Assembly: GCF_003334785.1 (NCBI RefSeq)
Contig: NZ_QOWV01000010.1
Length of the DNA stretch: 64,000 nt
Strand: one strand, 5' to 3'
Source: Escherichia coli
GTDB taxonomy: Bacteria; Pseudomonadota; Gammaproteobacteria; Enterobacterales; Enterobacteriaceae
Shown: piece by piece, positions 1 through 64,000 of the stretch
Numbering within the stretch: position 1 is the first letter of the stretch
How the letters are laid out: each line of letters begins with the position of its first letter
Translations under genes and position numbers: made by a program
Notes under the pieces: generated by a model
The model's input: the letters and a program-made list of their open reading frames with translations, nothing else
Told to the model about the DNA's origin: nothing
The model's database searches: none

Positions 1-1561
1 GCTGGCGTGCCATCTGTTCGGTTTGCTGCATTAGCGCCAGTGAGCGGGTCAATTCGCCTTTGCAGTGCAGCACTTCACCCAGCACCGAGGTTGCCACAAT
101 GCGGCTATAGAACCAGCCCGGCGGCAGCTCTTCCAGTGCCAGTTTTGCCAGCCGTTCCGCTTCATCCGGATTACCATCGTTAATCGCCACCTGGGCGCGC
201 AGAGCGTTAAATTCTGCGTGCATGGTGTCTTCTCTGATGTCCTTGATTTCATGTTCAGCACGGGCTAGCAGGGTGTTAACTTCGCCGTAGCGATGTTGGC
301 TTTGCATCAGCCACGCCTGCAATAACACCAACTGCGGATTTTCCAGCAAGCTGTCCCACGGCAGGGCCTTAAGCGACTCTTCCAGCAGCGACAGTTCGCT
401 ATGGTTGAACAGACTCCAGGCGTGATTAAGCAGAATATCGCGCAGCATCAGCGCATCGCCTGCCGCCAGCGCATGATGAATCGCTTCGCTGGGAAATCCC
501 TGGGCCATCCAGCTTTCTGCGGCGGCACGGTGGATTTCCGGCAGCTCCGCCGCCAGTTCCCACTGGCAGCGCTGGCGCAGGAAGTTACCAAACAGCGGGT
601 GATAGCAGAACCACTCGCCGGTATCATCCATCCGCTGTAAAAACAGCCCCTGACGCTCAATCTCTTCGAGGCGCATTTGCCCGTTTTCTTCGCCGGTCAC
701 ACGGGTGATGAGGGCATCGTTCATTGAGCGCAAAATGGCGCTTTTCAACAGAAAATGGCGCGTTGCGAGATCGACGTTATCCAAAACCTCATCGACCAGA
801 TAATCCGAAAGATGGCTGGCATTGATTCCCGCCAGGCGGCGTGCCGACTTATGGGCTGAGTGGGTATTCTGCCGGGCGGAGAGGGCGATTAGCTGTAGTG
901 CCGTCGCCCAACCGGAAACGTCATCGCAAATCCGACTGCTTTCTGCGGCTTCAATCGGCGATGACAGACGGCAATCAAAAAACTGCTTCGCTTCCTGATG
1001 GGTAAATGCCAGTTGCTGACTGCCAATTTCCAGCAGTTGATCACGAACACGCAGATTGGCAATGCCCAGTTGCGGAAGGTTGCGTGACAACACCACCAGG
1101 GTGAGATTTTCTGGTTGATGGCGAATAAAGAAGCGCATTGACTCGTGGATCACTGGATTAGTGATCAGATGATAGTCATCGATGACCAGATAAAGTGGGC
1201 TATGCCATTCCGCCAGCTCAATGAAAAGCTGGGCGAAGAGTGACGTCAGGCTGGCATATTGCCGTTTTTGCGCCATCGTCTCACATATCGCACAGTGACC
1301 GTTGGTTGCCTGCTGCACGGCGGCAATGAGATAGCTGGCGAAACGCTCTTGCTGGTTATCACCTTCATCCAGCGAGTACCAGCCGATATCGTTTTTGCCT
1401 GCCGCCCACTGGGAAATGAGGGTGGTCTTTCCGTAGCCCGCAGGACTCGTGATCAGCGCCAGCCGGAAGTTGTTCGCGCCGGAAAGTTTAGCCAGCAGGC
1501 GCTCACGAACCACGGTATGGTCGAGTCGAACCGGACGACTTAGTTTTGACGGAATCAGCAT
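1..1561 (-). CDS. malT: MalT, maltose-regulon transcriptional activator; N-terminal part only (about 520 codons), 3' end lies beyond the window start
   Basis: Reverse-strand translation from ATG (complement 1559-1561) reads [23 protein letters not shown]...; no stop before window edge; divergent from malPQ. Confidence 0.9.
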
Positions 1562-1682
1562 AGTTAATCACTTCACTGTGGAAAATGAGGAAATATTATT
1601 TTTTTTGCGCTTCGTAATTAATGGTTATAAGGTCGGCCAGAAACCTTTCTAATGCAAGCGATGACGTTTTTTTATGTGTCTG

Positions 1683-1704
1683 AATTTGCACTGTGTCACA
1701 ATTC
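1683..1704 (-). promoter_or_regulatory. CRP-like site (TGTGA-N6-GCAAA) upstream of malT
   Basis: Reverse strand reads aaTTGTGAcacagtGCAAAttca about 125 bp upstream of the malT ATG; malT is known to be CRP-dependent. Confidence 0.4.
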
Positions 1705-2069
1705 CAAATCTTTATTAACAACTCACCTAAAACGACGCTGATCCAGCGTGAATACTGGTTTCCCTTATGTTCATCAGATTCATTTAAGCAAGGGTTTCTT
1801 CTTCATTCCTGATGAAAGTGCCATCTAAAAAGATGATCTTAATAAATCTATTAAGAATGAGATGGAGCACACTGGATATTTTACTTATGAAACTGTTTCA
1901 CTCCTTTACTTAATTTATAGAGTTACCTTCCGCTTTTTGAAAATACGCAACGGCCATTTTTTGCACTTAGATACAGATTTTCTGCGCTGTATTGCATTGA
2001 TTTGATGCTAATCCTGTGGTTTGCACTAGCTTTAAGTGGTTGAGATCACATTTCCTTGCTCATCCCCGC

Positions 2070-2105
2070 AACTCCTCCCTGCCTAATCCCCCGCAGGATG
2101 AGGAA
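2070..2105 (+). promoter_or_regulatory. malP promoter region with MalT-box-like motifs (GGAKGA and inverted TCCTCC)
   Basis: ctcctccc and ggatgagga motifs 70-100 bp upstream of the malP ATG. Confidence 0.4.
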
Positions 2106-2148
2106 GGTCAACATCGAGCCTGGCAAACTAGCGATAACGTTGTGTTGA

Positions 2149-4566
<2,418 letters not shown>

Positions 4567-4575
4567 GGAAGCTCG

Positions 4576-6660
4576 ATGGAAAGCAAACGTCTGGATAATG
4601 CCGCGCTGGCGGCGGGGATTAGCCCCAATTACATCAATGCCCACGGTAAACCGCAGTCGATTAGCGCCGAAACCAAACGGCGTTTGCTTGACGCGATGCA
4701 TCAACGTACCGCCACGAAAGTGGCGGTAACGCCAGTCCCGAATGTCATGGTTTATACCAGCGGCAAAAAAATGCCGATGGTGGTGGAGGGCAGCGGCGAA
4801 TATAGCTGGCTGCTGACCACCGAAGAAGGAACGCAGTACAAAGGCCATGTAACGGGGGGCAAAGCGTTCAATCTACCGACGAAGCTGCCGGAAGGTTATC
4901 ACACGCTGACACTCACCCAGGACGACCAGCGCGCGCATTGCCGGGTGATTGTCGCCCCGAAACGCTGTTACGAACCGCAGGCGTTGCTGAATAAACAAAA
5001 GCTGTGGGGTGCCTGCGTTCAGCTTTATACGCTGCGATCGGAAAAAAACTGGGGTATTGGGGATTTTGGCGATCTCAAAGCGATGCTGGTGGATGTGGCA
5101 AAACGTGGCGGGTCGTTCATTGGCCTGAACCCGATTCATGCGCTCTATCCGGCAAATCCGGAGAGCGCCAGCCCATACAGCCCGTCTTCTCGCCGTTGGC
5201 TGAATGTGATTTATATCGACGTTAACGCCGTTGAAGATTTCCATCTTAGCGAAGAGGCTCAGGCCTGGTGGCAGTTGCCGACCACGCAACAGACGCTGCA
5301 ACAGGCGCGCGATGCCGACTGGGTCGATTACTCCACGGTTACCGCCCTAAAAATGACAGCATTACGAATGGCGTGGAAAGGTTTCGCGCAACGTGATGAT
5401 GAGCAGATGGCCGCGTTTCGCCAGTTTGTTGCAGAGCAGGGCGACAGCCTGTTCTGGCAGGCAGCCTTTGATGCGCTACATGCCCAGCAAGTGAAAGAGG
5501 ACGAAATGCGCTGGGGCTGGCCTGCATGGCCAGAGATGTATCAGAACGTGGATTCACCAGAAGTGCGTCAGTTCTGCGAAGAACATCGTGATGACGTCGA
5601 TTTTTATCTCTGGTTGCAGTGGCTGGCTTACAGCCAGTTTGCCGCCTGCTGGGAGATAAGCCAGGGCTATGAAATGCCGATTGGCTTGTATCGTGATCTG
5701 GCGGTTGGCGTAGCGGAAGGTGGGGCGGAAACCTGGTGTGACCGTGAACTATATTGCCTGAAAGCATCGGTTGGCGCGCCGCCGGATATCCTCGGCCCGT
5801 TGGGGCAGAACTGGGGATTACCGCCAATGGACCCGCATATCATCACCGCGCGTGCCTATGAACCGTTTATCGAGCTGTTGCGTGCCAATATGCAAAACTG
5901 CGGCGCATTACGAATTGACCATGTGATGTCGATGCTGCGTTTGTGGTGGATACCGTATGGCGAGACGGCAGATCAGGGCGCGTATGTTCACTATCCGGTG
6001 GATGATCTGCTCTCGATTCTGGCACTCGAAAGTAAACGTCATCGCTGTATGGTGATTGGTGAAGATCTCGGTACCGTACCGGTAGAGATTGTCGGTAAGC
6101 TGCGCAGCAGCGGTGTGTACTCTTACAAAGTGCTCTATTTCGAAAACGACCACGAGAAGACGTTCCGTGCACCGAAAGCGTATCCGGAGCAGTCGATGGC
6201 GGTTGCGGCGACACATGACCTGCCAACGCTGCGCGGTTACTGGGAGAGCGGGGATCTAACGCTGGGCAAAACCCTGGGGCTGTATCCGGATGAAGTGGTA
6301 CTGCGCGGTCTGTATCAGGATCGCGAACTGGCGAAGCAAGGGCTGCTGGATGCACTGCATAAATATGGTTGTCTGCCGAAACGTGCCGGGCATAAGGCAT
6401 CGTTGATGTCGATGACGCCGACGCTGAACCGTGGTTTGCAGCGCTACATTGCCGACAGTAACAGTGCTCTGTTAGGACTACAGCCGGAAGACTGGCTGGA
6501 TATGGCCGAACCGGTGAATATTCCTGGCACCAGTTACCAGTATAAAAACTGGCGACGCAAGCTTTCCGCAACGCTTGAGTCGATGTTTGCCGATGATGGC
6601 GTGAACAAGTTGCTGAAGGATTTGGACAGACGGCGCAGAGCTGCAGCGAAGAAGAAGTAG
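4576..6660 (+). CDS. malQ: 4-alpha-glucanotransferase (amylomaltase)
   Basis: 694-aa ORF 9 bp downstream of malP; operon arrangement malPQ. Confidence 0.97.
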   Translation: MESKRLDNAALAAGISPNYINAHGKPQSISAETKRRLLDAMHQRTATKVAVTPVPNVMVYTSGKKMPMVVEGSGEYSWLLTTEEGTQYKGHVTGGKAFNLPTKLPEGYHTLTLTQDDQRAHCRVIVAPKRCYEPQALLNKQKLWGACVQLYTLRSEKNWGIGDFGDLKAMLVDVAKRGGSFIGLNPIHALYPANPESASPYSPSSRRWLNVIYIDVNAVEDFHLSEEAQAWWQLPTTQQTLQQARDADWVDYSTVTALKMTALRMAWKGFAQRDDEQMAAFRQFVAEQGDSLFWQAAFDALHAQQVKEDEMRWGWPAWPEMYQNVDSPEVRQFCEEHRDDVDFYLWLQWLAYSQFAACWEISQGYEMPIGLYRDLAVGVAEGGAETWCDRELYCLKASVGAPPDILGPLGQNWGLPPMDPHIITARAYEPFIELLRANMQNCGALRIDHVMSMLRLWWIPYGETADQGAYVHYPVDDLLSILALESKRHRCMVIGEDLGTVPVEIVGKLRSSGVYSYKVLYFENDHEKTFRAPKAYPEQSMAVAATHDLPTLRGYWESGDLTLGKTLGLYPDEVVLRGLYQDRELAKQGLLDALHKYGCLPKRAGHKASLMSMTPTLNRGLQRYIADSNSALLGLQPEDWLDMAEPVNIPGTSYQYKNWRRKLSATLESMFADDGVNKLLKDLDRRRRAAAKKK

Positions 6661-6669
6661 AGTGCGGTT

Positions 6670-6762
6670 GATGCCGGATGCGATGCTTGACGCGTCTTAT
6701 CCGGCCTACTAATTCATCCCGAATCGTAGGCCGGATAAGGCGGTCACGCCGCATCCGGCAGT
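6670..6762. repeat. BIME: two REP (palindromic unit) copies in inverted orientation
   Basis: gccggatgcgatgcttgacgcgtcttatccggcctac ... gtaggccggataaggcggtcacgccgcatccggc between convergent malQ and gntT. Confidence 0.8.
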
Positions 6763-6770
6763 CAGTGTTA

Positions 6771-8087
6771 TCAAATCACCATATTCAGCAGCAGACAGCC
6801 TACCAGACCGCACACCGAGATAATGGTTTCCAGCATCGACCAGGATTTGATGGTCTCGCCGATAGTCAGGTTAAAGTACTCTTTGAACAGCCAGAAGCCC
6901 GGATCGTTCACATGAGAGAAAATCACACTACCGGAACCAACCGCAATAACCATCAGCTCCGGGCTAACACCCGTCGTTGCAATCAGCGGTGCCGCGATAC
7001 CACCCGCAGTGATTGCCGCAACGGTTGCGGAACCCAGCGCGATACGCAGTACGGCAGCAATCGACCAGGCCATCAGCAGCGGAGAAATGTTGGTTTCGTG
7101 CATCATGGAAGCAATGTATTTGTCCACGCCGCTGTCTACCAGCACCTGCTTGAACGCACCGCCACCACCGATGATCAACAGCATCATCGCAATGATTTTG
7201 ATGGAAGAAACCAGCGTGTCGTTAATCTGATCCATTGAACGACCACGGTTTAGACCAAAGGTGAACATCGCAATCAGCACGGCAATCAGCGTTGCCATTA
7301 CCGGGTCACCGAGGAACTCCGCTACCGGCAGGAAAGCGTGACCTTTCGGCAGGATCATTTCGGCAATCGCACGCATCGCCATCAGTACTACCGGCACCAG
7401 AGAGGTCCAGACGCTGACGCCAAAGCTCGGCATCTCTTCTTCGCTGAAGGTTTTCGCGCTGTAGAGACCTTCCGGAATTGGCTTATCGATACCTTTCAAC
7501 ACGCGAGCGTAAACCGGACCGGCGAGAATCACGGTCGGGATTGCCAGAATAGTACCGTACAGCAGGGTTTTACCCATATCGGCATTGAAAATGGTGGCAA
7601 TCGCAGTCGGACCCGGATGCGGTGGCAGGAAGCCGTGGGTCACAGACAGTGCAGCCGCCATTGGTACACCAACATACAGCAGTGGAATATTCGCAGAAGC
7701 CGCGATGGTAAACACCAGCGGCAGCATCAGCACAAAGCCCACTTCATAGAACAGGGCAAAACCAACGGTAAAACCGGTCAGTACCACCGCCCACTGGATG
7801 TGTTTTTTACCAAATTTGGCAATCAGCGTGGTGGCGATACGTTGTGCGCCACCGCAGTCTGCCAGCATTTTGCCCAGCATTGCGCCAAAACCCATGATCA
7901 GGGCAAGGCTACCGAGCGTCCCGCCGACACCGGCTTTGATGGAGCCAATAACTTTATCCAGCGGCATTCCTTGCATTAATCCAACAGCAAGCGCCACGAG
8001 GACGAGAGCGATGAAGCCGTTCATTTTGAAGCGGATCATCAGGAGCAACAACAAGATTACACCGATAGCAACAATGACTAATGGCAT
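6771..8087 (-). CDS. gntT: High-affinity gluconate:H+ symporter (GntP family)
   Basis: 438-aa polytopic membrane ORF; sequence recognised as GntT. Confidence 0.95.
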   Translation of the reverse strand: MPLVIVAIGVILLLLLMIRFKMNGFIALVLVALAVGLMQGMPLDKVIGSIKAGVGGTLGSLALIMGFGAMLGKMLADCGGAQRIATTLIAKFGKKHIQWAVVLTGFTVGFALFYEVGFVLMLPLVFTIAASANIPLLYVGVPMAAALSVTHGFLPPHPGPTAIATIFNADMGKTLLYGTILAIPTVILAGPVYARVLKGIDKPIPEGLYSAKTFSEEEMPSFGVSVWTSLVPVVLMAMRAIAEMILPKGHAFLPVAEFLGDPVMATLIAVLIAMFTFGLNRGRSMDQINDTLVSSIKIIAMMLLIIGGGGAFKQVLVDSGVDKYIASMMHETNISPLLMAWSIAAVLRIALGSATVAAITAGGIAAPLIATTGVSPELMVIAVGSGSVIFSHVNDPGFWLFKEYFNLTIGETIKSWSMLETIISVCGLVGCLLLNMVI

Positions 8088-8239
8088 GATTTACCTGGCC
8101 TTTCATTTGTTATGGGTAACGTCAATTTTCTGACGACAAACTCTAATTATCCCAATCGGGAACAGAGATATTGCGGCACCACGACTGATACCCACTAAAA
8201 CTAATTATTGTAGTCAGATGTCAGGAGTATGTTTGGTAC

Positions 8240-8264
8240 CCATGTGAATGATACGGGTAACATC
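8240..8264 (-). promoter_or_regulatory. GntR-operator-like inverted repeat in gntT promoter
   Basis: Reverse strand reads ATGTTAcccgTATCATtcacat, resembling the ATGTTA-N4-TAACAT GntR operator. Confidence 0.4.
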
Positions 8265-8390
8265 TGGCGTTTGAGAATCACCAGAGCGGGGTAAATTTAA
8301 ATTATGAGAGGTTGGTCATATTATCGCGGGGAAACGAACCGAGGATTTGACAAAGCAATGCTGCGCCAACGTCTGGCACATGTTCAACGT

Positions 8391-8446
<56 letters not shown>

Positions 8447-9022
8447 TTAGTAGTAGGAGTGTTCGCCGCGCTGGTGTTCGGTGAGATCGCGCACACCTTT
8501 CAGCTCCGGGAATTCGTTCAGCAGCTGCTTCTCGATCCCTTCTTTCAGCGTCACATCGACCATGGAACAACCGTTACAGCCGCCGCCAAATTGCAGAATG
8601 GCGTAACCGTCTTCGGTGATTTCCATCAGCGAAACGCGACCACCGTGACCAGCAAGCTGTGGGTTGATCTGCGACTGCAGCATATACTCCACGCGCTCCA
8701 TCAGCGGTGCATCGTCTGCCACTTTACGCATTTTGGCGTTCGGGGCTTTCAGCGTTAACTGGGAACCCAACTGGTCGGTAACAAAATCGATCTCTGCATC
8801 TTCCAGGTATGGTGCGCTTAACTCATCAACATACGCGGTCAGCAGGTCAAATTTCAGGGCTGTGTCGGTGGCTTCCACAGCGTCCGGCGGACAATAAGAA
8901 ACGCCACATTCAGCGTTAGGCGTGCCAGGGTTAATCACAAATACGCGGATTTGTGTCCCTTCTTCCTGATTTGCCAGCAGTTTGGCAAAGTGCGCTTGTG
9001 CAGCATCGGAAATACGGATCAT
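8447..9022 (-). CDS. nfuA: Fe/S biogenesis protein NfuA
   Basis: 191-aa ORF; C-terminal Nfu domain with GGGCNGCS motif. Confidence 0.95.
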
Positions 9023-9080
9023 AGTAATGGCCTAATAGTTGACTATTTTAGTTGGTTATAATACGCCCATCATCGAGGCT

Positions 9081-10572
<1,492 letters not shown>

Positions 10573-10600
10573 GTGGCTTTTGAAATGGCGAGACAGAACT

Positions 10601-11479
10601 TTACTGACTCGCCGCAGCCAACTCTTCTTCTGACAGCCCGGTAAAGCGCATGATGTCTGCAAGAGGAACTCCGGATTCAAGCATTATTTTGGCTATATGC
10701 AGGGCTTTGGATTGTTCCCCCTCCTGCCGCAATCTTTCCGCAATAGTCATTAAACTCTCCTTGTGTTTCGGTGAACGTTCGGCAACGCCGTCGATAAAAT
10801 CGTTAAAACGTACAGCGTCGCCAGTTTGCAGTATGTAATTAAACAGCCCTTTGATTTGTCTGTCATTAGCGTATCCACTACTTAATAAGCAGGCCATTTG
10901 CTCTACCAGCCCCATCAGGTCGCGTTGACGAATATGTTTTTGAATTAACTCCAGCAGCGCCATACGTCGGTGCTGCATGATTTCATCATCAGGCATGACG
11001 GTGACATCAATCAGCGGAAATGCGGAGGCATAAAGCTGCCTTGCCAGTTTGGGATCGGCGAAACAATCCAGCCAACACAGCGAATAGGGATAGGGGCTTT
11101 CAATACCGTGGTAAAACAACAATGGCACCACCATCGGCAACGTTTTGTATCCAGCATCAAGGTGATTTTGCATTGCGGCAATAGCGTAACGCATCATGCG
11201 AAATGCGATCAGTTTGTTTGAGGTGCTTTGATGTTCAATCAGACAATAGATGTATCCTGGTCCTTGTTCCGTTTTCACCGACCACAGCACATCGGAATAG
11301 CTTTCACGCAGATCGTCATCAATAAAGCTGCTCGACTCCAGCTTGAGGGTTTTCATATCACAAAGCGCGTGAATGGGTGCCGGTAAATGAAACGCAAGAA
11401 AATCACGAGCCGTGTCCGGTTGGCGTAAAAAGAGTTTGAACAGCGCATCGTGTGGGGTGGAACTCTGCTTTTTGCTCAT
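10601..11479 (-). CDS. rpnA: Rpn-family recombination-promoting nuclease (transposase_31 / PD-(D/E)XK-like), YhgA
   Basis: 292-aa ORF recognised as YhgA/RpnA; convergent with bioH. Confidence 0.85.
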
Positions 11480-11621
11480 GGCGTTCCTTCACCTGTTGTT
11501 TGAATGCCGCGACTCTACGCGCCACTCCACACCTGTGTATTAGCGAGTTTTCATCCCTGCGAGATGCTTTCAAAGGAACTTACGCCGTGCTGCAAGAGTT
11601 GCATTTTTATGGAAAGCCGCA

Positions 11622-11658
11622 CGCAAAAAAGCCCGGATGCAGACGCATACCGGGCTTT
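11622..11658 (-). terminator. Rho-independent terminator downstream of feoC
   Basis: Stem aagcccgg...ccgggctt followed on the reverse strand by a T6 run. Confidence 0.7.
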
Positions 11659-11681
11659 CCAAAACAGGCGATGGAGTAAGG

Positions 11682-11918
11682 TTAACGCAGCGCCCACCAC
11701 TCGCGCAGACAGGCTTTTCCTTCCGGGCAGCTTTTACAACTGCCAGAGAGGCAGCCGTCAGGTTCTTCCTGAATCCGCACGGCTTTGCCCATACTTTCCA
11801 GTTGTTGCAGCATGGCGTTAATCATTGGCTGTGGAGTGTTCAATGTCTGGCTTATCTGGGCCGCTTCCATACGGCCCCGTAACGCCAGCAAATCGCGCAC
11901 CTGAATAAGTGAAGCCAT
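11682..11918 (-). CDS. feoC: FeoC, ferrous iron transport regulator-like protein (winged helix, 4-Cys)
   Basis: Conserved start [11 protein letters not shown] (78 aa); ATG overlaps feoB stop (ATGGC/TAA). Confidence 0.9.
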
Positions 11919-14239
11919 TAATGGCAATCACCGGTGGTGCTGGCTGCGCAGCAACTGCTTACCGACTTGCGGGTTGCCAGCAGTTCGATATCCACCCGGC
12001 TACGCGCGCGGCGCAGCAGACCGATAACCACGATGTTAAACAGGATAACCGCCAGAATGCACACCAGGCTGTAAGTTGGATGCTGACTGTAGCTGGCGAC
12101 CTGATAGAACAATGTTGCCAGTGAGTAAGCGATATTCAGCCCCCACAGGATGGAGAAGCCCATCCAGCCACGGCTTGATTCACGGGCGATAGCCCCCATC
12201 ACCGAGATACATGGTACATACAGCAGGACGAAAATCAGGTAGCTGTAAGCTGCTGCTGCGCTACCGAATTTCTGATCCATCACGCCCATCGCCCCGGTAC
12301 CCATTTCGCCGTCGCCTTTGCTGGCTTCAATGGGGTTCATCAGTACGCTAAGGCTGAAGGTGTCTTTCAGGCTCTGCCAGGTTTCATCTATCGCACTGAA
12401 CAGCTCTTCACCGAGGTTAAATTCTGCCGGATTGAACTCTTCGTCCTGAATATTTTCTGCGGTGTAGAGGGTGTTGAGCGTACCCACTACCACTTCTTTC
12501 GCCATGGCACCTGTAAACAGGCCAACCGTTGCCTGCCAGTTATCTTCATGCACGCCAATTGGCTTGAAGACCGGGGTGATCACCCGGCTGACGGACGCCA
12601 GCGCCGAGTCGTTGATGTTATCGACGATTTTCCCGCTCAGCGAGAAGCTGTTGAAAGCGCTCAGGAAAATGCTGACGATGATGATCACTTTACCAGCACG
12701 CAGAACGAAGCCTTTCAGACGCTGCCAGGTCTGGATAATCAGGCTTTTAACGTGTGGTACATGATAGACCGGCAACTCCATGACAAACGGCGTCGCTTCA
12801 CCGCGCATGATGGTGTACTTGAGCATCAGGCCAGTCAGCACCGCCATCACAATACCCAGCATATACAGCGAGAAGACCGCCAGCGCACCGTTCTGCCCGA
12901 AGAAGGCAGCCGCGAATACTGCGAAGATAGCCAGACGCGCGCCGCAGGACATAAACGGTGCCATCATGATGGTCATCAGACGTTCACGCGGTGCATCAAG
13001 CGTACGTGCACCCATTACCGACGGTACGTTACAACCGAAACCGACGATCAGCGGCACAAAGGATTTCCCCGGCAAGCCCAGCGCCTGCATCAGACGGTCC
13101 ATCACAAACGCCGCACGCGCCATATACCCGGAGTCCTCAAGGAAGGAGAGGAACAGGTACATCATGCCAATCTGCGGCACCAGTGGCAGCACGGTGTTAA
13201 TGCCGCCACCCAGGCCCTGGGCGAGGAAGATAGTCAGCCAGTCCGGGAAGTGGAGCGTGTAGCCAATCCATTGAATACCATGCACAAATAGCGCCACGGA
13301 GCCGACGTCAAACAGCGGCTGTAACGCCCCGCCGATGTTGATAGCCAGCAGGAACATCAGGTACATCACAAAGAGGAAAATCGGCAGACCGAGGAAACGG
13401 TTGAGCACGATTTTATCTACCGCAGTGGTGAAACGGCTGGGTTCTGCCGTCAGGGTGTTGCTTACCACATCACAGATGGCAGCAATGCACTGGTAACGCG
13501 CATCGGCAATGTGCAGCGCCGGATCGTCCATCTCATTACGCAGACGGGCGAGGGCGGCATCCAGATGCTGCGACGCTTCACCGGCGTAGGCGCGGCTGTA
13601 GATATCGCCTTCCAGCATTTGCAGGCCCAGCCAGCGACGTTGTTTCAGCGGGATGTCGGAAGGCATCACTTTTGCCAGTGAATCTGCTTCGTTGAGCAGC
13701 GGCTGTGCGTAATGCACCAGTTCCACATTCTCGTTAGCTTTATAGCGATCAATCGCCAGCTTGAGCGCTTCAATACCGCGACCACGGGTTGAAACCAGCG
13801 GGATCACCGGACAGCCCAGACGCGCCGACAGAGCATCAATTTCAATACGAATATTTTGCTTCTCGGCAATGTCGAGCATGTTCAGTGCCACAATGCAGGG
13901 AATGCCGAGTTCCAGCAGTTGTAGCGTCAGGTACAGGTTACGCTCAAGGTTAGACGCATCCACCACGTTAATCAGCAGGTCGGCGTCGCCACTCAAAATG
14001 TAGTGACAGGCGATTTGCTCATCGAGCGAGGTCTGCGATGAGATGGTGGTCAGAGAATAGGTGCCGGGCAGGTCCACCAGCGTGACCTGATGATCGGTGG
14101 TGGAGAATTGCCCTTCTTTACGTTCGACGGTAACGCCAGCCCAGTTACCTACACGCTGACGTGAGCCAGTGAGCTGGTTAAATAACGTTGTCTTGCCAGA
14201 ATTTGGATTACCAATTAAGCCAATGGTTAATTTTTTCAT
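11918..14239 (-). CDS. feoB: Ferrous iron transporter FeoB (N-terminal GTPase plus membrane domain)
   Basis: Longest ORF 777 aa; conserved start [21 protein letters not shown] (G1 motif) gives 773 aa. Confidence 0.95.
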
Positions 14240-14255
14240 TGTTGTTATCACCGTA

Positions 14256-14483
14256 TTAACAGGAAACCGCTTCCACTTCTAATAAGGCCAGATCTTTTTT
14301 GCGTAATACCAGGCTCACACGACGGGTTTCGATATGAATGGGGTCGCCGAGTGGAGCGACGCGCACCACATTAAAAGAGGAGCCAGGTAACATGCCAAGA
14401 GAAAGCAGTTTTTGGCGATATGCCGGGCTGATTTCACGGGAAAAGCCAGTGATTTTCCACGCAGTATCTGGAGTGTATTGCAT
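14256..14483 (-). CDS. feoA: FeoA
   Basis: 75-aa ORF immediately upstream of feoB. Confidence 0.95.
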
Positions 14484-14589
14484 AGGTGCCTACTTGTTTC
14501 TCATTAACTGGATAACTACCTCATGGGGCGTTTGACAGCGACATGAGACCAGATGATTTGCCAACAAAGGAGAGATTAAATAATCAACA

Positions 14590-14690
14590 ACACAATGATA
14601 ATGAGAATGGTTTCTATCAGCAATACTTAAAATGTGTGCGAATGTTGGTTTGAATAATAATCTGACTCAATGTTGATGTGGCTCAAGGTT
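14590..14690 (-). promoter_or_regulatory. feoABC promoter region with Fur-box-like (aatgataatgagaat; tgaataataatc) and FNR-like (TTGATgtggCTCAA) motifs
   Basis: AT-rich region 110-200 bp upstream of feoA; feo is known to be Fur-repressed and FNR-activated; exact site not resolved. Confidence 0.35.
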
Positions 14691-14814
14691 ATATCGCAGC
14701 GAAAATATAATTCGAATAGTGAATTACCCGGACTGGCTAATGTTTAATTAAGGTTTCAGTTGTTAATGAAATGATAAATATTGCCGGAATATATTATGAG
14801 TTTGGCTGTGGAAT

Positions 14815-14846
14815 AAAAATGCCGGAGATATTCTCCGGCACTTTTA
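14815..14846 (-). terminator. Rho-independent terminator downstream of tex
   Basis: gccggagatattctccggc hairpin flanked by T runs on both strands. Confidence 0.65.
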
Positions 14847-14865
14847 TGTCAGGCAAGGCGTTCGT

Positions 14866-14937
14866 TGCCAGATGCGGCGTGAACGCCTTATCTGCCCTAC
14901 GATTTCGTGCAAATTCGAACCGTAGGCCAGTACGGGC
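14866..14937. repeat. Degenerate REP-like palindromic element(s)
   Basis: gccagatgcggcgtgaacgccttatctgccctac ... gtaggccagtacgggcg. Confidence 0.5.
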
Positions 14938-14939
14938 GT

Positions 14940-17261
14940 TTAACGTTTTTTGCCCATTGCCGCCGCCAGCGCATCCATCATCGCGCTATTACCGGCAGGC
15001 TGCGCTTCACGACCGCGTGGTTTGGCTGCCGGGCGGTTGTTTTGCGGGCGTTCATTACCGCCGCCGCGACGAGCGTTGGTTTCGCCAGGCTGCTCATCCA
15101 GGCGCATAGTCAGGGCGATACGTTTACGCTGAAGATCCACTTCCAGCACTTTCACCTTCACAATGTCGCCCGCTTTCACCACGGTATGCGGATCTTCCAC
15201 AAACTTGTTCGACAATGAAGAGATGTGAACCAGGCCGTCCTGATGCACGCCAATATCGACAAACGCGCCAAAGTTGGTGACGTTGGTCACTGCGCCTTCG
15301 AGGATCATACCCGGTTGCAGGTCGTTCATTGTCTCGACGCCATCGGCAAACTGAGCGGTTTTAAATTCCGGACGCGGATCGCGACCCGGTTTTTCCAGCT
15401 CTTTGATGATGTCGGTTACCGTCGGCACACCGAATTTCTCATCAGTAAAGTCAGACGCTTTCAGGTTACGCAGTTCGCTGCTGTTACCCATCAGATCTTT
15501 CAGTGCCTGCTGTGTTGCTGCCAGAATGCGTTCCACCACCGGATAGGCTTCCGGGTGAACGGTAGACGCGTCCAGCGGGTTATCACCGTGGTTAATGCGC
15601 AAGAAGCCCGCGCACTGCTCGAAGGCTTTCGGCCCCAGACGGCTCACTTTTAACAGTTGCTGACGGTTCTGGAACTGACCGTTCTCATCGCGCCAGGCAA
15701 CGATGTTTTGCGCCATCATGCGCGTCAGGCCCGCCACGCGGGTTAACAGCGGAACAGAAGCAGTGTTGAGATCGACGCCAACGGCGTTTACGCAGTCTTC
15801 TACTACTGCGTCCAGTTTGCGGGCCAGTTGCGTCTGGCTGACGTCATGCTGATACTGACCTACGCCGATAGATTTCGGATCGATTTTCACCAGCTCCGCC
15901 AGCGGATCCTGCAAACGGCGGGCGATAGACACCGCGCCACGCAGCGAAACGTCGAGATCCGGGAACTCCTGTGCAGCCAGCTCGGAAGCCGAGTAAACCG
16001 ACGCGCCTGCTTCGCTGACGATTACTTTCTGCGCGGTCACTTTCGGGAACTGCTTCTGCACATCGAGATAGAAACGCTCAGTTTCGCGGGAAGCTGTACC
16101 GTTACCGATCGCTACCAGTTCAACGTTATGTTTTTCACACAGCGCAGCAACGGTCATCGCTGCTTTTGCGGCCTGTCCGGTGTGCGGGTAAATGGTGTCG
16201 GTCGCCACCAGTTTGCCAGTGGCATCGACCACCGCCACTTTTACCCCAGTACGCAGACCCGGATCGAGGCCCATCGTTGCACGCAGTCCGGCAGGGGCCG
16301 CCATCAGCAGATCGTGCAGGTTACGGGCAAAGACGTTGATTGCTTCATCTTCCGCACGTTCGCGCACGGTGCCCATCAGTTCGGTTTCCAGATGCATCAG
16401 CACCTTGATGCGCCACGTCCAGCTCACCACGCCTTTGCGCCAGCTATCCGCCGGGGCATTGTTCAGGCGCAGGCCAAGGTGATCCATGATGATTTGCTCG
16501 CAATAGCTCTCTTTGGGCGGCTCATCGAACTGTGGATCGGCATTCAGCGAAAGCTGAAGTACGCCTTCGTTACGCCCACGGAACATCGCCAGCGCGCGGT
16601 GAGAAGGCACCGTGGACAACGGTTCGTGATGATCGAAATAGTCGCGGAATTTCGCCCCTTCCTCTTCTTTACCGCTCACCACCGTAGAAACCAAATGCGC
16701 GTTCTTCCACAGATAATCACGCACTTTCGCCAGCAGCGCGGCATCTTCGGCAAACCGTTCCATCAGGATATAGCGCGCGCCATCCAGCGCGGCTTTGGTA
16801 TCTGCCACGCCTTTATCGGCATCAACATATTGTGCAGCGGCGACTTCTGGCGTGTGTGACGGATCGCTCCACAGCAGGTCAGCCAACGGCTCAAGCCCTG
16901 CTTCAATGGCGATTTGCCCGCGGGTGCGGCGTTTAGGTTTGTAGGGCAGGTAGAGGTCTTCGAGTTCGGTTTTGCTTAGGGTGGCGTTGATGGCCTTCGC
17001 CAGATCATCGGTGAGTTTGCCTTGCTCGGAAATGGACTTGAGGATCGCCTGACGTCTCTCTTCCAGCTCGCGCAGATAGCTCAGACGCGTTTCCAGATTA
17101 CGCAGCTGCGTGTCATCCAGACCGCCGGTGATTTCCTTACGATAACGTGCGATAAACGGCACGGTATTCCCTTCGTCAAGCAGGCGAACGGCAGCGTCAA
17201 CCTGTTCCGGGCGCGCCTGAATTTCACCCGCAATAATGCGGCAGAACGAATCATTCATCAT
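14940..17261 (-). CDS. tex: Tex, transcription accessory protein (S1 domain, YqgF/HhH domains)
   Basis: 773-aa ORF; sequence recognised as YhgF/Tex. Confidence 0.95.
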
Positions 17262-17357
17262 GGTTTGAGTTCATCTTTTCGGATCAAAAATCAGGGGATA
17301 GTTATACGGACTGGCTGGCAAAAATGCCAGCCATCGGCAGGAGGTTAAGACTCTTCC

Positions 17358-17834
17358 TTACGGTTTCACGTACTCGATAGCATTAACATACCAGCTCGCT
17401 TCCCCGGCAGGGGTATTCACCACCGCCAGATCGCCGACTTCTTTTTTCAGCAATGCGCGGGCCATCGGGGAATCGATAGAGATGTAATCTTTACGGCCAA
17501 AAATTTCATCGTAGCCGACAATACGGAAACGGTGAGTCACGCCATCGTCGTTTTCAATCTCCACCCACGCGCCAAAAAAGACTTTGCCTTCCTGCTGAGG
17601 GGAGTAATCGACGATTTTGAGATTTTCCAGGCATTTAGTGAGATAGCGCACGCGACGGTCGATTTCACGCAGACGCTTTTTATTATACTGATAGTCAGCA
17701 TTTTCGCTGCGGTCGCCCAGACTTGCGGCCCAGGTCACCTTTTTTGTGACCTCCGGGCGTTCTTCACGCCAGAGATAATTAAGCTCTTGTTTGAGTTTTT
17801 CATACCCTTCCCGGGTAACCAGGGGCGTTTTCAT
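17358..17834 (-). CDS. greB: Transcription elongation factor GreB
   Basis: Conserved start MKTPLVTREGYEKLKQEL (158 aa); longest ORF extends 12 codons upstream. Confidence 0.95.
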   Translation of the reverse strand: MKTPLVTREGYEKLKQELNYLWREERPEVTKKVTWAASLGDRSENADYQYNKKRLREIDRRVRYLTKCLENLKIVDYSPQQEGKVFFGAWVEIENDDGVTHRFRIVGYDEIFGRKDYISIDSPMARALLKKEVGDLAVVNTPAGEASWYVNAIEYVKP

Positions 17835-18061
17835 CTCGTTGATTCCCTTTGTCTGTTTGATAATGCGCACATTGGGTATAACGTGATCATATCAACAGAA
17901 TCAATAATGTTTCGCCGAATAAATTGTATACTTAAGCTGCTGTTTAATATGCTTTGTAACAATTTAGGCTGAAATTCATACCAGATTTAGCTGGTGACGA
18001 ACGTGAGCTTTTTTAAGAATACACGCTTACAAATTGTTGCGAACCTTTGGGAGTACAAACA

Positions 18062-20130
<2,069 letters not shown>

Positions 20131-20134
20131 ATAA

Positions 20135-20165
20135 ACGGGAGGCGAAGGTGCCTCCCGTTTTGCTT
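20135..20165 (+). terminator. Rho-independent terminator after envZ (between convergent envZ and pck)
   Basis: acgggaggcgaaggtgcctcccgtttt. Confidence 0.7.
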
Positions 20166-20205
20166 TCTATAAGATACTGGATAGATATTCTCCAGCTTCA
20201 AATCA

Positions 20206-21828
20206 TTACAGTTTCGGACCAGCCGCTACCAGCGCGGCACCCGCAGGGGTGTCGGTGTATTTATCGAAGTTGTCGATAAACAGTTTCGCCAGGGTTTCGG
20301 CTTTTTCCTGCCACTGTTCCGGAGAAGCGTAGGTGTTACGCGGATCGAGAATCTTCGTGTCTACGCCCGGCAGTTCGGTTGGGATCGCCAGGTTAAACAT
20401 CGGCAGAGTGAAGGTTTCTGCATTATCCAGCGAACCGTTGAGGATGGCGTCGATAATGGCGCGGGTATCTTTAATCGAGATACGTTTGCCAGTGCCGTTC
20501 CAGCCAGTGTTAACCAGATAAGCCTGCGCGCCCGCCGCCTGCATACGTTTCACCAGCACTTCTGCGTACTGAGTCGGGTGCAGCGACAGGAATGCCGCGC
20601 CGAAGCAAGCGGAGAAGGTTGGCGTCGGTTCGGTGATGCCACGCTCAGTACCGGCCAGTTTGGCGGTGAAGCCAGAGAGGAAGTGATACTGGGTTTGATC
20701 GGCAGTCAGGCGAGAAACCGGCGGCAACACGCCGAAAGCATCAGCAGTCAGGAAGATAACCTTAGTCGCGTGGCCCGCTTTGGAAACCGGCTTAACAATG
20801 TTATCGATGTGATAGATCGGATAAGAAACGCGGGTGTTCTCGGTTTTTGAACCATCATCAAAGTCGATAGTGCCATCTTCACGCACGGTGACGTTTTCCA
20901 GCAACGCATCACGACGGATAGCGTTGTAGATTTCAGGTTCCGCTTCTTTCGACAGCTTGATAGTTTTTGCGTAGCAGCCGCCTTCGAAGTTAAACACGCC
21001 GTCATCGTCCCAGCCGTGTTCGTCATCGCCAATCAGGCGACGTTTCGGGTCGGTGGAAAGGGTGGTTTTACCGGTGCCGGAAAGGCCGAAGAACACCGCA
21101 ACATCGCCTTTCTCACCAACGTTGGCGGAGCAGTGCATAGAAGCGATACCTTTCAGCGGCAGCAGGTAGTTCATCATCGAGAACATCCCTTTCTTCATTT
21201 CGCCGCCGTACCAGGTGCCGCCAATCAGCTGCATGCGCTCGGTCAGGTTAAACGCCACGAAGTTTTCGGAGTTGAGACCCTGTTCTTTCCACTGCGGGTT
21301 AGTGCACTTCGCGCCGTTCATAACGATAAAGTCTGGTTTGAAACCTGCCAGTTCTTCATCGCTCGGGCGAATAAACATGTTTTTGACAAAATGCGCCTGC
21401 CAGGCCACTTCGGTGATGAAACGGACGGAAAGACGAGTATCCGGGTTCGCACCACAGAAAGCGTCGACAACGAACAGACGTTTGCCGGAAAGCTGCCTGG
21501 TCACCAGGCCTTTCAGATGCTGCCAGGTTTCCGGAGAGAGAGGTTTGTTGTCGTTCTTACCTTTGCCTTTGTCTGCCCACCAGAAAGTATCGCGAGTGGT
21601 ATCGTCACGGACGATATACTTATCTTTTGGTGAACGACCGGTGAAGATCCCGGTATCGACGGCAACGGCACCCAGATTAGTTAACACCCCGCGCTCATAA
21701 CCTGTCAGGCTCGGATCGAGCTCTTCCTGATACAGCAGGTCGTAGCTTGGGTTGTAAACGATATCATGTACGTCACTGATACCATAAGCCTCGAGTTCTT
21801 GCGGGGTCAAACCATTGTTAACGCGCAT
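20206..21828 (-). CDS. pck: Phosphoenolpyruvate carboxykinase (ATP)
   Basis: Conserved start [17 protein letters not shown] (540 aa); longest ORF extends 23 codons upstream. Confidence 0.95.
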
Positions 21829-21943
21829 TTCACTGCTCCTTAGCCAATATGTATTGCCTGAATAGTAAAGTCTTTTTGGGGGTGTTAACCGCGACAAGGC
21901 TCATAGATTTACGTATCTGGAGAAATTCATATTTGACAAAAAA

Positions 21944-21965
21944 CTCCGTGATTCCTGTCACGAAA
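21944..21965 (-). promoter_or_regulatory. CRP-like site in pck promoter
   Basis: ccgTGAttcctgTCAcg about 120 bp upstream of the pck ATG. Confidence 0.35.
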
Positions 21966-22206
21966 CGGTTGCTATTATCGCAGAAATAGCATTTTAGGTG
22001 TGGAAAATGTTCTCAAAAGGTTAAATCTTGGTTTATATGGCGGGAATATTGTGAGTGGAATCGCATTCCTGAATGAAATTGATGCAAATTCAACCGGTAA
22101 AGTATCGATTCACCACGCTAACTTTTTTTGATTATTTTCTGAAAAAAGCAAAATACTACTGCCCGGATGCGATAATTAACCCACCTTTTGATTCTGGATA
22201 ACCAAC

Positions 22207-23931
22207 ATGGATAACGTTGAACTTTCACCCGCAACACGCTGGGGGATGATTGCTACCGGATTACTTCAGGGTCTGGTTTGCTACCTGCTGATCGCCTGGC
22301 TTTCCGGAAAAAATCACAGTTGGATTGTTTATGGCGTGCCTGCGACCGTCGCGTTTTCATCCGTTTTACTCTTCTCCGTGATCTCTTTTAAACAGAAGCG
22401 CCTTTGGGGATGGCTGGCGCTAGTGTTTATTGCCACGCTGGGGATGAGCGGCTGGCTGAAGTGGCAAACTGATGGCATGAACCCCTGGAGAGCTGAAAAG
22501 GCGCTTTGGGATTTTGGTTGCTATCTGCTGTTGATGGCAATGTTGTTGCTACCGTGGATACAACAAAGCCTTCGCATCCGCAATGACAGTAGCCGCTATC
22601 GCTATTTTTACCAGTCAGTATGGCATAACGTACTTATATTACTGGTGATTTTTCTCGCCAATGGCTTGACGTGGCTGGTGCTTTTACTGTGGAGTGAGTT
22701 GTTTAAACTTGTTGGCATCACGTTTTTCAATACGCTCTTTTTTGCAACCGACTGGTTTATTTATCTCACGTTAGGTCTGGTTACCGCGCTGGCGGTGATC
22801 CTCGCGCGAACACAGTCACGTTTAATCGACTCTATTCAAAAGTTGTTCACGTTAATCGCCACGGGGTTGCTGCCGTTAGTATCATTGCTAACCCTGATGT
22901 TTATCATCACCCTGCCGTTTACGGGCCTGAGCGCGATTTCTCGCCACATCTCCGCCGCCGGGTTGCTGTTGACGCTGGCCTTTTTGCAATTGATCTTAAT
23001 GGCTATTGTCCGCGATCCGCAAAAAGCGTCACTTCCCTGGACAGGGCCGTTGCGTTGCCTGATTAAAACCGCTTTGCTGGTTGCTCCGCTGTATGTGTTC
23101 GTCGCCGCCTGGGCGTTATGGCTGCGGGTCGCTCAGTACGGCTGGACTGTCGACCGCTTGCAGGGCGTGCTGGCGGTGCTGGTGTTACTGGTGTGGTCGC
23201 TGGGGTATTTTGTCAGCATCGTCTGGCGTAAAGGGCAAAATCCCGTTGTTCTTCAGGGCAAAGTGAACCTTGCGGTTTCGTTATTGGTGTTGGTGATACT
23301 GGTGCTTCTTAATTCGCCGGTGCTGGACAGTATGCGCATTAGCGTGAACAGCCATATGGCGCGTTATCAGAGCGGCAAAAACACGTCAGACCAGGTAACT
23401 ATCTACATGCTCGAGCAGAGCGGTCGCTATGGACGTGCTGCGCTTGAGTCGCTGAAAAGCGATGCCGGGTTTATGAAAGACCCGAAACGCGCGCGGGATC
23501 TGCTGATGGCGTTAGATGGAGAGCAACATCTTCAGCAACAGGTATCGGAAAAAGTATTAGCCGATAATGTGTTAATTGCCCCTGGTTCTGTTAAACCTGA
23601 TGCGACATTCTGGTCGGCCTTAATCCAGGATCGCTATAACGTGATGACCTGTATTGAAAAAGACGCCTGCGTCCTGGTCGAGCAAGATCTGAATAGTGAT
23701 GGTCAGGCGGAGCGGATCCTGTTTGCTTTTAATGATGACAGAGTCATTGTCTATGGCTTTGACTCAGACAGAAAAGAATGGGACGCGCTTGATATGAGTT
23801 TACTTCCGAACGAAATAACGAAAGAAAAATTACTCACAGCTGCGAAGGATGGAAAACTGGGGACGAAGCCTAAAGCGTGGCGCGATCTTGTAGTGGATGG
23901 TGAAAGGCTGAATGTGAATCTGAATGAGTGA
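22207..23931 (+). CDS. yhgE: Inner-membrane protein YhgE, function unknown
   Basis: 574-aa ORF with many hydrophobic segments; recognised as YhgE. Confidence 0.85.
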
Positions 23932-23963
23932 CAAAGCGCATCAGGTGTATTAGTCGTAAAATC

Positions 23964-23984
23964 CGGCAGAGCCCTCTCTGCCGG
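23964..23984. terminator. Hairpin between convergent yhgE and hslO
   Basis: ccggcagagccctctctgccgg. Confidence 0.4.
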
Positions 23985-23993
23985 ACATACTCA

Positions 23994-24872
23994 TTAATGA
24001 ACTTGCGGATCTGCCGGAGACGCGTTGTTGCGGATTTCAGCAATATCCATCGCATTGAACAGATAGTGGTTACCGCAGTAATCACAATGCATGTCAATTT
24101 CGCCATCTTCCGCCAGGATGCTATCAACTTCTTCATCAGGCAGCGTTTTCAGCGCATCGGCGCAACGTTCACGCGAGCAGGTGCATTTGAACTCCACATC
24201 CTGCGGATCGTAAACCGTCACCTCTTCTTCGTGATACAAACGCCACAACACTTCGTTTGCCGGTAAGGTCAGCAGTTCTTCGGTTTTGATGGTTTCGGTT
24301 AGCGTCGCCAGGTGGTCAAAGTCGTCCTGCTGGGCATTTTGCGCAGGCATTACCTGCAACAACATACCGCCTGCAGCCGGTTTGCCGTCTACGTCGCCGG
24401 TGCGAATAAACAGGCGCGTCGGCAGCTGTTCAGAACGCATAAAGTAATCTTCCAGGCAGGCCGCCAGGGTATCACCTTCCAGACCAACTACGCCCTGATA
24501 GCGTTCGCCTTCGCTCGGGGTAATGGTGATCACCACGTAACCATTGCCGACCAGCGTTTTCAGGTCGGCATTTTCTGGAATTTCGCCCTGCACGCGCGCC
24601 ACACCGCGCATCTGCTGGTTATTGTTACCGTTAATAACCGCCAGATTCATCGGACCGTCGCCCTGCAGCTGTACGGTGATATCACCATCAAACTTCAGCG
24701 TAGCGGTTAACAGGCTGGTCGCAACCAGCAGTTCTGCCAGCACGTTTTTAACGGGCTGCGGATAATCGTGGTTCTCAAGGATCTGTTGCAGGGTTTCCGA
24801 AACGGTTACCAGTTCGCCGCGCACGGCAAAGTTTTCAAACAGATAGCGATGTAATTGGTCATGTTGCGGCAT
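23994..24872 (-). CDS. hslO: Hsp33 redox-regulated chaperone
   Basis: Conserved start [12 protein letters not shown]; C-terminal CxC...CxxC zinc/redox switch; start may be 6 nt further upstream (24878). Confidence 0.93.
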
Positions 24873-24896
24873 AATCATCTCTCTTGCAGGTGACAG

Positions 24897-25298
24897 TTAT
24901 TCACTGTCGCCGTGTTTAAATCGTAACAGGTCGCGGCGCTCTTTTTTGTCCGGGCGTCGGTCCGGGTGCGGCATGGTTAAGGCATTAAGTTTACGTGCCA
25001 GCGCCATTTTTTCGCGTTTCTCTACACTTTCCGCAGTCTCTTCATACAGCAAGGCTGCCTCGCTGGCGGGGCGACGCTGTTCAGTAATCGCCTTTACAAT
25101 CACCGTGCGTTCGTCATTTCCCTGGCGCAGAGTGAGCGTGGCATTCAGCTCGACGATTTTGCTCGGCTTGCTGCGCTGCCCGTTGTAATGCACCTTACCG
25201 CCTTCAATCATTTCACGGGCCAGCGCGCGGGTTTTATAAAAACGGGCAGCCCATAGCCATTTATCCAGTCGAACCTCAACAGCAGGTTTCTCTTTCAT
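24897..25298 (-). CDS. hslR: Heat-shock protein Hsp15 (ribosome-associated, S4-like RNA-binding)
   Basis: 133-aa ORF recognised as HslR. Confidence 0.95.
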   Translation of the reverse strand: MKEKPAVEVRLDKWLWAARFYKTRALAREMIEGGKVHYNGQRSKPSKIVELNATLTLRQGNDERTVIVKAITEQRRPASEAALLYEETAESVEKREKMALARKLNALTMPHPDRRPDKKERRDLLRFKHGDSE

Positions 25299-25308
25299 GG
25301 CGTCTCCT

Positions 25309-25977
25309 TCACATTAGCGAGGGGATCAGGCGGCGGTAGTCATTCAGTGACGGATGGCGTTGATACTGTTTCTCGGCAATCCCGGAATCAGGATTAGTCA
25401 CGCCGAGGCAGTAACGAATACCAAATTGCGCGGCAGCATCGAGAATCGCTTCGCTGTCATCAATAAACAGCGTTCTTTCAGCTTTCAGACCCGTAGCTTC
25501 GGCCACCGCATGCCATAACCGCTGATCCTCTTTCGGATAACCAAATGTGTGGGTGGAAAGTAATAAATCAAGGTGTGCGTCCAGACCGGTATGCTCAAGT
25601 TTTACCGCCAGGTTGTGCGGATGCGCATTGGTGAGCAAAATTCGCTGCTTACCGCTGGCTTTCAGTGCCTCAAGAAACGGAATGGTATCTTCACGCAGTA
25701 CGGCACGCGGTCCCATCTCGGTGGTCATCGCACAGATATCCAGACCCAGTTGCTCACTCCAGTAATCAAGACAGTACCAGTTTAGCGTATGCTGTACGTC
25801 GTGATATTGCTGGCGCATATATTCCATCGCTTCCTGTGGCGTAACCCCGTTTTTCGCGCCCCATGTTTCAGGCACCAGCTTTTGCCAGAAATAGTTATCG
25901 AAGGCGAGGTCGAGCAACGTGCCGTCCATATCCAGCAGAACGGTATCTACGTCCTGCCAGGCAATGTTGATATGCAT
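25309..25977 (-). CDS. yrfG: HAD-family nucleotidase YrfG (GMP/IMP)
   Basis: Conserved start MHINIAWQDVDTVLLDMDGTL (HAD DxD motif), 222 aa. Confidence 0.9.
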   Translation of the reverse strand: MHINIAWQDVDTVLLDMDGTLLDLAFDNYFWQKLVPETWGAKNGVTPQEAMEYMRQQYHDVQHTLNWYCLDYWSEQLGLDICAMTTEMGPRAVLREDTIPFLEALKASGKQRILLTNAHPHNLAVKLEHTGLDAHLDLLLSTHTFGYPKEDQRLWHAVAEATGLKAERTLFIDDSEAILDAAAQFGIRYCLGVTNPDSGIAEKQYQRHPSLNDYRRLIPSLM

Positions 25978-26041
25978 GAGGGAAATCTCCAGAGTGAAGC
26001 AATTTGCGCGACAGGGTAGCATAACCTGCCGCGCAAACGTG

Positions 26042-28177
26042 TTATTCGATAAGGCTTTCTGAAGGGGTGATCAGTTGCGGGTTCAGGCAGCTTTCATAAT
26101 AGGCCTGAATCTCCATCATGCGAGTGCGATGACGCTGGTAACGACGCCAGGCCTGTACGCCATTGTAAATGGCGCTACCCAGCATCGTCAGTAGCAGCAA
26201 TGTGGTGCTGAGATAGCGCCACAGGCCGGAACGATCCGGGATCGGATGAAGGCCAATATGCTGCGTACCATTGGCGTCAGTGAAGATTTTTGTGACGATA
26301 CCCTCGGCGTTAAACGGCGTATGCATCAGCATTTGTGCCAGTTTCTGGAAAGCGTTCCACTGTTCTTGCGGCGGGTAGTCGTAAAGTGATGCCGAAGGCC
26401 AGGGCTGATCAACAAAATCGCTGCCTTCGTCGCTGACAATCAGGAATCCGCCGGGGGCCGGACTGTTTAGTGATTGTGCCGCTCGCGCCGTTTCATGCGT
26501 GATAAACGGCGCGGTGGAGGTTGCCACCAGGTTATCCAGCGATTCCGCACTCACCGGGCGTAATAACACATTCACGCCATCGAGCTTCCCGGCGTTGGCG
26601 CGTTTTACCAGCGCGTCCCAGTCTTTACTGTTGCCGAGATTGACCAGCGCATTTTTCAGTCGCACACAGTCATCTTTGGCAGAACATAAATCCGCTGTCT
26701 TCAGTACAATGTCGCCAAAATCATCAAGCAATACCATGCCGGATTTTTGAATTGCTGAACGTAATGAGGCACTGACGCGAGATTCATCTTCCGGTTTAGG
26801 GTGCAGCTGGCGATTAACTGCTTCAGTCAATGCCGTCGCTTTGTTGACCAGTTCAGATTCTGGTAATGGCAATGAGCGGGCGTCGTTCCAGATGATCTGC
26901 GAGCAGTCAAACGGTAAAAAAGGTGAATTGGTTTTCGCGCTCCAGGTTCCGGAAGTTCGAATATTACACATTCCCGTACCGCTAATACGCAATGTATCGC
27001 CTACCCGCACGCCAGCGTCAGCCAGTTGTTTTACGCTGGTGGCTTCAATGGTCTGCGCGCCTTTCATCCATGAGAGAGTGAATTTCAGCGGCATATCCAG
27101 CGGGATCCAGAATAACAGCATAAACAGCACCAGCAGCGAGCCCGCAGCGATAATCGTACTGCGCAGCCAGTGCTGTAACGGAAAGTTTTTTACTTCATCA
27201 TGCAGCGAAAGATATCGTCCCTGACGCACTACATGGCGGTCGAGATAGATATCGATATCGGTTTGTTGACCGAGATCCTGAGCAATGTATGGCTGCCAGT
27301 GTGCGGGATAGACCAGGTCGATAATACCGAGTGAAATATTGTTGATCTGTTCCTGATCGTTTTCGCCAAACAATCCCCAACGACGGGGTGTACCGCGCAG
27401 ACAATGAATTTCCCGCAGGGAGGATTTTGCCGGGGGCGCGAATAGCCCCCACAGACCTGCGCCCAGCAGCAGTAACGCGCCGCCTGCCAGCCACGGAACA
27501 AATACATCCGGGGTAATCAGGCAGAAAAAGAACATCAGGAAGGAGGCGACGATCAGCAACGCTTCACGCAGCCCGCGCGGACGACTCAGCGCATATTCTT
27601 CATGCGTTTCTTTGCGAATATTGAGTAGCTCGATTTGCTCACTCTCTTCCCCGCGAATCGACGCCTGCGTTGACGGAACAGGTTGCAAGGCATAGCTGCG
27701 AGTTTCCTGCATGTACTCCTGCAGCGTATGACCGTTGAGTGAAATAACCAGCGGCAGCGAATCGGTATGAATCAGTTCAACGGTATTCTCATCGTTGATG
27801 TACTGTTCCCAGAAAGGGGGCAGGTGGACTTCTACCGAATCGAGGTAGTAACGCCATTTATTCGGATCGTCGGTAGAGATGCCGTAACGCGTGATAGCTT
27901 GTGTCAGCATCATGACGTTGTTGCTTTCGGCATTCAGCGCCAGAGAGATCGGTGCCGCGCTGGCTCCCGTTGGGCCAGGCACCTGTAATACCTGCGTCAG
28001 GCTCTCAAGATAATTTTCAACGGCGCTACGTTCTTCAGGTGTGAGTTTACGCGTTTGCGCATCCGCGAAGGCGTTGGTCCAGGGCAGCTGACGCCGTCTG
28101 GATCGCACTTTTATCAGCCATCCCGCAAGTAGTGAGCAGGCCAGCAAAGCAGCTAAAAAAATCACAATGGTGCTCAT
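26042..28177 (-). CDS. igaA: IgaA (YrfF), inner-membrane negative regulator of the Rcs phosphorelay
   Basis: 711-aa ORF recognised as YrfF/IgaA. Confidence 0.93.
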   Translation of the reverse strand: MSTIVIFLAALLACSLLAGWLIKVRSRRRQLPWTNAFADAQTRKLTPEERSAVENYLESLTQVLQVPGPTGASAAPISLALNAESNNVMMLTQAITRYGISTDDPNKWRYYLDSVEVHLPPFWEQYINDENTVELIHTDSLPLVISLNGHTLQEYMQETRSYALQPVPSTQASIRGEESEQIELLNIRKETHEEYALSRPRGLREALLIVASFLMFFFCLITPDVFVPWLAGGALLLLGAGLWGLFAPPAKSSLREIHCLRGTPRRWGLFGENDQEQINNISLGIIDLVYPAHWQPYIAQDLGQQTDIDIYLDRHVVRQGRYLSLHDEVKNFPLQHWLRSTIIAAGSLLVLFMLLFWIPLDMPLKFTLSWMKGAQTIEATSVKQLADAGVRVGDTLRISGTGMCNIRTSGTWSAKTNSPFLPFDCSQIIWNDARSLPLPESELVNKATALTEAVNRQLHPKPEDESRVSASLRSAIQKSGMVLLDDFGDIVLKTADLCSAKDDCVRLKNALVNLGNSKDWDALVKRANAGKLDGVNVLLRPVSAESLDNLVATSTAPFITHETARAAQSLNSPAPGGFLIVSDEGSDFVDQPWPSASLYDYPPQEQWNAFQKLAQMLMHTPFNAEGIVTKIFTDANGTQHIGLHPIPDRSGLWRYLSTTLLLLTMLGSAIYNGVQAWRRYQRHRTRMMEIQAYYESCLNPQLITPSESLIE

Positions 28178-28496
28178 GCTTTCCCCATCTTACTTAGTCT
28201 GTCAGGCGTGGTCAGTCGCACCGGACACAATACATGATTCTGCGGTTGGCTATCGGCAAGCGTGGAGTTTAACTTGAGCATCATTAAGCACATCACAGTA
28301 ACCGCTGATCATAGCAAACCCTCTGAAGGCGGAATATCAGCAAATTCCTGGAGTTATTTCAACCTATTGACTTTTAATTTGATTTGAGGACGATTATTTA
28401 TTAAGTTACATAAATGTAAATAACATGCAATTCACATTGCCGAAAGCGTGTCCGATATCGCACAATAACCGCTGATTTCACAGCATAGATCCCACG

Positions 28497-29057
28497 ATGA
28501 GCAAATCATTACAAAAACCCACCATTCTGAATGTTGAAACTGTAGCCCGTTCCCGACTGTTTACCGTCGAGAGCGTGGATCTGGAGTTCAGCAATGGCGT
28601 GCGGCGTGTTTATGAACGAATGCGTCCAACCAACCGGGAAGCAGTGATGATTGTGCCGATTGTGGACGATCACCTGATCCTGATCCGCGAATACGCAGTG
28701 GGAACTGAATCCTACGAATTAGGTTTTTCGAAAGGATTAATTGATCCGGGTGAAAGCGTCTACGAAGCCGCTAACCGCGAGCTAAAAGAAGAGGTTGGAT
28801 TTGGAGCGAACGATCTGACTTTTTTGAAGAAGCTCAGCATGGCACCGTCTTACTTTTCCAGCAAAATGAATATCGTGGTAGCGCAAGATCTCTACCCGGA
28901 ATCACTGGAAGGCGATGAGCCAGAGCCGCTACCACAGGTGCGCTGGCCGCTGGCGCATATGATGGATTTGCTGGAAGACCCTGACTTCAATGAAGCGCGC
29001 AATGTCAGTGCGCTGTTCCTCGTGCGCGAATGGTTGAAAGGGCAGGGGCGAGTGTAA
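28497..29057 (+). CDS. nudE: ADP-compounds hydrolase NudE (Nudix)
   Basis: 186-aa ORF; Nudix box around GLIDPGESVYEAANRELKEEVG. Confidence 0.95.
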   Translation: MSKSLQKPTILNVETVARSRLFTVESVDLEFSNGVRRVYERMRPTNREAVMIVPIVDDHLILIREYAVGTESYELGFSKGLIDPGESVYEAANRELKEEVGFGANDLTFLKKLSMAPSYFSSKMNIVVAQDLYPESLEGDEPEPLPQVRWPLAHMMDLLEDPDFNEARNVSALFLVREWLKGQGRV

Positions 29058-29069
29058 ATGCGTGAAGTT

Positions 29070-29170
29070 TGCCTGATGCACAATGTTTATCAGGCTTATG
29101 GGGTTTCTGCAATTTATTGAGTTTTCACGATTTTGTTAGCCGGATAACGCGTTCACGCCGTATCCGGCAT
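29070..29170. repeat. REP-like palindromic units
   Basis: gcctgatgcacaatgtttatcaggc and gccggataacgcgttcacgccgtatccggc. Confidence 0.6.
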
Positions 29171-29196
29171 AAACAAGTGCACTTTGTCAGCAAACT

Positions 29197-29221
29197 GAAA
29201 AGGCGCCGAAGCGCCTTTTTA
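29197..29221. terminator. Bidirectional rho-independent terminator between nudE and mrcA
   Basis: aaaaggcgccgaagcgccttttt with A/T runs on both sides. Confidence 0.75.
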
Positions 29222-29222
29222 A

Positions 29223-31775
29223 TCAGAACAATTCCTGTGCCTCGCCATTATCGATAATGGTCGTTCCCACCTCGTGCACTGCCTGTTGTGTCGGCTGCGT
29301 ACCTTCGATGAAATACTCTTCGCGGCTGTTGCCACCATTAGCTAACTGCCCGGTGCTGCGATCGATATTCACCGTCACAATACCCGGTGGCGGCGTCAGC
29401 GGCTGCTCCGGCACACCTTCAAGAACGGCTTTCATATAAGCGTCCCATGCAGGCTGGGCACTCTTGGCACCGCCTTCGTAACCTGAGATCTGATCTTTAA
29501 TCGCTCCGGAAGCCGTTGTATGACCGAGATTACGACGGTGATCATCAAAGCCAATCCAGACCGAGGTCACAACGCCCGGACCGTAACCCGAGAACCACGC
29601 ATCTTTCGAACTGTTAGTGGTCCCGGTTTTCCCGCCGATATCGCGACGCTGCAAATCACGACCTGCACGCCAGCCAGTACCCTGCCAGCCTGGCTCACCA
29701 AAGATATTGGTGTTCAAAGCACTCTTAATCAGGAATGCCAGCGGAGTGTTGATGACGTGCGGTGCGTACTCCTGCGCGCCAGTCTTCGCCACTAACGCCT
29801 GATTTGCCTGCTCCAGCTGCGGCATTGGTACAGAAACATTCTGCTGCTCGCGGGAGATAGCGACATCTTCAACATCGTTATTTTCCAGCACGTTCGATTT
29901 CTGCGTATCACCGTAAATCACCGGAATATCGCATTCCGGGCAGGCTACTTTCGGTTTCGCTTCGAAAATCACGCCGCCCTGATCGTTTTCAATTTTGCTG
30001 ATAAACCACGGGTCCACCAGGAAGCCGCCGTTCGCCATGACCGCGTAGCCGCGCGCCACCTGCATTGGGGTGAAGGACGCTGAACCCAGCGCCAGCGATT
30101 CGGTGTGGACAATGTTTTGTGCCGGGAAGCCGAAGCGTTGCAGATATTCTGCAGCGTAGTCGACGCCCATCGCCCGCATTGCGCGTACCATCACCACGTT
30201 TTTCGACTGACCCAGCCCCTGACGTAAGCGAATTGGACCAGCATACTGCGGTGGTGAGTTCTTCGGCTGCCAGTCAGAACCGGCACTTGCATCCCAGCGA
30301 GAAATTGGCACATCGTTCAACATACTTGCCAGCGTCAGACCTTTATCCATCGCCGCGGTGTAGAGGAACGGTTTGATGTTGGAACCCACCTGACGCAGTG
30401 CCTGGGTGGCGCGGTTAAACTTGCTCTGATTGAAATCAAAGCCACCGACCAGCGCCATAACGGCACCGTTTTGCGGATTGATCGACACCAGCGCCGAGTT
30501 CACTTCCGGCACTTGTGCCAGCCACCATGCATCGCCAACCTGACGAACCCAGATTTGCTGACCCGTTTGCAGAACATCGGTCACTTTACGCGGCGTCGGT
30601 CCTTGCTGAGTATCCGAACGGTAAGGACGCGCCCAGCGAACGCCTTCCATACTCAATGCGACGGTCGACCCGTCCGCCAGCATCGCCGTCGCTTGCTGAG
30701 GATTGGCGCTGGTGACTGCGGCAGGCAGCAGCGGACCATAGGTTGGCAGCGCCTTCAGCGTATCGGTAATCTTGTTGTTATCCCACGCCGACTCGCCCAC
30801 TTTCCACAGCACATTTGCCGGGCCGCGATAGCCGTGGCGCATGTCGTAGTCCAGCACGTTATTACGTACCGCCTGCTGCGCGGCCTGCTGCACTTTGCGG
30901 GTGATGGTGGTGTAAATGCGATAACCGTCTTCATAGGCACTTTCGCCATAACGGTTATACATCTCCTGGCGCACCATTTCGCTCAGGTACGGCGCAGAGA
31001 AAGCAATCTCCGGCGCGTGATAGTTAGCGTTAATCGCCTCAGTGCGTGTCTGATCGAACTGTTGTTGGGTGATATACCCTTCATCCAGCATCCGCGACAG
31101 CACGACGTTACGCCGCGCGACGGCACGATCCATCGAGTAGAGCGGGTTGAAGGTGGAAGGCGCTTTCGGCAGCCCGGCTATCACCGCCATTTCGTTCAGC
31201 GTCAGTTGGTCGACCGTTTTTCCGAAATAGACTTGTGCCGCAGCACCGACACCATAGGCGCGGTAACCAAGGTAAATCTTGTTCAGATAAAGCTCGAGGA
31301 TCTCGTCTTTCGTCAGCAGCTGTTCAATGCGAATCGCGAGGAAGACTTCCTTAATCTTACGCATCAGCGTGCGTTCTGGACTGAGGAAGAAGTTTCTCGC
31401 CAGCTGCTGGGTAATGGTACTTGCCCCTTGTGACGCGTGACCGGAGAACAGCGCCACGCTTGCTGCACGGAAGATCCCCACCGGGTCAACGCCGTGATGC
31501 TCGTAGAAGCGGCTGTCTTCTGTCGCGATAAAGGCTTTCACCATCTCCGGTGGGATTTGATCCAACGTAACCGGAATACGACGTTTCTCACCGTATTGAG
31601 CAATCAGCTCGCCATCGGCGCTGTAAATCTGCATCGGAATTTGCAGGCGAACATCTTTTAATGTCGCCACATCCGGCAGTTGTGGCTCGATGTAGCGGTA
31701 TAGGCCATAAATCGAGCCTGCTCCCAGCAGAATGCAACAGACTGCAAGGATCAAAAAATACTTTACGAACTTCAC
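29223..31775 (-). CDS. mrcA: Penicillin-binding protein 1A (bifunctional transglycosylase/transpeptidase)
   Basis: Sequence recognised as PBP1a; likely GTG start giving MKFVKYFLILAV (850 aa); longest ORF begins 24 nt upstream at ATG 31799. Confidence 0.93.
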   Translation of the reverse strand: MKFVKYFLILAVCCILLGAGSIYGLYRYIEPQLPDVATLKDVRLQIPMQIYSADGELIAQYGEKRRIPVTLDQIPPEMVKAFIATEDSRFYEHHGVDPVGIFRAASVALFSGHASQGASTITQQLARNFFLSPERTLMRKIKEVFLAIRIEQLLTKDEILELYLNKIYLGYRAYGVGAAAQVYFGKTVDQLTLNEMAVIAGLPKAPSTFNPLYSMDRAVARRNVVLSRMLDEGYITQQQFDQTRTEAINANYHAPEIAFSAPYLSEMVRQEMYNRYGESAYEDGYRIYTTITRKVQQAAQQAVRNNVLDYDMRHGYRGPANVLWKVGESAWDNNKITDTLKALPTYGPLLPAAVTSANPQQATAMLADGSTVALSMEGVRWARPYRSDTQQGPTPRKVTDVLQTGQQIWVRQVGDAWWLAQVPEVNSALVSINPQNGAVMALVGGFDFNQSKFNRATQALRQVGSNIKPFLYTAAMDKGLTLASMLNDVPISRWDASAGSDWQPKNSPPQYAGPIRLRQGLGQSKNVVMVRAMRAMGVDYAAEYLQRFGFPAQNIVHTESLALGSASFTPMQVARGYAVMANGGFLVDPWFISKIENDQGGVIFEAKPKVACPECDIPVIYGDTQKSNVLENNDVEDVAISREQQNVSVPMPQLEQANQALVAKTGAQEYAPHVINTPLAFLIKSALNTNIFGEPGWQGTGWRAGRDLQRRDIGGKTGTTNSSKDAWFSGYGPGVVTSVWIGFDDHRRNLGHTTASGAIKDQISGYEGGAKSAQPAWDAYMKAVLEGVPEQPLTPPPGIVTVNIDRSTGQLANGGNSREEYFIEGTQPTQQAVHEVGTTIIDNGEAQELF

Positions 31776-31894
31776 TGGAAATTTCCCATTTAGTTTCATT
31801 TGGGCAGTTTATAAACAAACGCGCGGTAGTATAAAGGCAAGCCAGACGCATTGATATACCCGTCAGAGTGACGGGTGATAAGGAGATCATCACA

Positions 31895-32674
31895 ATGGCA
31901 TTTAAGATCTGGCAAATTGGTTTGCATTTACAACAGCAAGAAGCGGTAGCGGTTGCGATCGTGCGGGGCGCAAAAGAATGCTTTTTGCAACGCTGGTGGC
32001 GGTTGCCGCTGGAGAACGACATTATCAAAGATGGGCGGATTGTTGATGCGCAGCAGCTGGCTAAAACGTTGTTACCGTGGAGTCGCGAACTGCCGCAGCG
32101 TCATCACATTATGTTGGCGTTTCCCGCCAGTCGCACATTACAGCGGTCATTTCCGCGCCCGTCGATGTCCCTTGGTGAGCGGGAGCAAACGGCCTGGCTG
32201 TCAGGGACGATGGCCCGCGAGCTGGATATGGATCCGGACTCCCTGCGCTTCGATTACAGCGAAGACTCACTCAGTCCCGCCTATAACGTGACTGCCGCGC
32301 AAAGCAAAGAGCTGGCAACGCTGCTTACTCTGGCAGAAAGGTTGCGTGTTCATGTGAGCGCGATCACCCCGGATGCCAGTGCATTACAGCGATTCCTGCC
32401 TTTTTTACCTTCTCATCAGCAATGTCTGGCCTGGCGTGATAACGAACAGTGGCTGTGGGCGACGCGCTATAGCTGGGGGCGCAAACTGGCGGTGGGGATG
32501 ACTAGCGCGAAGGAGCTGGCGGCAGCGTTATCCGTTGATCCCGAAAGCGTCGCGATATGTGGCGAAGGCGGATTTGATCCCTGGGAGGCCGTTTCTGTTC
32601 GTCAGCCGCCGCTACCGCCGCCAGGTGGAGACTTTGCCATCGCGCTGGGGCTGGCGCTTGGGAAGGCGTACTGA
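31895..32674 (+). CDS. hofM: PilM-like type IV pilus/DNA-uptake assembly protein HofM
   Basis: Conserved start MAFKIWQIGL preceded by aaggag; 259 aa; divergent from mrcA. Confidence 0.88.
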   Translation: MAFKIWQIGLHLQQQEAVAVAIVRGAKECFLQRWWRLPLENDIIKDGRIVDAQQLAKTLLPWSRELPQRHHIMLAFPASRTLQRSFPRPSMSLGEREQTAWLSGTMARELDMDPDSLRFDYSEDSLSPAYNVTAAQSKELATLLTLAERLRVHVSAITPDASALQRFLPFLPSHQQCLAWRDNEQWLWATRYSWGRKLAVGMTSAKELAAALSVDPESVAICGEGGFDPWEAVSVRQPPLPPPGGDFAIALGLALGKAY

Positions 32675-33213
32675 TGAACCCGCCAATTAATTTTTTGCCC
32701 TGGCGACAGCAACGCCGGACCGCTTTTCTGCGTTTCTGGTTGCTGATGTTCGTTGCGCCTCTGCTGCTGGCCGTCGGGATAACGCTAATACTGCGTCTGA
32801 CAGGCAGCGCCGAAGCGCGCATAGACGCAGTTTTGCTTCAGGCGGAACAACAACTCGCCCGCAGCTTACAGATAACGAAGCCACGTTTGCTGGAGCAACA
32901 GCAGTTACGCGAACAGCGTTCGCAACGGCAGCGCCAGCGACAATTTACCCGCGACTGGCAATCTGCGCTGGAAGCACTGGCGGCGCTTTTACCCGAGCAC
33001 GCCTGGCTGACAACGATAAGCTGGCAGCAGGGAACGCTGGAGATCAAGGGGCTGACAACAAGCATTACCGCGTTAAACGCACTAGAAACGTCACTCCGCC
33101 AGGATGCATCTTTTCATCTCAATCAGCGGGGAGCCACGCAGCAGGATGCGCAGGGACGCTGGCAATTTGAGTATCAGTTAACAAGGAAGGTTAGCGATGA
33201 ACATGTTCTTTGA
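32674..33213 (+). CDS. hofN: PilN-like protein HofN
   Basis: 179-aa ORF, start overlaps hofM stop. Confidence 0.88.
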   Translation: MNPPINFLPWRQQRRTAFLRFWLLMFVAPLLLAVGITLILRLTGSAEARIDAVLLQAEQQLARSLQITKPRLLEQQQLREQRSQRQRQRQFTRDWQSALEALAALLPEHAWLTTISWQQGTLEIKGLTTSITALNALETSLRQDASFHLNQRGATQQDAQGRWQFEYQLTRKVSDEHVL

Positions 33214-33637
33214 CTGGTGGTTCGCCACATCACCCCGCCTCCGCCAGCTTTGCTGGGCATTCTGGTTGCTGATGTTAGTTACGCTCATTTTTCTGTCATC
33301 GACACACCATGAAGAGCGCGACGCATTAATTCGACTACGGGCAAGTCATCACCAGCAGTGGGCCGCACTGTATCGCCTGGTAGACACCACTCCCTTCAGC
33401 GAGGAAAAAACGCTGCCCTTTTCGCCACTGGATTTTCAGTTATCCGGCGCGCAACTGGTTTCCTGGCATCCATCCGCGCAGGGAGGCGAGTTGGCGTTGA
33501 AAACGCTGTGGGAAGCAGTGCCGTCGGCATTTACACGGCTGGCAGAGCGCAACGTCAGCGTGAGCCGTTTTTCGTTAAGCGTGGAAGGTGATGATCTTTT
33601 GTTCACGCTACAACTGGAGACGCCGCATGAGGGTTAA
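33197..33637 (+). CDS. hofO: PilO-like protein HofO
   Basis: 146-aa ORF overlapping hofN end by 17 nt. Confidence 0.85.
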   Translation: MNMFFDWWFATSPRLRQLCWAFWLLMLVTLIFLSSTHHEERDALIRLRASHHQQWAALYRLVDTTPFSEEKTLPFSPLDFQLSGAQLVSWHPSAQGGELALKTLWEAVPSAFTRLAERNVSVSRFSLSVEGDDLLFTLQLETPHEG

Positions 33638-34031
33638 ACGCTGGTTGTTGGCAGGTATTGCATTGTGCCTTTTAACCGGTATGCGTGACCCTTTTAAACC
33701 GCCGGAAGATCTATGCCGGATTAGCGAACTTAGCCAGTGGCGCTATCAGGGGATGGTAGGGCGAGGCGAGCGCATCATCGGTGTAATAAAAGACGGGCAA
33801 AAGAAATGGCGACGGGTGCAGCAAAACGATGTGCTGGAAAACGGCTGGACAATTTTACAGCTGACGCCAGACGTACTAACGCTGGGTACCGGGACAAACT
33901 GCGAACCGCCACAATGGTTGTGGCAACGGCAAGGAGATACAAATGAAGCAATGGATAGCCGCACTACTGTTGATGCTGATACCCGGCGTACAGGCGGCAA
34001 AGCCGCAAAAAGTGACGCTGATGGTGGATGA
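33627..34031 (+). CDS. hofP: PilP-like protein HofP
   Basis: Start MRVKRWLLAGIALCLL (signal-peptide-like), 134 aa; overlaps hofO end and first 89 nt of hofQ. Confidence 0.8.
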   Translation: MRVKRWLLAGIALCLLTGMRDPFKPPEDLCRISELSQWRYQGMVGRGERIIGVIKDGQKKWRRVQQNDVLENGWTILQLTPDVLTLGTGTNCEPPQWLWQRQGDTNEAMDSRTTVDADTRRTGGKAAKSDADGG

Positions 34032-35181
34032 CGTTCCGGTAGCTCAGGTGTTGCAGGCGCTGGCTGAACAGGAGAAGTTGAACCTGGTCGTGTCGCCAGA
34101 CGTCAGCGGTACGGTGTCGTTACATCTAACAGATGTTCCCTGGAAGCAGGCACTACAAACTGTAGTGAAAAGCGCCGGACTGATAACGCGGCAGGAAGGC
34201 AACATTCTCTCAGTGCATTCCATTGCCTGGCAGAATAACAATATCGCCCGCCAGGAGGCGGAGCAGGCGCGGGCGCAGGCAAATCTGCCGCTGGAAAATC
34301 GCAGTATAACCCTGCAATACGCCGACGCGGGAGAACTGGCGAAAGCGGGGGAGAAGCTACTGAGTGCCAAAGGGAGTATGACCGTCGATAAACGCACCAA
34401 TCGCCTTTTGCTACGAGATAACAAAACGGCGTTAAGCGCGCTTGAACAGTGGGTAGCGCAAATGGATCTGCCGGTCGGGCAGGTTGAGCTGTCGGCGCAT
34501 ATTGTCACCATTAATGAAAAAAGTTTGCGTGAGTTAGGCGTGAAATGGACGCTGGCCGATGCGCAACACGCTGGTGGCGTTGGGCAAGTCACCACGCTTG
34601 GTAGCGACCTCTCCGTAGCGACGGCGACAACGCATGTCGGTTTTAACATTGGGCGCATCAACGGACGCTTGCTGGATCTTGAGCTTTCCGCGCTCGAACA
34701 AAAACAGCAGCTGGATATTATCGCCAGTCCGCGTCTGCTGGCCTCACATCTTCAGCCTGCCAGCATTAAACAGGGGAGCGAAATTCCATATCAGGTTTCC
34801 AGCGGGGAAAGTGGCGCGACGTCGGTGGAATTTAAAGAGGCCGTCCTGGGGATGGAGGTCACGCCCACGGTGTTACAAAAAGGTCGCATCCGGCTGAAAT
34901 TACACATCAGCCAGAACGTTCCGGGGCAGGTGCTACAGCAGGCCGATGGCGAAGTGCTGGCGATTGATAAGCAGGAGATCGAAACGCAGGTCGAGGTCAA
35001 AAGCGGAGAAACGTTGGCGCTGGGCGGCATTTTTACCCGTAAAAATAAATCGGGTCAGGATAGCGTACCGTTGCTTGGCGACATTCCCTGGTTCGGGCAA
35101 TTATTTCGTCATGACGGAAAAGAAGATGAACGACGCGAGTTAGTGGTGTTTATCACGCCACGACTGGTTTCCAGTGAGTAA
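33943..35181 (+). CDS. hofQ: Secretin HofQ (PilQ/ComE-like outer-membrane channel)
   Basis: 412-aa ORF with N-terminal signal peptide; secretin C-terminal region. Confidence 0.92.
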   Translation: MKQWIAALLLMLIPGVQAAKPQKVTLMVDDVPVAQVLQALAEQEKLNLVVSPDVSGTVSLHLTDVPWKQALQTVVKSAGLITRQEGNILSVHSIAWQNNNIARQEAEQARAQANLPLENRSITLQYADAGELAKAGEKLLSAKGSMTVDKRTNRLLLRDNKTALSALEQWVAQMDLPVGQVELSAHIVTINEKSLRELGVKWTLADAQHAGGVGQVTTLGSDLSVATATTHVGFNIGRINGRLLDLELSALEQKQQLDIIASPRLLASHLQPASIKQGSEIPYQVSSGESGATSVEFKEAVLGMEVTPTVLQKGRIRLKLHISQNVPGQVLQQADGEVLAIDKQEIETQVEVKSGETLALGGIFTRKNKSGQDSVPLLGDIPWFGQLFRHDGKEDERRELVVFITPRLVSSE

Positions 35182-35581
35182 ACAGCCGTAAAAGCGGTAA
35201 TGTTTTTACGCTGAACGTGTTTCATCTATTTGACGCGCGCAGGTATTTAGCATACAAGGAGTACCGATTTGAGAGTTGGTGCTCTTCGCTGCCTGCGTTC
35301 CATGATGATGATTTATCATTCAGGCGGCATTTTGCTGTCTTTTTTACGCTAATCTTACCCGGTGATTTATCGCCAGAGCGGTGGTAGCAAGGCAGCGCGC
35401 TTGCAGCGACCAGATATGCAGAGGGATGGGTGATTTATTCAGTTGCCAAACCCGCTGGAGTATTGAGATAATTTTCAGTCTGACTCTCGCAATATCTTAT
35501 GAGGTTTCAGTTCATGTCCTGCGGCGCTCTCTGAGCGAAGCGGGTTTATCATTAACGAATAGTCTTAGTAGTACCGAAAAA

Positions 35582-36103
35582 ATGGCAGAGAAACGCAATA
35601 TCTTTCTGGTTGGGCCTATGGGTGCCGGAAAAAGCACTATTGGGCGCCAGTTAGCTCAACAACTCAATATGGAATTTTACGATTCCGATCAAGAGATTGA
35701 GAAACGAACCGGAGCTGATGTGGGCTGGGTTTTCGATTTAGAAGGCGAAGAAGGCTTCCGCGATCGCGAAGAAAAGGTCATCAATGAGTTGACCGAGAAA
35801 CAGGGTATTGTGCTGGCTACTGGCGGCGGCTCTGTGAAATCCCGTGAAACGCGTAACCGTCTTTCCGCTCGTGGCGTTGTCGTTTATCTTGAAACGACCA
35901 TCGAAAAGCAACTTGCACGCACGCAGCGTGATAAAAAACGCCCGTTGCTGCACGTTGAAACACCGCCGCGTGAAGTTCTGGAAGCGTTGGCCAATGAACG
36001 CAATCCGCTGTATGAAGAGATTGCCGACGTGACCATTCGTACTGATGATCAAAGCGCTAAAGTGGTTGCAAACCAGATTATTCACATGCTGGAAAGCAAC
36101 TAA
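35582..36103 (+). CDS. aroK: Shikimate kinase I
   Basis: Conserved start [21 protein letters not shown] (P-loop), 173 aa; longest ORF extends 67 codons upstream. Confidence 0.95.
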
Positions 36104-36159
36104 TTCTGGCTTTATATACACTCGTCTGCGGGTACAGTAATTAAGGTGGATGTCGCGTT

Positions 36160-37248
36160 ATGGAGAGGATTGTCGTTACTCTCGGGGAACGTAGTTACCC
36201 AATTACCATCGCATCTGGTTTGTTTAATGAACCAGCTTCATTCTTACCGCTGAAATCGGGCGAGCAGGTCATGTTGGTCACCAACGAAACCCTGGCTCCT
36301 CTGTATCTCGATAAGGTCCGCGGCGTACTTGAACAGGCGGGTGTTAACGTCGATAGCGTTATCCTCCCTGACGGCGAGCAGTATAAAAGCCTGGCTGTAC
36401 TCGATACCGTCTTTACGGCGTTGTTACAAAAACCGCATGGTCGCGATACTACGCTGGTGGCGCTTGGCGGCGGCGTAGTGGGCGATCTGACCGGCTTCGC
36501 GGCGGCGAGTTATCAGCGCGGTGTCCGTTTCATTCAAGTCCCGACGACGTTACTGTCGCAGGTCGATTCCTCCGTTGGCGGCAAAACTGCGGTCAACCAT
36601 CCCCTCGGTAAAAACATGATTGGCGCGTTCTACCAACCTGCTTCAGTGGTGGTGGATCTCGACTGTCTGAAAACGCTTCCCCCGCGTGAGTTAGCGTCGG
36701 GGCTGGCAGAAGTCATCAAATACGGCATTATTCTTGACGGTGCGTTTTTTAACTGGCTGGAAGAGAATCTGGATGCGTTGTTGCGTCTGGACGGTCCGGC
36801 AATGGCGTACTGTATTCGCCGTTGTTGTGAACTGAAGGCAGAAGTTGTCGCCGCCGACGAGCGCGAAACCGGGTTACGTGCTTTACTGAATCTGGGACAC
36901 ACCTTTGGTCATGCCATTGAAGCTGAAATGGGGTATGGCAATTGGTTACATGGTGAAGCGGTCGCTGCGGGTATGGTGATGGCGGCGCGGACGTCGGAAC
37001 GTCTCGGGCAGTTTAGTTCTGCCGAAACGCAGCGTATTATAACCCTGCTCAAGCGGGCTGGGTTACCGGTCAATGGGCCGCGCGAAATGTCCGCGCAGGC
37101 GTATTTACCGCATATGCTGCGTGACAAGAAAGTCCTTGCGGGAGAGATGCGCTTAATTCTTCCGTTGGCAATTGGTAAGAGTGAAGTTCGCAGCGGCGTT
37201 TCGCACGAGCTTGTTCTTAACGCCATTGCCGATTGTCAATCAGCGTAA
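36160..37248 (+). CDS. aroB: 3-dehydroquinate synthase
   Basis: 362-aa ORF recognised as AroB. Confidence 0.97.
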
Positions 37249-37339
37249 CAACAAGAAAGGTCAGGCCGCTTATCAAGCGGTCTATTAGCTTCAGGTTAAT
37301 TGCAACGTGGTAAGCATTAACCTTTTAGTGGGGTGTTAA

Positions 37340-38626
37340 ATGGATGAATTCAAACCAGAAGACGAGCTGAAACCCGATCCCAGCGATCGTCGTACTGGTC
37401 GTTCTCGTCAATCTTCTGAACGTTCTGAGCGTACTGAACGTGGCGAACCGCAGATCAATTTTGATGATATTGAACTTGATGACACTGACGATCGCCGTCC
37501 GACTCGTGCGCAAAAAGAGCGCAATGAGGAACCGGAAATCGAAGAAGAAATTGACGAATCCGAAGATGAAACCGTGGATGAAGAGCGCGTAGAGCGTCGT
37601 CCGCGTAAGCGCAAAAAAGCAGCCAGTAAACCCGCTTCTCGTCAGTATATGATGATGGGCGTCGGCATTCTGGTTCTACTGCTGTTGATCATCGGTATCG
37701 GTTCTGCGCTAAAAGCCCCCTCGACCACTTCCAGCGATCAAACCGCGTCTGGCGAGAAGAGTATTGATCTTGCTGGCAATGCGACCGATCAGGCGAATGG
37801 CGTGCAGCCAGCGCCGGGAACCACGTCTGCGGAAAATACTCAGCAGGATGTTTCTCTGCCACCGATCTCTTCTACGCCGACTCAAGGGCAAACCCCGGTG
37901 GCAACGGATGGTCAACAACGTGTTGAAGTGCAGGGTGACCTGAACAATGCGCTGACCCAGCCACAAAATCAGCAACAGCTGAACAATGTGGCGGTCAATT
38001 CCACGTTGCCGACTGAACCCGCAACGGTTGCGCCTGTTCGCAATGGCAATGCATCGCGTGACACGGCGAAAACGCAAACCGCTGAACGTCCGTCCACTAC
38101 GCGCCCAGCTCGTCAGCAGGCGGTGATTGAACCGAAAAAACCGCAAGCAACCGTGAAAACGGAGCCGAAGCCGGTAGCACAGACGCCGAAGCGTACTGAA
38201 CCAGCTGCCCCTGTGGCGAGCACGAAGGCACCGGCTGCGACTTCTACGCCAGCACCAAAAGAGACGGCGACTACGGCTCCAGTACAGACGGCATCCCCGG
38301 CGCAAACCACGGCAACACCCGCTGCTGGGGCGAAGACCGCAGGTAATGTTGGTTCGTTGAAATCGGCACCGTCCAGCCATTACACTCTGCAGCTGAGCAG
38401 TTCCTCTAACTACGACAACCTGAACGGTTGGGCGAAGAAAGAGAATCTGAAAAACTACGTTGTCTATGAAACGACGCGTAATGGTCAGCCGTGGTATGTC
38501 CTGGTTTCTGGCGTGTACGCTTCGAAAGAAGAGGCGAAAAAAGCGGTATCTACATTGCCAGCAGATGTCCAGGCCAAAAACCCGTGGGCGAAACCGCTGC
38601 GTCAGGTACAGGCCGATCTGAAGTAA
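37340..38626 (+). CDS. damX: Cell-division protein DamX (C-terminal SPOR domain, low-complexity linker)
   Basis: 428-aa ORF; acidic N-terminus, one TM segment, Pro/Thr/Ala/Gln-rich region. Confidence 0.95.
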
Positions 38627-38732
38627 TCAAGGTTATCTCCCGCAATGGTTTATCGTTGCGGGAGTTGCCTGAAGCGCTGGATGCTGTCGGAGCTTTCTCC
38701 ACAGCCGGAGAAGGTGTAATTAGTTAGTCAGC

Positions 38733-39569
38733 ATGAAGAAAAATCGCGCTTTTTTGAAGTGGGCAGGGGGCAAGTATCCCCTGCTTGATGATATTAAACG
38801 GCATTTGCCCAAGGGCGAATGTCTGGTTGAGCCTTTTGTAGGTGCCGGGTCGGTGTTTCTCAACACCGACTTTTCTCGTTATATCCTTGCCGATATCAAT
38901 AGCGACCTGATCAGTCTCTATAACATTGTGAAGATGCGTACTGATGAGTACGTACAGGCCGCACGCGAGCTGTTTGTTCCCGAAACAAATTGCGCCGAGG
39001 TTTACTATCAGTTCCGCGAAGAGTTCAACAAAAGCCAGGATCCGTTCCGTCGGGCGGTACTGTTTTTATATTTGAACCGCTACGGTTACAACGGCCTGTG
39101 TCGTTACAATCTGCGCGGTGAGTTTAACGTGCCGTTCGGCCGCTACAAAAAACCCTATTTCCCGGAAGCAGAGTTGTATCACTTCGCTGAAAAAGCGCAG
39201 AATGCCTTTTTCTATTGTGAGTCTTACGCCGATAGCATGGCGCGCGCAGATGATGCATCCGTCGTCTATTGCGATCCGCCTTATGCACCGCTGTCTGCGA
39301 CCGCCAACTTTACGGCGTATCACACAAACAGTTTTACGCTTGAACAACAAGCGCATCTGGCGGAGATCGCCGAAGGTCTGGTTGAGCGCCATATTCCAGT
39401 GCTGATCTCCAATCACGATACGATGTTAACGCGTGAGTGGTATCAGCGCGCAAAATTGCATGTCGTCAAAGTTCGACGCAGTATAAGCAGCAACGGCGGC
39501 ACACGTAAAAAGGTGGACGAACTGCTGGCTTTGTACAAACCAGGAGTCGTTTCACCCGCGAAAAAATAA
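38733..39569 (+). CDS. dam: DNA adenine methyltransferase (GATC)
   Basis: 278-aa ORF; DPPY motif (CDPPYAP). Confidence 0.97.
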
Positions 39570-39586
39570 TTCTCAAGGAGAAGCGG

Positions 39587-40264
39587 ATGAAACAGTATTT
39601 GATTGCCCCCTCAATTCTGTCGGCTGATTTTGCCCGCCTGGGTGAAGATACCGCAAAAGCCCTGGCAGCTGGCGCTGATGTCGTGCATTTTGACGTCATG
39701 GATAACCACTATGTTCCCAATCTGACGATTGGGCCAATGGTGCTGAAATCCTTGCGTAACTATGGCATTACCGCCCCTATCGACGTACACCTGATGGTGA
39801 AACCCGTCGATCGCATTGTGCCTGATTTCGCTGCCGCTGGTGCCAGCATCATTACCTTTCATCCAGAAGCCTCCGAGCATGTTGACCGCACGCTGCAACT
39901 GATTAAAGAAAATGGCTGTAAAGCGGGTCTGGTATTTAACCCGGCGACACCTCTGAGCTATCTGGATTACGTGATGGATAAGCTGGATGTGATCCTGCTG
40001 ATGTCCGTCAACCCTGGTTTCGGCGGTCAGTCTTTCATTCCTCAAACACTGGATAAACTGCGCGAAGTACGTCGCCGTATCGACGAGTCTGGCTTTGACA
40101 TTCGACTAGAAGTGGACGGTGGCGTGAAGGTGAACAACATTGGCGAAATCGCTGCGGCGGGCGCGGATATGTTCGTCGCCGGTTCGGCAATCTTCGACCA
40201 GCCAGACTACAAAAAAGTCATTGATGAAATGCGCAGTGAACTGGCAAAGGTAAGTCATGAATAA
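39587..40264 (+). CDS. rpe: Ribulose-phosphate 3-epimerase
   Basis: 225-aa ORF recognised as Rpe. Confidence 0.97.

Positions 40265-64000: not shown

Follow-up and report, generated by a model that had tools for sequence, protein, structure and literature searches.

REP/BIME elements have been known since the work of Stern in 1984 and are described with the Gilson/Bachellier nomenclature. The palindromic units of E. coli are of types Y, Z1 and Z2, and the literature defines a conserved GTAG tetranucleotide as a REP feature. BIME-1 elements (RIP/RIB) have a Y-L-Z1 layout, in which a linker (L) of 35 nt joins the Y and Z1 units by their tails; BIME-2 elements combine Y and Z2 units with short linkers of the S and s, l or r classes, usually form tandem arrays and are gyrase targets. 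For the RNA level, the classical malE-malF REP stabiliser protects the 3' end of the upstream mRNA (Newbury 1987, as described in a citing paper), and REP325 of the yjdMN operon is a partial Rho-dependent terminator and mRNA stabiliser, with 3'-UTR hairpins that fix and protect the 3' end and Rho termination downstream (Harris et al. 2026 preprint). Rho-dependent transcripts end just beyond stable stem-loops that shield them from RNase II and PNPase; REPs are the location of 24% of these ends. Convergent gene pairs with REPs show higher expression. The 2026 preprint gives no significant genome-wide difference in mRNA half-life between a terminal REP and none, which counts against the reading favoured below.

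The DNA analysed here is a 64-kb stretch (hereafter, the window) that aligned to K-12 MG1655 with 99.96-99.99% identity, as the reverse complement of ~3,490,6xx-3,554,645. A first-pass annotation had reported palindromic REP/BIME units in five ranges and had taken them to support an E. coli-like host, a claim that was correct but understated, the window being E. coli itself. All five ranges, 6670-6762, 14866-14937, 29070-29170, 42046-42136 and 49818-49856, contain the elements described; the follow-up validates the recognition of the elements and fixes the host. We refer to them as site 1 (malQ/gntT), site 2 (yhgF/feoA), site 3 (nudE/mrcA), site 4 (trpS/yhfZ) and site 5 (yhfS/frlR). The curated MG1655 list, with REP names and coordinates taken from the supplement of the 2026 preprint, places REP248, REP249, REP251, REP252, REP253 and REP254 within the window; REP254, REP252, REP251 and REP249 are the elements at sites 1, 2, 3 and 5, and we infer that site 4 is REP250. 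The current RefSeq MG1655 record holds no repeat_region features, and Rfam at gathering thresholds gave zero matches across the window, which is uninformative for REPs. The elements were already known, with copies in the curated K-12 annotation, and they are ordinary E. coli genome content that carries little weight as a discovery. Our preferred reading, which we consider highly probable, is that they are catalogued members of the REP/BIME family that act as 3'-UTR hairpins and give mRNAs trimmed, protected 3' ends.

The family identity of the five sites was established by scans of the window and by copy number. Y, Z1 and Z2 consensus strings, validated by the exact match of two units, were used in a vectorised edit-distance scan. 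The units of the five sites had 0/34, 0/29, 1/34, 3/34, 4/34, 4/36, 5/36 and 6/29 errors, the matches were confined to intergenic DNA (~10% of the window), and nine real units compared with 0-2 matches per window in composition-preserving shuffles. With an independent BIME-1 HMM, built from 59 elements of other loci and species, the E-values were 2e-28 for site 4, 1.4e-23 for site 3, 1.6e-12 for site 1, 4.9e-11 for site 2 and 1.5e-4 for site 5; beyond these sites, no match below 0.01 was found in the window. All five sites (5/5) align formally with the consensus or profile, so that the refuting condition named in the first-pass annotation, a failure to match the REP consensus, did not arise. 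The tail motif CTTATCMGGCCTAC, allowing up to two mismatches, was found 7 times in the window against 0.31 expected. A GTAG/CTAC tail lies at the hairpin foot of 6 of the 8 units of the five sites and of REP253; it is altered in both site 3 units (CTAAC, CTTAT) and missing from REP248.

The units are 29-37-nt imperfect palindromes of type Y, Z1 or Z2, with single-unit MFE folds in which internal loops of one or two bases separate the two helices (-15 to -22 kcal/mol, z-scores -3.5 to -5.3). They are the longest de novo repeats of the window, and all 5,426 E. coli genomes have the Y unit in at least 40 places, whereas a single occurrence per genome would have refuted the family identity. In sequence, tail, imperfect stem, 3' extragenic placement and copy number they agree with the described E. 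coli REPs and nothing essential differs, the decayed members here being the Z1-like unit at 29070, the Z1 relic at 14922 and REP248. No tnpA-REP (Y1 transposase) gene lies beside the REPs, all genes of the window being annotated MG1655 genes; the REPs are dispersed, non-autonomous copies, not a REPtron. A tail match at 52936-52949 (two mismatches), inside frlB and without a palindrome, was rejected as chance.

Two weaker annotated elements had been overlooked, and both fit the family consensus poorly. REP253, after nfuA (8389-8424, minus strand; MG1655 3546223-3546258), consists of one divergent unit, Z2-like and with the tail CCTAC, that has 7/36 errors and a marginal HMM E-value of 0.08; it lies 22 nt past the nfuA stop and folds with -19.3 kcal/mol (z = -4.1). 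REP248, after tsgA (60857-60882, minus strand; MG1655 3493759-3493784), has a degenerate hairpin, GCCGGACGGCACTATCGTCGTCCGGC, with CTTTTCC after it (-20.3 kcal/mol, z = -5.6); it had no match in the consensus scan of the window and looks like a terminator. A hairpin with a T-tract that fails the scan, and a second element that is marginal, are what one would expect if the palindromes were plain intrinsic terminators or chance palindromes outside the REP family. For the five sites, the consensus scan, the HMM and the copy number refute this, and we set its probability at practically nil: their E-values are at most 1.5e-4, they have the family CTAC tail and no U-runs, and their sequence recurs at least 40 times per genome.

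The elements had been described as recurring at convergent or operon-end junctions. The placement holds, but only malQ/gntT, nudE/mrcA and yhfS/frlR are convergent; the other two sites are tandem, with yhgF/feoA and trpS/yhfZ each lying between same-strand transcription units. Every element follows a stop codon and lies in 3' untranslated DNA, ahead of the next promoter or of the gene that converges on it. In the window, REPs are present in 3/6 convergent regions, 2-4/22 same-strand gaps and 0/7 divergent regions, which matches the proportions published for the entire genome, ~60% convergent, 40% tandem and 1% divergent.

Site 1 (REP254, MG1655 3547888-3547974) is a single Z2+Y pair and is BIME-2-like. 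The Z2-type unit (6673-6709, plus strand) reads GCCGGATGCG...CTTATCCGGCCTAC, head to tail, with a CCTAC end; two of its 5/36 errors against the Z2 consensus are a GCCGGAT/ATCCGGC stem variant, and its hairpin has -21 kcal/mol (z = -5.3). A tail-to-tail linker of 16 nt follows (6710-6725), TAATTCATCCCGAATC, which is not the L motif and has no IHF core. The Y-type unit is inverted (6726-6760, minus strand), with 1/34 errors and a fold of -22.3 kcal/mol (z = -5.1). Together, the pair folds as a single hairpin of ~-65 kcal/mol (z = -8.8 and -9.4 for the two strands). Site 1 resembles BIME-2 in pairing Z2 with Y across a short non-L linker, but it is one pair and not an array, and site 5 is a lone Z2.

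In the mechanism that we propose, the units would be transcribed within the 3' UTR of the upstream gene and fold into hairpins. Transcription would continue past the REP until Rho halts it further downstream, and 3'-to-5' exonucleases would then trim the RNA to a few nt beyond the hairpin. The mRNA would thereby gain a fixed and protected 3' end, and where two genes converge both mRNAs would. Published Term-seq data demonstrate such ends for REP254 on both strands: Adams et al. 2021 (supplementary file 1) list 3' ends at MG1655 3547882(-), with a score of 143949, and at 3547980(+), which, converted through the alignment to MG1655, bound the span 6666-6764 of the window. The malPQ 3' end maps to 6764 (plus strand), 4 nt beyond the distal hairpin (score 143,949), and the gntT 3' end maps to 6666 (minus strand), 6 nt beyond its own distal hairpin; with these ends, the malPQ and gntT mRNAs overlap across the entire BIME. 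Supplementary file 2 of the same study gives a Rho termination region at 3547979(+). REP325 is likewise a set of 3'-UTR hairpins with Rho termination downstream, but it is a six-repeat array inside an operon, whereas REP254 is a single pair that serves convergent genes on both strands. The 3'-end mechanism is also demonstrated at REP253, where the nfuA mRNA ends at 8390 (minus strand), 3 nt beyond the hairpin (Term-seq, MG1655 3546256(+), in two listings), and a Rho termination region was published nearby, at 3546293(+).

The role in mRNA stabilisation or 3'-end definition that had been suggested for all five sites stood at site 1, and at the overlooked REP253, on published 3' ends; at sites 2-5 it did not gain such support, the intergenic regions of sites 2, 3, 4 and 5 having no curated Term-seq 3' ends in the one MG1655 dataset used. 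Low expression could be the cause of the absent ends. For these remaining elements we infer the mechanism. Published Rho termination regions are at 3547979(+), 3546293(+) and 3504972(+), and in the tables of the 2026 preprint REP248, REP251, REP252, REP253 and REP254 have Rho-binding peaks on them or 14-54 nt farther downstream.

Site 5 (REP249; 49820-49855, plus strand) is a Z2-type unit with 4/36 errors and a fold of -21.8 kcal/mol (z = -4.4), located 113 nt from the yhfS stop. The supplement of the 2026 preprint lists REP249 as overlapping a terminator at 3504796-3504824 that acts in both directions. On either strand, folding of 49710-49857 revealed a perfect palindrome with a 13-bp stem (49810-49840), GCGCCAGCATCGC-CGGAT-GCGATGCTGGCGC, which overlaps the left half of REP249 and forms a hairpin alternative to the REP fold.

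Sites 2, 3 and 4 are BIME-1 elements, with Y and Z1 tail to tail in single copies, in different states of decay. The Y-L-Z1 layout is complete at site 3 and partial at sites 2 and 4, where the linkers are 21 and 27 nt against the usual 35; of Z1, a degenerate unit is left at site 3 and a vestige at site 2. At site 3 (REP251, MG1655 3525479-3525576), a degenerate Z1-like unit (29070-29098, plus strand) has 6/29 errors and the tail CTTAT instead of CCTAC. The full-length L linker follows (29099-29136, minus strand; 35 nt), and the inverted Y-type unit (29137-29170, minus strand) has 4/34 errors and a tail mutated to CTAAC. The linker matches AAAATCGTGCAAATTCAATATATTGCAGAAACCTT at ~30/35 positions (~86%), a consensus derived from 63 35-nt linkers that we harvested from species-representative genomes with an exact Y-tail...Z1-tail pattern. 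BLAST with the site 3 linker alone reached no locus but the orthologous one, which it found in 4,104 genomes; the 45-mer is AT-rich and differs too much from other L linkers for BLAST to find them.

The site 3 linker contains an IHF-like core, ACTCAATAAATTG, at 29110-29122 (minus strand), with one mismatch to WATCAANNNNTTR; the core is perfect, AATCAATATATTG, in other E. coli strains, and the linker may bind IHF. This speaks for a role that is exerted first on the DNA, in which BIME-1 L linkers would recruit IHF and BIME-2 Y units gyrase, with effects on chromosome topology over RNA 3' ends. The literature reports a frequent IHF site in L linkers, and it finds gyrase cleavage over-represented in a subset of BIME-2, chiefly at Y units and independent of transcription. 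Gyrase binding is plausible at the Z2+Y element only, so that site 1 may serve as a gyrase target. However, the IHF-type linker survives at site 3 only, deletions of 8 and 14 nt having removed the core from the other two BIME-1 elements, and matches to the IHF consensus with at most one mismatch occur about once per kb in the window, which makes such a match weak on its own. Site 1 is a single pair, while the gyrase-rich BIME-2 of the published work are multi-copy arrays at other loci, and the 2026 preprint reports neither a chromosome-compaction role nor REP-REP contacts for REP325. The REP loci of the window are not mentioned in Kasho 2021. Overall, we regard a primarily DNA-level role as unlikely.

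At sites 2, 3 and 4, the REP would not be the terminal hairpin because a separate intrinsic terminator appears to lie beyond it; it may instead be a hairpin inside the 3' UTR or a relic in decay. At site 3, a GC hairpin flanked by A- and T-runs (29199-29221), AAAAGGCGCCGAAGCGCCTTTTT, directly past the mrcA stop, looks like a bidirectional intrinsic terminator distinct from the BIME. This reading rests on the fold and on direct inspection of the sequence; the consensus terminator scan missed the hairpin, probably since the A/T runs lengthen the stem.

Site 2 (REP252, MG1655 3539747-3539780) has a Y-type unit (14866-14900, plus strand) with 3/34 errors and a fold of -15 kcal/mol (z = -3.5), in which one stem change is compensated (G:C to A:T) and one is disruptive. 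The rest of the element (14901-14939) is a linker remnant and a Z1 relic: 21 nt of the BIME-1 L, GATTTCGTGCAAATTC|GAACC, with the IHF core deleted, then the decayed GTAGGCCAGTACGGGCG at 14922-14939, which abuts the yhgF stop (14940-14942, minus strand). The de novo repeat at this site reaches into the linker. In the direction of yhgF, the minus-strand fold of 14810-14939 gave a hairpin with a U-run beyond REP252 (14817-14846, minus strand), and this predicted intrinsic-terminator-like structure, rather than REP252, is likely the terminal hairpin of yhgF. The gene that the first-pass annotation called tex is yhgF.

At site 4, both units are perfect: a Y-type unit (42045-42079, plus strand; 0/34), 34 nt past the trpS stop (42010-42012), and an inverted Z1-type unit (42107-42136, minus strand; 0/29). 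The linker between them (42080-42106) is a 27-nt shortened L, AAAGTAATGCACATATTGCAAGGAAAT, without the WATCAA half of the IHF core. Past the BIME lies an intrinsic terminator-like hairpin with a T-run (42159-42190, plus strand), likely the end of the dam-rpe-gph-trpS transcript, and this terminator is kept in a strain that lacks the site 4 BIME. The label "REP" spans very different states in this window. At malQ/gntT it denotes a working hairpin that sets 3' ends in both directions, at nudE/mrcA a BIME-1 of the IHF type, and at yhgF and trpS what appear to be decaying relics behind real terminators.

Some hairpins lie close enough to a stop codon to suggest an effect on translation. A hairpin less than 15 nt from the stop may damp translation, by the distance rule of Liang, Rudd and Deutscher 2015 as summarised in the RepRanger paper. 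The distance from stop to hairpin is 12 nt for malQ (stop at 6658-6660), 11 nt for gntT (stop at 6771-6773, minus strand, to the outer stem base of the Y unit), 13 nt for nudE (stop at 29055-29057, to the Z1-like unit), 6 nt for frlR (stop at 49858-49860, minus strand, to the foot of the site 5 hairpin) and 9 nt for tsgA. Under this explanation, a REP hairpin near the stop codon would trigger tmRNA-mediated rescue and cut the yield of the upstream protein. The malQ mRNA, however, is highly abundant and has a strong REP-defined 3' end, and we take damping as the principal role to be rather unlikely.

The elements vary strongly among E. coli genomes. Across 5,426 genomes, REP254 is fully present in ~43% and absent or collapsed in ~56%, and the site 4 BIME is present in ~32%, with a BoxC-like repeat in its place in some strains. 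In many genomes, sites 2 and 3 reach only 80-95% identity, much less than the genes beside them. In most strains one arm of the site 2 Y unit has been lost, and one strain carries an IS1397 insertion in the loop of the Y unit at site 3. Several of the elements are dispensable in natural strains, a point against the 3'-UTR hairpin reading. REP253 has ~4 similar places per genome.

Such heavy variation in presence, form and sequence would be expected if most copies were neutral or selfish relics, spread by TnpA-REP/RAYT and tolerated after stop codons without a selected function. The IS1397 insertion, the two units without a GTAG tail and the one without a hairpin arm point the same way, and the literature reports that TnpA-REP cleaves and recombines BIMEs and that BIME numbers vary by strain. 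Against this, all malQ/gntT alleles seen hold a stable hairpin in place and very abundant K-12 3' ends are found there, REP249 is retained unchanged where the adjacent BoxC has been lost, and REPs are associated with genome-wide differences in expression. We give the relic explanation, as an account of most copies, somewhat less than an even chance; it is compatible with the 3'-UTR hairpin reading that we favour, and sites 2 and 4 are probably relics of this kind.

The malQ/gntT alleles were of three kinds: one has the full Z2+Y BIME, another carries the Y unit alone, and the third, the O157-type allele, has collapsed to 44 nt, with nothing but the two outer head arms left, joined as GCCGGATGCGA|TGCATCCGGC. 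A hairpin of -21 to -31 kcal/mol occupies exactly the same position in every allele seen. One conceivable, though doubtful, account of the series is precise excision of palindrome centres, by TnpA-REP or by collapse of hairpins during replication, under selection for a bidirectional 3'-end hairpin. If true, the alleles would give lineage-specific stabilities of the malPQ and gntT mRNAs. The polymorphism is a ready natural experiment on whether a REP tunes the expression of its neighbours.

Direct reading of the sequence confirmed that the palindromic elements reported by the first-pass annotation are real at all five places: malQ/gntT (site 1, 6670-6762), yhgF (tex)/feoA (site 2, 14866-14937), nudE/mrcA (site 3, 29070-29170), trpS/yhfZ (site 4, 42046-42136) and yhfS/frlR (site 5, 49818-49856). 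The interpretation attached to them, REP/BIME elements of an E. coli-like host, is supported in its essentials. To this the present analysis adds the anatomy of each site, a series of malQ/gntT alleles, locus-specific 3'-end evidence for two elements (REP254 and REP253), two annotated REPs that had been missed, and a correction of two sites to tandem placement. The window is E. coli chromosome and can be aligned over its whole length to K-12 MG1655 (99.94-99.99% identity) as the reverse complement of ~3,490,6xx-3,554,645. A 2-kb segment surrounding the finding matches many E. coli genomes at 100% identity, and 5,425 of 5,426 complete genomes of the species contain it. The MG1655 annotation was moved to window coordinates, with each start and stop codon checked; ~6.2 kb (10%) of the window is intergenic.

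Both strands of the window were scanned by edit distance for the Y, Z1 and Z2 types of palindromic unit. We take the strings used to be the consensus of these types, and consider them valid because two window units match with zero errors. All matches were intergenic: a Z2-like unit (6674-6709) and a Y unit (6726-6759, 1/34 errors) at site 1, a Y unit (14867-14900, 3/34) at site 2, a Z1-like unit (29070-29098, 6/29) and a Y unit (29137-29170, 4/34) at site 3, a Y unit (42046-42079, 0/34) and a Z1 unit (42107-42135, 0/29) at site 4, a Z2-like unit (49820-49855, 4/36) at site 5, and an additional unit, REP253, at 8389-8424. Shuffled controls of local composition gave 0-2 consensus matches per window. 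The REP tail motif alone occurred 7 times in the window against 0.31 expected; an occurrence inside frlB was rejected as a REP and ascribed to chance. REP units were also the longest repeats in the window by de novo repeat finding, and at sites 2 and 3 the common sequence runs past the Y unit into the linker. Across the species, the Y unit is found at no fewer than 40 places per genome in 5,426 of 5,426 E. coli genomes.

To obtain a model independent of these strings, BIME-1 elements were harvested with an exact pattern (Y-tail, 20-45 nt, Z1-tail) from other E. coli loci, Escherichia albertii, Pseudocitrobacter, Citrobacter, Kosakonia, Salmonella and a few more. Linkers were 35 nt long in 63 of the 135 harvested, and their consensus, AAAATCGTGCAAATTCAATATATTGCAGAAACCTT, is the L motif. 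In the window, a profile HMM trained on 59 complete Y-L-Z1 elements recovered site 4 (E = 2.1e-28), site 3 (1.4e-23), site 1 (1.6e-12), site 2 (4.9e-11) and site 5 (1.5e-4), so that none of the five failed to match REP on formal alignment. Beyond these sites nothing in the window scored below 0.08, the E-value of the REP253 unit (8388-8426). Exact enterobacterial BIME-1 matches also came from short contigs assigned to a Bacteroidales MAG and to Desulfosporosinus sp., most likely reflecting enterobacterial contamination in assembly or binning.

The window elements are already known, curated REPs. A 2026 preprint tabulates curated MG1655 coordinates in a supplement, and after conversion these agree exactly with the window positions for REP254 (3547888-3547974, convergent, malQ/gntT), REP253 (3546223-3546258, tandem, nfuA/gntT), REP252 (3539747-3539780, tandem, yhgF/feoA), REP251 (3525479-3525576, convergent, nudE/mrcA) and REP248 (3493759-3493784, tandem, tsgA/nirB); REP249 is listed as convergent at yhfS/frlR. 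The trpS/yhfZ element is presumably REP250, judging from the numbering, and under that name the window holds seven annotated REP elements. The first-pass annotation found the five strong ones but missed two weak ones, REP253 and REP248. The former, after nfuA, consists of one divergent unit, to which only ~4 places per genome are similar. REP248 (60857-60882, after tsgA), a terminator-like GC hairpin with a T-tract behind it, lacks the CTAC tail, and the Y/Z1/Z2 consensus scan gave no match to it either.

REPs occupy 3 of the 6 convergent intergenic regions (malQ/gntT, nudE/mrcA, yhfS/frlR), 4 of 22 same-strand gaps of at least 20 nt (yhgF/feoA, trpS/yhfZ, nfuA/gntT, tsgA/nirB) and 0 of 7 divergent regions in the window. 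This mirrors the published genome-wide placement (~60% convergent, 40% tandem and 1% divergent, with REPs in 207 of 704 convergent regions). The tandem REPs always lie on the 3' side of the upstream gene, and the earlier description of "convergent or operon-end junctions" is thus accurate, with the correction that two of the five sites are tandem, not convergent. Past the REP, site 2 (14817-14846), site 3 (29199-29221) and site 4 (42159-42190) each have a distinct hairpin with a U-run; no convincing independent terminator was found at sites 1 and 5 or at REP253.

Transcript ends in MG1655 were taken from the Term-seq and Rho-termination tables of Adams et al. 2021. The curated 3' end at MG1655 3547882(-) has a score of 143,949, against ~850-1,700 for neighbouring entries, and maps to window position 6764, on the strand of malQ and 4 nt beyond the distal (Y) hairpin of REP254. 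On the gntT strand, the end at 3547980(+), entered three times, corresponds to window 6666, 6 nt past the distal (Z2) hairpin; on the nfuA strand, 3546256(+) corresponds to position 8390, which is 3 nt beyond the hairpin of REP253. Rho-termination entries are present at 3547979(+), 3546293(+) and 3504972(+); frlR and REP249 lie ~190 nt upstream of the last one. Rho-binding peaks in the 2026 preprint either overlap REP248, 251, 252, 253 and 254 or lie 14-54 nt downstream of them, on the upstream-gene strand. The REP254 and REP253 data fit the model of Dar and Sorek, in which Rho stops transcription downstream, exonucleases trim back and a stable stem-loop sets the 3' end. At REP254 this holds on both strands, so that the malPQ and gntT mRNAs overlap over its full length. 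The proposed stabiliser role therefore holds at site 1, one of the five sites reported, and we infer it at the other four, because the intergenic regions of sites 2-5 have no curated 3' ends in that dataset. The REP249 entry records an overlap with a bidirectional terminator that an earlier, sequence-based study had described. Hairpins placed within 15 nt of a stop codon could also damp translation of the gene, which would concern malQ (12 nt), gntT (11), nudE (13), frlR (6) and tsgA (9).

Units and BIMEs are named here following Ton-Hoang et al. 2012. All single units fold into hairpins (-15 to -22 kcal/mol, z -3.5 to -5.3), and the whole site 1 region can form one hairpin of ~-65 kcal/mol as RNA from either strand. 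Site 1 consists of a Z2 and an inverted Y, tail to tail, separated by a 16-nt non-L linker; it has the unit composition of a BIME-2 and is a single pair. It is the only candidate gyrase target in the window, since a subset of BIME-2 elements shows enriched gyrase cleavage, mostly at Y units. Site 3, a reverse-oriented BIME-1, has a Y, a full 35-nt L linker (~30/35 consensus positions matched) and a degenerate Z1, the tails being mutated in both units. Its linker contains an IHF-like core, ACTCAATAAATTG, with one mismatch to WATCAANNNNTTR, and other E. coli strains have a perfect core, AATCAATATATTG, at this locus; by sequence, IHF binding is plausible at site 3 only. Site 4 has a perfect Y and Z1, its linker cut to 27 nt without the WATCAA half of the IHF core. 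At site 2 the Y unit is followed by 21 nt of linker from which the core has been deleted, and Z1 is only a vestige adjoining the yhgF stop codon.

A single Z2 unit makes up site 5. The left half of this unit, REP249, is overlapped by a perfect palindrome (49810-49840, GCGCCAGCATCGC CGGAT GCGATGCTGGCGC; 13-bp stem), which competes with the canonical REP hairpin in RNA folds, coincides with the listed bidirectional terminator and resembles a fused half of an inverted Z2 unit. Between yhfS and REP249, a GC-rich three-block repeat (TCCCCTCGCCCCTTTGGGGAGAGGGTTAGGGTGAGGGGA, 49757-49796) fits a BoxC/PIT (potential intrastrand triplex) element.

The elements vary among E. coli genomes. The K-12 form of the REP254 locus (6601-6830) is at least 80% covered in only 2,360 of 5,426 genomes, and three malQ/gntT alleles were aligned: the K-12 allele with a 110-nt spacer (6661-6770), a 65-nt allele keeping only the Y unit, and a 44-nt allele (O157:H7 and many others) reduced to the outer head arms of the two units, which meet at the junction GCCGGATGCGA|TGCATCCGGC. 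All form a hairpin (-21 to -31 kcal/mol, the 44-nt allele at -21). REP251 is present in 5,423 of 5,426 genomes, ~2,260 of them only 80-95% identical. In E. coli 95-3322, the IS3-family element IS1397, which targets palindromic units, sits in the loop of the site 3 Y unit (equivalent to ~29152). The K-12 arrangement of trpS/yhfZ occurs in only 1,735 genomes; in strain 05-3629 a BoxC-like motif of the TCCCCTCGCCCCTTTGGGGAGAGGGTTAGGGTGAGGGGA type replaces the BIME and the downstream terminator is conserved. At yhfS/frlR, BoxC is lost in some strains (e.g. STN0717-11) and REP249 stays identical. At yhgF/feoA, identity is only 80-90% in ~74% of genomes, and in the O157 allele the Y unit lacks its right arm. 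From this variation, several of the copies would seem to be relics in decay, with sites 2 and 4 certainly among them; variability between strains is known BIME behaviour (Ton-Hoang et al. 2012). A Pseudocitrobacter MAG (locus ~5950-6010) has a single REP just past the yhgF stop codon in its yhgF/feoA spacer, which points to an old insertion or to repeated targeting of the same 3' position.

The sole indel between the window and MG1655 is a 5-bp deletion (AATTC) at ~43641 in the yhfY/yhfX spacer, immediately preceded by an AT-rich palindrome, TAAATATTCAAAAAAATGAATATTTA (43616-43641). Similar motifs are found at two places upstream of yhfZ (42250-42299), so the palindrome may be an operator for a regulator of the yhf cluster.

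Follow-up and report, generated by a model that had tools for sequence, protein, structure and literature searches.

Among co-directional gene pairs in Escherichia coli, the commonest spacing is -4, followed by -1; distances from -8 to +6 account for 707 of 2987 such pairs, and another 203 pairs form a second, small peak at +9 to +12, where a Shine-Dalgarno sequence just fits (PMC10666635). Coupling drops by 40-80% at +14 bases and is gone by about +38, and overlaps are enriched among genes for subunits of protein complexes (PMC10666635). Two non-exclusive models of translational coupling are considered, i.e. unfolding of the RNA and reinitiation by the same ribosome (PMC12548453). Of five overlapping E. 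coli pairs assayed with reporters, four were coupled, and the contribution of the Shine-Dalgarno sequence varied from essential to none; bioB-bioF, which overlaps and has a very weak Shine-Dalgarno sequence, nevertheless initiated de novo in these tests (PMC6728339). Coupled genes also tend toward resistance to kasugamycin (PMC5230787).

The described pairs closest to feoB-feoC are hyfH-hyfI, astD-astB, ydbH-ynbE and menD-menH (PMC6728339) as well as hsdM-hsdS, which overlaps by one base (PMC3510504). As in feoB-feoC, stop and start codons of these pairs overlap within one operon, the start codon lies in or near local RNA structure, and the two products interact physically. By contrast, these pairs were assayed with premature stop codons, whereas coupling of feoB-feoC is inferred from sequence and ribosome profiling. 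Moreover, most of these pairs have a Shine-Dalgarno sequence in the upstream gene at normal spacing, whereas feoC of strain K-12 has only a misplaced GGUGAU.

Within the feo operons, feoA and feoB of Vibrio cholerae likewise have a short overlap, but this is a different gene pair (PMC8749426); this overlap shows that feo genes are closely packed and that the junctions between them shift in evolution. In E. coli, 16 bases separate feoA from feoB. In a heterologous assay, the E. coli Feo system needs FeoC and its cysteines to be fully functional, and in liquid medium the function of the E. coli system without FeoC is lowered, not abolished (PMC8749426).

We analysed a stretch of E. coli DNA of 64,000 nucleotides (the window, to which the coordinates refer), in which the feo operon has the following features:

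14256 to 14483, minus strand: feoA, the first gene of the operon, 75 aa (NCBIfam NF007106, 161 bits versus a cut-off of 102; RefSeq)
11918 to 14239, minus strand: feoB, 773 aa, with the C terminus ...GDCH followed by TAA (RefSeq annotation)
11682 to 11918, minus strand: feoC (yhgG), 78 aa, with Cys56, Cys61, Cys64 and Cys70
11916 to 11920, minus strand: TAATG junction of feoB and feoC, bases T11920, A11919, A11918, T11917 and G11916 (sequence and RefSeq)
11625 to 11656, minus strand: intrinsic terminator after feoC, stem AGCCCGGTATGC / GCATCCGGGCT and then TTTTTT, which ends the feoABC transcription unit

At the junction, the minus strand reads ...GGT GAT TGC CAT TAA TGG CTT CAC TTA.... The feoB stop codon TAA occupies 11920-11918 and the feoC start codon ATG 11918-11916, so that A11918 is common to both genes and the distance is -1, inside the range of -8 to about +6 that is expected of termination-reinitiation pairs. 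The original prediction had placed an overlap of the feoB stop and the feoC start at 11916-11920; this interval is exactly the pentamer TAATG, and it is the same in RefSeq. Likewise, in the RefSeq annotation of MG1655 (locus L001), feoB at 1562-3883 and feoC at 3883-4119 have one common base, and these genes correspond to 11918-14239 and 11682-11918 of the window. A segment of 701 bases spanning the junction matches E. coli K-12 MG1655 with 100% identity, and 5425 of the 5426 complete E. coli genomes carry this segment a single time. We conclude that the overlap is a real feature, correctly located and identified.

The assignment of the two genes to feoB and to feoC, the latter for a small winged-helix protein, held as well, with equivalog matches for both. 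FeoB matched NCBIfam NF007105 (TIGR00437) with 1642 bits versus a cut-off of 683 over residues 1-773, and FeoC matched the NCBIfam equivalog NF011960 / Pfam PF09012 with 176 bits versus a cut-off of 111 over residues 1-78 of 78. FeoC is YhgG, and PDB entry 1XN7 ('Hypothetical protein yhgG') is a full-length match (E=6e-49). FeoC has the motif CX4CX2CX5C, and C56, C61, C64 and C70 are invariant in an alignment of 15 FeoC proteins. FeoC is also chain B in the multi-chain PDB entries 4AWX and 7WQU, the former of which we take to be FeoC in complex with the N-terminal domain of FeoB. The presence of FeoC in multi-chain entries fits the enrichment of overlaps among protein-complex subunits (PMC10666635).

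feoB and feoC are co-directional neighbours with a terminator only past feoC, and feoA, feoB and feoC are all covered by RNA-seq and ribosome-profiling reads. A terminator-like site was predicted on the minus strand at 11644-11631, while no promoter-like sites were predicted on the minus strand within 11400-14900, including inside feoB. The gene downstream of feoC encodes RpnA. An Rfam E-value scan of 11300-15000 gave only sub-threshold matches at chance level and none at the junction.

We considered two other readings of the junction. The in-frame TTG at 11927, which would give an ORF of 81 aa and which GGTGA directly abuts, was rejected as the feoC start codon; the FeoC family model and all homologues begin with MAS.... 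A FeoB-FeoC fusion made by frameshifting was dropped; there is a TGA in the feoC frame 12 bases before the ATG and no slippery sequence.

We then compared the junction with that of other bacteria. An alignment of 15 FeoC proteins was used to retrieve 80 loci from bacterial assemblies with one genome per species; all 80 loci are from Enterobacteriaceae, with FeoC identities of 69-100%. In 78 other species of Enterobacteriaceae, the feoB stop codon (TAA, TAG or TGA) is followed by 8-13 bases and then ATG, and the Shine-Dalgarno sequence starts in or right after the stop codon, e.g. CAC TAA GGAG nnnnn ATG or TAGGAG. In Escherichia albertii and E. whittamii, the junction is TAA GGAyACAGCA ATG. Among the retrieved loci, TAATG was found only in K-12 and in L004, which is labelled Escherichia sp. 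MOD1-EC7003. Eleven bases present in E. albertii are missing in K-12, and the two bases AA leave the exact limits of this deletion ambiguous; relative to the ancestral TAA-GGAyAC(A/G)(G/A)CA-ATG, as compared with loci L002, L003, L082 and L095, the deletion sits at TAATG. These comparisons show that the overlap is derived, having arisen by an 11-base deletion that took away the feoC ribosome-binding site.

The ancestral junctions, i.e. those of other Enterobacteriaceae and of the E. coli strains described below, share the FeoB C terminus with K-12, typically ...GDCH and with -CH in every locus read, and they share the FeoC N terminus MAS.... They differ from K-12 in having their own Shine-Dalgarno sequence, with an aligned spacing of 4-5 bases and a median score of -7.9 kcal/mol versus -0.6 kcal/mol for K-12. 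Partial coupling remains feasible at such a short distance (PMC10666635), and the class of pairs at +9 to +12, into which the ancestral feoB-feoC junction falls, is considered mostly independently initiated (PMC10666635).

Both forms of the junction are present within E. coli. With an 80-base probe of the K-12 junction, 4595 of the 5426 complete E. coli genomes matched at >=95% identity, 90 genomes matched at 60-80% over a span of 91 bases, and 741 genomes gave no match. The spacer allele of strain N64 is CAC TAA GGACACGACA ATG, with feoB and feoC 10 bases apart in RefSeq; with a 91-base probe of this allele, 831 genomes matched at >=90%, and 4572 matched at 60-80% over a span of 80 bases. Thus, about 15% of the complete E. 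coli genomes (831/5426) retain the spacer and about 85% (about 4,570-4,600) have the 11-base deletion. The overlap is a deletion allele limited to most E. coli and not conserved across feo operons, an aspect that the original prediction had overlooked.

Among 60 of the genomes closest to the N64 spacer allele were those of LF82, NRG 857C, DSM 30083 (the type strain), NU14 and UTI89, and also S88, IHE3034, APEC O1, UM146, PMV-1 and SE15. These named strains (LF82, UTI89, SE15 etc.) belong to phylogroup B2, an assignment that covers only the recognised names among the 831 genomes. The ancestral spacer form survives in B2-type strains.

In four of four deletion alleles read, the deletion occurs together with four linked synonymous changes (GGC to GGT, CAC to CAT, TCG to TCA and CTC to CTT). 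K-12 and N64 diverge by 7-9% across feoC and by 0-5% over most of the region, and the four linked changes in about 30 bases beside the deletion are not an excess clearly above the local divergence of 7-9%. In ECAMP047, the FeoB and FeoC proteins are identical to those of a B2 strain, yet the deletion core is present; this genome is either an intermediate or a recombinant. The segment that separates the two alleles is GGACACGACAA.

We next consider the initiation signals that are left to feoC in K-12. The duplex of the K-12 junction with the 16S rRNA 3' end ACCUCCUUA has a predicted energy of -3.0 kcal/mol, the weakest among 82 loci, the others having -3.6 to -12.1 kcal/mol. The 3' end of feoB has no usable Shine-Dalgarno sequence, a motif that is usual in termination-reinitiation pairs but not obligatory, the best duplex with ACCUCCUUA being this one of -3.0 kcal/mol at an aligned spacing of 10 bases. 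Two features of the junction are relevant here:

11927 to 11932, minus strand: GGTGAT, the Gly-Asp codons inside feoB, complementary to AUCACC of the 16S rRNA 3' tail
11908 to 11932, minus strand: predicted mRNA hairpin, GGUGA-UU-GCCA-[UUAA]-UGGC-U-UCACU

The 3' end of GGUGAU lies 8 bases before the ATG, and the aligned spacing is 10 bases as computed by script or 12 bases as counted by hand, the optimum being near 5. With the extended 16S tail GAUCACCUCCUUA, GGUGAU forms a predicted duplex of -9.9 kcal/mol. By its position and pairing, GGUGAU appears to be a poor and misplaced Shine-Dalgarno-like element. We also calculated a crude initiation score as the sum of hybridisation, a spacing penalty, a start-codon term and mRNA folding, which is a simplified Salis model and not the published calculator. 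K-12 scored +22.8 kcal/mol, the worst value among the 82 loci, while the B2 allele scored +10.5 kcal/mol and the median was +7.8 kcal/mol for the 80 loci excluding K-12 and L004.

The predicted hairpin has a folding energy of -10.0 kcal/mol and z = -3.44 versus dinucleotide shuffles, 2 of 200 of which fold as well. The stop codon lies in the loop along with the A of the AUG; the other two bases of this start codon, U and G, and the Shine-Dalgarno-like GGUGA are in the stems. The same stems are predicted in the Escherichia spacer alleles, where they enclose a loop of 15 bases with the Shine-Dalgarno sequence exposed (z = -2.1), and the hairpin is absent from the folds of Salmonella and Klebsiella. 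The inner stem is invariant in 75 distinct junctions because the Cys-His and Met-Ala codons dictate its sequence, and the outer stem is complete in 39 of the 75. By direct counts of pairs, these 75 junctions gave no covariation, and the one freely varying pair did no better than shuffles (p = 0.44). Thus, a conserved RNA structure at the junction is not supported and the thermodynamic prediction stands for the Escherichia alleles only. The wider fold of 131 bases around the junction is not unusual (z = -1.0).

For expression, we recomputed a summary of published ribosome-profiling data for MG1655 (PMC10746267, Table S3; nine libraries, three pH conditions). The mean footprint density (RPKM) of feoB was 78 at pH 7.6, 294 at pH 5.8 and 113 at pH 4.4, and that of feoC was 13.7, 45.4 and 24.9, respectively, giving feoC/feoB ratios of 0.18, 0.155 and 0.22. 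The feoA/feoB ratio was far less stable (0.22-0.57). Across the nine libraries, footprints on feoC and feoB correlated with a Spearman coefficient of 0.97, while footprints on feoC correlated with feoC RNA at 0.5, which is not significant. The RNA coverage of feoC was 2.4-3.7 times that of feoB, and the translation efficiency was 0.15-0.41 for feoC versus 1.9-8.9 for feoB, i.e. 12- to 22-fold lower for feoC. Coupling together with inefficient reinitiation would give this pattern, which comes from a single study.

At pH 5.8, feoA, feoB and feoC all increase in parallel, and something other than coupling may drive them jointly. Footprints of ribosomes that terminate on feoB at the shared junction may count toward feoC. 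In a kasugamycin translatome (PMC5230787), the ratios for feoC and feoB were about 0.87 and 1.12; neither is significant, and the data are uninformative for this pair. In the full-text library searched, neither coupling of feoB and feoC nor the polymorphism of their junction is tested or discussed in any paper found.

The original prediction had read the overlap as consistent with translational coupling of feoC to feoB. This is a fair reading of the sequence and a plausible one, and, given that feoC has lost its Shine-Dalgarno sequence, that its start codon is buried in the predicted hairpin, and in view of the ribosome-profiling data and of how often overlapping pairs are coupled, we consider it probable that translation of K-12 feoC depends substantially on translation of feoB. 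As the genome comparison shows, the 11-base deletion took out the spacer that in relatives bears the feoC Shine-Dalgarno sequence and joined stop to start as UAAUG, so that feoC would be left with almost no initiation signal of its own, GGUGAU lying too far upstream and being paired, like the AUG, in the predicted hairpin. Given the weak signal and the paired AUG, FeoC would most likely be made by translational coupling. A ribosome that finishes FeoB would melt the hairpin and terminate at UAA with the AUG directly beneath it, and a fraction of the terminating ribosomes would restart on feoC, with a footprint density that profiling suggests is about one fifth of that of feoB. FeoC would then be made in step with FeoB, at a constant and sub-stoichiometric ratio.

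Alternatively, feoC might initiate independently and de novo, at GGUGAU or without a Shine-Dalgarno sequence, and the overlap might be mere compact packing. The -9.9 kcal/mol duplex of GGUGAU with the extended 16S tail could support some initiation of this kind, bioB-bioF is a precedent for de novo initiation in an overlapping pair with a very weak Shine-Dalgarno sequence (PMC6728339), and the 2.4- to 3.7-fold higher RNA coverage of feoC suggests that feoC RNA without full-length feoB may exist. However, GGUGAU is far from the AUG, at an aligned spacing of 10-12 bases, the predicted -10 kcal/mol hairpin pairs both the AUG and GGUGA, the translation efficiency of feoC is 12- to 22-fold under that of feoB, and feoC footprints track feoB footprints and not feoC RNA. 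On balance, we regard independent initiation as unlikely.

Coupling could also occur solely by unfolding of the RNA, in which case feoB ribosomes would open the hairpin and a fresh 30S subunit would initiate on feoC without reinitiation by the terminating ribosome. A hairpin is indeed predicted over the start site and unfolding is one of the two accepted models; however, at a distance of -1 the terminating ribosome covers the AUG, and a new 30S subunit must wait while the hairpin can refold (PMC12548453). Moreover, feoC has no good Shine-Dalgarno sequence for recruiting a new 30S subunit. Unfolding as the only route of coupling is quite improbable.

To place the junction in a broader context, relatives of FeoC down to about 35% identity were collected in a search of cluster representatives, and the encoding contigs of eight of them were read. 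The gap between feoB and feoC was +9 to +11 in five of these eight distant lineages; two had a TGATG overlap (-1) with the Shine-Dalgarno sequence inside feoB, and one had an ATGA overlap (-4) without a Shine-Dalgarno sequence. Since spacers of +9 to +11 and overlaps of -1 or -4 both occur across lineages, the junction has switched configuration several times.

The deletion could be an accident, without effect on fitness or mildly harmful, that became common through drift or hitch-hiking; the overlap would then not have been selected for a regulatory advantage, and the lower FeoC output would still be sufficient. Both alleles persist (831 spacer versus about 4,570-4,600 overlap genomes), the junction flips repeatedly between about +10 and -1 or -4 across FeoC lineages, and loss of FeoC lowers but does not abolish function in liquid medium (PMC8749426). 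By contrast, two of the linked changes, GGC to GGU and UCG to UCA, preserve the pairing of the outer stem and could hint at compensation, although these changes are not statistically distinguishable from the local background divergence. We consider this explanation about evenly poised between right and wrong. It concerns selection and not mechanism, and it is compatible with mechanical coupling.

More speculatively, the deletion may have switched feoC from largely independent initiation driven by a Shine-Dalgarno sequence to obligatory coupling, a proposal that we find doubtful; it would imply, with similarly low confidence, that feoC initiates independently in B2 E. coli, E. albertii, Salmonella and Klebsiella. 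If such a switch did occur, E. coli strains outside B2 would make less FeoC at a fixed ratio to FeoB, and B2 strains could make more of it, independently of FeoB. B2 strains include many extra-intestinal pathogens. In Salmonella, FeoC reportedly shields FeoB from proteolysis by FtsH; on this basis, the two alleles could differ in FeoB stability and in ferrous-iron uptake under changing oxygen.

As a finding, the allele pair is a minor detail and apparently unreported. It places, within one species and between nearly identical flanking coding sequences, a 10-base spacer with a Shine-Dalgarno sequence next to a 1-base overlap without one, and it thus provides a clean test case for the effect of a short deletion on translational coupling and subunit ratios. 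It also calls for caution, in that FeoC levels measured in Salmonella, Klebsiella or B2 E. coli may be a poor guide to K-12.

The overlap itself is of little importance; the TAATG arrangement is common and textbook, and in this case it was already annotated in the best-studied bacterial genome. In the first 50 kb of the window, RefSeq has three overlaps of -1 (feoB/feoC, hofM/hofN and yhfX/yhfW), two overlaps of -4 (ompR/envZ and yhfW/php), several overlaps of -8 or longer, and five pairs at +9 to +11.

E. coli strain ECAMP047 (locus L094, 100-200) shares its FeoB and FeoC protein accessions with the B2 strain N64; despite these N64-type proteins, the feoB-feoC junction is of the K-12 type, i.e. 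it carries the 11-base deletion together with the four linked synonymous changes. Such a combination points to recombination over a short tract or to a haplotype intermediate between the two types. The band of intermediate identity that includes ECAMP047 comprises ~134 genomes. In E. coli EV36 mutant 5a (H82, NZ_CP093369.1), the junction is of the spacer type (B2-like) and 99.6% identical to that of N64, a CSF isolate. EV36 is a K-12/K1 hybrid laboratory strain, and its feo region would then derive from the K1 donor.

We also considered RNA levels across the two genes in MG1655, comparing the following regions of the window:
11625-11918, minus strand, feoC and terminator
11918-14239, minus strand, feoB
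In published RNA-seq data (PMC10746267, Table S3), coverage was 93-152 RPKM for feoC vs 25-64 RPKM for feoB, i.e. 2.4-3.7-fold higher for feoC within the same operon. The excess of feoC RNA may represent a stable 3' fragment that is shielded by the terminator or, alternatively, a separate transcript. A search for a sigma-70-like site inside feoB on the minus strand found none, and Rfam gave no match.

On the side of feoC, the operon is adjoined by the gene for a recombination-promoting nuclease, which is intact in the window:
10601-11479, rpnA
The rpnA gene of N64 (L083, the N64 locus, 2661-3254) is annotated as a truncated pseudogene without the N terminus, and ~250 bases are missing in the alignment. 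On the side of feoA, Rfam hits in the region between yhgF and feoA (14787-14945) stayed below threshold; the families concerned are REP-derived or sRNA families, among them naRNA4 (32 bits vs a gathering score of 59.5). The region also contains:
14820-14840, plus strand, perfect 9-bp palindrome
The region probably represents a REP-type repeat or else the terminator region of yhgF, upstream of the feo promoter.

Overlaps of feoB and feoC were also present in loci of distant FeoC lineages:
L087, 905-920, ATGA
L091, 1195-1205, TGATG
L092, 270-285, TGATG
The final feoB codons of L092 contain a strong AGGAGG, and the L087 overlap has no Shine-Dalgarno sequence whatsoever. The overlaps in these distant lineages are of independent origin. 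FeoC-like winged-helix modules were, moreover, unexpectedly found repeated within proteins of ~2,500 residues: in the search of representative proteins, P0166 (2574 aa) contained four FeoC-like stretches and P0187 (2510 aa) eight, at 29-32% identity.

Finally, short overlaps of co-directional gene pairs are many elsewhere in the window (negative values, shared bases; positive values, gaps):
18778-18781, ompR/envZ, -4
32674, hofM/hofN, -1
33197-34031, hofN/O/P/Q, -17, -11 and -89
40257-41015, rpe/gph/trpS, -8 and -8
44833, yhfX/yhfW, -1
46056-46059, yhfW/php, -4
Gaps of +9 to +11 separate five pairs, in malP/malQ, hslR/yrfG and php/yhfU/yhfT/yhfS.

Follow-up and report, generated by a model that had tools for sequence, protein, structure and literature searches.

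The window analysed here, a stretch of 64,000 nucleotides of Escherichia coli DNA (contig NZ_QOWV01000010.1), carries on its + strand an ORF of 574 amino acids, the ATG of which is the first possible start after an in-frame stop (Table 1). Positions 21700 to 24100 are 100% identical to E. coli K-12 MG1655 and match 5426 of 5426 complete E. coli genomes. The ORF is the already catalogued yhgE (DUF4153) of E. coli K-12, and RefSeq labels its product, WP_000370879.1, as a 'DUF4153 domain-containing protein'. Upstream lie ompR-envZ and the divergent pckA, and downstream the convergent hslO-hslR-yrfG-igaA genes; igaA is four genes away from yhgE. The annotated start of pckA is the ATG at 21828 (- strand); a longer ORF option begins with a TTG at 21897, and RefSeq takes the ATG. 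With this start, the spacer between the two genes is therefore exactly 378 bp long. A first-pass annotation had described a 574-residue YhgE encoded divergently from pck across 378 bp, and the ORF and RefSeq coordinates agree with that description.

Table 1. Features of the yhgE locus, in window coordinates
Feature	Position	Strand	Basis or detail
pckA-yhgE divergent spacer, 378 bp	21829..22206		ORF list, RefSeq annotation
Second CRP-like palindrome, candidate, CGTGATTCCTGTCACG	21947..21962		two mismatches to consensus
CRP binding site TGTGAGTGGAATCGCA	22050..22065		one mismatch to consensus
yhgE coding sequence	22207..23931	+	574 codons + stop; ORF list, MG1655 annotation identity 100%
Membrane domain, residues 8-368, 11 predicted TM helices, N-terminus predicted cytoplasmic	22228..23310	+	AlphaFold2, charge bias
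DUF4153 (PF13687) match	22360..23451	+	hmmscan
Most conserved motif, R307-x2-Q310-Y-G312-W-T-x2-R317	23125..23157	+	A1 alignment
C-terminal domain, residues 371-574, predicted periplasmic	23317..23928	+	entry segment 371-417, helical sub-domain to ~483, beta sheet 488-568
Cysteine pair C482 + C488, putative disulfide	23650..23670	+	each in 116/126 homologs (92%)
Calcium-type loop D494-L-N-S-D498-G-Q-A-E502, FG-GAP/VCBS kind	23686..23712	+	between first two beta strands
Terminator-like hairpin	23962..23985		perfect 10-bp inverted repeat, 4-nt loop; repeat search, sequence

The control region of yhgE and pckA

yhgE and pckA have a control region in common. The first-pass annotation had proposed as much for yhgE and the CRP-regulated pck, and the spacer does hold a CRP ChIP site: the sequence of TGTGAGTGGAATCGCA is identical to that of the CRP ChIP peak 'yhgE/pck' in ETEC (PMC4287617). 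In L004, another enterobacterium in which the region is syntenic, the counterpart of TGTGAGTGGAATCGCA is TGTGACTGTAAGCGCT and that of the candidate palindrome CGTGATTCCTGTCACG is TGTGAGACCGGTCACG; both are conserved. The pck-proximal half of the spacer is conserved in this distant relative, and the yhgE-proximal 150 bp or so are not alignable with it. No sigma-70-like promoter for yhgE emerged from a consensus scan, the ATG is preceded by just a weak Shine-Dalgarno-like GGA, and Rfam gave no match at E ≤ 1 either in the 378-bp spacer or between 21700 and 24100. yhgE would be monocistronic and read in the direction away from pckA, from a promoter that is poorly conserved and departs from the consensus.

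In Salmonella, SprB is a direct activator of both yhgE and pckA, with a value of 1.18 for each in Table S3 (PMC5013294; PMC6726612). Co-regulation of the two genes has thus been shown for one Salmonella regulator, SprB, and CRP is a candidate for the same role. In O157:H7, the yhgE mRNA fell 3.3-fold at entry into stationary phase, and the gene was classed with growth-related genes (PMC2241611). Control by GalR through the spacer was considered and rejected, as the published weak GalR ChIP motif sits within the pck coding sequence, at 21753-21767.

The terminator-like hairpin lies in the 62-bp convergent spacer between yhgE and hslO. Read for hslO, which is on the - strand, the A-run that precedes the stem on the + strand becomes a T-run downstream of the stem; on the yhgE strand no T-run follows the stem.

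Family and predicted architecture of YhgE

An exhaustive phmmer search of 1.84 billion representatives returned 2043 proteins at E ≤ 1e-3, 418 of them at E ≤ 1e-30. The homologs align from residues 5-10 through the C-terminus, and the best 150 of the 2043 are nearly all 560-640 amino acids long, with a full-length alignment that includes the C-terminal domain. Judged by the AFDB50 and named matches, the family ranges over Enterobacterales, Xanthomonadales/Lysobacterales, Burkholderiales and Desulfuromonas. The conservation figures given below refer to an alignment of 126 full-length homologs (A1), with a mean column identity of 25%.

With hmmscan, YhgE gave one end-to-end match to Pfam DUF4153 (PF13687), over residues 52-415 (i-Evalue 2.6e-31; model positions 3-372 of 373), and by this profile match it is a member of the DUF4153 family. 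The C-terminal 194 residues of the E. coli protein had no Pfam match, DUF7057 included, even at E ≤ 10. DUF7057 (PF23167) did match 4 of 52 aligned homologous C-terminal domains at E ≤ 0.001 and 7 at E ≤ 0.1, and one homolog, P0271, has both PF13687 and PF23167. The homologs with DUF4153 and DUF7057 equal YhgE in length and architecture; the C-terminal domain of E. coli YhgE is, however, too diverged for a direct match to DUF7057, and the homology is indirect, through the alignment.

Nothing significant was found for whole YhgE in NCBIfam, PADLOC or PHROGs: the single NCBIfam match, with an unrelated model, was non-significant and scored 11.8 bits (E=0.079) where the cutoff is 550. Searches of PADLOC and PHROGs with the C-terminal domain also returned nothing. 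A phmmer search of PDB sequences had zero matches, and the A1 profile found only chance matches there (E ≥ 0.66). With Foldseek against AFDB50, the 50 matches listed were exclusively DUF4153/DUF7057 proteins, none of them an annotated relative. In these PDB sequence searches and among the listed Foldseek matches, no solved or functionally annotated relative of the fold was found. There was no fold or profile similarity to the known transporter superfamilies (MFS, APC/LeuT, ABC-2, RND, MOP, DMT, Amt), nor did we find the fold, with a periplasmic-loop acidic motif or His/Arg set, of GT-C glycosyltransferases, O-antigen ligase (Wzy_C) or SEDS proteins. YhgE had been called uncharacterised, and it keeps that standing: DUF4153, a family of no known function and without a solved structure, is its sole family match, and the HMM and structure searches gave no annotated relative. 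Our literature search found no study of the function of yhgE, DUF4153 or DUF7057, and the supplements of Chaudhuri et al. have no yhgE entry.

Two former or apparent affiliations can be set aside. DUF4153 was once placed in the Pfam clan of the Cache sensor domain; the region consists of all-helical membrane spans without an output domain, and Upadhyay et al. found DUF4153 to be unrelated to Cache and due to leave that clan (PMC4822843). The Gram-positive YhgE/Pip 'phage infection protein' family is likewise unrelated, with no Pfam or NCBIfam link to E. coli YhgE, and has in common with it only the gene name and a membrane location. Because of this name collision, 'yhgE' in the literature mostly denotes the YhgE/Pip family or a Lactococcus pilin gene.

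The protein had also been described as polytopic with a long C-terminal soluble region. This was borne out by Kyte-Doolittle hydropathy, with about 11-12 hydrophobic segments in residues 1-380 followed by a 194-residue hydrophilic tail, and by an AlphaFold2 model computed from A1 (pLDDT 94, pTM 0.88), in which 11 long helices (residues 8-368) come first, then a helical sub-domain (375 to about 483) and finally a beta sheet (488-568). Modelled by itself, the C-terminal domain reached a pLDDT of 94.5. An internal duplication of the membrane domain was looked for and rejected, with an hhalign probability of at most 1.6% and no detectable sequence repeat.

Over the 126 homologs, K and R residues summed to 10.8 in the predicted cytoplasmic loops against 5.4 in the predicted periplasmic loops, the family average per loop being 1.1-2.2 inside and 0.5-1.05 outside; in both the hydropathy profile and the AlphaFold2 model, the cytoplasmic loops are very short. 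This charge bias, taken together with 11 spans, places the N-terminus inside and the C-terminal domain in the periplasm. From the bias and from the cysteine pair we infer that the topology is N-in, C-out and that the C-terminal domain is periplasmic. C482 and C488 probably form a periplasmic disulfide, given their conservation. In the membrane domain, the predicted periplasmic half holds 14 of the 18 positions with ≥90% conservation and 22 of the 34 with ≥80%; overall conservation is only slightly higher in the periplasmic half (0.466) than in the cytoplasmic one (0.416; Mann-Whitney p=0.07). The best-conserved segments are TM5-TM10, which form the core, and residues 370-417, the best-conserved stretch of the C-terminal domain (0.53); TM1-4 are poorly conserved.

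In the AlphaFold2 model, the C-terminal domain has a four-strand meander whose strands 488-493 and 502-507 flank the calcium-type loop. The loop residues are frequent in their columns (D494 83%, N/D496 77%, D498 84%, G499 58%, E/D502 88%), and hydrophobic residues come next. D-x-[ND]-x-D-G-x-x-[ED] is the calcium-loop consensus of FG-GAP/VCBS repeats, and blades of the FG-GAP type are typically binding modules. In YhgE such a loop, D-x-[DN]-x-D-G-x-x-[DE], occurs within a blade of four strands; a significant FG-GAP/VCBS profile match and tandem propeller blades were not found. A profile of the C-terminal domain (A2) gave sub-threshold matches in PDB, through the loop, to the CRTAC1 propeller (E=0.053) and to integrin alpha-6 (E=1.2), and FG-GAP_3 matched 1 of 52 homologous C-terminal domains at E ≤ 0.001 and 8 at E ≤ 0.1. 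The FG-GAP/VCBS blades of the integrin alpha and CRTAC1 propellers are, like that of YhgE, four-stranded meanders with a calcium-type loop between strands 1 and 2. Those propellers, however, are seven-bladed, whereas YhgE has one blade packed on a helical sub-domain; moreover, the similarity is non-significant for E. coli YhgE itself, for which calcium binding is putative. The blade is a case of module resemblance, not of membership in a propeller family. The model and the alignment point to a C-terminal domain made of a helical bundle and a single FG-GAP-like blade with a predicted calcium loop.

Evolution and genomic context

Every one of the 5426 complete E. coli genomes carries yhgE, essentially always full-length, with occasional IS insertions in or beside the gene. 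Its protein product diverges rapidly between species. YhgE of L004 is 34% identical to that of E. coli, against 92% for EnvZ, 90% for Pck, 85% for HslO, 84% for HslR, 80% for YrfG and 69% for IgaA; identity to the E. coli protein is about 57% in Citrobacter, 53-61% in Salmonella and 43% in Enterobacter. In three allele comparisons within E. coli, the dN/dS of yhgE was 0.25-0.32 (membrane part 0.14-0.22, C-terminal domain 0.35-0.37), as compared with 0-0.03 for pck and 0 for hslO. This is a roughly tenfold higher ratio than in the neighbours, and it peaks in the C-terminal domain.

In a set of 90 cluster representatives from Escherichia, 247 of the 574 positions varied. The variable positions occur throughout the protein, membrane helices included (fraction variable 0.41 for the TM domain, 0.47 for the C-terminal domain), and the least variable blocks were 165-287 and 370-410. 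Localised hypervariable patches on the periplasmic side were considered and rejected, as the variation within Escherichia runs through the whole of YhgE, and neither the allele dN/dS nor the site variability in Escherichia gave a sign of localised positive selection. yhgE is under weak but real purifying selection across the whole protein. Its 2043 representative homologs, a dN/dS below 1 and its presence in every one of the complete E. coli genomes make it a real gene and not a chance ORF.

Others have singled out the gene in genome-wide studies. Touchon et al. reported the YhgE region as a hotspot of phylogenetic incongruence in E. coli and suggested diversifying selection (PMC2617782), and in a Salmonella study yhgE was among the core genes that best discriminated lineages (PMC3575412). 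Matches to yhgE in phage and plasmid collections were confined to chromosomes filed there by mistake, copies on megaplasmids or chromids, and one truncated fragment, which adjoins blaCTX-M-62.

In eleven homolog neighbourhoods, the gene was always stand-alone, either in the enterobacterial pck/hslO synteny or in unrelated contexts, and no conserved operon partner or envelope-pathway neighbour was found among them; no operon-based inference can therefore be drawn. The sole recurring neighbour was a P-II gene, confined to a single Lysobacteraceae clade, where it lies 110 bp upstream of the homolog and in the same orientation. In many bacteria, amtB follows a P-II gene (glnK-amtB).

Conserved positions and possible roles

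R307 and G409 are invariant in the 126 sequences of A1. Conserved at ≥90% are Y131, W139, N141, W156, L161, L165, F166, F174, F184, P223, F232, L236, G240, Q310, G312, R317, N354, P371, Q383 (H in E. coli), R386, G406, L413, C482 and C488. N141 and N354 are conserved polar residues inside membrane helices. In the R307-R317 motif, G312 and R317 are conserved at 98% and Q310 at 91%; helix order and charge bias predict that the motif sits at the periplasmic turn between TM9 and TM10. That YhgE has no recognisable catalytic motif, as noted on first inspection, fits the alignment, in which no conserved His/Asp/Glu catalytic set is evident. At several conserved positions E. coli YhgE has another residue than the consensus (A266 instead of N, H383 instead of Q, T398 instead of D). 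Of the 78 positions conserved at ≥70% it nevertheless retains 85%, a share equal to the median of the family, and the notion that it is a degenerate member of the family was rejected.

The membrane core is without a conserved ionisable residue, and three conserved arginines lie among many conserved aromatics. This combination suggests that an anionic envelope molecule is bound, and possibly handled, by YhgE. As the overall best explanation we tentatively favour a conserved-arginine site that faces the periplasm and binds an anionic envelope lipid or glycan. YhgE is a non-essential inner-membrane protein, by its alignment of DUF4153/DUF7057 architecture, and its working site would be at the interface of the outer leaflet and the periplasm, where the residues most nearly invariant in the family would gather. 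The site may be formed by the periplasmic end of TM7 (L-P-F-T-G), the TM9-TM10 turn (R307, Q310, Y311, G312, W313, R317) and the first periplasmic helix (P371, D374, Q/H383, R386); that these conserved residues cluster in three dimensions into one site we infer more weakly, from helix order and topology. Candidate ligands would be a phospholipid, a periplasmic glycan or an intermediate linked to undecaprenyl phosphate. The domain with the calcium loop may serve as a ligand- or partner-binding module, and Cys482-Cys488 probably staples the C-terminal domain.

The GT-C glycosyltransferases (ArnT, PglB) and the O-antigen ligase WaaL, with about 11-13 membrane helices and a periplasmic domain, have a layout that resembles that of YhgE. 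In WaaL, arginines at the periplasmic surface bind the undecaprenyl pyrophosphate carrier. It is this analogy that underlies the proposed mechanism, the arginines of YhgE being predicted at the periplasmic surface of the membrane.

The same structural features can be read in other ways. A secondary transporter or permease for a small solute, with the periplasmic domain in substrate capture or gating, seems unlikely to us; it would be in line with the historical annotation as a 'putative transport protein' (some homolog entries are named 'Transport protein'), with a polytopic protein of 11 helices in the AlphaFold2 model, with the conserved polar residues N141 and N354 within those helices, and with the Lysobacteraceae homolog that follows a P-II gene, as amtB does. 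We regard as somewhat less doubtful, while still improbable, that YhgE is a non-catalytic scaffold or receptor facing the periplasm, whose fast divergence would reflect co-evolution with a partner or an arms race with phages, colicins or contact-dependent toxins that enter via inner-membrane proteins. An ortholog only 34% identical within a conserved syntenic block where the neighbours are at 69-92% would fit such a role, as would a dN/dS about tenfold that of the neighbours, with its top values (0.35-0.37) in the C-terminal domain, and the incongruence hotspot with suggested diversifying selection (PMC2617782). Moreover, an FG-GAP-type blade would typically bind, and with very short cytoplasmic loops any signalling would need a partner. 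However, dN/dS is well under 1 in both domains, the variable sites in Escherichia are spread over YhgE (0.41 TM, 0.47 C-terminal) in a manner more like generally weak constraint, no relation to PADLOC or PHROG families was found, and no partner gene is conserved nearby.

That yhgE is, in E. coli, a decaying or functionless remnant persisting by chance we hold to be highly improbable. Fast evolution, a weak ribosome-binding region, the lack of a consensus promoter, occasional IS insertions and the absence of a growth defect in an evolved line that lost the gene would all be compatible with decay, but the gene is full-length in essentially all of the 5426 complete genomes, its dN/dS of 0.25-0.32 indicates purifying selection, 85% of the family-conserved core is retained, and the two-domain architecture has been kept in about 2000 representative clusters across several proteobacterial orders. 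The favoured reading, a periplasm-facing arginine site for an anionic lipid or glycan, can also be carried further. DUF4153 with DUF7057 would then be a structurally new proteobacterial class of inner-membrane protein, with no relation to any solved fold, in which the arginine-rich site and the calcium blade together handle an envelope lipid or lipid-linked glycan; this extension we consider quite unlikely. Were it true, YhgE would fill an unassigned step of envelope biogenesis or recycling, and its loss would lead to a longer lag phase and contribute to beta-lactam tolerance.

Two published mutants bear on phenotype. An ampicillin-tolerant evolved K-12 line carried a change of the yhgE start codon along with a cyaA nonsense mutation, and the authors considered the cyaA mutation enough to explain the tolerance of the line (PMC7394356). 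In a nanowell screen, a yhgE::Tn mutant was one of three with an unusually long lag phase, an observation that was not validated (PMC5996734). Both mutants show that yhgE is dispensable, and neither establishes a function; long lag phase and beta-lactam tolerance are unvalidated leads.

yhgE is a 'y-gene' that belongs to the core of E. coli, the best-studied bacterium, and has about 2000 representative homolog clusters. The present analysis adds a confidently predicted architecture, a predicted topology, testable residues, the finding of no fold relative, and a contrast in evolutionary rate with the neighbouring genes. It leaves current concepts unchanged and makes yhgE a well-prepared target for functional work, with R307, Q310, G312, R317, R386, C482, C488, D494, D498 and the predicted calcium loop as experimental handles. 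For phylogeny or typing, it matters that the ortholog at this locus is syntenic, yet under constraint some ten times weaker than that on the housekeeping genes around it.

Sites around the pck-yhgE spacer

The GalR motif ATGATATCGTTTACA, identified by ChIP and published as a weak site assigned to 'yhgE/pck', has an exact match 62 bp 3' of the pck start codon. This position lies within the pckA coding sequence and outside the intergenic spacer. A second CRP-like palindrome, CGTGATTCCTGTCACG, is found in the spacer at its pck-proximal end; L004, the distant enterobacterial relative that shares the synteny, has kept it. In the promoter/terminator scan the same palindrome was also scored, on the minus strand, as a terminator-like hairpin. 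How the spacer is measured is affected by the start codon chosen, as the mechanical ORF calls differ from RefSeq: that of pckA begins at a TTG 23 codons upstream of the RefSeq start of this gene (21828), and that of hslO at an ATG 2 codons upstream of its own (24872).

Features at the yhgE locus and at homologous loci
Feature	Location	Remarks
pckA mechanical ORF	window 20206-21897	TTG at 21897
GalR motif ATGATATCGTTTACA	window 21753-21767	pckA coding sequence
CRP-like palindrome CGTGATTCCTGTCACG	window 21947-21962	spacer
Last seven yhgE codons	window 23911-23931	21 nt
Perfect 10-bp inverted repeat	window 23962-23985	4-nt loop
hslO mechanical ORF	window 23994-24878	ATG at 24878
insQ/TnpB gene and transposase remnant	L011:3923-5332	strain C9
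P-II (GlnB/GlnK-type) and DUF4153 genes	L012:6547-8827	same strand
P-II and DUF4153 genes	L013:6553-8830	same strand
P-II and DUF4153 genes	L014:4772-7049	same strand
Truncated yhgE-like fragment	L019:3434-3625	plasmid pJIE137, NZ_EF219134.1; unannotated

The 3' end of yhgE and mobile elements

The inverted repeat falls within the 62-bp convergent yhgE/hslO spacer, and because its T-run is confined to the hslO side, it looks like the terminator of the hslO operon. yhgE itself lacks an obvious intrinsic terminator. When K-12 yhgE was used as the megablast query, the alignment ended at base 1704 of 1725 in many E. coli genomes, so the final seven codons vary by lineage, including in genomes with about 97% identity over the remainder of the gene.

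Mobile elements are found repeatedly at the locus among E. coli isolates. In strain C9, the insQ/TnpB gene and transposase remnant lie between yhgE and hslO; in an O6:H16 strain yhgE is split by an IS1 insertion, and one further isolate carries an IS1414 copy somewhere inside the 21700-24100 stretch.

DUF4153 genes in other contexts

The plasmid fragment, with about 50% identity to YhgE residues 26-104, adjoins the far side of ISEcp1-blaCTX-M-62 and the cupin gene 'orf477', and is carried by IncN and other conjugative plasmids of Klebsiella, Enterobacter and E. coli (L019, hits H31-H38). Presumably, it derives from the chromosome of the donor (Kluyvera-like) and was co-mobilised by ISEcp1; if so, the CTX-M progenitor would have a DUF4153 gene as its neighbour on that chromosome.

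Among the loci examined, pairing with a P-II gene is limited to one Lysobacteraceae clade, in which the P-II gene precedes the DUF4153 gene, 110 bp upstream. The place that the DUF4153 gene holds here, after a P-II gene, belongs to amtB in many bacteria.

Follow-up and report, generated by a model that had tools for sequence, protein, structure and literature searches.

Why does Escherichia coli keep a competence/type IV pilus system that is complete yet silent, and what is the hofMNOPQ locus, a part of this long-standing puzzle, within it? We examined the locus in a 64,000-nucleotide stretch of E. coli DNA (the window), computing gene identities, folds, integrity, selection, overlap conservation, and the location of a published CRP-binding fragment. 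Our reading, to which we assign a probability of about 0.9, is that hofMNOPQ corresponds, in E. coli, to pilMNOPQ and comABCDE, i.e., the envelope-spanning alignment part of a chromosomal type IVa pilus/competence machine.

Identity and layout of the locus

Genes were called from the ORF list and from an E. coli chromosome, 100% identical, as annotated in RefSeq (adding 27999 to an L001 coordinate gives the window coordinate). The five genes all lie on the forward strand: hofM at 31895-32674 (259 aa), hofN at 32674-33213 (179 aa), hofO at 33197-33637 (146 aa), hofP at 33627-34031 (134 aa), and hofQ at 33943-35181 (412 aa). The mrcA gene (29223-31775, reverse strand, GTG start) is 119 bp from hofM on the opposite strand, so the two are divergent; 3′ of hofQ follow aroK, aroB, damX, dam, rpe, gph, and trpS, in this order. 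An earlier, sequence-only reading had described five co-directional ORFs divergent from mrcA, overlapping by 1 (M/N), 17 (N/O), 11 (O/P), and 89 nt (P/Q); the strands and coordinates agree with ours, and the ORF list and annotation give exactly these overlaps. It had also named frameshifts or premature stops as a reason to give up its interpretation: the hofMNOPQ copy in the window has neither, and disrupted alleles are sporadic elsewhere in the species. The locus is thus the intact, well-known E. coli hofMNOPQ operon, correctly described before and ordinary; an Rfam scan of the entire 64-kb window gave no matches.

The five Hof proteins

The gene identities proposed earlier hold up, through sequence matches for HofQ (to PilQ) and HofN (to PilN) and model matches for HofM (to PilM) and HofP (to PilP and GspC). 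HofQ is a secretin of the outer membrane; its signal peptide ends in VQA, and N0/STN, N1, and secretin domains follow. Its Pfam domains are STN, Secretin_N, and Secretin, with no AMIN domain among them. It scored 855 bits against NF007851 (cutoff 598) and 449 bits against the PilQ model TIGR02515 (cutoff 284), but failed the GspD model TIGR02517 (194.5 bits; cutoff 351). The best solved relative of HofQ is the Vibrio cholerae competence secretin PilQ (6w6m; 2e-74), part of a DNA-uptake pilus under TfoX (Sxy) control; HofQ residues 23-409 align with PilQ 158-569, and the V. cholerae protein has about 135 extra N-terminal residues (AMIN domain) that are absent from HofQ.

HofN is a bitopic PilN homologue, matching Pfam PilN (PF05137, 3e-9), and its ortholog profile matches PilN 3jc8_Na (2e-7) in an alignment that starts at residue 1. 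Residues 5-11 form the N-terminal motif INFLPWR; among 78 orthologues, N6, W10, and R11 do not vary, and conservation of L8 and P9 is 90% or higher. A hydrophobic stretch, as read from the sequence, lies at about residues 20-42. HofO is probably a bitopic GspM/PilO-like protein; it matches Pfam PF25319 (“HofO EspM-like domain”, 2e-25), and 9 of 77 HofO orthologues also match T2SSM (PF04612, best 4e-7). HofO has no PF04350 (PilO) match in Pfam, and a search of its profile against PDB sequences, solved PilO structures included, found nothing; we counted this lack of detectable similarity to solved PilO against the main reading. A profile comparison showed no kinship between HofO and HofN (probability 3%), which likewise counted against the main reading.

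HofM is a cytoplasmic, PilM/GspL-like actin-fold protein, ∼95 aa shorter than PilM. Its AF2 model (pLDDT 90.8) matches Pseudomonas aeruginosa PilM (5eou/5eoy; Foldseek E 6e-14, query-normalised TM-score 0.67-0.73), PilM 2ych (Foldseek E 3e-11), and cyto-EpsL/GspL (1yf5/4pht; Foldseek E 2e-11, target-normalised TM-score 0.65), and the HofM ortholog profile matches Myxococcus xanthus PilM (3jc8; E 3e-5). HofM falls below the PilM family threshold (TIGR01175, 16.1 bits, cutoff 133; PF11104, E 0.047), and the PilM phosphate-1 motif (D-x-G-S/T...K) is absent: GLDIGSTSIK of PilM aligns with GLHIQQDEV of HofM, His and Gln replacing DxGS, and the His (H11) is invariant among 73 orthologues. Both the failed PilM models and the missing nucleotide-binding motif were counted against the main reading. 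Since the DxGS motif is replaced, ATP binding has presumably been lost, and HofM resembles a PilM that is nucleotide-free and of GspL size.

HofP is a periplasmic PilP/GspC HR-domain protein whose core spans residues ∼30-105, with C30 and C92 invariant, followed by a disordered, unconserved tail (residues 106-134). In a fold search, HofP matched best the HR domain of GspC in its complex with GspD (3oss_C) and matched PilP as well, a profile search of the PDB also reached PilP, and the HofP model shows the beta-sandwich HR domain that characterizes PilP (PF04351). The PilP lipobox is missing, which we also counted against the main reading: the consensus N-terminus (...LxLLTGMRDPF) has no conserved Cys, and C17 of the E. 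coli protein is unconserved and outside a canonical lipobox.

The contacts between these proteins, like the translational coupling and the termination point discussed below, we infer: HofM in the cytoplasm would clamp the N-terminal INFLPWR peptide of HofN, the single-pass inner-membrane proteins HofN and HofO would pair in the periplasm, the PilP/GspC-type beta-sandwich of HofP would contact HofQ N0, and HofQ would serve as a gated outer-membrane channel, letting the PpdD fibre out and DNA in.

Overlapping junctions and the hofP/hofQ dual-coding stretch

We compared the four junctions in ∼80 Enterobacteriaceae species. Of 82 loci, 62 have an M/N overlap of 1 or 4 nt; 52 of 81 have an N/O overlap of 17 nt, 70 of 83 an O/P overlap of 11 nt, and 42 of 82 a P/Q overlap of 89 nt (the remainder mostly 80-98 nt). 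Because the same junctions recur across genera, the overlaps are no annotation accident, and their retention throughout the family supports coupled translation; an SD-like hexamer is found 5-8 nt 5′ of every hof start codon, and the conserved overlaps probably couple translation of the five cistrons.

In the longest overlap (33943-34031, forward strand), the +1 frame relative to the HofP tail encodes the signal peptide of HofQ and its first mature residues, and the hofP TGA stop sits within conserved HofQ Asp-Asp codons. Codon-position entropy is flat in this dual-coding stretch (1.01/0.78/1.05), as compared with 0.61/0.43/1.23 in hofQ-only DNA. The overlap extends over 89 nt because an unconstrained HofP tail runs to a stop that is fixed by conserved HofQ codons. 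Misannotation of the hofQ start was considered as another explanation and rejected: the annotated ATG is conserved and opens a typical signal peptide.

The presumed mrcA-hofM control region and the hofQ-aroK boundary

A near-invariant block of ∼150 bp (31708-31858) covers mrcA codons 1-22 together with 83 bp of the DNA between mrcA and hofM. Third-codon positions of mrcA codons 1-22 have an entropy of 0.32 (11 of 22 invariant); codons 23-56, by comparison, give 1.26, with none of 34 invariant, and 50 of the 83 intergenic columns are invariant among 75 species. The block is nearly invariant across Enterobacteriaceae genera, synonymous sites included; the adjoining Hof proteins drop to 35-45% identity. 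This conservation points to what is presumably a shared or divergent control region. The further idea that the block is a bidirectional module, tying PBP1a to expression of the competence-pilus operon via an mrcA-embedded Sxy/CRP-S site and at least one further factor, is speculative, and we consider it rather unlikely.

We located exactly the primers with which Cameron and Redfield made the yrfD (hofM) promoter fragment for their CRP bandshift: the fragment (31619-31744) is wholly within the mrcA coding sequence. The best candidates for CRP-S-like cores, at 31630-31645 and 31711-31726 (three mismatches each, C6 retained), lie at its two ends, in agreement with the published account (PMC1635313). 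No CRP-S core (TGCGA-N6-TCGCA) with two or fewer mismatches was found upstream of hofM, and matches over the whole window were below chance; that the cores have three mismatches was counted against the main reading. The silence of the operon in ordinary culture is probably explained by the requirement of its promoter for both cAMP-CRP and Sxy (TfoX), at weak, putative CRP-S sites inside the start of mrcA.

The hofM leader (31859-31885, forward strand) contains a palindrome, CCCGTCA-GAG-TGACGGG (31859-31875), followed by the SD sequence AAGGAG (31880-31885). Covariation in the palindrome is weak: 76% of cells are paired, and double changes number 25 where 17.7±3 are expected. We therefore do not claim that it is functional. 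Folding of the mrcA-hofM intergenic region is of unremarkable stability on both strands (z of -0.64 and -0.69), which leaves a structured leader RNA unsupported.

At the other end of the operon, a gap of 400 nt separates hofQ from aroK. Directly after the hofQ stop is a terminator-like hairpin with a T-run (35185-35208, forward strand; dG -13.4, z -3.6), whose position is kept while its stem sequences differ among 21 species. The gap holds two conserved promoter-like blocks; upstream of aroK, outside hof and marking the operon boundary, is a promoter-like TTGCCA-N18-(TG)GATAAT (35443-35472, forward strand) that is near-invariant across genera. The earlier statement that the hof genes feed into the aroK operon goes beyond what the sequence shows, and the hairpin together with promoter-like sites of aroK's own argues against it; hof transcription most likely ends at the hairpin just 3′ of hofQ.

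Induction, piliation, and DNA uptake

Induction by Sxy and CRP, hofQ-dependent uptake, and pili on forced expression are known from published work. Sxy and cAMP-CRP raise yrfD (= hofM) 16-fold via weak CRP-S sites, with both CRP and cAMP required (PMC1635313), and the Sxy/CRP dependence of yrfD is also reported elsewhere (PMC3330819). The inducing signal, which the sequence-only reading had called unclear, is thus known at the level of Sxy and cAMP-CRP. The same reading had held that E. coli is not known to build a pilus from these genes in the laboratory. This stands for native expression, which is undetectable in K-12 and 72 ECOR strains (no pili or pilin without artificial sxy expression; PMC3330819), but not for forced expression: sheared PpdD pili were obtained in laboratory E. 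coli from hofMNOPQ together with hofBC, ppdAB-ygdB-ppdC, gspO, and ppdD (10.1101/856302). Papers citing Luna Rico et al. (2019) also attribute a pilus reconstitution to them, and in the EHEC system PpdD is bound by HofN. No natural conditions that yield pili or transformation in K-12 are known (PMC3330819), a further point that we counted against the main reading. The window encodes no pilin, extension ATPase, platform protein, minor pilins, or prepilin peptidase; the remaining pilus genes map elsewhere, as ppdD-hofBC, ppdAB-ygdB-ppdC, and gspO (10.1101/856302).

The link of HofQ to DNA uptake and to DNA as a nutrient, also proposed before, is borne out: hofQ::kan abolishes sxy-dependent transformation (PMC3330819). 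Could HofQ then be mainly a stand-alone DNA or nutrient porin, with HofM-HofP accessory or dispensable and feeding on DNA, not a pilus or transformation, as its role? The RefSeq product name (“DNA uptake porin”) and the DNA-as-nutrient phenotypes (PMC3330819) favor this, as do the increase of hofQ mRNA with DNA as nitrogen source (PMC9273947) and in stationary phase through the sRNA FimR2 (PMC9723502), and the far better conservation of HofQ (dN/dS 0.03-0.08, as compared with 0.10-0.35 for HofM-HofP). However, the M-N-O-P genes are kept with coupled translation signals and under purifying selection, and HofP carries an HR domain, which in homologous systems docks on the secretin N0. HofQ is moreover a bona fide member of the PilQ family, and channels of the secretin type are gated, opening around a fibre. 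The whole set, when its expression is forced, gives pili (10.1101/856302). We regard the porin explanation as quite improbable; it and the alignment-machine reading are not mutually exclusive, because competence machines take up DNA using a pilus.

Relationship to known systems

The genes, the Sxy/CRP regulator, PpdD piliation, and DNA uptake have all been published, so the locus is no new kind of system; what we add is small, namely the overlap conservation, the explanation of the P/Q overlap, the mrcA/hofM block, the O157:H7 hofM frameshift, and HofM as a putative nucleotide-free PilM. Haemophilus influenzae comABCDE has the same five-gene order, adjoins the PBP1a gene (ponA/mrcA), has a CRP-S site that overlaps the upstream ORF, depends on Sxy and CRP, and encodes a short secretin without AMIN domains that has a role in DNA uptake (PMC1635313). 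E. coli differs in having two weak predicted CRP-S sites instead of one (PMC1635313), in that comF is not attached to the operon, and in lacking natural competence unless sxy is forced (PMC3330819).

The pilMNOPQ clusters of P. aeruginosa and M. xanthus share with hof the gene order, the PilM fold, the PilN likeness, the PilP HR domain, and the PilQ family, although structural alignments show only 9-21% sequence identity; PilM chains are about 350-395 residues long and have the DxGS that the 259-aa HofM lacks, and HofP lacks the lipobox and HofQ the N-terminal region that holds the AMIN domain(s) in PilQ. Similarities to type II secretion are also found, in that HofM is the size of cyto-GspL, HofO orthologues match T2SSM, and HofP matches the GspC HR domain. 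Yet HofQ passes the PilQ and not the GspD model, HofM and HofN are separate proteins and not one GspL, and no pseudopilin or GspE genes are adjacent to hof.

Conservation, selection, and disrupted alleles

The hofMNOPQ cluster was found in 5,426 of 5,426 complete E. coli genomes, and 80 Enterobacteriaceae species keep both its synteny and the M-N-O-P-Q order. Purifying selection acts on each of the five genes (dN/dS 0.03-0.35): over all the evolutionary depths that we compared, dN/dS was 0.10-0.24 for hofM, 0.14-0.26 for hofN, 0.17-0.25 for hofO, 0.22-0.35 for hofP, and 0.03-0.08 for hofQ, as compared with 0.02-0.07 for aroK. Between genera, divergence of HofM, HofN, HofO, and HofP is very fast, with identities as low as 35-45% in comparisons in which AroK retains 97%; this, and the presence of disrupted alleles in some lineages, was counted against the main reading.

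The same two observations, together with the lack of pili and pilin in K-12 and the ECOR strains unless sxy is artificially expressed (PMC3330819), would fit an evolutionary relic, in which the ORFs persist without contributing to fitness in E. coli. The disrupted alleles comprise the O157:H7 hofM frameshift, hofN W10*, a mid-gene frameshift in hofM, a deletion in hofQ, and stops in hofO and hofP of E. albertii. But the truncating alleles are rare and clonal, and the common O157:H7 frameshift alters only the last 8 residues of HofM; dN/dS well below 1 in all five genes, a cluster retained with the same junction architecture throughout E. coli and the Enterobacteriaceae, and the published hofQ phenotypes, including a kidney colonisation defect in a UPEC hofQ mutant (PMC2649431) besides those on DNA use (PMC3330819), make a relic highly improbable.

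Allele frequencies were obtained by counting allele-specific 61-mers in the 5,426 E. coli genomes. Both the hofM frameshift and the hofN stop had at first been suspected to be common. Only 6 genomes carry hofN W10*; as for the O157:H7 hofM deletion, only 7 have its NZRM3614 haplotype, and 288 have it in the sequence background general to O157. The frameshift at the 3′ end of hofM is thus carried by about 295 of the 5,426 genomes, in the O157:H7 lineage, the one from which these pili were first described, and where the HofM C-terminus is altered.

Locus and Conservation

We placed the five hof genes from the RefSeq annotation of strain M217, transferred by adding 27999 to the locus coordinates: hofM is located at 31895-32674, hofN at 32674-33213, hofO at 33197-33637, hofP at 33627-34031, and hofQ at 33943-35181. 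The divergent mrcA gene (29223-31775, - strand, GTG start) is separated from hofM by 119 bp, and aroK, aroB, damX, dam, rpe, gph, and trpS follow hofQ. These coordinates, and the overlaps of 1, 17, 11, and 89 nt between successive genes, are exactly those of the sequence-only reading, and they agree with both the annotation and the mechanical ORF list; protein family matches and the literature also bear out its assignment of the cluster to pilus/DNA-uptake genes. This is a textbook locus, already known. The window is E. coli chromosomal DNA; the 4-kb stretch around the cluster is 100% identical to many complete genomes, M217 among them, and no frameshift or internal stop was found in the window's copy of hofMNOPQ.

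The cluster was found in 5,426 of 5,426 complete E. coli genomes, and hofM-hofQ lie between mrcA and aroK in every one of 80 Enterobacteriaceae loci from one scan of species-representative genomes. Divergence of the accessory proteins HofM-HofP is rapid: relative to the window proteins, identity in Citrobacter/Salmonella is ∼66% for HofM, ∼48% for HofN, ∼44% for HofO, ∼57% for HofP, ∼84% for HofQ, and 97% for AroK, and in Klebsiella/Enterobacter the corresponding values are ∼45, ∼36, ∼35, ∼42, ∼70, and 97%. Nei-Gojobori dN/dS values, calculated at several evolutionary depths, were 0.10-0.24 (hofM), 0.14-0.26 (hofN), 0.17-0.25 (hofO), 0.22-0.35 (hofP), and 0.03-0.08 (hofQ), compared with 0.02-0.07 for aroK; the hof values are well below 1 at all depths tested. 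Thus hofM-hofQ are real genes under purifying selection, which is weaker for hofM-hofP.

Two database records stood out. One cluster match in the E. coli collection is on a plasmid record, not a chromosome; and L070, a homologous locus titled Chryseobacterium sp. 18061 (CACSKA010000004.1), has a typical Enterobacteriaceae hofMNOPQ-aroK arrangement, with identities to E. coli of 72% for HofQ and 97% for AroK, so the record is probably mislabelled or contaminated.

Gene Overlaps

The junction architecture is kept across genera despite the divergence of the proteins. The hofM/hofN overlap is 1 or 4 nt in 62 of 82 loci, hofN/hofO overlap by 17 nt in 52 of 81, hofO/hofP by 11 nt in 70 of 83, and hofP/hofQ by 89 nt in 42 of 82, the others being mostly 80-98 nt; a few genera with a shorter HofP tail have hofP/hofQ overlaps of 4, 38, or 62 nt. 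A Shine-Dalgarno (SD)-like hexamer is present 5-8 nt 5′ of every hof start, for hofN-hofQ within the preceding gene, and together with the overlaps this would be compatible with translational coupling.

The hofP/hofQ overlap is real. The part of HofP that it encodes resembles a passenger, because the conserved core of the protein stops at about residue 105, the exact point where hofQ starts; the overlapped tail (residues 106-134) is variable, low in complexity, and predicted to be disordered; and entropy is spread evenly over codon positions in the overlap (1.01/0.78/1.05), while the next 30 hofQ codons have the usual third-position excess (0.61/0.43/1.23). The TGA stop of hofP is embedded in the conserved …V-D-D codons of HofQ (GAT GAx).

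Protein Identities

HofQ is unambiguously a PilQ-family secretin: it scores 855 bits against NF007851, passes the PilQ subfamily model TIGR02515 (449 bits, cutoff 284), fails the GspD model (194 bits, cutoff 351), and contains the Pfam domains STN/N0, Secretin_N, and Secretin. Its best solved relative is the Vibrio cholerae competence-pilus secretin 6w6m (E = 2e-74); since HofQ 23-409 aligns to residues 158-569 of 6w6m, and thus only from residue 158, HofQ is without the AMIN region. Pfam assigns a PilN domain to HofN (3e-9), and a profile of 78 HofN orthologues matches Myxococcus xanthus PilN starting at residue 1 (2e-7), with an essentially invariant INFLPWR motif at the HofN N-terminus. The sole Pfam match of HofO is PF25319 (“HofO EspM-like domain”); the T2SS GspM family is also matched by 9 of 77 HofO orthologues, and comparisons of HofO with HofN and with solved PilO structures found no similarity.

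HofM fails the PilM model TIGR01175 (16 bits, cutoff 133) and is below PilM-family recognition with PF11104 (E = 0.047). Its predicted structure (pLDDT 90.8) matches Pseudomonas aeruginosa PilM (E = 6e-14) and Thermus thermophilus PilM, and the GspL/EpsL cytoplasmic domain is about an equally good match given its size (E = 2e-11). In the profile alignment the PilM phosphate-1 motif GLDIGSTS is opposite GLHIQQDE in HofM, whose His11 is invariant, and a C-terminal FAVALGLAL helix is common to both proteins. Because of these fold matches and the altered phosphate-1 motif, HofM is probably a form of PilM that is nucleotide-free and GspL-sized. A conserved lipobox cysteine, as in PilP, is missing from HofP, whose invariant features are the cysteines C30 and C92 and an RDPF motif.

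The mrcA-hofM Control Region

For the promoter of yrfD (hofM), two CRP-S sites were predicted by Cameron and Redfield (PMC1635313), who also reported weak specific CRP binding and a 16-fold induction by Sxy, dependent on both CRP and cAMP. Their bandshift primers are located at 31619-31744, wholly within the mrcA coding sequence, and the only CRP-S-like cores in the fragment are at 31630-31645 and 31711-31726 (three mismatches each, C6 kept), so that candidate cores lie at both ends, in agreement with the published description. Further inputs to hof have been reported, namely DNA as nitrogen source (PMC9273947) and the sRNA FimR2 (PMC9723502).

The second candidate core falls in a near-invariant block of ∼150 bp (31708-31858; 75 Enterobacteriaceae species), which comprises mrcA codons 1-22 and 83 bp of intergenic sequence, in contrast to the neighbouring Hof proteins with identities down to 35-45%. 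Synonymous sites are almost frozen in codons 1-22 (mean third-position entropy 0.32, 11 of 22 invariant), compared with an entropy of 1.26 and 0 of 34 invariant in codons 23-56; in the intergenic part 50 of 83 columns are invariant, and the 36 bp adjoining the hofM ATG vary freely. The block contains a TTTATA-N16-TATAAA motif, read by eye; it has no unusual RNA folding and no Rfam match, and may serve mrcA, hofM, or both. The alternative mrcA starts also touch it: the mechanical ORF begins at ATG 31799 (858 aa) and the RefSeq gene at GTG 31775 (850 aa), and the 24 nt between them fall within the block. Just 5′ of the hofM SD sequence is a perfect 7-bp palindrome (CCCGTCA-GAG-TGACGGG, 31859-31875), largely retained in related genera; its covariation is weak (76% of cells paired, vs 73% in shuffles).

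Boundary with aroK

Directly after the hofQ stop there is a hairpin with a T-run (35185-35208), whose position is kept in 21 representative species while the stem sequence changes, followed by two near-invariant promoter-like blocks, TTGACG-N17-TACAAG (35230-35258) and TTGCCA-N18-TGaGATAAT (35443-35472). The terminator-like hairpin and these blocks argue that transcripts of hof normally stop short of aroK, which would have its own promoters, and against the earlier suggestion that hof feeds into the aroK operon. Løbner-Olesen and colleagues reportedly described promoters upstream of aroK in the 1990s. At 35256-35352 the hofQ-aroK gap also holds an SD-like sequence plus TTG, the near-invariant AAGGAGTACCGATTTGAG, from which a short ORF opens: it is 27 codons long in Escherichia (MRVGALRCLRSMMMIYHSGGILLSFLR) and 4-50 codons long, without sequence conservation, in other genera. 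This may be a leader ORF or just belong to the aroK 5′ region.

Published Function

Several points that the sequence-only reading left open have published answers. With sxy expressed, PpdD pilin is made and processed and DNA is taken up at a low level, and this uptake is lost in hofQ::kan (PMC3330819). A laboratory strain with hofMNOPQ, hofBC, ppdAB-ygdB-ppdC, and gspO under a tac promoter produced PpdD pili that could be sheared off (10.1101/856302). This work followed the EHEC reconstitution of Luna Rico et al. (2019), a system in which PpdD is bound by HofN. Uropathogenic hofQ mutants colonised mouse kidney poorly (PMC2649431). A natural condition that induces sxy, and hence hof, was not found, and pilin was not detected in 72 ECOR strains (PMC3330819).

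Disrupted Alleles

Disrupted hof alleles exist in E. coli but are clonal. Six genomes carry hofN W10* (TGG to TAG; codon 10, 1526-1528 in homologous locus L004); in strain 89-3156, hofM is frameshifted mid-gene (L003, about 1300); and in strain CNR20180903 hofQ is mostly lost, ending after about codon 49 and fused to a truncated barA (L006, 5204-5314). Apparent disruptions in other species, which may be real decay or assembly errors, include in-frame stops in hofO and hofP of the E. albertii type strain (L009, 3240-4089), hofM, hofN, and hofQ each broken across several frames in Citrobacter koseri NCTC10786 (L044, 1790-5129), and a split hofM in Phytobacter massiliensis (L033, 1904-2714). A 1-nt deletion at 32645, in the 3′ end of hofM, is typical of the O157:H7 lineage (e.g., L002, L087, L088): 288 of the 5,426 genomes carry it with the common O157 surrounding sequence and 7 with a linked SNP. 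It rewrites the last 8 HofM residues, adds 5, and removes the invariant L253 and A254. RefSeq labels the hofM genes of this lineage “frameshifted”; PpdD (“haemorrhagic coli”) pili were described in this same lineage.

Follow-up and report, generated by a model that had tools for sequence, protein, structure and literature searches.

Probable dual coding in the 89-nt same-strand overlap of hofP and hofQ, with a HofP tail constrained in composition

In Escherichia coli, the end of hofP and the beginning of hofQ share 89 nt which are read in two different frames. We consider it likely that this overlap represents genuine dual coding, with a HofP tail that is constrained in its composition, and that no annotation error is involved. 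Neither the hofP nor the hofQ boundary is mis-assigned. The dual-coding overlap is family-wide and is a rare genuine case among long overlaps of genes on the same strand.

The window analyzed here is a stretch of 64,000 nucleotides of E. coli DNA, in which the gene order is mrcA(-), hofM-hofN-hofO-hofP-hofQ(+) and aroK-aroB (for the coordinates see Table 1). An earlier note on this DNA had pointed to an 89-nt out-of-frame overlap of hofP and hofQ, and the open reading frame coordinates and the RefSeq annotation agree in bearing it out. RefSeq/PGAP gives the identical pair of coding sequences with an 89-nt overlap in 100%-identical and 96.9%-identical strains, and the stretch was found in 5,424 of 5,426 complete E. 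coli genomes. The remaining hof junctions overlap by 1, 17 and 11 nt. The overlap is already contained in the reference annotation, yet it has apparently not been analyzed: a literature search for hofP/hofQ and hofMNOPQ returned nothing on it.

On the hofP side, the overlap comprises codons 106-134, i.e. 29 sense codons, followed by the stop, in the -1 frame with respect to hofQ. On the hofQ side, it comprises codons 1-30, which encode the 18-residue signal peptide and the first 11-12 mature residues. The earlier description, in which the end of hofP overlaps the signal-peptide region of hofQ, is therefore accurate for the signal peptide but too narrow, as the beginning of mature HofQ is covered too.

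Table 1. Coordinates of the features at the hofP/hofQ junction (positions of the window)
Feature	Position	Strand	Details
hofP CDS	33627..34031	+	134 aa; ATG at 33627, TGA at 34029-34031; open reading frame list and RefSeq
HofP folded core	33714..33926	+	residues ~30-100; PilP/GspC-HR-like beta fold
hofQ Shine-Dalgarno sequence AAGGAG	33931..33936	+	6-nt spacer to the ATG; embedded in hofP codons which specify the conserved R-Q/E-G motif
hofQ CDS	33943..35181	+	412 aa; outer-membrane secretin / DNA uptake porin
Dual-coding overlap	33943..34031	+	89 nt; hofQ +1 relative to hofP
hofQ signal-peptide codons	33943..33996	+	translation MKQWIAALLLMLIPGVQA; n/h/c-region equivalent in all loci; hydrophobic codons unable to give a stop in the hofP frame
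Internal in-frame ATG (HofQ Met11)	33973..33975	+	false start of gene callers; would give a 59-nt overlap
A5 run	34007..34011	+	within the overlap; in some database entries the HofP frame is joined to mature HofQ by a 1-nt deletion in this run or by loss of G34005
hofP stop TGA	34029..34031	+	last base of hofQ Asp29 GAT and first two of Asp30 GAC

Conservation and length of the overlap

The search for the gene pair found roughly 360 loci, and 80 genome loci were collected. Counts of starts and overlaps refer to 78 species-level loci of Enterobacteriaceae, and counts of stop sites and tails to 75 loci. In four loci (L036, L047, L018 and L010) the automatic hofQ start is off by a few codons, which leaves the frame-based counts unaffected. 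Both frames are open in 76 of the 78 loci, and the hofP frame is offset by +1 in 76 of 78. The most frequent overlap length is 89 nt (34 loci), followed by 92 nt (9), 86 nt (8), 62 nt (5), 80 nt (4), 83 nt (3) and 38 nt (3). Overlaps of 98 nt, 122 nt and 4 nt (ATGA) occur in two loci each, and those of 59, 68, 77 and 140 nt in one each. The 38-nt overlap belongs to Phytobacter/Kosakonia, and those of 59-62 nt to Raoultella and others. In more distant relatives, whose HofQ is 50-60% identical, the overlaps are ~74-77 nt when the secretin start is set ahead of its signal peptide. The proteins have the lengths that are typical of their orthologues: HofP has 133-137 aa in Escherichia, Salmonella and Citrobacter, and the HofQ orthologues have 409-415 aa. 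Both reading frames are thus open in proteins of normal length, the start of the downstream gene is independently supported, and the overlap involves no gene fragments and extends over the family, which separates it from the artefact classes of long overlaps, where one partner departs in length from its orthologues through a 5′ extension of the downstream gene, a frameshifted 3′ end or fragmentation.

The hofP frame contains no stop after the PilP-like domain until 34029, so that a ribosome translating hofP would have to continue to 34031, crossing the Shine-Dalgarno sequence, the ATG and the signal-peptide codons of hofQ in the -1 frame. A stop in the hofP frame requires a hofQ codon which ends in T and precedes AAN, AGN or GAN. 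As a hydrophobic signal peptide offers few such codon pairs, the first stop is normally found at GAT-GAC (Asp29-Asp30), within the conserved V-D-D-V-P motif which opens the HofQ N0 domain. The persistence of the overlap is explained by the same property: the hydrophobic signal peptide is nearly stop-free in the -1 frame, where it gives a hydrophilic sequence rich in Gly, Ala, Arg and Asp.

In synonymous shuffles of E. coli hofQ, with the HofQ protein and the codon usage fixed, the stop falls exactly at 89 nt in 50% of the cases, while 25% of the shuffles stop sooner and 25% run further; the -1 frame is open for at least 89 nt in 75%. Since the shuffles give the same median, the length of 89 nt is unremarkable in a single genome, and the length of the open frame in one genome was discarded as a sign of selection. 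A neutral compositional model of overlap length agrees with this (Sabath et al. 2008, PMC2542354).

Across the family, the placement of the stop differs from the shuffles. The Val-Asp-Asp/Glu site is used by 63 of 75 loci, with overlaps of ~80-98 nt, whereas 34 are expected. Earlier stops are present in 9 loci (26.9 expected) and later ones in 3 (14 expected). Weighting by 34 lineages gives 25.7 for the Val-Asp-Asp/Glu site, 7.0 for earlier and 1.3 for later stops, against 15.2, 12.4 and 6.4 expected. This common stop site speaks against an earlier termination of hofP in other strains. The codon at Asp29 is GAT in 71 of 77 loci; its T fraction is 0.92, compared with a maximum of 0.73 among 36 comparable columns of the gene body, and six other conserved Asp columns show T fractions of 0.47-0.82. 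As proof of a selected stop, this preference for GAT is only suggestive.

Evidence of selection on the HofP tail

Within the HofMNOPQ DNA-uptake machine, which resembles a type IV pilus system, HofP is the component similar to PilP. The Pfam family HofP (PF10748) matches residues 3-134 over its whole model (1-132/132, E 3.7e-80). In an AF2 model built on a 45-sequence alignment, the core at residues 30-100 has a pLDDT >90 and ends in a last strand at residues 96-100. Foldseek matches this core to PilP (3jc8_Pa, 2ivw, 2y4x, 2lc4; probability 1.00) and to the HR domain of GspC (3oss_C), both of which bind the N0 domain of secretins. Family profile and PilP-type beta-domain together identify HofP as a PilP-like secretin-binding component. 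Cys30, Cys92 and R20-P22-F23 do not vary among 45 members of the family, and we take the two cysteines to form, probably, a periplasmic disulfide. In the same model, residues 101-134 lack secondary structure. Since the overlap starts at codon 106, it encodes the disordered tail only. The tail is thus predicted to be a hydrophilic, Cys-free and disordered C-terminal extension of a periplasmic protein.

The sequence of the tail itself is not conserved. Within the overlap, the hofQ frame has a pN/pS of 0.49-0.58 and the hofP frame one of 0.97-2.7, which is close to the 2.2-5.2 of off-frame controls. The entropy of third positions tracks the hofQ frame, and HofP tails from different genera do not align. 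Codons 2-29 of hofQ show a synonymous divergence of 0.36-0.74 of that in the gene body; this was rejected as a signal of dual coding, as a similar 5′ effect is found in hofM, aroB and aroK. The earlier suspicion of a poorly conserved hofP C-terminus is therefore justified at the level of sequence, by the pN/pS of its frame and by a pLDDT of 45-64, but not beyond it: the presence, the length and the composition of the tail are conserved. When both frames are compared across Enterobacteriaceae, as had been suggested, the hofQ frame is constrained in sequence and the hofP frame in composition but not in sequence.

Selection in both frames is accordingly seen by different measures, in hofQ by pN/pS and in hofP by composition and stop codons. 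The composition was compared with synonymous shuffles of hofQ which keep the gene-wide codon usage, a null that carries a crude correction for lineage and no phylogenetic dual-frame model (Table 2).

Table 2. Codons in the hofP frame of the overlap, compared with synonymous hofQ shuffles and with the -1 frame of the gene body
Codon class	Observed	Expected	Ratio in body, -1 frame	Remarks
Cys	0	84.9	0.88	75 loci
Tyr	6	43.7	1.05	75 loci
Trp	2	8.4	0.88	75 loci
Phe	8	25.7	1.5	75 loci
Leu (TTR)	3	10.6	0.99	body ratio for all Leu
Leu (CTN)	21	47.8	0.99	body ratio for all Leu
Stop	9	31.7	1.09	
Ser (TCN)	63	83.3	0.79	tolerated; body ratio for all Ser
Lys	136	43.3	1.32	~3-fold excess

The only Cys codons in the hofP frame lie downstream of premature stops, in three loci (L045, L048 and L053). 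When each lineage is represented by a single locus, Cys is missing from 32 of 34 tails, compared with a per-locus probability of 0.34 (P = 2e-13), and 22 of 34 are jointly without Cys, aromatics and early stops, compared with 0.07. Four-fold sites differ by 0.53-0.66 between genera; shared ancestry alone therefore cannot explain the bias. Stops are not depleted in the remaining alternative frame of this 5′ region of hofQ (294 observed, 252.5 expected).

A generic avoidance of T/U at the third positions of hofQ, acting on the RNA or through mutation, was considered and rejected. At four-fold sites of the overlap where T cannot create a stop, T is indeed rare (45 observed, 149.5 expected; ratio 0.30). 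However, Ser (TCN) is found at a ratio of 0.76 while Cys is at 0/85, and Leu (CTN), which does not begin with T, is depleted too. Other 5′ or hydrophobic segments have T ratios at these sites of 0.95-1.81: the hofP signal peptide gives 1.39, the transmembrane segments of hofN and hofO 1.01 and 0.95, and the 5′ ends of hofM, aroB and aroK 1.58, 1.81 and 1.29. The bias in the tail depends on the amino acid rather than on the base. As the depletion of Cys, aromatics and stops and the excess of Lys are absent from the controls, we infer from these codon counts that the HofP tail is almost certainly translated, visible to selection and constrained in composition via the synonymous sites of hofQ.

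What this constraint serves can be read in several ways. Selection would keep the tail hydrophilic, Cys-free and of roughly constant length. We favor a role which would depend on the length and the charge of the tail, beside the HofQ N0 domain and the DNA path; another candidate is an effect of hofP ribosomes which cross the hofQ start. Some positive role is favored by the scarcity of early stops and by the Lys excess, while natural lineages without a tail argue that it is not essential. We propose only tentatively that the Lys-enriched, Cys-free and disordered tail is functional and might aid HofP-HofQ assembly, stoichiometry or DNA handling. With the same reserve, this contribution could come from the tail or from hofP ribosomes passing over the hofQ start, with length, charge and residues selected through hofQ synonymous sites. 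Selection may also amount to a mere detoxification of an unavoidable appendage, i.e. the tail would only be kept harmless. If the tail is functional, E. coli K-12 holds a bona fide functional same-strand overlap well over the supposed limit of 60 bp. The Hof DNA-uptake machine is little studied, and its operon, which depends on CRP and Sxy, is poorly expressed in laboratory culture; the C-terminal extension of HofP is here flagged as an element which can be tested by mutation.

Passive and neutral read-through, in which the overlap is real but the tail has no function and owes its length and sequence wholly to hofQ, appears unlikely to us. Several observations are in keeping with it: for most loci the shuffles give a median overlap equal to that observed (mean P(sim>=obs) 0.58), the hofP frame has a pN/pS of 1 or more, the tail is predicted to be disordered, and tail-less and shortened variants occur naturally. 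It does not account for the depletion of Cys, aromatics, Leu and stops nor for the enrichment of Lys, none of which appears in control frames or genes, nor for the restriction of Cys codons to positions past premature stops. Furthermore, the stop is placed more uniformly than in the shuffles, at 63 observed against 34 expected loci. A short overprinted tail can thus be selected for composition while it is unconserved by identity or by pN/pS.

The start of hofQ and the end of hofP

The N-terminus of HofQ reads MKQWIAALLLMLIPGVQA followed by AKPQK, which by eye is a typical signal peptide; cleavage is predicted after VQA from the -3/-1 rule, likewise read by eye. The alignment of HofQ to the N0 domains of secretins in the PDB and to PilQ relatives begins only at residues 22-27, so that homology to solved secretins starts directly past the signal peptide. 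The NCBIfam model of HofQ (NF007851) matches over residues 1-412/412 (E 6.6e-258), and TIGR02515 (PilQ) matches too. With secretin and N0 domains behind a signal peptide, HofQ belongs to the PilQ family of secretins. In the 78 Enterobacteriaceae loci the homologous start codon is ATG in 75 and GTG in 3, and a Shine-Dalgarno core of at least 4 nt precedes it in 71.

A mis-assigned start was among the explanations offered earlier for so long an overlap. The true hofQ start would then lie downstream, at Met11 (33973), Val24 or Met27 (34021), and the overlap would be 59 nt or less. We regard this as very unlikely. Many public predictions of HofQ do start with MLIPGVQAAKPQ... (Met11) or at equivalent internal codons, and where genes on the same strand overlap by >60 bp, the downstream gene has in most cases been extended at its 5′ end (Palleja et al., PMC2478687). 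But Prodigal, in which the maximum overlap of genes on the same strand is hard-coded as 60 bp (PMC2848648), accounts for the calls at Met11, with which the overlap is 59 nt. A start at Met11 or Met27 is rejected because HofQ, as an outer-membrane secretin, needs its signal peptide and would lose the n-region and the h-region of it. In addition, the upstream ATG and its Shine-Dalgarno sequence are kept across the 78 loci, unlike the internal Met, and the match to the curated HofQ model begins at residue 1. AAGGAG, signal peptide, full-length family match and conservation thus all support the annotated ATG.

The earlier remark that an overlap of this length is unusual for translational coupling is correct: in termination-reinitiation the stop lies at -4, -1 or up to ~+6 of the start, and here it ends 89 nt past the first base of the start codon, which is too long for this process. 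Termination-reinitiation is nearly abolished by a separation of ~20 nt (Huber et al. 2023, PMC10666635). The Shine-Dalgarno sequence and the AUG of hofQ are unpaired in both the MFE and the centroid folds, and the region is no more structured than shuffles (z -0.44), which also led us to reject an RNA structure which would hide the hofQ ribosome-binding site until hofP is translated. A search of the junction for an Rfam RNA family or an internal promoter found none. As reinitiation fails beyond ~20 nt and the Shine-Dalgarno sequence of hofQ is strong and unstructured, hofQ most likely initiates de novo and independently, by this sequence rather than by termination-reinitiation.

A hofP that is truly shorter, its long C-terminus being due to a frameshift, a sequencing error or decay and its functional end lying near the hofQ start, is scarcely plausible. 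Such an arrangement does exist in nature. Two MAG lineages (L050 and L052) have a 4-nt ATGA overlap, L087, one of the more distant relatives, encodes a HofP of 108 aa whose TAG lies 1 nt before the hofQ ATG, and in E. albertii (L005) a premature stop ends hofP 214 nt ahead of hofQ, so that the two genes do not overlap. From these tail-less and shortened forms it follows that the full tail is dispensable in at least some lineages. Yet the same frame and stop are found across E. coli, Salmonella, Citrobacter, Enterobacter and Klebsiella loci, and the tail shows frame-specific selection. In 74 loci the Cys92 codon and the hofQ start are 43, 46 or 55 nt apart (3n+1), and only the two ATGA loci have 44 nt; indels between the HofP core and the hofQ ATG thus keep the 3n+1 phase.

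Finally, programmed +1 frameshifting which would yield a HofP-HofQ fusion protein can be dismissed with near certainty. Fusions joined in the overlap, at or near the A5 run, do occur among database entries (P0004 and P0043 read ...GGKAAKVTLMVDD..., and P0075, of 517 aa, reads ...GGKAQKVTLMVDD...), but DNA deletions of 1 nt, or errors of assembly, account for them; the hofP frame has no canonical slippery heptamer or stall motif, no conserved stimulatory RNA structure or Rfam match was found, the A5 run is not kept in other genera, and the overlap does not have the features of a programmed frameshift site.

Comparison with known overlaps

Palleja et al. (2008) examined 715 co-directional overlaps >60 bp and judged none of them real; their longest real case, holD-rimI, is <60 bp (PMC2478687). 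The pair hofP/hofQ is absent from their supplementary lists. It resembles the overlaps of that survey in being co-directional and within one operon, in an upstream reading frame which runs to the first off-frame stop, and in its conservation among orthologues. In contrast, its 89 nt exceed the 60-bp limit, it overprints a signal peptide, and the extension is selected on composition and not on sequence. Since the orthologue lengths and the conserved boundaries used by these authors are found here, hofP/hofQ is a genuine exception. It thus provides, in the best-annotated bacterium, a counter-example to the view that same-strand overlaps >60 bp are always mis-annotations.

With the overlaps of 4 or 1 nt which serve coupling (PMC10666635), the pair shares the operon logic and partners which are subunits of one envelope complex. 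Unlike in these, the hofP stop is 89 nt downstream of the start and hofQ has a strong and unstructured Shine-Dalgarno sequence of its own.

Similarities to the pilP-pilQ pairs of type IVa pilus and competence systems are also evident, in the pilM/N/O/P/Q-like gene order, the PilP-like core of HofP and the membership of HofQ in the PilQ family. However, HofP (PF10748) is a small and divergent family with 91 representatives, and a disordered tail encoded inside a secretin signal sequence is an enterobacterial feature; the 108-aa relative in L087 is without it. As in the overprinting of phages and viruses, one of two frames is constrained in sequence and the overprinted product is disordered and compositionally biased. 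The hofP/hofQ case differs in being chromosomal and bacterial, in its 29 codons and in forming a C-terminal extension of an old gene.

The 60-bp maximum also has a practical consequence, as many public predictions of HofQ lose the first 10 residues of the signal peptide. In two distant relatives (L085 and L086) the secretin starts are truncated likewise.

Signals and variants at the hofP–hofQ junction

HofP has a conserved R-Q/E-G motif whose codons encode the hofQ Shine-Dalgarno site and, since they do so, the conservation of this motif may partly reflect the ribosome-binding site of hofQ. In a small set of Enterobacteriaceae lineages, represented by two MAG loci (L050, L052) and two database proteins (P0203, P0210), the spacer is one base longer, so that the distance from the HofP cysteine codon to the hofQ ATG is 44 nt. 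As a result of this additional base, HofP lacks the tail, ending with ...REGARK or ...REGAKK, and the hofP/hofQ junction is a canonical ATGA. A further variant, the 161-residue E. coli HofP P0001, carries a 27-residue insertion which partially duplicates PEDLCRISELSQW. The other hof junctions in the window overlap as well, and the entire operon is densely packed (see table).

Coordinates of features in the hof operon and in and upstream of aroK
Feature	Window position	Description
hofM/hofN overlap	32674	1 nt
hofN/hofO overlap	33197-33213	17 nt
hofO/hofP overlap	33627-33637	11 nt
R-Q/E-G codons	33928-33936	hofQ Shine-Dalgarno site
HofQ Met11 codon	33973-33975	MLIPGVQAAKPQ...
hofQ-aroK gap	35182-35581	400 nt
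Terminator-like hairpin	35185-35198	hofQ-aroK gap
Terminator-like hairpin	35322-35340	hofQ-aroK gap
Promoter-like site	35443-35472	TTGCCA-18-GATAAT, with TG; hofQ-aroK gap
aroK codons 1-29	35582-35668	

Start calls, fusions and possibly disrupted genes

Many public metagenome and Logan-assembly predictions call the HofQ start at Met11 or at equivalent internal codons (database proteins P0077, P0079, P0081, P0084-P0086, P0088, P0089, P0093, P0096-P0098, P0106 and P0172), and their signal peptide is therefore truncated. Starting at Met11 gives a hofP/hofQ overlap of 59 nt, slightly below the 60-bp limit which Prodigal sets for same-strand overlaps (PMC2848648).

Three database entries (P0004, P0043, P0075) have a 1-nt deletion within the overlap (34005-34011), either in the A5 run at 34007-34011 or at G34005, which joins the HofP frame to mature HofQ. 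The P0075 fusion comprises 517 residues and its cluster has 29 members. These entries could be genuine mutants or assembly errors.

In the representative genome of Escherichia albertii (NBRC 107761, locus L005), hofP is cut short after some 33 codons by a premature stop that ends at locus position 2786, and may be a pseudogene; hofQ is intact with 97% identity. In Citrobacter koseri NCTC10786 (locus L040), the HofQ match does not begin until residue 76, and the upstream part has no start in its frame. In this assembly hofQ may be disrupted or carry a frameshift.

The region leading into aroK

Rfam returned no matches within the hofQ-aroK gap. Downstream of it, aroK codons 2-29 show almost no synonymous divergence: pS is 0.000 in both Escherichia and Enterobacter and 0.011 in Citrobacter, compared to 0.04-0.18 in the gene body. 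Gene starts elsewhere in these loci are much less constrained.

Follow-up and report, generated by a model that had tools for sequence, protein, structure and literature searches.

Close described counterparts of the region analysed here are the linkers of DedD and FtsN, which resemble that of DamX in being predicted to be disordered; for DedD, disorder of the equivalent region has been shown by NMR (PMC7642682), and that of FtsN has been described as a spacer of some 70 nm that lacks structure (bioRxiv 10.1101/2022.07.01.498525). The DamX linker is likewise reported to be unstructured and to be the largest among inner-membrane SPOR proteins (PMC7642682; bioRxiv 10.1101/2022.07.01.498525), making it the longest of the three when compared with FtsN and DedD (PMC7642682). 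It also differs from those two in containing a conserved block, at residues 169-236. No counterpart of the essential 'E' domain of FtsN is known in the DamX linker.

The region studied here, positions 37850-38360 of a 64,000-nucleotide stretch of Escherichia coli DNA (referred to below as the window), lies within damX and codes for DamX residues 171-341, most of the periplasmic linker. The layout of this linker is already known, no new system is involved, and the results matter little beyond annotation hygiene. We consider it highly probable that the region is most of a disordered tether running from the transmembrane (TM) helix to the SPOR domain, that the long antisense open reading frames (ORFs) opposite it are not genes, and that rare indels within it are tolerated. 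DamX would act as a bitopic inner-membrane divisome protein in which a linker of about 212 residues, rich in Ala, Thr, Pro and Gln (plus Lys), joins the TM helix to the SPOR domain; with such a linker, the N-terminus could remain cytoplasmic and the SPOR domain still extend to septal peptidoglycan and attach to its denuded glycan strands. Both the tether function and disorder in vivo are suggested by structure prediction, the literature and the analogy with DedD and FtsN.

damX and its genetic context

The damX coding sequence occupies positions 37340..38626 on the plus strand (428 codons and a stop), and its product scored 848.8 bits against the NCBIfam DamX equivalog NF008153 (cut-off 256), with profile positions 1-424 aligned to residues 1-428, that is, over the full length. 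It is preceded by aroB (36160..37248, an ORF of 362 aa) and followed by dam (38733..39569, 278 aa). The gene order aroK-aroB-damX-dam-rpe is annotated likewise in E. coli GF4-3 and is also found in Salmonella and Escherichia albertii contigs.

At the DNA level, no difference (100% identity) separates the window gene from damX as annotated in E. coli strain 300709. E. coli K-12 carries this same gene: DNA identity to K-12-type strains is 99.9%, the aroB-damX-dam context is shared and the SPOR domain matches PDB entry 2LFV, 'Protein damX' (residues 335-428, E=1.4e-55). Nothing of substance sets it apart from the K-12 protein, the form found here being the common one of 428 aa, and a few substitutions separate it from the alleles of other E. 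coli lineages. All 5426 complete E. coli genomes searched carry a copy with at least 95% identity. For one of these 5426 copies, the record bears a plasmid label in place of a chromosome label, probably because the replicon is mislabelled or chimeric.

Domain organisation of DamX

An AlphaFold2 model of DamX, built on a family alignment of 32 sequences, was combined with composition, hydropathy, conservation and domain searches to delimit four parts. The first (aa 1-101, 37340..37642, plus strand, as for all the parts below) is rich in Glu, Arg and Asp (E 21%, R 17%, D 13%) and was modelled at pLDDT 42-60 without secondary structure; this N-terminal region is reported to be cytoplasmic (bioRxiv 10.1101/2022.07.01.498525). 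A single predicted TM helix follows at about aa 102-125 (37643..37714), where AlphaFold2 places a helix at residues 101-121 (pLDDT 82-88), hydropathy reaches its maximum (aa 106-124) and the family alignment has its most conserved block outside the SPOR domain (0.77). The membrane orientation of DamX is reported to be bitopic and N-in (bioRxiv 10.1101/2022.07.01.498525).

The third part is the predicted disordered periplasmic linker (aa 126-337, 37715..38350), with a composition of A 16%, T 16%, P 12% and Q 10%. The model gives residues 125-334 a pLDDT of 32-52 and not a single DSSP element, and a Pfam search returned no domain in residues 126-344. Last comes the C-terminal SPOR domain, which binds septal peptidoglycan (aa 338-428, 38351..38623). 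It was recognised by Pfam PF05036 at residues 345-418 (E=3.7e-14), and its fold is well defined in the model (residues 337-428, pLDDT 93-95).

The cytoplasmic part also holds a 9-nt tandem repeat, TTCTGAACG x3.1, at positions 37414-37441, which encodes SER-SER-TER and is the sole match of Tandem Repeats Finder in damX. One unit (SER) of this repeat is lost in P0277, a rare E. coli allele of 425 aa.

Composition of the linker and its DNA

The original prediction described the centre of DamX as a low-complexity linker, and this proved well founded, the compositional bias being far above what chance would give. Residues 263-338 consist of 24% A, 20% T, 17% P and 11% K, and the lowest-entropy 76-aa stretch of DamX (aa 259-334, positions 38114-38341, plus strand) has an entropy of 2.94 bits, the minimum over all 46 proteins of the window; among the 14,106 stretches of 76 aa in the other 45 proteins, the minimum is 3.32 and the mean 3.91 (sd 0.13). 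Both peptides that had been quoted as examples of the bias are present in DamX, at aa 323-335 and 298-327.

The underlying DNA had been called GC-rich and repetitive, of which only the former part stands, and that in moderate degree. GC makes up 52.7% of the window overall but 59.1% of 37850-38360 and 62.1% of 38100-38360, whereas the T content falls to 14.7% and 11.5% in the same two segments, against 23.7% window-wide; the depletion in T is a more telling feature than the moderately raised GC. As for repetitiveness, nothing exceeded shuffled controls. A computational check for exact tandem repeats, which had been suggested together with the prediction, revealed none in 37850-38360, and Tandem Repeats Finder reported no array there with a score of at least 30. 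A search for imperfect repeats (seed 7) returned only imperfect pairs of 12-19 nt; the longest exact direct repeat is 10 nt, which codon-shuffled controls equalled (p=0.32), and the self-similarity of the protein was not above that of shuffles either (p=0.26 and 0.82).

A conserved block and a variable spacer within the linker

The alignment of 32 Enterobacterales-type homologues divides most of the linker into two parts. A moderately conserved block spans aa 169-236 (37844..38047, plus strand), with a mean majority-residue fraction of 0.52, compared to 0.28 in the rest of the linker. Within this block P227 is invariant among the 32 homologues and P180, L223, P224, T225 and A228 are nearly so, and its length is nearly constant (45-80 aa, mostly 65-72). 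Two sequence motifs can be discerned inside the block, amid a linker otherwise predicted to be unstructured.

The segment adjoining the SPOR domain (aa 237-337, 38048..38350, plus strand) is rich in Ala, Thr, Pro and Lys, hypervariable, and has the lowest-entropy stretch described above as its core. Its homologous segment (aa 237-338) is 53-139 aa long in the 32 family members, and six of 11 deletion variants (representing five distinct deletions) fall in aa 237-337. Over a broader set of 77 Enterobacterales representatives, linker length (TM helix to SPOR domain) had a median of 176 aa and extremes of 20 and 434 aa, A+P+T+Q+S together making up a median of 53% of the residues; DamX of Salmonella is 425 or 429 aa long. 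Length variation in the family lies mostly in the spacer next to the SPOR domain. This spacer is evolutionarily plastic, yet effectively fixed in E. coli. The DamX linker has two parts, the conserved block (about 68 aa) and a hypervariable spacer whose length differs two- to three-fold across Enterobacterales, a layout that could guide linker-length experiments on SPOR proteins.

Buttiauxella provides an example of variation at a shorter scale. Its DamX sequences (P0121 and P0288-P0299) belong to a single cluster at 90% identity; they contain (Thr-Ala)2-5, depending on the strain, in the segment homologous to the E. coli Ala/Thr/Pro spacer, and range from 436 to 442 aa. The (Thr-Ala)n run is a true microsatellite-like length polymorphism, absent from E. 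coli.

As aa 169-236 are conserved, bridging a distance may not be the sole role of the linker, and the block may be a binding motif. The alternative that follows is that only aa 237-337 act as a spacer, with aa 169-236 serving as a module for partner binding, perhaps through a short linear motif that becomes folded upon contact with a divisome protein or a peptidoglycan synthase. The difference in conservation, the near-invariant residues and the nearly constant block length would all be accounted for in this way, and DamX does interact with and stimulate PBP1B (PMC7642682). Against this, the block is unstructured in the AlphaFold2 model (pLDDT 42-50, without secondary structure) and corresponds to no Pfam domain, we found no experiment in the literature that maps an interaction to aa 169-236, and parts of these residues are deleted in two rare E. 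coli alleles (P0006 and P0017). A binding module at aa 169-236 is thus a genuine possibility, though we would bet against it. Under the tether model that we prefer, the block is followed by a fast-evolving, indel-tolerant Ala/Thr/Pro/Lys spacer at aa 237-337; lacking any fold that an indel could break, this spacer would tolerate the rare length alleles.

Length alleles within E. coli

That the length of the linker may vary between strains, as originally suggested, is true to a very small extent within E. coli, where variation comes down to 40 of 5426 complete genomes and rare database entries. About 99% of the 5426 complete genomes have the same damX length. In a sample of 40 spread across these 5426 genomes, damX was 1287 nt long in 39, the exception being the lowest-ranked genome of the 40, that of GF4-3, with 1299 nt. 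Alignment with GF4-3 DNA placed the difference at a 12-mer, ACGCCAGCACCA (encoding Thr-Pro-Ala-Pro), which is present as a single copy in the window (38246..38257, plus strand). In the resulting 432-aa allele, an extra 12 nt, ACGCCAGCCGCA (encoding TPAA), are inserted after position 38245, directly upstream of ACGCCAGCACCA, so that the two near-identical 12-mers make up an imperfect two-copy tandem repeat.

When a 40-nt junction query was compared with the 5426 complete E. coli genomes, the allele with the additional 12 nt was found in exactly 40 (0.74%), strain HS among them. A longer query of 106 nt had given 226 carriers, a figure inflated by partial alignments and therefore rejected. The extra TPAA residues also occur in E. 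albertii, E. marmotae and another Escherichia species. Given that these sister species carry them, the sequences point to the 428-aa form as the derived one, which would have arisen by a 12-nt deletion between 8-nt direct repeats, and to the 432-aa allele as either ancestral or reacquired. In that case 0.74% of complete E. coli genomes keep what is probably the ancestral allele. No complete E. coli genome had a large deletion of the segment 38150-38380: all 5426 covered 80% or more of the query, and in only 41 was the match below 95% identity.

Further indel alleles, all rare, come from the protein collection, with length changes of -39 to +5 aa. Those in the linker amount to +2, +3, +4, -13, -21, -23, -26, -28, -29 and -39 aa, the E. 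coli linker deletions of 13-39 aa leaving proteins of 399-415 aa and of 389 aa. Five of six E. coli variants, and one 392-aa variant from E. albertii, have their deletion within aa 288-327, and one 22-aa deletion maps to the cytoplasmic acidic region. Projected on the window DNA, the deletions are flanked by 0-10 nt of microhomology. Among 15 sampled members of the main 90% identity cluster, 11 were 428 aa long and the others 432, 425, 430 and 433 aa; the differences correspond to duplications of VAP and of EP, to the TPAA insertion and to the deletion of SER in the 9-nt repeat. The EP and VAP duplications as written were not seen in any complete E. coli genome: the junction queries used for them had flanks long enough for wild-type genomes to match, and the top-ranked matches were gapped or two-piece alignments to wild-type sequence.

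Rare E. coli indels take the form either of local duplications (VAP, EP, TPAA) or of microhomology-flanked deletions. The literature and this sequence pattern suggest slippage as their source, and the rare length alleles could be seen as in-frame slippage or microhomology events.

Such alleles might alternatively be read as the products of a hypermutable, repeat-driven, contingency-like region that diversifies DamX between strains. Indel alleles ranging from +4 to -39 aa do exist in the linker, the 432-aa allele has its imperfect two-copy 12-nt repeat, and the (Thr-Ala)n run varies among Buttiauxella strains. However, the window allele lacks a tandem repeat, and a single variant allele (the 40 genomes above) is found among complete genomes, one that looks ancestral rather than recurrent since sister species share it. 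The alleles with large deletions are clusters of only one or two sequences, some of them from TPA or metagenome assemblies. Moreover, DamX is periplasmic and not surface-exposed (bioRxiv 10.1101/2022.07.01.498525), so no diversifying selection is expected. We therefore regard a contingency-like role of the linker as very improbable and retain the reading of a tether with rare, tolerated indels. The comparison across strains that had been recommended leaves the idea of length variation unrefuted but lends it little weight, large variation being confined to comparisons between genera and to cases such as the Buttiauxella strains.

Two unusual groups of entries were noted in the protein collection. 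P0008 and P0009 (421 aa, from ENA metagenome contigs) combine a Salmonella-like cytoplasmic N-terminus with an E. coli-like TM helix, linker and SPOR domain, and are either inter-genus recombinants or chimeric assemblies. P0021, a 350-aa protein with 890 member sequences, covers only about 82% of DamX and is probably the result of an alternative downstream start annotation or of a truncation.

Open reading frames antisense to damX

The reverse-strand ORFs of 223 aa and 65 aa that had been pointed out opposite the linker both exist, at 37709..38380 and 38113..38310 (minus strand). The first is in the codon-aligned antisense frame and the second in the antisense frame that shares its wobble positions with damX; the product of the latter is hydrophobic. 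The view that they are by-products of linker composition is upheld by synonymous shuffles of damX, which give equally long open runs. The codon-aligned antisense frame is open over 305 codons, compared with 270+/-59 in shuffles (p=0.35), and the other antisense frames over 88 or 77 codons, compared with 95+/-23 and 75+/-16 (p from 0.35 to 0.59 over the frames). Nor is damX exceptional in the window, where nine of 46 genes have codon-aligned antisense runs of at least 240 codons, the longest reaching 518.

The cause lies in codon usage: the codon-aligned antisense frame stays open because damX contains no TTA, no TCA and only two CTA codons (codons 113 and 124). More generally, antisense stops are rare because Ala, Thr, Pro, Gln and Lys codons make the sense strand poor in T. 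Across the window, trinucleotides that are the reverse complement of a stop occupy 3.5% of positions; in the region they occupy 1.8%, with no instance in the codon-aligned phase.

Comparison with relatives leads to the same conclusion. The 223-aa frame is interrupted by one stop in E. albertii, by three in Salmonella enterica and by six in a third genus. Between damX of the window and that of Salmonella, the span of this ORF has 39, 27 and 126 differences at the first, second and third codon positions of damX respectively, and the 149 codons concerned divide into 94 synonymous and 55 nonsynonymous in the damX frame, against 23 synonymous and 126 nonsynonymous (about 85%) in the antisense frame. 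Substitutions thus follow the damX frame. As for the 65-aa ORF, its GTG start is replaced by GTA in E. albertii, by GAG in Salmonella and by GTT in the third genus, and one E. coli strain lacks its stop. Neither product matched an NCBIfam family, and a search of 37000-39000 against Rfam with a permissive E-value returned no match. A promoter and terminator scan yielded two weak promoter-like sites, one per strand, where 0.8 would be expected; the only one on the minus strand (37491-37464) is on the 3' side of both antisense ORFs and, being downstream of them, could not drive them.

It could nevertheless be proposed that one of the two ORFs, or a shorter part of it, is a real gene that overlaps damX on the opposite strand. 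In eight of eight E. coli alleles examined the two ORFs are intact, and identity of the 65-aa product reaches 98-100% across the seven of equal length; this frame shares wobble positions with damX, however, and its conservation within E. coli is therefore uninformative. In a translation-reporter transposon screen, a candidate nested out-of-frame coding sequence was found in damX, with an 'unusual transposon insertion profile' (bioRxiv 10.1101/2024.09.06.611592). That candidate came from one replicate only, the text states neither its strand nor its position, and the largest candidate given there is 138 aa (bioRxiv 10.1101/2024.09.06.611592). The run lengths matched by damX shuffles and common in neighbouring genes, the stops and lost start in relatives, the concentration of changes at damX third positions, with antisense codons mostly altered in meaning, the lack of NCBIfam and Rfam matches and the misplaced promoter-like site all speak against such a gene, which we judge to be extremely unlikely. 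It is no less doubtful that the screen detected a short, E. coli-restricted out-of-frame protein translated inside damX and corresponding to the 65-aa ORF or to part of the 223-aa ORF; were it so, an overlapping gene would have been born de novo within the low-complexity linker.

The 223-aa and 65-aa antisense ORFs are artefacts, not genes. They resemble the 'shadow ORFs' found opposite T-poor or GC-rich genes in having no in-phase TTA, CTA or TCA, in being typical of neighbouring genes and in lacking conservation, and damX is a textbook case that does not differ from them in any respect. As a matter of annotation hygiene, gene calls should not be made for the long ORFs on the strand opposite damX.

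A promoter-like site and hairpins upstream of dam

Internal dam promoters have been reported. A sigma-70-like site is present at 38357-38386 on the plus strand (TTGAAA, an 18-nt spacer and TACACT, nine of 12 positions matching the consensus), inside damX, with dam beginning about 350 nt further downstream; resemblance to the consensus is not in itself evidence of function. Between the damX stop and the dam start lie two strong RNA hairpins, at 38637-38664 and 38692-38715, with stems of 11 bp and 9 bp, neither of them followed by a T run or matched in Rfam. The folding energy of this intergenic region, -47.6 kcal/mol, is well below that of shuffled sequences (-30.8+/-3.6 kcal/mol; z=-4.7).
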